The notes below the pieces were generated by a model. That model was given only the letters and a program-made list of their open reading frames with translations, did not search any database and was not told where the DNA came from. Below are positions 1 to 64,000 of a stretch of DNA of 64,000 bases, in pieces (the first letter of the stretch is position 1; the number at the start of each line of letters is the position of its first letter). The position numbers were made by a program, and so were the translations under genes. The stretch spans positions 15,624,001 to 15,688,000 of the forward strand of contig OZ024755.1 in assembly GCA_964016885.1 (NCBI GenBank). Direction: 5' to 3'. This DNA is from Eledone cirrhosa (lineage: Eukaryota).

Positions 1-1715
<1,715 letters not shown>

Positions 1716-3415
1716 TACACACACAGAAGAAGAGAGAGAGAAATTGATAGATAGGTGAAACACTTGAAGATTATATATATATATATATATATAATATTCA
1801 TTATCGTCCGTTTACTGTCTGTTTTATCCTTTCTCTATAAATATTTCTATCTTTTCACTCTCTTAATTTTGTCCTTTCTTTGGCATTTCACTATCTCTCT
1901 CTCACACTCACACAATTCCCTCTGTCATCATTCTCTCTTCCTCTACCTATCTCGCTTCCGAACTGCCTCTCTACCTCCTTTCTCTTCTTTACCCTCCCTC
2001 TTCTATGTCTGTAAGCTACGTGTGGCAGACATGTCCAATGCGGCACTAAATAGCAAGCACAATGCTCAATGGCCGAACAGCAGCGTCAACAACCCTCGTG
2101 TAAAGACCAACAGCACGGTATCCAGTAAATTATTGTAAAAGATTTTCTACTTCGAGCGAAAACAAATTCTTCCTTTTATAGTGATTTAATTTTTAACACG
2201 AAATCGAATGAATATTTGTATCGATTTTCAGTAAAATTTTATTACTAGTTACAACTGGAAGTATTGATTAGTTTTTAGCAACGAACAAGGAAAATATGTT
2301 GTACATTAATTGTTGGGTAGTTGTAAACAAGTTGATGCTTCTACAAATTAATGGGCAGTACCTATTTTTAATATCCAAAACAATTTCTGGAATAAAGAAA
2401 TGCAAATAAACGCGCGTGAATGTTAAAACCTTTTACGCTGTAACGAAGAAACGTATGAAAGTTCGACTTTTATAACAGTGGTCGTTTTTCGAGTAAAGGT
2501 GGAAAGAAAAAGCAAAGAATGTTCCGTAGAGACAATATTATGGTGTTATATAATCAGCATAGGGTGAAATTTATATGACGTTTAATAGTTGACTCAATAA
2601 TAACATCAGTAATAGGTAAAAAGAAATATATATATCGTTTGTATAAATATAAATATTAAATGTCGTGTGTGAAGCTAGAATTTTTCAATTTACTAAATGC
2701 CGAGGAAATATTTTTATAATCAGATGTAGGAAGCTCAGGCGCAGAAAATAACTGCAAATATAGTCAGGTACTATAAAATAGCTTATAAAAATCAGGTAGA
2801 GCCCCGAGAAACAGAAAGATTTTGCAGGTAGCTGTTCGAGATTCATCGCAGCATATCGTGGTTTCATTGGTGTTAAGCATCATAGAATACAAGCCAACCC
2901 GTCACAAAGCCAATGCTTAACTACTGCCAGTCCGTATTTCTATTTACCAGAATGGTCTGAAATAACTTATAAAAAAGTGTCTTGCGCAAGGAATTGAACC
3001 TATACATTTATGGCGGTAAGTTTCAATTGTAGGAAAATTTGTGTTATTTAAAATAAATCAAACGACTATATACAGGTTTGCTGCTGCTGTCACGAATCTC
3101 ACAAATACGACGTTTTTCTTTTCATTTTTTCTAATACATTTATTATTACTATGTATGTAGGGAGAGAGAGAGTGAGAGAGAGTTTTCTTTGGAATAAATA
3201 TGTTTAAACAAAATATTTAACAATTATGTACAATACTATCTTATATCCTCCAAAATTTTGAAACTATTTATCTAAAGCATACACAAAAATAGATTTCATA
3301 TAGAGATTTAGCTATCAAGATTGTGATTGTAGATTTCCTTTTATTCGTGTCATAAATATTCAACTAAAACCATTATGTTACAAACAAACTACAAAAATGG
3401 TGTATATTATAGAAA

Positions 3416-3622
3416 CTGTTTCTGATTTAGACAAGGCCAATAATTTGGAGGGAGGAGATAGTCGATTAAATCGACCGCGGTGCGTTACTGGTACTTTGTT
3501 TTATCGACCCTGTAAAGACGAAGGGCAAAGCTAACCTCGGCAGGATTCGAACGCAGAACCTAAAGAGACGTAACTATATGACACAAAGTACGTTGTCCGA
3601 CGCTCTACCAATACTTCGCCCT
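3416..3622 (-). mobile_element. tRNA-derived SINE family 1, long subfamily
   Basis: Minus strand has a tRNA-like head with B-box GTTCGAATCC, a body containing GGTCGATAAAACAAAGTACCAGT and the palindrome GTCGATTTAATCGAC. More than 10 homologous copies occur in the window. Confidence 0.88.
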
Positions 3623-5084
3623 AGTTATAACGATCATGAAAGTTCTTCTCCCATTATTTCGGAGAGTGTTTGTGAGGGCAGATTTCTCAGACACGCCTAC
3701 CTGAGAGTCCTATCGGAAGTAACCGTTAACAAATGATCCAGCTAGATTCCCAAGCAAGGCAAGCCTACGTCATGTATGTTATCCAACCAACTTTATCATG
3801 ATCTACCTCTGAAGGTCTCTTGCCGGTTGCCTTTGCTCATAAACTTTGTCCTGTGATTTTAATTAACAATTTAATGAATGTTATCTCTCAATCAAATATC
3901 TTCTTGCGTTCCGTGCCTCACGACTTATACGTGACGCTCTAAATTATGAATGTCGCTGTAGAATACAGTGCCAATAAATTTGTTTCTGGCATTATAATTT
4001 GCTGTTGCTGATTGTCAGAGCTTCTATTGTTTGCATAACCAACTTCATTCAAAAGACTTGTTGTGCAATACTTTGTCTTGGAATCCATACATCAAGTGAA
4101 ACATAAGACGTATAACCATGTTCTAACAGTTTTTGCCTTTATTTATTTCTAATAACTATTTGGCAAAGCGAATGCTATCATATTCCAGGGAATCTCGACG
4201 ATCTAAGTGGTTTCCTTTCGAATGTTTGTTTTTGTCAAATTGTTTAACCAACCGGTCGTTATTAAAATGAAATTACCTCTACGAACAGCATGGTTCTTAT
4301 TACAAGGGCTCGTTCCTGTTGTGGCATACTTGTATTGAAATCCATATCACCTTCCTCATTAGCATATGAATGAAAATATGTGCACATGTTAAAAATAATA
4401 TCTTAAGACATTGCAATCAGCTTTGTCTGTTTTTTGTTTAGTTTGGTTTAGGTGTTAGATTGTGAACTTTGCACTTTCAGTATTTTATGTCATATTTAGT
4501 GACGAAAATCTCATTTCAGTCTCACGTCATTCTTGTTACCATGGGTATCATAACAACGGGCGCAAACAGCTAAATTAAACGAATCCCTGAGTTGCTCTTC
4601 ATACCTAATCGAAGACACAGACCCCTTGAATGTTATGTAATATCTATCATGGAAATACGTATAGCAGCGATTGTGTAAGGAATAAATGAGAAATTCTAAA
4701 GTGTTGACTTCTACTTCATTATTAAACCTATAATCAAGAATAGCCAAATCTACATGTATACTTCGTCGAGTACATCACCAGCGCATCCTTGGCCTTCACC
4801 TGCCAATTGTCTCACATAGGCTCAATCAAAGTAGTGTATCCCCAACGAAATGTTGGTGATTAGGTGTGACGAAGTTTCCATTTAGGAAATGTTAAAACAC
4901 GACGGCATATATGCATACTTGCAGAACGACACCCCATAATTGTATGAGCCTCTGATGATGTCACATGGAAACTTAATGATATAACCATTGCATAATCATG
5001 TCTTTGAAATATATATAATGTAATAAAACAACCCTGTCTTAATATTCCATATATATTATATATATTATAGGGAAAGGGAGAGAA

Positions 5085-5502
5085 AAGGAGAGAGACCGAG
5101 AGAGAAAGGGAGAGAGACCGAGAGAGAAAGGGAGAGAGACCGAGAGAGAAAGGGAGAGAGACCGAGAGAGAAGGGGAGAGAGACCGAGAGAGAAGGGGAG
5201 AGAGACCGAGAGAGAAAGAGAGAAAGAGAGAGAAAGAGAAAGAGTTAGAAAGAGAGAGAGAGAAAGAGAAAGAGAGAAAGAGAGAGAGAGAGAGAGAGAC
5301 CGAGAGAGAGAGAGAGACCGAGCGAGAGAGAGAGAGAGACCGAGAGAGAGAGACCGAGAGAGAGGAAGACCGAGAGAGAGAGAGACCGAGAGAGAGAGAG
5401 ACCGAGAGAGAGAGAGACCTAGAGAGAGGGAGACCGAGAGAGAGGGAGACCGAGAGAGAGAGAGAGACCGAGAGAGAGAGAGAGACCGAGAAAGAGAGAG
5501 AG
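5085..5502 (+). repeat. Purine-rich (GA)n minisatellite punctuated by GACC
   Basis: Tandem GAGAGACCGAGAGAGAAAGG-like units grading into (GA)nCC. Confidence 0.92.
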
Positions 5503-6549
5503 ACAAAAGTGGTGAGCATAGCTTAAAATAGGTATAGACAGTTAATAGAAATGTTAAGAGGAAATGCCAGTAAGAAGAATGGGAAGAGGTGGGTATCAAT
5601 GAAAACAAAGGGAGAGAAATGGTGCGAAATACGTTGAAGTAGATCTGACTGAAGAGTGACGCAAATACAAAGAGATGTGTGCCGGATGAAAGAGAAGAAA
5701 CAGATGATTAAAAATGAAAGAAATAATTGTGTTCAGGTAGAATTAAAAGAAAATTGAGAAAGGAAAGCGTTAGTTGACAGGCGAAACAAAGGATGTAAGA
5801 TATAAAAGGAGTGTGTGTGGTAATGATTACGGTATCGTCTGTTAATGAGAAGGATTGGAGGAGGGGGGTACATTTATCATCAGCATAAATATAGATATCG
5901 GCCTCACTATCATCAAATAAGAAAGAAGGAAACAAAGATAGATATGGCGGAGAAGAGGAAGGATAAAAGAAAGAATGAATGAAAGAAAAACGTGTGAAAG
6001 AAATATATAACAAGTGAAAGAAAGAATGATCGACGATTGAATGATCAAGCTAAAGAAGTATGGAAAGACAGAAAGAGAAAACGAAAGAAAGAACGAATGG
6101 GAGAGGGAAAGAAAGGAAGAAAGAAAAACGAAAAAGAAAGTATAAGAAAGACTTAAAAAGAAAAATGAAAGAAGCAACGAATAAAAAAAACGCGAATAAT
6201 ATTCGGAAGAACTAAAAACGAGGGACGGAAGAATGCGAATGAATGCGGAAGAATGTATGAGATACATAGCAACGTGAATATGGCGAGGTTGAAGAGTCGG
6301 CGAAAAATGTGTTGAAGAAGTTGTTCGTATGTAACAATGGACAGCTCCCGATCAAATAGATAGCCTTGCCTGCCTGCCGTTCAGACAACACACTGTAGAG
6401 ATGAATGCTTCTCAGTTAAAAGCTAGGTTGCCTTTGAATAATATGTTGTTCAAATATAATGTAATACACATACATCTTACAATACCGCTATTACATTCTC
6501 CATGTCTTGAATGTTTTCTTTTATATATAAGTATTCTCTTTACTCTCTC

Positions 6550-6590
<41 letters not shown>

Positions 6591-6612
6591 TGTGTGTATG
6601 TATGTGTATGTA

Positions 6613-6665
<53 letters not shown>

Positions 6666-8519
6666 CTCCTCTATTGTTGAGCTGCCTATATATTTATATA
6701 TGTGTGTGTGTACTTATATATATAAAAATAAATAAATAAATATATATATATATATATATATTCACACTTATTGATATAGACACGTTACGATTTTTTAAAT
6801 ATTAAGTTAACTTAGAGTTAGATGTATCTGCGTGTATTTCGCTCTTCCAACCTCTCATTCATACTCATGTGTGTGTGTGTGTGTGTGTGTGGTCTTTCAC
6901 TCTCTCCTTCATTCTTATCTCACTCTTTATCTTTCCTCTATTACCCTTCCCAATTTCTCCAATTTTCTTCCTACTATCTTCTGTCTAATTATTGTCTATC
7001 GAACGCCTCCATTCTTTTTATCATCCTCACAATTTTTTGCACACATTTCTGTCGTTTCTTCGTCGATTTTCCTATTCCCCTATTCATTTGCTCAGTATTC
7101 GCTACCCATCTCTCTTTATCTCGCTCCTTTTCAACGTCCCTCATAATTACATACTAGTTCTGTATCGCTCATCACACCTTTTCTATCTCTCTCAACTATT
7201 TTATCTATTTTATCAATTATCTAAAACACACACACTCTCCCTATCGCCATCTCTAATTCCTAACTGTCGTTGTATTTACTCTAGTCTATCACTTTCATGT
7301 GTCGGCTGGTTTCCGGCTAAATTATATGTATTGTTGGTTGTGTAATAGTTATGACAACAGATGATGAAAACAGATTAGAGAAAATCTTTCTCTAGGGCGA
7401 GATGTGACCTCATTTTGATTGTACGATATAGATTTTATACCTTAATATAGTCGCTAATGAAGAATAATATGGACGTCAAACAAATCTCATATTACCCCTC
7501 CATAAATATGCCTGTAAAATAACTAATGTAAAATAAAAGTCAACATTTAGGGCCTTTACGTTAATATCTATGTCGTGGACACTGACGGGTTTTCTGTTTA
7601 AGGAGTTCGCTTCTCAATATGAAGTCTGCCGTTCGATCCTATCGTTTGGCATCTTGGTGTCTTTTATCAGGGCTTCGGGTCAATCTAAGCTTTGGGAGTT
7701 AAATTTGATAAAGATATCAAATTTACCTCTTATTGAAAGGTCAAACGTTGATTCTGTCTGAGTAAAACCGTAAGAGTATCCGTGTCTGAGATTTACTCAA
7801 CCACTTACACGCCACGCTAACTCATGAGTCTGACGACAATGTTCATTGTTTCAACTGACGGAGGTTCCATCATTATCATACTCAACGTCGTACTGATCAT
7901 GTGAAAGGATGTTTCAGTTGAAACAACCAGTAGAAATTACTTGAGAAAACAATGACATCTGTACAAAATAGTAACTAGTCATAGATGTTTCTTTCAGTTA
8001 ACATTTCAATGTGAGGTAGATGATGACAGCGGAAATATATGTTCGCTCAAATATTGAAGTAAATAGTTACACAACAAAAGTATAAAAGAAATCAGTATCA
8101 ACAATATCGTTTCATCAATTTTGTTTTGTTGAATGAGCAACACAGTTGGAATTAGGGAGGGTGGTGATCATAACCTTTTCTATGGTGCGATCCAAGTAGT
8201 GTTGGTGGTAGTGGTAGCGGTTGTAGTGTATGCAATTTATTCTCAGACAGAACATTTTGCTTGCATACTTCATTAAAAGCACCCAAGTGTGGACTAGTGG
8301 AGATAAACGGGGCAGAATGGTGATTTGACTCTAAGGCACAAAGTAACTACCTTAAAATCATTAATTTAAAATCATTAATTTAAAGTCTTTTAAAGATTTG
8401 CTAAGTAAAACTAATACACAGCACTCATTCGATATGAGATTACGGATTAATTTGTCGGCAAATGTACTTGGAATATTCTATGTTAAGTTAAAGTCTGTTC
8501 AAACCCAAAAGTTCGTGAC

Positions 8520-8776
8520 GCCGGTGCTTATCATCAGTCTCCTTGGCGTTAAAAGAGTACAATATTCTCCCTGGAGAGGACCCCGATCTATCGCAGGATT
8601 AACTCACCAGCTAATGCTGGAATTCACTCAGCTGAGTATACAGAAGTATGCTGAGTATACAGAGTATATGTGAAATAAAGTATTTTGCTCAAGATAACGC
8701 AGCACCTTGTCCAGGAATCTCACCGACGACATTACGAGTGTATGTCAAGCATTCTAAACTTTAGGTCATGGGGACT
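8520..8776 (-). mobile_element. tRNA-derived SINE family 3, decayed, with a V-domain-like motif
   Basis: Minus strand has TCTTGAGCAAAATACTT and CCTGCGATAGATCGGGGTCCTCTCCAGGG, similar to the V-SINE-type central motif. A related fragment lies at 51935-52046. Confidence 0.55.
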
Positions 8777-8810
8777 CACTATATTACATGATCAATGTAT
8801 TATATATATT

Positions 8811-9003
8811 GGTTTCTGACTTAGGCAGAGGGAAAAGTCGATTAAATTGACTTTAGTGTATCACTGGTTCTTAATATTATAGACCCCGTAAGGATGAAAG
8901 GCAAAGCTAACCTCGGCAAGATTTGAACTCAGATCGTAAAAGGCCGTAACTATACCATAAAGCATGTTGTCCGACGCTCCACCGACAGCCAATCCATCGC
9001 CCT
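8811..9003 (-). mobile_element. SINE family 1, long subfamily
   Basis: GACCCCGTAAGGATGAAAGGCAAAGCTAACCTCGGCAAGATTTGAACTC matches the other copies. Confidence 0.88.
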
Positions 9004-9812
9004 AGTATATTATATATATTGCCACGAGATCTATGTCTGAAAAGTAGAGCTATATTCGATGACATCCATCCAGTCAGTATATTACAAATATATAATTTCG
9101 TAACCCTAGAGTACTAAAAAGCAACAATATATCAATCAATATTTTAACTGTGTATATAGAAAACTAAATTATATGTATGTACAATTTATTATATGCAACG
9201 TTTGAATGTTACTAGTGTTCACTACTAGATAAGTAACTATAATGTCATCAGATATTATTGAGTGATAGATTGTAATGAAACATATGTCTTGGGACTATAT
9301 CTATATGTATATGCATGCAATTGCGTGTATTCTCTGGTGAATTCACATCATTTATTTCCAAAGTATAATGATAAAATAATAAATATTTATTTATCTTTAC
9401 TATATAGATAATATTAATTGATTAGCCTTTTGTAATAAGTATCAATCAATCATCGGTATTGATTATATGAGTAGAGGAGAAAGGAGAAAACGAGCGGGTA
9501 TAGAGCACAACGACTATGCTGCTCCTCAATATATTATGGTTGAATGTGATATGAAGGTACCATAGGCAAGAATCTGAAAAGACACAACTAGCTAGTCGTT
9601 TCATTATTATTGTACTCACAAACATATATCTTACAAGAATTGTAAATTCACATACTAGAATATATATATAAAAGGAAATGAGAAAAAAAAAGGGGGGGGG
9701 GCTCGGAAAGCGCACCTGGTATATATTTAAAAAAGATCTTTATAACATGTACAAAAATGTTCCTTTATATAACGTGATCTGTATAGAATGTTTTCTAACA
9801 TCCACACTTTTT

Positions 9813-9863
<51 letters not shown>

Positions 9864-10230
9864 ATCGCCCCTAGGCGAGACAACAAGTACAACCTCATGT
9901 CAACAGTCTGTTTCCCCATCAAGGGGATTCTAGGTCATCCTTGCCATTTCAGTATCTCTTGCTATGGTACCCTGGTATCTAGAGGAGATCTCCCACAAGA
10001 GGTCTGAAACTATCTCATTTGTTGCGCTGAAGAACTGACCAGCAAACCAAAGGTTTGCTAGAGTATAGACTAACTTTTGCAGAACATCATCATCTAAAAA
10101 GGAAAGGAGCCCAACGTCAGATCAGGACCAAACTAGGTTTGCATTCGTTTGCACATTATAAAGTGGTCAAAGCTCCAAACATAAAGGGGCGGAATTTGAA
10201 CCTAGCATGGATTAGATACTGCGATTCTTT

Positions 10231-10411
10231 AATAATGGTTTTAGATTAAAGCACAAAGCCAACAATTTTGGAGGAGTGGAATGTCGATTAAATCGATCCC
10301 AGTGCGTTACTGGTACTTTATTTTATCGATCCATGTAAGGATGAAAAGCAAATCTACTCTCGGTGGGATTCAAACTTAGGACGTAAAGAGCCGTAACTAT
10401 ATACCACGAAG
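10231..10411 (-). mobile_element. SINE family 1, long subfamily, head truncated
   Basis: Core GTCGATTAAATCGATCCCAGTGCGTTACTGGTACTTTATTTTATCGA. Confidence 0.85.
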
Positions 10412-11474
10412 AGATTCTTTAATACTGAAGCCAATTCTAGTCCACACAACTAAAACAAATGAGTAACAGCAGCAACTATGGGTTACATCTCTGGTAGACT
10501 GTCGAGGGGTTTGTTCGCCTATGACGAAACTGGTTTCCAGTTGTATTGTGTCAGTCTTTTCCCTTCCATTGATATCTTTTGGCGTGTAGAGGGGAGACTA
10601 ATACAGATGTACGACTATTAGTGTTCCACAACACATTGTTCAAGCATGTGCCATGGAGGATAACTTTCCAGGTTGAAACCTATAACCATTTACAACCAGT
10701 GTGTGCCTAACCATCTCCTATAATTGTGTTAATGCTATCGTATATGTTATTTAACATACATAGACCTTTACTCTGATTCATTCAAAGAATTTACATTTGA
10801 TACATTTATTTATTTATATAAATTTTTTATATCATAAATATTTGTTCTTCTAACTTTCGCATATCTTTTTTTTCCATTTTAATATCATTTTCGTTGTTTT
10901 TATATTCAACATATTTTTCATTGTATTTTACTGTATGTTAGCATATTTTATATCAGCATAATCGTTTCTTTCCCGTTTCTCTTTTCAGTGATATATTTTC
11001 ATGTATTTAATCTTATCACTGTTTTTATTTGGTTTATATATATATATAATTTTTATTATTTTTATATTCTCCTCTTTATCATGGAAGTAATTTTCCGTTT
11101 TAAAATTACTTTCTTATCACTAGATTACCAATTCATTCTAAAATTGCCTTCAAACGTCTGCCCATTTACATCTGTCTTGATATCATTATGTGTGTGAAGT
11201 ATGTATGCTTGTATATGAATGTGTGAGCGTTTATATATATGCAAATATATCAATATGTGTGTACATATATATATATAAGTATGTGCATTATATATATTTC
11301 TTTTCCAATTAAATTTAGTCATTTATAACTTGGTTTACAAGGAGGTCGTATTCACCCCGAGGAAGGACCATGAGTTTTATATATATGTTGTATATACATA
11401 TTTGTTAGTATAGTGTGTTATTTCATTTGATATCGTCTGACTTACTATCACCTAATATAGGCTTATATACACAC

Positions 11475-11523
<49 letters not shown>

Positions 11524-11525
11524 TA

Positions 11526-11588
11526 TCGATAAAATAAAGTACCAGTAATGTACTGGGTAATTGCTGGCCTTGTGCCAAAAGTAGAAAC

Positions 11589-11593
<5 letters not shown>
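11526..11593 (+). mobile_element. SINE family 1, short subfamily, 3' fragment
   Basis: TCGATAAAATAAAGTACCAGTAATGTACTGGG...GGCCTTGTGCCAAAAGTAGAAACAATT between (TA)n tracts. Confidence 0.85.
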
Positions 11594-11623
<30 letters not shown>

Positions 11624-11709
11624 CATACACACAAATGTGTATGTTTTGCAAGATTCTTGATGTGAAATTGTGTGTTGAAACATTGGCAAAATTGGCAACA
11701 TGGTTATCG

Positions 11710-11740
<31 letters not shown>

Positions 11741-11744
<4 letters not shown>

Positions 11745-11912
11745 TGTTTCTACATTTGGCACAAGGCCAGCAATTAGTACATTACTGGTACTTTATTTTA
11801 TCGACCCCGTAAGGATGAAAGGCAAAGTTAACCTCGGCGGGATTTGAACTCAGATCATAAAGGGCCATAACTCTATGCTGCAAAGTATGGCATCCCACCC
11901 TTTACCGATACT
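11741..11912 (-). mobile_element. SINE family 1, short subfamily
   Basis: Homologous to 17429-17622; B-box GAGTTCAAATCCC on the minus strand. Confidence 0.88.
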
Positions 11913-12539
11913 AGTCATACTCTACTACCCCAAGGATCGAGTTTTCTGTTGAGTAGTGTTCTAACCAGTTTCAAACTGATTCTATTCTGATTTATATACA
12001 CATGCTAGTAGATTTATATATATATATACACATGCTAGTGATTTATATATATATATATATATATACACATGCTAGTAGACTTTCCGTGAAAACAGAGTGT
12101 ATAGGTGATGGTAATAACTGTAACAGTAGTAGTAGTAGGTAGTCAGAAGGGAGAAAACTATGTAAGCTCTTCCTAAATGCACATGGATTTCTTTTGTCTT
12201 AAATCGAAGACGATGCTTATAATGTGATGTTAGTGTATAACATGTGATAAAACGCATTATGTAGTAATATATCATATACATATAATAATGTGGAACTCTA
12301 TAGAGAGAAGACAGGCTTACTAATGGTATAATGCATGATACAATTAACATTATGTAACTACGATATGTATAGAATACACTTATATGATATTTAATGGAAG
12401 AGAACAATACATTATGATGTTCAAAGGACGACGTTGTTGATTTATACATTATCGTCTCCATTGCAAATGTAAGAGAAATGGTGAGGTTTCGATTAGCTGA
12501 AAATCTATCTCTTCACAGCGATATATATATATATATATC

Positions 12540-12789
12540 AGAAAAAAGAGAATCAGTGTTGCGACGAAAGGAATTTATTGGACATATTACAATTGTTTCT
12601 CGGGCGATCAGCTCGAGGCACGATCGATGTGGTGATCAAACCTGACTCTGAAATAGCGCGGTCCTTGGATACGTCTCGATTTCTACGAAACAGATAGGAA
12701 AATCTGTGATATCATACTCTGCTCTATGAGTGCATCGAGTACTCATACGGCCTATCGCATACGGACGCTTTAAGCATCCAACACCAATT
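12540..12789. mobile_element. Fold-back HHR element family C, copy 1 (Penelope-pLTR/retrozyme-like)
   Basis: Flanked by (TA)n. The minus-strand arm (~12540-12690) carries a degenerate HHR and the plus-strand tail contains GAGTACTCAT. Both parts are homologous to 42721-43027. Confidence 0.6.
12581..12675 (-). ncRNA. Degenerate type I hammerhead ribozyme with long stem II
   Basis: Minus strand: GACGUAU (stem I) - CCAAGGA (mutated CUGANGA) - ~60 nt stem II - GAAAC AAUU GUA - AUAUGUC (stem I'). Confidence 0.55.
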
Positions 12790-12893
12790 ATATATATATA
12801 TATTATGTATTTCCGTAGAAAAGGTAAAGGAAAGAAGAGTGCTCTATGTATAGAACAGAGTTATCTAATTATATAATAAACGACACAATATAA

Positions 12894-12963
12894 TTATTCC
12901 ATTACCTAAGGTTTCATGAAACTAGACAATTCTAACGTCCATTTCGCTCATCAGATGAAATAA
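12894..12963 (-). ncRNA. Type I hammerhead ribozyme, canonical core
   Basis: Minus strand: UUAUUUCAU - CUGAUGA - GCGAAAUGGAC...GUCUAGUUUCAU - GAAAC CUUAG GUA - AUGGAAUAA. Stem I has 9 bp and stem III (ACCUUAGGU) is near-palindromic. Confidence 0.78.
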
Positions 12964-12988
12964 ATAAATGTGTGTGTGCGCGTGCGTG

Positions 12989-13491
12989 TGTAAAAGAAAT
13001 CAAAGAACGCCTACATACTCATACAATGTTTATTCGCTGGCAATGTTTCATCCATACCGTGGGGCAGGAATCATCAGAGCTTTATAAAGAAAAATATAGT
13101 GCTAAGTATAAGCTCTACCAAGCTTAGTCACACGAACATTAGGTATACAGTACAGGATAATAAGAGAGATTGGAAATAGAAAGGATGGAGAGAATGCGTA
13201 ATGGGGTTGTTATTCAACATTACGGCTACATATGAAGATATAGGCAGATTTTCTCTCAAGAGACGGAGGCACGTGAGGGCACACAGAAACAAATACAGGA
13301 TTTAAAGATAGTTAAAAAATATAATAATAATAATAAAGTAAAAGAAAAATAATAATATAAAAAAGGGTAAATAAATAATTTTAAAATTAAAGCACAAAAG
13401 CAACAGAGGAAGTTATGCATTAGTCACTATATATAACAGGTGATTTAGTTTCCCCATGACTTGGAGTTATAGAAATACTACGAGACCCCTA

Positions 13492-13494
<3 letters not shown>
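12989..13494 (-). mobile_element. HHR element family A, copy 1
   Basis: 12989-13380 aligns with 47500-47880 (AAAAGAAATCAAAGAACGCCTACATACTCATACAAT...). Abuts (TA)n at its right end. Confidence 0.75.
13030..13088 (-). ncRNA. Minimal type I hammerhead ribozyme, cleavage triplet mutated (GUC to GCC)
   Basis: Minus strand: GCU CUGAUGA UUCCUGCCCCACGGUAUGGAU GAAAC AUU GCC AGC. Confidence 0.7.
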
Positions 13495-13531
<37 letters not shown>

Positions 13532-13794
13532 AAGATTCAGCGAGAATCGCTTTCGGCGGGCAGGAAAAGCGAAGCGAAACGCAAAAATCAGGAATGATAC
13601 TAGCAAAGTGCTCAATAGTTAAAAACCAGAGCTAAACAATGTGTTAAGAAGCCATACAAAACTGAAAAGGTGGTCAAGAAGGCATTAACCACCCAAGCCA
13701 AAAACCAAATTAAGCTAAACAGGTCAAAACAAAATAAATGATAAAAAATAAATGATAACCAGACCTGATATAAATGATAAAAAATAAATGATAG

Positions 13795-13838
<44 letters not shown>

Positions 13839-33903: not shown

Positions 33904-35040
33904 CTATATACTCTGTGTATATGTATATACGTGGTTGAAAATGAGAGAGGATATTTTTTGTAAAATATAAAAGTTAATCAATTAATTTTATATTTAATCA
34001 ATTAACTATAAAATTATGAAACGGTTATGAGTTACTTTTAGATGTAAGCACTTAATACGTTTGTTCCTTTTGAAAATTGTTAATCATGGTGATCGGTTGT
34101 TTCATCCAGTTAATTATGGAAATGTAATCCTATATTTTTTTTATTCAAGGAAAATCTTTAGCTTGATTATTTAAAAAAAATATATTTTAGTTTAAAAATA
34201 ATTAATATCAAAATAAATTAATAACATGTTGTATTAAACCATTACATTTTTTAATAAAAAATAAATATGGGGGTGAAGCTTAATTTTGTGGGAGGGGCAA
34301 TTATGTGACCTGGCGTACATATACTGATAAATATACTCATGCATTTGTACAGACAGTCGGAATCACTGACATCTACACATACACACACATGAACATTCAC
34401 ATAAACATCAAAGTACACGAAAACTCATTCATGCGACAGCAAGTCTAAAAGAAAGGATTAATTCATTTTTTTATATTTTAATTACTTTAACGTTAATATT
34501 TTGAATCACTTTGAAATATTTATTACAATTAGGCCCGAATTTTCCTTTTTTTTAAATGGAGTAAATTCCTTAATTTATTTGTTTGAAAGGAACGCAGTAC
34601 TTTCAGTAAAATTCAAAACAACCGTTTAACTCTTTTTTTTTTAATCATAAAACGTACATTAGGAGCTTACATCTAAAGAGATCTTATAGTCGTGACTTTA
34701 TCCCTTATTATATTTCCAAATATGTAGCTCCTTGGAAGCAGGTATGCTTGAATATTTAAGACTGTTGTTTCACAATCACCAGGTTCCAGGTTTCTACTCC
34801 ACTGCGAGTGACCTTCAGCCAGCGTCCTTTACCTTAGCTTAGAATAATTGCCAACAGTAGCTGGGGGTAAACTCTGCGATGGTCTCTGATACACGGATCG
34901 GCTAAAATGTTTATAGGCCTAATATGAAGAAGTGATGCTGTGAAACCTTGCATGTATTAATTTCAACTCTTCCTATTAATAACTGCATTGTTCTTTCCTG
35001 TGACTATGTTGAAAAATATGTATGTATGTATGTTTGTTTT

Positions 35041-35360
35041 GTGGAGAGAAAGACCCCAAGTCTTCATTAAGGCATCTCTCTAGGAGAAGGTCACTCTGCT
35101 ATAAAACTTGTGACATCATTTGCAACCAATGATGTAGAGAGGTTTCTCTGTTTGGGCAAATGCATTTGATGTTCAGAGAGTGGGAATGGTCCCGTGCGAA
35201 GTCTGTCCTTACTTAAAAAAGCTTCAAGCATTTTTTACGATGCATGGTACTGTTGGTCATAGGTAATCTCTAACAGGACTAAAAAGCCACATCTGTGATA
35301 CTCATGCTTATATATCAAGTGATGGCATTACTCGAAATCGAGTTGCAGTCATCATCATCG
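35041..35360 (+). mobile_element. Non-autonomous element with an RTE-like 5'UTR motif and (ATC)n tail
   Basis: CTAGGAGAAGGTCACTCTGCTATAAAAC...TTGCAGTCATCATCATC; aligns end to end with 50406-50745. Confidence 0.72.
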
Positions 35361-35739
35361 TGTATATATGTATCTATCTATGTATTATGTGTGTGAGTCT
35401 TATGTGTGCATGTATATTTGTGTGGATGGATTGATGAATGGATGTATGGATTGGTGTAGATATGTGCATATATGTGTATATATGCCTATGCGTATCTATG
35501 TATGCATCTGGAAGCTGGGATGCTAGTATGAAAGCAGGCAAGGGAGGTAAGCAGGGAAAGTAAGTAAAAGAAGCTAGTATGTAATTGTTACCTCACTCAT
35601 TGCTTTATAAACAACCAAAGGAACTAAAGAAAGAAGCAATTGTTGAAGGTCTTGCTTTCTGTAAGACCAATATTCTCTCTCATGTGAACCGATCAATTTT
35701 GATGGTAGCTGAGAGGTGTAGGGGGGGGGGGGGGGTAGT

Positions 35740-36022
35740 GTTTATAGTTGGTGGGTGAAATGCAGTTGTTAGTGGTAGTGGTGGTGGAGCTGTTGGTGAT
35801 GGTGGTGGTGTTGATGGTGATGGGGAAACATAGTGTTCCTGGTAGGGGGAGGGAACATAGTATTCGCTGTGTTAGTGAGGGTAGTAGTAGTGGTAATAGT
35901 ATAATAGTAGTTTGGGCAGAGGTAGTAGTAGAAGGGGTGATGGGTTAGTAGTAGTAGTAGTAGTAGTAGTTGTTGTTGTTGTAGTTTTGGTAGAGGTGAT
36001 AGAAGGGTTGGTGGTGGTCTTT

Positions 36023-36062
<40 letters not shown>

Positions 36063-37120
36063 CCACTTAGTTTTACAGCAGTCTTCTTATCGAGCTATCG
36101 TTCAATAAATTACTGAAAGTAACTGCTAATAGGTGGCATGACAGTCGATCCTTACTCAAGCAAGGTTGATGACAACATTATAGATTTTAATTTCCCTTCC
36201 ACAAGCCTACATTACAACCGCCATTCTATATATCTCGACTTCGATCACTCTTCCCTTCCTATTTCTTTCCCCTATCATGCAAGTTTTCCTATACTCATTC
36301 AGCTGTCGCTCTTTTTCTTCTTCTTCTTCTCCTCCGCCTCCTCTTCTCCTTTTCTTTACTTTTTCGTCTTCTTCATCTCCGTATCCTCCTCCCCCTTTCC
36401 TTTTCTTTCCTTCTCCTTCTTCATCTTCGTTTTCTTCTTATTCTCCTCCTCTCCTTTTCTCTCCGTCTTCGTCTTCTTCATCTCCATCTCCTCCTCCTTT
36501 TCCTCCTCCTTTTTCTTTTCCTTCTCCTTCTACGTCTCCTTCTCCTTTATGTTGGTGTCTTCTTTCCATTTTTCTTCGTTGTCTCTTTTTTCCCTTTTTC
36601 TTTTCGTTATCTTCATTCGTTTTCTTTTATATTCATATTTTCTCCTTCTTCGTCTTCTACCCATCAGCCTCTTCCATCTCCTATTTCCTTCCTTTTTCCT
36701 TCTCTTTTCTTTTCATCCTCCTCATAATCTTCATCATAATCATTAACCTTCTTACTCCTTCTCATTGACCAAGGCCACTACCACCTTCATCATATTCCAC
36801 CTCTCTCCTCTCCATCTACTTCGTCATCGTCTTTTCATCCACTGCTGTTTCTCTGCCTTCTTCTTCCAACTTCTTCACCTTCTCCTTCGTCTTCTTCCAA
36901 CTTCTTTTTCTTTTTCTTCGCTTCCTTCTTCATCATCATTGCTGTTGGTGTTGTTGCTGTTGTACATCCTCCATGTATTTTGTTGTGTATTTTTCCCTTC
37001 TATTTATGAACTTTGTACTAAATGTCTTCGCTTTATCTTCTACTTCATCTACCATCTATTCGTACATCGTCACTATCATTATTATCTCCGTCGTCATCAC
37101 CATCATCATCATCATCACCG
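35740..37120. repeat. Low-complexity blocks: (GTG)/(GTA)n, then pyrimidine-rich (TTC/TCC)n and (CAT)n
   Basis: Direct inspection. Confidence 0.85.
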
Positions 37121-37430
37121 TCCTATTCGACTCTGCTACAGTCGTTGTTCGGTCAGTCGGCTGGTTGCTCGGTCGGTCAATCACCCTGCCTGTCTCGTCA
37201 TACTGCAATAGGCATATACATCACTAGCTCCACCCGTTTCACATTAACTCAATGTATTTTTATGTTACTATTCCATTGCTGTTTTCTGTCATTAGAAATC
37301 AACGCAGCTGGAGCAATGATCTTACATGTTTCACTCAATTATACCACCACCACCACCACCCATTACATAATTCAGCCTGATACTTATTTTTATTGATTTC
37401 TCTTTATGGGATATTTGTTTATTTTGGCAT

Positions 37431-37575
37431 AAGGCAGTGAATTGACTGTCGATAGGACATCGAAATAAATGTCTCGTTATTCGTTCCGGTTCACTGTTTT
37501 CTGAGTTCAAATTACCACCACATCAAATTGCCTTTGATTCTTTCGAGGTCGATAAATAAAGTACCAGTCTAGTAT
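37431..37575 (+). mobile_element. SINE family 1-related, diverged
   Basis: CTGAGTTCAAAT...TTGCCTTT...GGTCGATAAATAAAGTACCAGT. Confidence 0.7.
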
Positions 37576-38126
37576 GTGTCTAGATTCTTTCTTTCTTTCT
37601 CTCTCTCTCCACAAATAATTGTGTGAGTGTTGGGAGTGTTGGGGATGATAGAGTTGGTGGTGCTGAGGGTTGTGTTGAGGATGGTAGTGTTGGGGTTGGT
37701 GGAGCTGGAGATGTTAGAGTTGGTGATGGTGATGTTGGTGATAGTTGTTTGGAAAATGTTGGTACTGAAGAGGGTAGTGTTTGTGATGGTAGTGTTTCTG
37801 ATGGAAGTATTAGTGATGGTAGTTTTGGTGATGGTGATGTTGATAATATTAGTGATGAAAGTATTGCAAATGGTGGTGTTGGTGATGGTAGGGTTACATA
37901 TTACTTCTAATCTGGGGAGAATCCTTTGATGATCTTAAATTCCTTCTGATTCACAAGAGATCGTTTCATTCCCCAACTATCAAAGCTGACGTTAATGTCA
38001 GAGATTGTCATGACTGCAGTTTTTAATTTCTCCATTTCATAGTTTAGAAGGAAGTAGGTCAATTATCCTGTGGGAACGCCAGGTACTAAAATATGGTATC
38101 TTATTTAAAATATGTCACCGAACATT

Positions 38127-38169
<43 letters not shown>

Positions 38170-38186
38170 CCGTGTGTGAGTGAATG

Positions 38187-38225
<39 letters not shown>

Positions 38226-38420
38226 GCAAAAGTCTATAGTTTTGACTAAACAAGATGCTTGGAAGTTCATACGTATTTTCTTGATATTTATGTTGAAATG
38301 TGCTAATGATTGTTTCTGTATGACATGAATATGCTTCATCTTCATTAACTAACGAATTGAGTACATTTTTAATAGTGGCTTCTCTCCAATTCCATTCCCC
38401 TTCGGAAAACATCCCTTAGT

Positions 38421-38463
<43 letters not shown>

Positions 38464-38777
38464 GGCGTACGATCGTGTGGGGGGAGAGGAAGCATTGTGT
38501 AACATGGGGAGAATTAAAGACTGACTCACATCGGGAGGATTAGACAGGGTGTCTTTCGTTCTGCGGACGTCTTTCTCGTGAACAACTGCTTAACCATGCA
38601 AAATATCTAATTAGGCAAAATCATAATGTTGTTATTCATGTACTTTACTTAGTAACCTTGGTTACGAACTTCCTCCGTTTATTTAATGTTGAGAAAAGAT
38701 GACAGACGCATAATCAGTAGCCTCTGATGTATTGAACTACAACATCTATATGCTTAACGATGTATGTCTCCCTTAAT

Positions 38778-38815
<38 letters not shown>

Positions 38816-38820
38816 TTATA

Positions 38821-38912
38821 TAGTAATAATAATAAATTTGAAGACTAAAATCCAAAGAGGGCTCGATAAGGATATATCAAATATATAAGAACCGTAGAGC
38901 AAATATTTATTA
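38821..38912 (-). mobile_element. TA-embedded element family B tail
   Basis: TAGTAATAATAATAAATTTGAAGACTAAAATCCAAAGAGGGCTCGATAAGGATA is near-identical to the copies at 32560 and 63030. Confidence 0.85.
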
Positions 38913-38998
38913 AAGAAGTGTGTATGTTTGTAAGTGTGAGTGTACCAGTGTAGTTATGTACAAGTCTGAAGAACATATGTGTATATATATATATATAT

Positions 38999-39065
<67 letters not shown>

Positions 39066-39130
39066 TATATATATATAAGCAAAAGGGATATTCAATTTAT
39101 TAGTAATTCAACAAATATAAATGTTTATAA

Positions 39131-39230
<100 letters not shown>

Positions 39231-39324
39231 CAAGTGTTTATATATACATTTATAGATACAGTCACGATTAGATAATCGTATTTTTGTGCTTTTTCGTATA
39301 TTTGAAGTCTTATATATATTTCTC

Positions 39325-39373
<49 letters not shown>

Positions 39374-39487
39374 GGTGTAGGAAATAAGAGGAAATGAAAG
39401 CTGAATGCGTGTATCAGCTTTCGTAGATAAGAAAAAACATCAACGGACTGTTCTGCATGTGTGTGTATATATATATGTGTGTATGTA

Positions 39488-39562
<75 letters not shown>

Positions 39563-40050
39563 GTACATGTTGAATTAACCCCTCCCCCTATAAACCGCTC
39601 ATGGGCATTCTCCAGTGCTGTACTTTAACGTACATTCAGTAGAGTACACTATTATACATGTATATTTTAAACAATCCAGATTTAGTAAAACAAATCTATT
39701 TAAAATTTATCAAGAATTATTTTAAATGTTCCAATAAATAATTTGTAATCCTTTAGACAAGTAAATAAGACAAAACTGCAACAAATACATTATTATTTTG
39801 TTTTTAAATGATTTTATACATGATAATACACTATATTATTTTATGTTGTTAATTTTAGCATTTATTTAAATGCGATTTTATGTTTTTATTATTATCTATA
39901 TTCTGTAATGTTGTTGGCATACTGATGTAAAACTGAATCAGTTGCCATAACACGAAGATTTTTATTTGTCATATACTATTAAGAAAAACCGTGACTACAG
40001 TTTTAAAAGATACTCAATACATTAGTAGAGTATAGACATTTTCGTATTTC

Positions 40051-40152
40051 ATATAGAAATGACTTTTTACAGGACCGCTTCATTCATATAAAGTCATCAG
40101 GAAATTCCTGATGATTTTATAGTAATGAAACAGTTCTAGTCCTGTGGAAGTC

Positions 40153-40160
<8 letters not shown>
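40051..40160. repeat. Imperfect ~110-bp palindrome with CTGATGA on both strands
   Basis: Centred on CATCAGGAAATTCCTGATG with arms AAATGACTT...AAGTCATTT. The plus arm reads CTGATGA...GAAAC...GTC. Confidence 0.65.
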
Positions 40161-40184
<24 letters not shown>

Positions 40185-40186
<2 letters not shown>

Positions 40187-40789
40187 TTAACTAGCAACTA
40201 CGCAGTCATCCTATACTCCATATATTTTATCATGTTTCGCTGTGACCCGTCTTCTCTCTCCCTCTCTATTTCGTTACTACCTATTCTTCCCTCTCTTTCT
40301 TCCTCTCCCTTTCTCCCCCTCAGTTTCACTCACCCTCTCTCTTCCTGCCACCTCATTGTTTCCCTCGCCTGACCTTCTAACAGTCCTTTTCTCACTTACA
40401 CTCGCTTGGGTCAGTCGTGTCTTTTAGTTCGATCACACGCTTTCGAACTTAAGTTCCGTAACCGCTGTGAGCTTGGATTCTCTTGCCTTCAGTTGCTTGC
40501 ACATTCTTTGGTTTGTTGTTGTTTTTTCGGTGTTTTCTCTTTTCTTCCCTTTTTCCCCTTTCCCCTTCTATTTTCCTTCTCTCCCTCCTCCGTTTTCCCA
40601 ATAACTTACCCGTTATTGAACGCTTTGGGAGTAGATATAGTGTCTTCAAAGCGTTGAAATATCCGAGACCCCCAGTAGACAACTGATGAGATAAATACCC
40701 CCCCCCCTCCACCCGGTTCTTGCTTTCTTCTTATTCTCATTCTATTTTTAAGCTTAACTTAACTAGCAACTACACAGTCATCCTATTCT

Positions 40790-40797
<8 letters not shown>
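40185..40797. mobile_element. 572-bp unit with a ~40-bp terminal direct repeat between (TA)n tracts
   Basis: ACTTAACTAGCAACTACRCAGTCATCCTATWCTCCATATAT occurs at 40185 and 40757. Confidence 0.6.
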
Positions 40798-40859
<62 letters not shown>

Positions 40860-40892
40860 TAGACAATTATCAAAGTTGTGTTCAAATCATTT

Positions 40893-40945
40893 AATAGCTG
40901 ACAATCGTTTCTTCCAAACTCTCGTTTGGAATCATCGGACCATTA
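40893..40945 (-). ncRNA. Minimal type I hammerhead ribozyme (CCGAUGA variant), left arm
   Basis: Minus strand: CCGAUGA UUCCAAAC GAGA GUUUGGAA GAAAC GAUU GUC AGCU, with a perfect 8-bp stem II. Confidence 0.72.
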
Positions 40946-41187
40946 TCAATGTTTGTATATATAATTAACCTCCTATTCAACAGAATAATAATATATATAC
41001 ATATATATTGATGTTGTGAGCAACAGTTTCGTATTTACAGGGTGGAATGGATGTGACAATTCTCGTAAAATATATGTCACATCCATTCCACCCTGTAAAT
41101 ACGAAACTGTTGCTCACAACATCAATATATATGTATCTATATTATTTTTCAGTTGAATAGGAGGTTCATTATATGTACAAACATTGA

Positions 41188-41240
41188 TAATGCTCCGATG
41201 ACTCCAAACGAGAGTTTGGAAGAAACGATTGTCAGTTATT
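41188..41240 (+). ncRNA. Minimal type I hammerhead ribozyme (CCGAUGA variant), right arm
   Basis: GCU CCGAUGA CUCCAAAC GAGA GUUUGGAA GAAAC GAUU GUC AGU. Confidence 0.72.
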
Positions 41241-41411
41241 AAATGATTTGAACACAACTTTGATAATTGTCTAATTTATTTATTTTCCTGCTCTGTAAAA
41301 CAACTGATGTTCTTACATTGAGCTATTTCTCTTACTGGTAATAAGGTAGTAGGAAATTACTGACCTTTCCTGTTTATAGTTGTTTATAGTATATACATAA
41401 TTATAAATAGT

Positions 41412-41513
<102 letters not shown>

Positions 41514-41666
41514 ATATATAATATGGAAATAATTATAATGATTAAACGATATATGTAACCTCAGCATCTTATTTTGTTATTTTTATAAAATTCTCCATCG
41601 TAAAACAACGATTGTTGAGAGCTTTCTCCTGCTTACTCCTGTTTTTACCAAAACAATCTTTTCCGA

Positions 41667-42695
<1,029 letters not shown>

Positions 42696-42720
42696 ATAGT
42701 AGTTGTAGTAGTAAAGGTGC

Positions 42721-43026
42721 AATTGGGTTGCAGTCACAGACGTTATACTAAGATGAGTACTCGGTGCTATTGGAGAGCAGGGTATCGATAATGATAATTA
42801 GGGATCAAAGAATCAGTATTGTATCATATATATATTTAATCACATATTTCATATATTTTACTGCCGATCAGCTCGAAGGACGAGTCTACATGTGAGAACA
42901 CATATCTGGGGAGTTTTCGATTCCAGAGTCATGAACGAACATAATCGAGCGTTCCTCGAGTTGATCGGCAGGGAAACATATATAATGTGTGATTAAACAT
43001 GTATATGATGCAATACTGATTCGTTG

Positions 43027-43027
<1 letters not shown>
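42721..43027. mobile_element. Fold-back HHR element family C, copy 2
   Basis: 42806-42882 is an imperfect inverted copy of 42950-43026. The tail, containing ATGAGTACTCGGTGC, is homologous to 12710-12789. Confidence 0.68.
42899..42991 (+). ncRNA. Degenerate type I hammerhead ribozyme with long stem II
   Basis: CACAUAU - CUGGGGA - ~60 nt - GAAAC AUAU AUA - AUGUGUG; 7-bp stem I. Confidence 0.55.
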
Positions 43028-43087
<60 letters not shown>

Positions 43088-43096
<9 letters not shown>

Positions 43097-43660
43097 AAGG
43101 TTTAGCAAATAATGAAAAAGTTTCAAAATAAATTTTAAAAAATTGACTTTACCTACTATAGTTACCTTTACCGATCGGTTTCGAATCCCAAAAATAAACG
43201 GAGACCATACGGCCTTCGTTGCAAAGAAAGATTCTCGTCAGAAGGTTCTTTTCATTCGAAGAATATAAAATTCTTGAATTTAAATTACGAACTAGCGCTA
43301 TCCAAAACTGTTCCCGAGATGAGAGTGAATGAAGTGGAATCAATTTTTTCAAGGGCCGAAGTAAAGATAGAGGCAGAGGGAGGTAGGTCAAATCGGCCGC
43401 CACTATCACTAGCAGCAGTCGGAACGACCAAATTTTTTTCTCAACATAGAGGAGAATAGTAAATATAGGATATGTGTTCCTTCACGCACAAGGCGCTAAG
43501 GGACGCATGTATTGTCCAACGAAATGCCAATGTGGTTCAATGGCAGGTTAATAAATTAACGAGCCAGAACATATATAAACAAGGTTTAGCAAATAATGAA
43601 AAAGTTTCAAAATAAATACATGCGTCCCTTAGCGCCTTGTGCGTGAAGGAACACATATCC

Positions 43661-43663
<3 letters not shown>
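43088..43663 (-). mobile_element. Terminally redundant 484-bp HHR unit (family E) with an inverted 49-bp end
   Basis: Direct repeat at 43088-43133 and 43572-43617; inverted repeat at ~43465-43512 and 43615-43663; flanked by (TA)n; no credible ORF. Confidence 0.8.
43164..43246 (-). ncRNA. Type I hammerhead ribozyme, fully canonical core
   Basis: Minus strand: ACCUU CUGACGA GAAUC...GAUUC GAAAC CGAUCG GUA AAGGU. Stem I and the stem II base each have 5 bp, and stem III (ACCGAUCGGU) is palindromic. Confidence 0.88.
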
Positions 43664-43704
<41 letters not shown>

Positions 43705-45108
43705 AATGTGTTGTCGTGTATTACAGAGGTATAAAAGTTAAAATTGATTTGTAGATGAATAATTATTATTGTAAATAGTTAGATATGATAATAGAAAACA
43801 CGAAGAAAAATATAACTGAAATTCCATACTATTAAGAATATATTTTAATTCTATTGAGTAAAAAATAAGTCAAGTAGAAGAATAGAACTACCGAACACCA
43901 AATTCAAGGATGCTTGAAACTCAACGTACTAAATCGACCTCTTCTTACGCCTAATAAAAGTAGTAAACCAAACAACTATTGTCAATAAATATCAAATAAT
44001 GGTATAAAGTAGATAGTTTTATACCGATAGACACAAATAAATGTACCGAAATGATAAACAAATAAACCCTGGGCTAGAAGAAACAACATAACATAACAGT
44101 TGAATGTCGTATGCAAACACGCAGTGAAGCAACATACGAATATTTCTGTCTGCCTGTGAGGATGTATGAGTGTGTATTCTTCCTTTACCTATTAATGCAT
44201 ACATATGTAAACATGAATATACATATGTATATATACCAACGAAGACTGATCTCTACAGTGTGGTTAAACCTGCGAGAAATAGCAGCCAAATCGTCCTCAA
44301 TTTATTCATTCGTCCCTCTAGGCGTGAAAGAGTTGCCAAAACCTAGTAAATTTATCTTATTATTCTAAAATAATAATTAATATTGATAAAGTCATAGGAG
44401 TTCTAGAACTGGGAAGTGGGAAGGGAAAAGAAGTGTTGTTTTTCTTTTTATTAATATAACTTCGTCACCCTATTAATCAACTACATCATTTTAAAAAAAG
44501 AATCACGCCCCAAAACACTATCTCTGCAAAATTGTATTTCTTTTAAAATATATATTACTAAGAATAGAAACATATTTGAACAAACTTTCAAGATGAGGCG
44601 AGCACTAGATTTTAATTATGTCGGTAAATTTTAATCGTTACACTCGTGAACAAGAAAGGGGTTTTAGACATATTGCTTGAGAAAACTACCTTGTTTCTCT
44701 AAGACAGGTTTTATATAATTTTTCCTTAAAGAAAGGGGGCACTAGGGCTTAGTTTCGTGATAGTGCTTATATTTTTACACAAACAATAACAGCACAAGAG
44801 TTTTGATAAAAAATATCATTATACTAATGTCAAAAATAAAGGATATATATTATAGAGTTAAAAACTATGTCGTTAAGAATTTAGAGTACCACACTGCAAA
44901 CAGCATTAATTATGGAATGAAATCGGGAATATAACTAATTTTGTTAACAGTTTAATTAAACCAAGAATTACTCTTCAAATAATCTTAACTATGGAACAAA
45001 ATCCAGGACATAAATAAGTTAGAGTACCACACTGTAATCAGCCATAACTATGGAATCTATCTATAATAGATAGATAGATAATCTGACAGACAATCAAACA
45101 GTCAGATG

Positions 45109-45175
<67 letters not shown>

Positions 45176-45178
45176 GAT
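45109..45178. repeat. (GATA)n microsatellite
   Basis: Direct inspection. Confidence 0.95.
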
Positions 45179-46262
45179 AAACATATATTCATTATTAATA
45201 TATTTCTTACATTTCATTTTTTTAAAACAGTAGAAAACTGTAGGAGAGCGTATGTGTGTTATATATATGTTATGTTGATGTTTTGAAAAGCGATTTCAAA
45301 GGCAGTTTAAATGTCACGATTGTTGCAAACATTTAGATAAAAAATGAACGAAAATATTTTTGATTGCCAACAATTTCCTCAACAAAGAACTTCTAAATAC
45401 ACCATAATTACATCTCTAATAGTCCTACACTGTTAATTGTGGTCTTTCTGTCGCCATTCCTGTAGTGGTAGATAAACACCAGCCAATCGTTAGACAAGTA
45501 GAGACAATAAATATATACGGTTTTAATGAAACTGATGGTGAAAGAAGTGTTGACGACAGCTGCGGAGATGTCATGATGATATTTGCTGTTGTTGCTATTG
45601 TTGTTTTTGTTGCTGGTTGAGATCTCGTGGTAATGGGGGTGGTTTCAATGCTGGGAGTTTGATGGTGGAGGTTAGACTAAGGTAGCAATGGCGCGGTGAT
45701 GACATCACTGTTTAAAATTATATCTACAGCAAATGCATTGATAATTAGTGGGATGATAATGATGCTCATAATGATGTGTATGTGTGTGGGGTTTTTTTCT
45801 CCATTGAATATATATTGTACGAATGTGCGTGTTTAAATATAGTTATACATTATACATAAAGACGTGCATACATCCATGCAGGCACACATATACTGCGTGT
45901 AAAATTATGGCAATGACATTACATGTGGGTGTCTGTATATATGTCTGCATGTATGTACATATATAATTAGTGAATAAATAAAGGTCTACACTGTATCTCT
46001 GTGTTTCTGTGTATATGTGCACACGTACATTTTAACAAAGTCTATACATATTGGTGTGGATTATATATGCGTGTGTCTGCATATATGTGTGCATGTGTAC
46101 ATATACTGAGTATATAGGTGTAGGTAAGCATTATATCAATGGGTGTCTGCTTATACATATATATATATATGTGGGGGGGGGGTACGAAAAGGATTACTGA
46201 AAACATAAGCCGAAACTGCTTGGCGCCGCGGTCGGGATGTTACAGCTCTCTCTCTCTCTCTC

Positions 46263-46297
<35 letters not shown>

Positions 46298-46485
46298 GCG
46301 CGCGTGTGTGTGTGTTATGTTGTGTGTATGTCGAAAAGATGCTGAAATGGAAACAAGTAAGTGTTTTGTAGTTTTTAGATTATTCATAAACAGCAATTCT
46401 AATGAACCTCCCTCAGGCTGAGTTGAGATAAAGTTAGTCACTGATCTCAATCAAAGCGTAGGTAATTAGGCCATCACCTAGATCA

Positions 46486-46560
46486 GGGTTTCCTAATCTT
46501 CATCGTCGTGTTTACCCAGTGGCAACGTTTTCGAAAGTAAATTTACTCCCACCTTATTAT
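46486..46560 (+). mobile_element. Possible hAT-Charlie terminus
   Basis: CAGGGTTTCCTAATCTT is preceded by ACCTAGAT, resembling a Charlie TIR and NTCTAGAN-type target. The other end was not found. Confidence 0.35.
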
Positions 46561-47213
46561 TGTTTAATAATCTCAGTTTACGTTTCTACAATGATACAAC
46601 AACCGAGAAAGAAATGTTTTAAAATACAGACGAATGGAGAAAATGATTGACAATTGTTCAACAATGTTGATATTTTCTTTCTATTTTGTCATTCATTTCT
46701 TGAAAGAGTTATTTTTCCCTGAATCAGACCACTACATTGATAACACAGTAATTAAAAAATGATACAATACAGATCGTTATTTCTAATACAGTAGAAAGAA
46801 ATTAAATTTATTTTGGTAAGCAAAATAGCCTACTTCAAATTTACTTCTCGACGTCAGATCGCTTTTAAATATAAGATAAAACGGTAAATTTACCATAGTT
46901 TTGGGAATCCTAATATAGATTGTGAATATTTTAAAGACAACGGGATGTCTGCACAGAATAATAATGTTGTTATATCGGTCTCTGAAAAAGGCACTAACCA
47001 ACAGATTTTAGGAGATTGTGTGTAGTGAATGTGTATAGAGGACCATAGCAAGCCGAACACTTGCGATTCCCGAAAGTAAATAGTTAACCTCTGTGGGAAA
47101 TGGACTCACGGTTGCAACTAAAGTCCCATAGAGTAATACTTCCGCGACTATACCGTTTACGTCAATCCACCTCGCGTATGTTTTGCTAATTTGTTGCGGA
47201 ACTAACTTTAAAT

Positions 47214-47281
<68 letters not shown>

Positions 47282-47282
<1 letters not shown>

Positions 47283-47476
47283 CTTCTGCGTCCACAGATT
47301 GCTTTTGTTTAGTTTCAAAATATCCTGTTAAGGGTGAAAGCAGCAATTCTTTGCTTAAACTTTAATCTGTTATTTTAATAAATATTTGCTCAATGGTCTT
47401 ATATATTTTGATATATATATATTATCCTTATCGAGCCCTCTTCGGATTTTAGTCTTCACATTTATTATTATTACTA
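47282..47476 (+). mobile_element. TA-embedded element family B, longest colinear copy
   Basis: Contains both pieces seen inverted at 32560-32716; ends TTTATTATTATTACTA followed by (TA)n. Confidence 0.78.
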
Positions 47477-47539
47477 TATATATAATATATATGTTATATA
47501 TGTAAAAGAAATCAAAGAACGCCTACATACTCATACAAT

Positions 47540-47600
47540 TTTTATTTGCTGACAATGTTTCATCCATACCATTGGGCAGGAATCATCAGAGCTTTATAAA
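47540..47600 (-). ncRNA. Minimal type I hammerhead ribozyme, canonical core
   Basis: Minus strand: GCU CUGAUGA UUCCUGCCCAAUGGUAUGGAU GAAAC AUU GUC AGC. Confidence 0.82.
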
Positions 47601-47949
47601 CAAAAATACAGTGCTGAGTATAAGCTCTACCGAGCTTAGTCACATGAACATTAGAAATACAATAGAGGGTAACAAGGGGGAGATCGGAAATGGCGAGTAT
47701 GGAGAGCGTGCATAGTGTGGTTCTTATTCAGCACTACAGCTAAATGCAATGGTACAGGCAGATTTTTCACAAGATGCAGAAGCAGGTGAGGGAACATAAA
47801 AGCAAAAAGTATAAACAATAGTTAAAACATATAATAATAAAGTAAAAGGAAAATAATAATATAGAGAGATTAAAAAATATTATTTTTTTTCTTTTTTTTT
47901 CTTTTTTATTTTTTTTTATTTTTTTTATTTTTTCAGCACTGTATTTTTG

Positions 47950-48010
47950 TTTATAAAGCTCTGATGATTCCTGCCCAATGGTATGGATGAAACATTGTCA
48001 GTTAATAAAA
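47950..48010 (+). ncRNA. Minimal type I hammerhead ribozyme, canonical core
   Basis: AGCU CUGAUGA(47961) UUCCUGCCCAAUGGUAUGGAU GAAAC AUU GUC(47997-47999) AGUU. Confidence 0.82.
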
Positions 48011-48150
48011 ATTGTATGAGTATGTAGGCGTTCTTTGATTTCTTTTACATATAACGACTCTGTTCATGTACATTGAGCTTATACAATACTGCCACAAATA
48101 CGACACGGTACAGGTGCGTTTATGCGCATACGCTCCGTGGTCTACATAAA

Positions 48151-48930
<780 letters not shown>

Positions 48931-49358
48931 GAAAGAAACAAAAGAAACAAACAAACAATAAGGAAAGAAAGACAGAAAGATGGAAAAAAAGAAAGACGGA
49001 ATGGTAAATCTCTAAATTGTAGGAAACCATTGTTGAGGAATAAATCAATAAGTGGTCCGAATTAACGACAGCTTGTTACTGTATAAAATCTATAAGCTCG
49101 TTTCGATTGTTATCTATGCAAGCAACTCACCGTGACATGATGTGTCTTAGTTTGTATACGACATTGGTAGACATAGCTATGATATTTACAGCATATCTAA
49201 CTCTAAACGTCTCCTCTTCACTGCGTTCTTCATATATATATATATATATATATACATACATGTTTGTGTGTGTGTATGTGTTTGTATGTGTGGGTCTGAT
49301 AGTGTGCATGAGTATTTGTGTTTATGTATGTGTGTGTGTGTGTAAATATGTATCAGTG

Positions 49359-49426
<68 letters not shown>

Positions 49427-50282
49427 TATACATATATATATACATATACACGTGCATATACATAAATTTACTTCTACGTATGCATTATGTACATATGTAT
49501 ATATATATATATATATATATATTTATTTATATATATATACGTACATACATATCTACCTACATACATATACACATACATATATATATACATACACACACAT
49601 ATACATACATTCATTCATTCGTTCATTTATTCATTCATTCATTCATTCATTCATTCATACATACATACATACATACATACATACATACATACATACATAC
49701 ATACATACATACATACATACATACATACATACATTATGCCGTCTGGCTACACATCGCAGGGCAAACCAGATACACTAATAAATTAACATCTTCAATACTA
49801 CATCATGGCCGCCTCTAGTGTTGTCTTTAAGACATCTGACAACTGATTCCATTCGCCTCACTAGTTTTAATAGAAACGACCAGAAGCAACAGATGATATT
49901 GGTTCCTTGGCAAGGGAGATAACAGATTGTGCTTCTATCGGAAATTAGTAATCCTTCTTCGTATGTGTGTTTGTTGTGGTGGTTGGTGTCGTTGTTGCTG
50001 TATTTTTATTTTTGTTTTCCTTTGACGAATTTTCCACTCTGTATATTGCAAAGTGATAACTTCAGGTTTCTATGAATATATATATGTATGTATGTGTGGG
50101 TATTTGTGTATGCGTATATATATATATATATATATTTTAAATGAAGCTAACACGGAGAACAACTACACAAAGTTAGAAAAGAGGAGGATGGAATAGAAAA
50201 AGATGAAAACAGAAAAACATATATATGTGTGTGATGTTATGCGTGTGTATGTATGTCTACATGTATGTCTGTAAGTATATAA

Positions 50283-50379
<97 letters not shown>

Positions 50380-50405
50380 CGTATGTATTCAATAAAATAT
50401 TATTT

Positions 50406-50745
50406 GTGGAGCGAGAGACTCCTAGACTTCATTAAGACATCTCTCAAGGAAAAGGACACTCTGATATAAAACCTATGCTTTCGATTGTATCCAATGACAC
50501 CAGCTCTCCATTTTGGGTAAATGTATTCGATATTCAGAGAATGGAATTGGCCCCCGTCCAAATCCTTTCCTCACTTAAAAGTCTTCAAGCACAGGCGTCG
50601 CTTGAAATGTGACATTTTTTACGATGCATGCTATTGCTGGCCATAGGCAAGTTCCTAGCAGGAATAAAAAATCACATATGTGATGCACATGCTTAATTAT
50701 CAAGCGATGGCATTACTCAAAATAGATTTGCAGTCATCATCATCA
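50406..50745 (+). mobile_element. Non-autonomous element with an RTE-like 5'UTR motif and (ATC)n tail
   Basis: Homolog of 35041-35360. A partial further copy lies at 51084-51145. Confidence 0.72.
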
Positions 50746-50763
50746 TGTATGTATGTATGTATG

Positions 50764-51019
50764 TTTCTCTTTCTCTTAATTTCGAGTACATTTTTCACCG
50801 GCCACCATCCTGGTGGCAAGATTGTAAAAGAAAAGAAATTGTCATCCCTTGAATCGCAAGAATATTTTGCAAATTTTGAAGGTACCAGCTTTCGTAGCCA
50901 TTTGCAGTCTATGAATTCAGTTATACTTTGGTCCAAGCGGTTTGGTATATAGCCTGTAGCTCCAATAATGATGGGTATGAAGCTGAAGTTGTATCTTGGA
51001 TACTGTATCTGCAAACTCC
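50764..51019 (-). mobile_element. 3' end of an R4/Dong-like RLE non-LTR retrotransposon
   Basis: The minus-strand peptide LQIQYPRYNFSFIPIIIGATGYIPNRLDQSI matches the C-terminal IPIVIGALG motif of R4-clade proteins. (ATGT)n flanks both sides. Confidence 0.72.
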
Positions 51020-51827
51020 ATGTATGTATGAATGAATGTAAGTATGTGTGTGTGTGTATGTATCCAATAAAGTATTATTTTTTGTGGAGCGAGAGACTGC
51101 TAATCTTCATTAAGTCATGTCTCAGGTCACTCTGCTATAAAACCTGCATGTATGTATGTGGATGCGTTAATATTTAACGTGCAACAAACAGAAAGCGAAA
51201 AGCTGAGTAATACAGAGGAGGTTAAGCACTCTCATATTTATCAATCTCGTGTCAATATATAGTTAACTTCTGACAATCTATCGCATGTTGTATGAGAATT
51301 GTTTTTGAGGTATTTTTATACGCTGCTACCCACATATTATAATAGACATATTATAATATGATAGCAAATTGTGTAATCAAACAACTCTTTTGATTACAGC
51401 CTACATAACGCATCAGTCAACTTAAAACATGTTATTATATTTGATTGCTTAGTGAAAACATCAAACGAATTCCCTCTCATGCCCCCCTATACAGATGATG
51501 TGTGTGTAAATAGATAGAAATAATGAAGATAACAGTCATATATATAATAATAATAATAAGGCGGGTATTAGTAGTGACTCATTTTGATTATGCACAAGCC
51601 AATTGCTTGCTGGATAAAAAGAACCAGAAATAGCTCTATTGACGCTTGGGACATTCAATGTGGCTAGTAAATACTGAAGGATGCATACAAAAGATATTAA
51701 GAATTGAACAGAAGTCTGAAGCGGCCGAAATAAAGGAAACTACCCAATTAACTTGCTGGTCAGATTATTACTTTTGACCAAACATTAATGGAAAGCAAAA
51801 TCCGGCAAATGTCAAAATTATGGAAAT

Positions 51828-51912
51828 AATAATAGTTTCTCATTTAGGCACAAAGCCAATAATTTGGGGGAGGGGGAAGTCGATTAAATCGACCCCAGGT
51901 TGTTACTGGTAC
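51828..51912 (-). mobile_element. SINE family 1, long subfamily, 3' fragment
   Basis: GGCACAAAGCCAATAATTTGGGGGAGGGGGAAGTCGATTAAATCGACCCCAG. Confidence 0.8.
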
Positions 51913-51934
51913 AGGTACAAATCGTAGTTTTTTT

Positions 51935-52046
51935 CTACCAGAGTGGACTGGAGCAAGATGGAATAAAGGACACAAGGCGCCACCGGAAATTGAAAGCACG
52001 ACCTTAACATCATGCGCCGAACAGCCTAACCACTATGTGACGTGCT
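51935..52046 (-). mobile_element. SINE family 3 head fragment
   Basis: GAGTGGACTGGAGCAAG...AAGGACACAAGGCGCC...CCTAACCACTA is the reverse complement of a tRNA-like head. Confidence 0.55.
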
Positions 52047-52205
52047 TTTAATGAATTGGTAGAATTATTAGGGTATTGGACTAAATATTTGTGGTAACTT
52101 AAACAACAACACATAGCAGAACATAACGAAGCACAGTTCTAGACATTCTGTTTCGATCGCAGGTACCTACCATAAAACTGATCATTATTAACACAAAAGT
52201 GAGTA

Positions 52206-52510
52206 CTCTCGGGTCTCGAGTGATCACCACTCCTCCCGCTTATTAAATTTTGCTAAACTATCTCCGCCGAAAATTTATTTTAAGTGGTAGCATTCCTGCG
52301 ACAATTAATTTTCTTTATATATTAACAAACATTATACATGACAAAAATAGTACATTACGAGAAATCCCATACATTATAAAATATATAGGGCGGGTTGTAG
52401 TTTCAATATGTAAACTAAACAACTATTTGTATTTTTTTTTAAATCAACGGAGACAAGCTAGAAAAATTACCGATTTTCCAACCCCACCCTTATTATTTGG
52501 GACCCTAGAG
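52206..52510. mobile_element. Tc1/mariner/pogo-type MITE
   Basis: TA-CTCTCGGGTCTCGAGTGAT ... ATTATTTGGGACCCTAGAG-TA: imperfect ~19-bp TIRs with TA flanks. Confidence 0.7.
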
Positions 52511-53459
52511 TAGCTACAATATAAAAATATAATGCCTAGTAATGCCAAACATTATCACCGTTGACAAATGAGTTGGCTGCAATGTAAACAGCATCAGAAT
52601 TATTATTCTTCCACACCCGATAAACATGATGTAATATCATGTACATTGAAACAAAGAGGAAGCAGGACGCTATTATCAAAGATAGATATAATGAACACTC
52701 TTATCTATTTAATTTCCAAAGTAACAAACAGCTAATGAAAACAAATTAAATATTATTAAAGATTAAAATCGTATTGACCAGTGACTTTATTTTAGTATGG
52801 ATTCAAATTTACGGTAAAATTAATGGCGTGATAAACTTAATTAGAACGTAATTAATGATCTAAGGCTGTGTGAGGTTAAAAATAAATTGTTCCTGGTCAT
52901 ACCAAAATAAGTGACCAGTGTTTGTTTGATAAATAATAGCTAGTTATTACTATAATTGGTGGATCTTAATAATTGTTAATAATTGACACATAGAAAGGAA
53001 TAATTATCTTTCTTCTTGTTAAAAACGTCCGTTTGTTAATTCTTTCTTCTTCTTTTTCTTCATCATCATCATCATCCATATTATTATTATAACCCCATAT
53101 CCGTAGTACTGGAAATGTGATCTTTCGATTGGGAGACGTAGCAGCTCCACCTGGAGCGACTCTTTAATCTCAGGACTACAAAGACTATCGACTCACCTTG
53201 CTCCAAAAGCCCTTCGGGGGTACCTCATTTTGGCCGCTTGTATTGGCAATCATATTTTTTCGGTCACTACCTAAGATTCTTGACCGTAGGTAAGGGTACG
53301 CACAAACACCGAATTAAAGAGAGCGAATTTGGATTTTCCACCTACCTCTCGTCTTCTGTCAAAGGGACCTGCAACAAAAATTGGTGAAATTGTAAATGAC
53401 AATGACAAAAATAATTTTGTGTTTATTTGAAAACCAAAGACGTTTCGTTACTATTTGAC

Positions 53460-53870
53460 GTAACAATAAGTCTTTGTTAGAAGTGTATTAGAAAGGTTTT
53501 CATAATTTATAGAGTAGTTAGAAAGTAAAAATATTCATCTTACAAATGTTGCTGCGTGTGCATCTGAAGAAATACCTACTTCACATGGTTGCAAGCGTGG
53601 ATTTATCGAACATTTGAAAGACGTAAATGCTCAAATGCAAATATCTTTACGATTCACTGCATTCTTCATAAGCAACATTTAGTTGCAAAACATTCCAGCG
53701 CTAGACTTCACAACACTTTCTTCAATGTCGTTAATGCAGTGAATAAGATAAAAACTCATCCCTTGAATACCCATATTTTTAGATATTTTGCCATGAAAAT
53801 TTACTGAAACATTATCCTCTTATACAACATTACGCAGTTCGGTTGGTTTCTAAGTATAGATGTCTGAAAA
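53460..53870 (+). pseudogene. hAT-Charlie (ZBED5/SCAND3/GTF2IRD2-like) transposase relic, part 1
   Basis: KNIHLTNVAACASEEIPTSHGCKRGFIEHLK and IHCILHKQHLVAKHSSARLHNTFFNVVNAVNKIK match the DGAPSM and CxxH regions. Confidence 0.85.
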
Positions 53871-54290
53871 GGTACAAATCACCTTTGCCGTAATACACAA
53901 TCACATTTGGTCTAAACTATTGAAGTCTTATGGTTGCAATATCATCGATTCGAAATATATCCTAAAGTTTTTTTCTAGTATTTGTTTTCTGTGTGTGAGT
54001 GCGCGTGTGTGTGTTTCTGTGTTAACGTGTATGCGTGCGTACATGCAAGTGTTTGTGTTAAACGTCAGGTACAATCACGTAAAAAGTTTCTATTAACGAA
54101 TAAAATATAAAATATACCTTATATATTTCTAAGAATGAAAATCAACTGTATTTCGTAACTTATCGAAAGATTTTCTGCTGCTATATTTTTTTCTTCACAC
54201 AACTGCGTGACAGCAAATATGGAAGAGCGAAACGGCGGCGGTGAAACGGTGACAGTGAAACGGCGACAGTGAATTATATTCCGCCCGTAT
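53871..54290. mobile_element. Nested non-autonomous insertion within the Charlie relic
   Basis: Separates colinear transposase segments (..VRLVSKYRCLK | RCFYDIYDTI..). Has three tandem 14-bp GAAACGGYGRCRGT repeats near its right end. Confidence 0.6.
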
Positions 54291-54725
54291 ACGGTGCTTT
54301 TATGATATCTATGATACAATTTTTGATATTTTATGTGATGAGAAAATTTGTAATGAGCTAGGAAGCCAAAGCATTGTCAGCAGTTATCTTTCTGACATCT
54401 TCAACAAATTTAATAAGATGAATATCAAATTACAAGGAAGAAATATGAACCTTATTAAAGCAAAGGATATAATTTCTATTATCAGCAAAATTTCATTATT
54501 TTTTTTACAAATATAGCTTCGCAAGGCAAAGTTTTCAGTTATTTCCGATAATACAACTAACAAAAGGAAATATTGTTAGTGGTTTGATATTGGATAGAGA
54601 TCTCCGTTGCTAGTGTTCACAGCTTCAGGCATTGAAACATTTTAATGATAACTAGATTTAAAGATTTTGATGAACTTGAAATACATGAGTATGGCAAAAA
54701 TGTATTTCTATCCAATGAATATTTT
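54291..54725 (+). pseudogene. hAT-Charlie transposase relic, part 2
   Basis: YLSDIFNKFNKMNIKLQGRNMNLIKAK matches the YLxDIFxKLNxLNLxLQG motif; MITRFKDF follows downstream. Confidence 0.82.
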
Positions 54726-54784
54726 TCTGATTCAGACATACCTATCTATCTTCTGGCCTCTCTCCGTCTTTCTCTGTATATATG

Positions 54785-54940
<156 letters not shown>

Positions 54941-54988
54941 TATAAAAATAGTCATACGTATAATATTTATGTGTACGTAAGAATATTC

Positions 54989-55034
<46 letters not shown>

Positions 55035-55744
55035 ATCATATGGAAAGAGGAGGTAGTTGTACGTTAAAAAATAAAGATGGTATTTTCAGCATTTTTTTTT
55101 CTTTCTACTGTGAGCGTTCGACAATTAACGTGTGTAAGGGGGCGGTATGGGGGGGTGTATCTGTCTGTAAACGTCTGGATTTGTAAATTTGAGAAAATAA
55201 TATGCATAATTCCAAAGTAGATAATAATATTTATTTATTTATTATATTACTGTGATTACTCTCTGTTGATACTTTTAATTTTGCGATTGCTTGTTGATGC
55301 AAGCATAAGAAAAAGGATGCTATTACAACGCAAAAGATATATGCCGAATGTTATGTCTGTGACATGATGGCATGAGGAAAGTTATGAAAAATATTGTAGA
55401 TCATACAATATTAAATGTTGGCAAATAAAAATGGTGATAAAAACAACAATAATGATGCATAGACACACACACATACATAGACACATAAACACACATGTAA
55501 ACTAAGAGTGAGAAATGAAATTTCGTTACATTCTTTTCGATTTAAATGTATATAGATATATAGCTATATTTACTTATGTACACATACAAACATACATATT
55601 TACACACACACACACACACATGTAAATATATATAGATATATACATATACTTACGTACACATACAAACATATACACATTTACATAAGCACTCATATACACA
55701 CATGTATACACAAACCTGTAGTCAGGTGAAAATATGTCTAAATA

Positions 55745-55840
55745 CGTTGTCATAATAATTTTTTTAGCGTTTTTGCCGAACTTGACACAAAACGTTATTG
55801 CATATCGAGCTTTCAAGTTGTCCTCCCGTCCTGACTGCAT
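55745..55840 (-). pseudogene. Mariner transposase N-terminal HTH relic
   Basis: MQSGREDNLKARYAITFCVKFGKNAK matches the mariner N-terminal QRYAIKFCVKLGKSA motif. Confidence 0.75.
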
Positions 55841-57010
55841 TGTGGAACCAGTCTGCTGTGACAAGACGTGTATGAGGGGTAGTTTTTAAAAGTGCTGTAG
55901 CGGCTCAAACCTTCAACCTAGAAAAAAATATTTTACATATTAGCTTATTATACCAATATCAAGGATGTATTAGAGTGAGTTACGTAGGTCAAATAGAAGT
56001 TCCAGAAAACTGCTTGAGTTTACGCGGTGTAAAAGACAAATCATTCTCTTGGATTACAGCTACTATGTAAGCGTATTTCAGTTTTTTAGGGTTAAATCTG
56101 GTTTTTCTTCCTTCATAATTGGTGATTTGGAAATGGTTTCCATAATACATTTGTGGATGTATATCTGTGTGTATGCGTGTATGCCTGTATGTATGTGTGT
56201 ATATGTATGTATGTATATATGTGTATGTATGTGTGTGTGCGTATATATGTGTATATATGTGTATATGTGTTTGTGTATGTATATATGTATATGTGTATGT
56301 ATATATGAGTGTGGGTGCTTATGTATTTATGAATGTATGTATGTATATATGCGTGGGTATGTGTTTATATATGCACGTATGTATATATGTATATATGTAT
56401 ATGTGTGCGTGTGTTTATATAGGCATGATGAGTGAGATATTTCCGCCTGTTTAAGAGCATGATATGTGTATTAGAGACTGCTTTGTATTATAGTTTGTTT
56501 TGTCTGTATTTTGTTCATAACTTTATCAGTGAAGGGGGGACGTTTTAAACATCGTCAAACTGAATAGATGAATAGATGTAAAATCAGAATGATTGATGGC
56601 TAGAAAGAATATAATAAAAGTTAGGAGTATAGACAGAAGGAATATGAGTATAAGCCGAATAAAAATAATCTACAAAAGCTAGATCCATATAAGGATTTTG
56701 ACAATACCTATATAATTCAAGTTAGAGTAAAGTGGATGGCTTGTGTCTCTAACAACCTTATCATAGAGGCATTTGAAGAATAAGTTAAGTGTTCATTTAT
56801 CACTATTGAAGCTGATTTATATATTTAGTCAAGGCCGATAACTCGAGTAGTCTGTGTGCATCTCATCCAAAATATGACTATCGGAGATAGAAACATAACG
56901 AATACATTCAATAATAGTTGATTTTCTCACAGGCTCATAATTCTAAATTTATTTTAAACAACCAAGAAACATCTGGATTGTAATAGTTAGTTCGCTGTTA
57001 TAGCCTTACG

Positions 57011-57352
57011 GTGTAGCCACAGCTTGGTCGAATGGTTAAGAAGTTTGCTTCGCAATATTTAGGTCTCGTTTCGATCCCGCTGCATTGAATCTCAGGCAAA
57101 TATAATATTTTTCCAGTGTCTGGTCGGCCTGTGCCTTTTGAGTGAAATTGGATAGACGTTTAGAAGACTGTTTAGAAGCCCGTTGGTTGTACTGTATCTG
57201 TAATTAAAAAGGCCAGCTTTGTTACACATTGTGTTGTGGCTAAGTGCATATGCAAAATCATAAGCCAATTATATTTTATTTTAATTTCATGAGCAGGCTA
57301 TTCCGTTGATCCAACAACTGGAACACTCATCGTCGAAATCGATGGAGATCCA
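57011..57352 (+). mobile_element. tRNA-derived SINE family 2
   Basis: A-box TGGTCGAATGG, B-box-like GTTTCGATCCC, and GAGTGAAATTGGATAGAC...AGAAGCCCG. Confidence 0.75.
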
Positions 57353-58204
57353 TTCTAGTTGTGCAGATCGTTTAAAATTCTTAGAACATACATATCTCCT
57401 TTGTATTAGATTTAGAAAATAGCTTTAGAAATGAACAGCGTATGACAGCTAAGGGGAAAGAAAAGAAAAGATAGAAGGAAAAACACAAAGTGAACAGGAA
57501 AGAAGTAAAAATAACAATTATCTCTTTTAATGAGCCTGACTTACTAATGAAAGACAATACAAAAAGACAATCCATAAGCTTACTACTTGTTAATACTAAT
57601 TAAAACATGACTAAAATAGGGAAAAATGTCATGTTACTAAGCGTTGTTTGACTTAAGGCAGCGGGGATAAGGCTTTTGTAAAGTGATATATAATTTCTTG
57701 TGATGTTCCTGTCAAAACAGCAAAGATTAATATCTTGATGGCTTCAACATCGGTGACTTAGCGAAGTTTATTCATTACACGTTCGTCGATTGATGGCTAA
57801 AATGGAATTCCACTCGAGTTGTTTACACTGGCGGCTGGATGCAGAACTGATAACGTCGGTACTAAAAGGCATTAAATCGGTGCAAAAGGTATTCTAAAGC
57901 CAAGCCATTCATTACCTTGATAAATGTCAAGCACCTACCCAGCCACAAGTAACACCACCACCACCAATACCACCACAGTCACCACTGTGAACTGACATCC
58001 ATAAATACGAGAATGTTAGCTCGTTTAAATAGCTGGTTGTTCTGAAAGATTGCACAGTTGATAAGAGAAAGTGAGATGACTGTTGCATTTTCAATGCGTC
58101 GTTTGTTTTATTTGTCCATGTCTTCATTTGTCCTTATCTAAGAAAGTTTGATGAATACACCGTTTAAAGAAACATATATACAACTAAAGTAGATGAATAT
58201 CCAT

Positions 58205-58306
58205 GCACATGTATATATATATATATATATATACATGTGTGTGTATATGTGTGTGCGTGCTTGAATATATGCATGTACGTATATATGTATGTATATATAT
58301 GTATGA

Positions 58307-58380
<74 letters not shown>

Positions 58381-58395
58381 AAATATATATATATG

Positions 58396-58458
<63 letters not shown>

Positions 58459-58477
58459 AAATATATATATAAATATG

Positions 58478-58513
<36 letters not shown>

Positions 58514-58527
58514 TATATATATATATG

Positions 58528-58593
<66 letters not shown>

Positions 58594-58730
58594 TACATGA
58601 ATGCATGACACATACATATAATTATCTCTATTGCATGAAAGCGTACAAGTCGAGTAAATGCATGTATAAACACACACACACATATATATATAATACATAT
58701 ATATATATATATAAATACATGTATATATGC
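58205..58730. repeat. (TA)n-rich compound microsatellite
   Basis: Direct inspection. Confidence 0.92.
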
Positions 58731-59041
58731 ATACAGGCGTGCACGTCACTAGATTTACGTCGTCACATCTCTAACAGTCATTTGAAGGTATGTATTGGAA
58801 ATATTTCAGGACTTTCATAGTAAATGGAGTTTGTGTCAAAGGTCGAGAAATATTTAAGTCAATGTAAAGTAAGAGTGGAGAAACACGTCAACCTGAGATA
58901 ACGTTGAATACTGACTAGGATTATTTTCCGAAGTTGTATTGAATAGAAAGAAGAAAGGTGGCATTATGTTTCTATTTGGGCTTGTTAAATCTGCGGCCGG
59001 ATAAAATAAATATAATTAAATATTATGTATTAAAGTATTAA

Positions 59042-59198
59042 TGCGGTGGTTCGGTAAAGACATTATCACGTTGGATAGAATGTTTTGAGATATTCGTTTC
59101 GGCTCTCTGCACTCGGAGTTCCAATTCCACCTACGCCAACTTTCAATTTTATCATTTCTAGGTTGTTTAAAAGTACCAGTCAAATACTGGGGTAGATT
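59042..59198 (+). mobile_element. SINE family 1-related, diverged
   Basis: GGAGTTCCAATTCC...AACTTT...AAAGTACCAGTCAAATACTGGGGTAGATT. Confidence 0.6.
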
Positions 59199-59258
59199 CT
59201 TTCTCTTTTATTTCATCCTCTTCCTCCTTCTCACGCACACACACACACATACACACAT

Positions 59259-59320
<62 letters not shown>

Positions 59321-59387
59321 CTGAATTATTTATAAATAGATTAGGCGTCACACAAAGGGTGACAAAGATAACCCTTTGAAGTACGGT

Positions 59388-59555
59388 TACATTTCATCCT
59401 ACGGGCTTCTAAACAGTTTCTATCTACCGAATTTCACTCACAACGAGGTTGACCCGAGGCTATGTTTAATAACTCTTGCCCAAGATACCACACACACTGA
59501 AATCGAAGCTTGTTTATTATGATTGTATAGTGAAGTTCTTAATCATTCGGCCACG
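59388..59555 (-). mobile_element. SINE family 2, decayed
   Basis: ACGGGCTTCTAAACAGTTTCTATCTACCGAATTTCACTCACA...CTTGCCCAAG is the reverse complement of the 57011 copy. Confidence 0.7.
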
Positions 59556-59809
59556 ATACGACCACCGATAAATATTATTATAAATAGAAAGAGCAATAGA
59601 AACATTGTTTCTTTGGACAAATCGGCTTTTTCTCTTCCTTTATATCTGTAAATTGTACGTCAGCCTTTGACCCATCAGAAGTTTTCAAATGTTGAAAACC
59701 ATCAATAGAGGGAACAGTTGTGAAGAATGATAAAGTATAAAATACTTCACTGTAATGTTAGGTAACAATATGAAACGTAAACATATTCCTTATCAAAGAC
59801 AGACAAACA

Positions 59810-59861
59810 GACAGATAGATAGTTGGATAGTTAGCTAGGTAGTTAGATAGACAGATAGATA

Positions 59862-59936
<75 letters not shown>

Positions 59937-59983
59937 CGTACTTAGATATATATGTAGGTATATATATACATATATATATATAT

Positions 59984-60020
<37 letters not shown>

Positions 60021-60092
60021 CATACATACATACATACATACATACATACATACATACATACATACATACATACATACATACATACATACATA
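59810..60092. repeat. Compound (GATA)n-(GA)n-(CATA)n microsatellite
   Basis: Direct inspection. Confidence 0.95.
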
Positions 60093-60761
60093 CTAAACTA
60101 GATAGATAAAAAGGAGTAAAAATATTATAATAATGAAAATAATAATGATAACAATAACAATACAAAACGTCTTATCTCAGCCAAATACCTAATCATTTAA
60201 TTCTCATTTACCATCTTCATTGCCATGACAACGTAAATATTCGGATGTGTACTGTAGCAGCACCAGCATCAGTATTGTATTCGGCATGCCATAATATCTA
60301 CTTAGTTGCTAAGTTATTTCGATAGTAAATGACGGTGTGTTAACATAAATGCTAAACAATGGCACATCCAACGATTGTCCACTGATTATTTGTTTTGGTT
60401 TGTTTTTGTCGGTTGGTTGATACTATGTGGGTTTTTTTTTAATTCTCAGAAATGTTTCTAATACTGAAATATTGACGTTGTCAAGATTTCAAGGCTGGGT
60501 TTTGTTTGCAGTGTTTCATAATTTTACAATCGAAAACCTCACTTCGGTTATTTTCATTTTTTTTTCTTCTCGCGAAGGGGTGGAAGGGTTGAATATTAAG
60601 TATTCGTATCTGTGTGATGTAAAGTTTTGGGAAACTGATTTATGTTCGATCAGCTACATACATCAGTTACATACACTTATACACACATATATATATATAT
60701 GGGGTCGTCTATGTTCAAATGAATGTATATATATATTTATCTTTATCCTTCTCTCTCTCTT

Positions 60762-60819
<58 letters not shown>

Positions 60820-60824
60820 ATATG

Positions 60825-60874
<50 letters not shown>

Positions 60875-60984
60875 TATATACATAGATGTACATATATATA
60901 TTTACATATATATATACATATATACATATATATACATATATATACATACATGCATACGTATATGTACATGATAAATATAGCGAA

Positions 60985-61032
<48 letters not shown>

Positions 61033-61550
61033 TGTTGGACCAAGGTAGCAAGACAAAGGGAACATCTTATCACGGAAAACGTCAGAGATTATGTAACATC
61101 TAGAATATATTTAGTTTTACTTCTATATAGAAAGAAAACTAAGAGTATTGTATTCAGCCAAAGGCACCAATAGAAACTGGGCAACGTTACTGTTTAGATA
61201 AATAATTTCCTTCAATAAGTTAAGGGCTGATGTACTGAATATCAAAAGTAAAACATTCTTAGTTTATTTAAATTGAAATATTTTACGGATTAAGCAGCCT
61301 CGAGAACAATGCTTGTCCACATTCATACCATTAGTTCATTTGAGTTTTTCCCTCTATCTCATATATACGAGGGTATGCTGACTAAGATACTCTAATGGAA
61401 GGACCAAATGTACTTTTTTTTAGCATAAACCCATTGTTCCTTGAAACAAACAATGCAGCCATTAATACGAAGAGTTGGTATTAATGCAGGCAACATTTCA
61501 CAGCTCTAGTATCATTCCTTCATAGTCAGCCTATGCTTTTTTCAGCTGAC

Positions 61551-61750
61551 CACAAGGCCAACAATTTTTGGGGAAGGAGAAAGACGATTAAATCGACACC
61601 AGTGCGTTACTGGTACTTTATATTATCACTCTCTTAGGATGAAAAGCAAAGCTACCCTCGGCAGGATTTGAACTCAGAACGTAATGTGCCATAAGTCTAT
61701 GCCACAAAGCATGTCTAACGTTCTACTAATACTGCCATTCTCACCGCCCT
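61551..61750 (-). mobile_element. SINE family 1, long subfamily
   Basis: GACGATTAAATCGACACCAGTGCGTTACTGGTAC...GGATTTGAACTCAGAACG...CACCGCCCT. Confidence 0.88.
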
Positions 61751-62768
61751 TTCTGTTTCCTAATAATACAGTCCAATAATTGGTTATTGTCAATCCAATG
61801 TATTCAGATATGTTTAATTAAGTCTTGTTATAATTGTTCATAAGATCGAAACACACAGCTGGCTCTAAGAATGTAAAAGAAATATATATTTAGTAATGTA
61901 TGTCTCAGCTATATTCTACATTTCAGGAGAATTTCTTTGCTGTTTATATTTTTTAGTTGTTTTTGCCTTTATTGCTATTGTTATTGTTATCTTTGTTGTT
62001 GTTATTTTTTCTTCTTGATTTGATGTTTGTTATTTCACTATTAATTGTGGGTGGTCTAAATTCAAGACTGTCGTTATTGAAGTGACAAGAATAAATGGTT
62101 AAATGAATCGGGGGAAAAAAAGAAAATATTTTTATTAAATTTAGAATATAAAACACTTTAATCTGAAACCATACGCTGAGATCTTTTAACAATGAGTAAA
62201 AGTGGAATAATAGGAAATATATGAAGAGGAAAAGCGAAGAAGAAAAAAACTAGAATTGCTGCCGGGGACAAATAAAAGGAAATAAAAGTGGGTGGAGTGA
62301 AGCAAACACAAAAGAGAAAAGGATAAAAAGAGAGACGGACAGAGGGAGGAAGCAGGGAGGGAAAGATAACGAGAAACTAAGAATACAAAATGGCGAATTT
62401 TTAGAGTAACAGATCGATTGATGGGAGAGGCAAGATATAGGAGAAATGTGTAAACGATACTTGAAGTAATTGGCTCATTTAATAGGCCTTACGTCAGAGA
62501 TAATCCGTCTGGGTCATTTAATTGACCCGACAAAGAAATAAATTATTAATCGGTCGTCCGTTTCTATTCTACCCCTGTTGCTTCTTTACTATTGTTTCTG
62601 TTTGCACGCAAAGTCTGAACGTTGGGAGTTACAGAAACAAAAACGTAAAGTAAATTCCCAGCTGGTCAGAACCTTAATTCGGTTCCTATCGAGAGTTGAA
62701 TCCATTTTACTTCATAAGAATTTATGATGAAAAGACATGAATACATACATATACATATATATATACAT

Positions 62769-62851
<83 letters not shown>

Positions 62852-62990
62852 TACATATATATATATTCATATATACATACATACATATATGTTGGCTTTT
62901 TAGCTTCAATTCTCTCATCGAGCGATCATAGAGCCATATGATAATTATATTATATTTTCGGTATCTTTACACACACACTCACACACACAT

Positions 62991-63017
<27 letters not shown>

Positions 63018-63022
<5 letters not shown>

Positions 63023-63126
63023 TTATTAAAATAAATATTTGCTCTACGGTTCTTATATATTTGATATATATTTATCCTTATCGAGCCCTCTTTGGATTTT
63101 AGTCTTCAAATTTATTATTATTACTA
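63018..63126 (+). mobile_element. TA-embedded element family B tail with a 15-bp inverted stub
   Basis: Inverted ATATTTATTAAAATA followed by AATATTTGCTCTACGGTTC...TTTATTATTATTACTA. Confidence 0.82.
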
Positions 63127-63191
63127 TATATATATATATATATATATATACGATATTAAATAAATGGAAACTATATTTATAAAACCATATT

Positions 63192-63257
63192 TATTTCATT
63201 ATATATATTTCAGGGATATCATATTAAAAATATGTTATGCCTTCTTCAGACAAAATA
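63192..63257 (-). ncRNA. Type I hammerhead ribozyme, left arm
   Basis: Mirror copy of 63418-63483. Confidence 0.75.
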
Positions 63258-63417
63258 CAATATAAACAGTCTTATAAATAGATAGATTCGACATACCTTT
63301 CAACTTCGACTTCTATTTGAAAAGTTGATTTGGTAGTACTACCAAATCAACTTTTCAAATAGAAGTCGAAGTTGAAAGGTATGTCGAATCTATCTATTTA
63401 TAAGACTGTTTATATTG

Positions 63418-63483
63418 TATTTTGTCTGAAGAAGGCATAACATATTTTTAATATGATATCCCTGAAATATATATAATGAAATA
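63418..63483 (+). ncRNA. Type I hammerhead ribozyme, right arm
   Basis: UAUUUUGU CUGAAGA AGG...CCU GAAAU AUAU AUA AUGAAAUA. Stem I has 8 bp including G-U pairs, stem III is palindromic (AU)n, and the cleavage triplet is AUA. Confidence 0.75.
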
Positions 63484-64000
63484 AATATGGTTTTATAAAT
63501 ATAGTTTCCATTTATTTAATATCGTAAATATACTCCAAATACTTGTTGAGTGCTTTTATATCAGTTATAAATATTTACTCGTTGTTAACCCAACAATTTA
63601 AATAAAACTTTGCATATATATATATATGTATGTATATATATATATATAGGGGTAGAACACTGGAAGGTAATATCTGTAGTGGTAGAGCACTGAGTCCATG
63701 GGACGAGTTAGGTAGAACTGGTAACACGACAGTTAGTTCACCATAACGAGAACAGTTGTTTCACCTTAGCGGATCTGTAATGATTATTGCATAATAGCTC
63801 CACACTAAAGTACATATAATGCAATAAATACGATAATGTAACATCTAACTTAACATTTATTTCATATATGTGTGTGTCTGTGTGTGTGTATGTGTGACTG
63901 GAATAAGTAGAAGAATAAATAAATGAATATGAGGTAAACATGGGTAGAACAGGTGGTAACCACTGTTACAATGAGGGATGCTGATGATGCGGTTGGTTAA

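Follow-up and report, generated by a model that had tools for sequence, protein, structure and literature searches.

An inverted repeat in the genome of Eledone cirrhosa carries a hammerhead ribozyme (HHR) motif in each of its arms, which raises the question of whether the two motifs constitute a working device, belong to a unit that moves as a whole, reflect an artefact, or were brought in by a retroelement. The locus (here the 47k locus; its repeat, family A) lies within a stretch of 64,000 nucleotides, analysed as a whole and referred to as the window. Our best explanation, to which we give a probability of roughly 0.7, is one retrotransposition of an HHR-bearing Penelope-like element (PLE) into (TA)n, an assignment that is drawn from the layout and the HHR, no reverse transcriptase (RT) or GIY-YIG ORF having been found.

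Anatomy of the insertion and its surroundings

The window is AT-rich (GC mostly 25-40%), with abundant TA (55 tracts) and other microsatellites. Among 209 stop-free segments scanned (145 + 64; a selection rather than every frame), there were no confident Pfam matches and none to RT or GIY-YIG, the 9 + 1 weak hits all being below the cut-off, and the window looks like non-coding animal DNA. Repeats were mapped by BLAST; a whole-window repeat finder was swamped by TA arrays. The HHR descriptor comprised both boxes, helices I-III and the NUH site, with 100 block-wise dinucleotide shuffles as control. Other repeats include a TA-based satellite array of about 6 kb with a strong C over G skew (22288-28466), a perfect 49-bp inverted repeat around 102 nt (43465-43513 / 43615-43663) that adjoins (TA)n and in which no HHR box was seen, and a dispersed SINE-like family of about 170-200 nt, whose copies are 75-92% identical (3431-3625, 8828-9006, 10252-10411, 11742-11912, 17427-17625, 29079-29252, 31299-31392 and 61551-61753). 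One dispersed repeat of the window may resemble an octopus SINE.

Features of the 47k locus and its paralog (positions in the window)
Feature	Position	Strand	Description
Left target flank	47466..47496	.	TA-rich tract 3' of another repeat's end (47329-47461)
Left arm	47497..47617 (47493 with 2-nt TA indel)	-	3' end of a longer, 5'-truncated copy; no tail
Type I minimal-type HHR	47548..47592	-	3-bp helix I, 7-bp bulged helix II, U.U base, 2-bp helix III, palindromic loop, GUC, C17 = 47551
Rest of conserved terminal module	47618..47655	-	7-bp hairpin 47621-47638 kept in paralog; X1 depth step ~47640-47685
Body	47656..47871	-	non-coding, pyrimidine/U-rich in sense, 23% diverged from paralog, multicopy
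8-bp palindrome at head-to-head junction	47872..47888	.	
T-run filler	47881..47932	+	46/52 T; units T6-9 ending in A or C
Right arm	47933..48053	+	inverted copy of the same 3' end, more strongly truncated
Second HHR	47958..48002	+	C3 47961, G12 47989, U16.1 47998, C17 47999; T at 48002 private to this copy
One-sided tail	48054..48145-48150	+	92-97 nt; end blurs into TA; part of family consensus
Right target flank	48146..48926	.	long (TA)n microsatellite
Paralog	12989..13385	-	solo, 5'-truncated, same 3' end, without inverted arm, without tail; HHR 13036-13080

BLAST aligned the two arms over 121 nt, 119 of which are identical (98.3%; E 1.9e-56), and the 125 bp given by a first-pass annotation of the same DNA are reached when the left arm is extended over the TA indel. 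The only internal differences are two adjacent bases, CA at 47548/47547 vs TT at 48002/48003. The arms are placed head-to-head and both point outward, the left copy extending for about 380 nt on the minus strand and the right copy for 121 nt on the plus strand, followed by the tail; the T-rich run at the junction and the tail of some 95 nt, both reported by that annotation, are present, the latter on the right side only. The left arm and the paralog share their 3' end (47501 aligns to 12989), and the three copies, namely the two arms' copies and the paralog, start at three different points, 5' truncation thus being variable. With TA-rich DNA on both sides, no target-site duplication is discernible at the insertion. 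On the right side, a 770-nt TA array (48151-48935) bears the short word TTCAGAAA at both ends.

No reading frame stays open from the HHR to the end of the tail, and in each of the three copies the frames that begin with an ATG in helix II are closed by a stop before the arm ends. The tail starts with a small hairpin, for which a 19/22 match (5/2000 shuffles) was found to the hairpin located 3' of an HHR-like motif at 12954(-). This motif (12800-12965, minus strand; C3 12954, GUA site, loop UUA) follows right after the 3' end of the paralog. Folding above that of shuffles was not seen for the HHR arms (z -1.1 to -1.5), the tail (-0.59) or the upstream hairpin at 47621-47638 (0.02).

Two further inverted arrangements were observed in the window. 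The first is a perfect 189-bp palindrome without spacer (63149-63526), which belongs to an unrelated family with TA flanks, holds HHR-like motifs at 63426(+) and 63249(-), and continues into a one-sided extension of about 87 nt (63149-63613) in the same layout as family A; this extension was rejected as a relative of the family A tail, since 1447 of 2000 shuffles were as good. The second is a decayed inverted pair (40030-40160), whose junction lies immediately 5' of two CUGAUGA boxes (40108+, 40100-). As the layout recurs in both, it is generic in the window and not special to family A.

The hammerhead motif

Each arm reads GCU-CUGAUGA, a 21-nt helix II, GAAAC-AUU-GUC and AGC or AGU, with C3 at 47589(-) and 47961(+). 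The strict descriptor gave four hits in the window, the 47k pair and the pair at 63426(+)/63249(-), vs a total of two over the 100 shuffles (0.02 expected per shuffled window), confirming the HHR motif that had been proposed for each arm. These motifs had also been called canonical minimal hammerheads, of which the minimal type stands and the canonical part does not: the 7-bp helix II, which has a mid-stem bulge, shows U.U in place of the consensus G10.1-C11.1, a pair present in >80% of the published PLE HHR consensus as given in PMC4209133, and Rfam hammerhead models had no match in the window at gathering score, nor was any hammerhead family among the 2 and 7 matches at E<=10. Because of the U.U helix II base and the lack of an Rfam match, we regard the family A HHR as a minimal-type variant. 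A U directly before GAAA, not the consensus C11.1, was read by eye in all of the HHR-like motifs at 47968/47988, 63433/63463, 12947/12915 and 40115/40126 (opposite U, A, G and U, respectively), and may be a lineage trait.

Helix III is a near-palindrome (ACAU.UGU) whose self-duplex holds 6 of 7 pairs (-2.3 kcal/mol), loop III being of 3 nt with a central mismatch in the dimer. Nearest-neighbour energies favour a fold that would be inactive, the cleavage site being paired with the CUGAUGA box, for both the monomer (-11.2 vs -3.8 kcal/mol for the active fold) and the dimer (-26.3 vs -17.3 kcal/mol active); such energies are weak evidence, given that these models ignore core contacts, and the modelled preference would fit reports that PLE hammerheads are weakly active or act with protein assistance. 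The first-pass annotation deduced from the 2-bp stem III that activity would occur mainly as a dimer. This is plausible, considering that helix III is palindromic, that the common variant 47995 T>C would hit its unpaired centre only, and that related minimal HHRs are described to cleave better as dimers (PMC4209133, PMC7229834); for instance, the axolotl HHR_Amex2, which also has U.U, was 22% cleaved in an hour as a monomer and far better as a dimer (PMC7229834). What fails is the twins as mutual partners: lying on opposite strands, they are unable to partner in cis. In an RNA reading through the insertion, 118-120 of the 121 arm bases are predicted to pair, giving a hairpin of about 120 bp.

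A pyrimidine tract ending in AG (47943-47957, plus strand) is located just 5' of helix I, in a position matching the end of the D. virilis Penelope intron, and constitutes a putative splice acceptor.

Paralog and further copies of family A

The paralog aligned to the left copy over 12989-13359 with 81.8% identity in 373 columns (BLAST). It had been annotated as an inactivated copy at 12989-13494 with GCC at the cleavage triplet; the GCC is present (U16.1>C at 13040), whereas nothing in the 47k copy corresponds to the segment 13385-13494, which is thus only a putative part of the paralog. To call the paralog inactivated was an overstatement, for judging by the sequence the GCC is probably a private mutation, or decay, in one copy that was dead already, and slow cleavage, rather than none, is described for NHH sites (PMC3138052).

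Divergence between the two copies is not uniform, as a comparison of identity along them, suggested by the first-pass annotation, revealed. Substitutions affect 14 of 165 columns at 47501-47665 and 48 of 213 at 47666-47880 (Fisher p 2.4e-4), in agreement with the more diverged upstream body that had been described, and the best change-point falls at 47655, with 10/154 vs 52/224 substitutions on its two sides (6.5% vs 23%) and none of 2000 permutations as strong. The idea that the ribozyme and the terminal segment are under more constraint than the body therefore holds for the terminal module of about 155 nt as a whole, but not for the ribozyme above the rest of the module: in this pairwise comparison the HHR is no better kept than the remaining terminal part (43/47 vs 108/118, p=1). 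This conservation fits master elements that are under constraint, and it also fits a terminal module that is exchanged from one subfamily to another.

Four of 23 public sequencing runs were compared at 80% likeness, yielding 493 contigs in X1, 46 contigs in X3, 2686 reads in X21 and no family A record in X10, an RNA run from another organism; 16 runs with a word share of 0.07, X10 among them, were left out as evidence. The tables obtained cover 40 of 133 variant rows, 18 of 125 loose ends and 16 of 541 pieces, and absences from them are soft. Judged by sequence likeness, family A is multicopy in public contigs. At 7 of the 21 variant rows checked (47551-47809), at least 85% of the X1 depth differs from the 47k copy, and the paralog carries the majority letter at six of these and a gap at one; therefore, part of the body divergence is specific to the 47k lineage.

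Among the pieces listed, four contigs span the arm into the tail, with 10-22 letters differing. All of the X1 depth at 48057 (2721.6/2721.6), and likewise at 48092, differs from the 47k copy; since X1 lacks the tail alleles of this copy, the tail depth stems from other copies and the tail belongs to the family. An ATG in the tail was rejected as a consensus feature, as 1032/1131 of the X1 depth differs at that base. Upstream of the arm, other copies run on as the left copy does and not into the T-run (X1 loose ends at 47950 and 47957), and the 47k junction is therefore local. The AG at 47957, part of the putative splice acceptor, is commoner still in other copies (47957 A>G).

These observations bear on the possibility that only one repeat copy is real and that the inversion arose as a fold-back artefact of the assembly or of long reads. 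No read or contig among the pieces listed spans the whole insertion, and the comparison left out the T-run as repetitive, both of which would suit an artefact. However, the arms differ at two bases, the right-arm T being private, with C in 4173/4493 of the X1 depth at 48002 and the 47k copy as the odd one, and a fold-back could not have produced the family-derived tail that the right side has and the left side lacks. We consider this reading highly improbable.

A similarly small chance is left to the view that the insertion moves or acts as one unit, be it a working cassette of twin ribozymes or a MITE-like element whose arms are genuine terminal inverted repeats. The near identity of the arms and the intact core and GUC in both would be as expected of a cassette, but it is largely refuted by the remaining copies and the layout: the paralog is solo and has no inverted arm, other copies lack the T-run upstream of the arm, the tail is on one side only, the HHRs lie on opposite strands so that read-through RNA is a hairpin, and the 63k pair has a different centre, without spacer. 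Likewise, where a MITE has symmetrical, shared terminal inverted repeats and a fixed target-site duplication, here the paralog is solo, the tail one-sided and the junction not shared. On this analysis, the HHR at the 47k locus is a passenger rather than a working twin-ribozyme device.

Variation within the HHR, among the rows listed, affects loop II (47979; indels at 47574, 47976 and 47980), the centre of loop III (47995), C17>U (47551 and 47999; common) and 48002; both boxes, G16.2 and U16.1 are free of variation in these rows. Summed depth in X1 reaches 9693 at 47614-47637, mostly outside the duplicated arm, vs about 600-1500 in body and tail, summed contig depth not being equal to copy number; X3 shows no step between module (31-76) and body (31-107). 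Contig loose ends at 47659 and 47672 reveal related copies that keep the terminal module and have different bodies. In the RAD reads of X21, an abundant sister family shares only 47958-48010 and has a GUU site and loop ACU, with 1555 and 1729 reads bearing unrelated flanks.

Pattern scans for relatives in metagenome and viral contigs gave no loci. Two hits, one in a metagenome and one bacterial (L001, L002), consisted of 32- and 21-nt matches without the rest of the motif and were rejected as chance. Two short motifs of the family were not found in the available portion of the PMC8557442 supplement. A search for a published account of family A returned general papers only; subscription journals or Repbase/Dfam may catalogue it.

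Origin of the locus and comparison with known elements

The known class of inverted pLTR plus tail of PLEs accounts for every part of the 47k locus. According to Craig 2021 (PMC8557442) and a curation guide (PMC8969392), PLE insertions are 5'-truncated, and many have next to them a second truncated copy in inverted orientation, plus a 30-40-bp tail at one end; an HHR in the pLTR and a microsatellite bias were also reported by Craig 2021, and Arkhipova 2013 (PMC3846280) described head-to-head inversions whose junction palindromes were read as self-priming. Cervera and De la Pena 2014 (PMC4209133) attributed to truncated PLEs dual minimal HHRs located about 100-700 bp apart on opposite strands, a range that includes the 372 nt from C3 to C3 at the 47k locus. 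Conforming to the endonuclease-positive (EN+) PLE insertion units described in PMC3846280, PMC8557442 and PMC8969392, the locus shows head-to-head truncated copies with a fixed 3' end and variable 5' truncation, an element-derived tail on one arm, a junction palindrome, a probable AT-rich microsatellite target and an HHR near the 3' end. It departs from these published units in its 92-97-nt tail (vs 30-40, a length that is an optional feature and not class-defining), in the 52-nt T-run at the junction, and in that neither an ORF remnant nor a target-site duplication was seen. Poseidon, Neptune, Nematis and Hydra are candidate clades, the layout fitting PLEs without clade assignment.

The ribozyme itself points in the same direction. 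PLE HHRs are characterized by a long helix II, a short helix I, a palindromic helix III, and U-rich 5' and AU-rich 3' flanks (PMC4209133), and family A resembles the metazoan minimal forms in that source (D. virilis, shrimp and mosquito, with small palindromic helix III) in its CUGANGA and GAAA boxes, 3-4 bp helix I, 7-bp helix II with mid-stem bulge, NUH site, and U-rich upstream and AU-rich downstream sequence; its U.U and its loop III, of 3 nt and mismatched at the centre of the dimer, are unlike the consensus published there. Frangieh 2024 (PMC11167929) showed that both strands are cleaved and extended by a PLE protein, and that two RT start sites flank the tail; in PAc (Poseidon, Anolis carolinensis), as in family A, two defined 3' ends bracket a tail 3' of the HHR and the target is AT-rich. 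The PAc ORF, as described there, begins within helix II and extends across the tail, unlike the helix II frames found here, and family A likewise differs from both PAc and Pen2a, in which the ORF starts in the pLTR. According to the same source, the PLE HHR needs protein, and it is dispensable for insertion in vitro, where catalytic mutants still insert (PMC11167929).

By analogy with this published biology, an RT/GIY-YIG protein from a full copy elsewhere would have nicked AT-rich DNA and reverse-transcribed the pLTR twice. A first cDNA of about 380 nt, from an inner start site, would give the left copy without tail, and a second of about 215 nt, started some 95 nt further 3', would give the tail and the right arm; the truncated 5' ends would then be joined head-to-head, bridged by the 8-bp fold-back and by a T-run that arose through slippage. 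In an alternative joining route, found in print, which may also apply here, a single template primes itself and one of the ends is then resected. The HHR would be the usual minimal hammerhead of the pLTR, cleaving only with a second same-strand copy (in a tandem master transcript or in trans) or with help from protein.

EN+ PLEs are defined by a linked ORF for a telomerase-like RT with a GIY-YIG endonuclease, which direct pLTRs flank as a partial tandem; the window contains no full-length copy. Given that the copies are 5'-truncated, no RT or GIY-YIG match is expected, and since no such gene was found, a truncated autonomous PLE and a PLE-dependent non-autonomous element are not separable. The latter, retrozyme- or SINE-like, would be a ~155-nt module of hairpin, HHR and element end plus tail that lacks an ORF, is attached to varying non-coding bodies and relies on a PLE enzyme acting in trans, and we regard it as possible though clearly less probable. 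The excess of X1 depth over the module, the loose ends leading into other bodies, the sister family that shares the HHR only, and the lack of an ORF in body or tail speak for it, as do reports of retrozymes as pLTR derivatives (bioRxiv 10.64898/2026.07.22.740005) and of pLTRs formed by non-autonomous Chlamys PLEs (PMC8557442). Conversely, the depth step is missing from X3, and 5' truncation together with diverged subfamilies gives an equal depth profile. Family A also shares with the non-LTR retrozyme of axolotl HHR_Amex2 a type I motif, a 2-bp helix III, the U.U at the helix II base and the absence of an ORF (PMC7229834); nevertheless, non-LTR retrozymes are described as head-to-tail tandem repeats of 150-450 bp with circular RNA, whereas the family A copies, known here from DNA, are dispersed, truncated and inverted, with none of the three in the window in tandem. 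The tail was rejected as the start of a next tandem unit, having no match to the upstream part of the paralog (best local scores 21-22).

A more specific version of this proposal, which we hold as tentative and rather improbable, is that a non-autonomous PLE-dependent module of about 155 nt (hairpin, U.U-type HHR and 3' end) is retained by, or exchanged between, subfamilies whose bodies differ, outnumbering them about tenfold, with RT start sites about 95 nt apart, not 30-40. If true, the ~87-nt extension at 63k would make long tails lineage-wide and offer a natural experiment on what determines tail length.

Understood as a single PLE retrotransposition, the 47k locus adds one more family to a documented insertion class, with only the long tail as an unusual trait. 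The abundance of the family, the visible variation in its loops and cleavage base, and a tail more than twice the published length would make it a convenient test case for the role of PLE HHRs in vivo, to which the locus alone gives no answer.

A separate repeat, with one fixed end running into (TA)n and the other end variable, was observed at 47329-47461, 63024-63111, 32575-32717 and 38836-38914, with a partial inversion at 32.6 kb. Two of its four TA tracts, out of the 55 in the window, hold the two inverted HHR pairs, and this repeat is possibly another microsatellite-targeting retroelement, supplying preferred targets.
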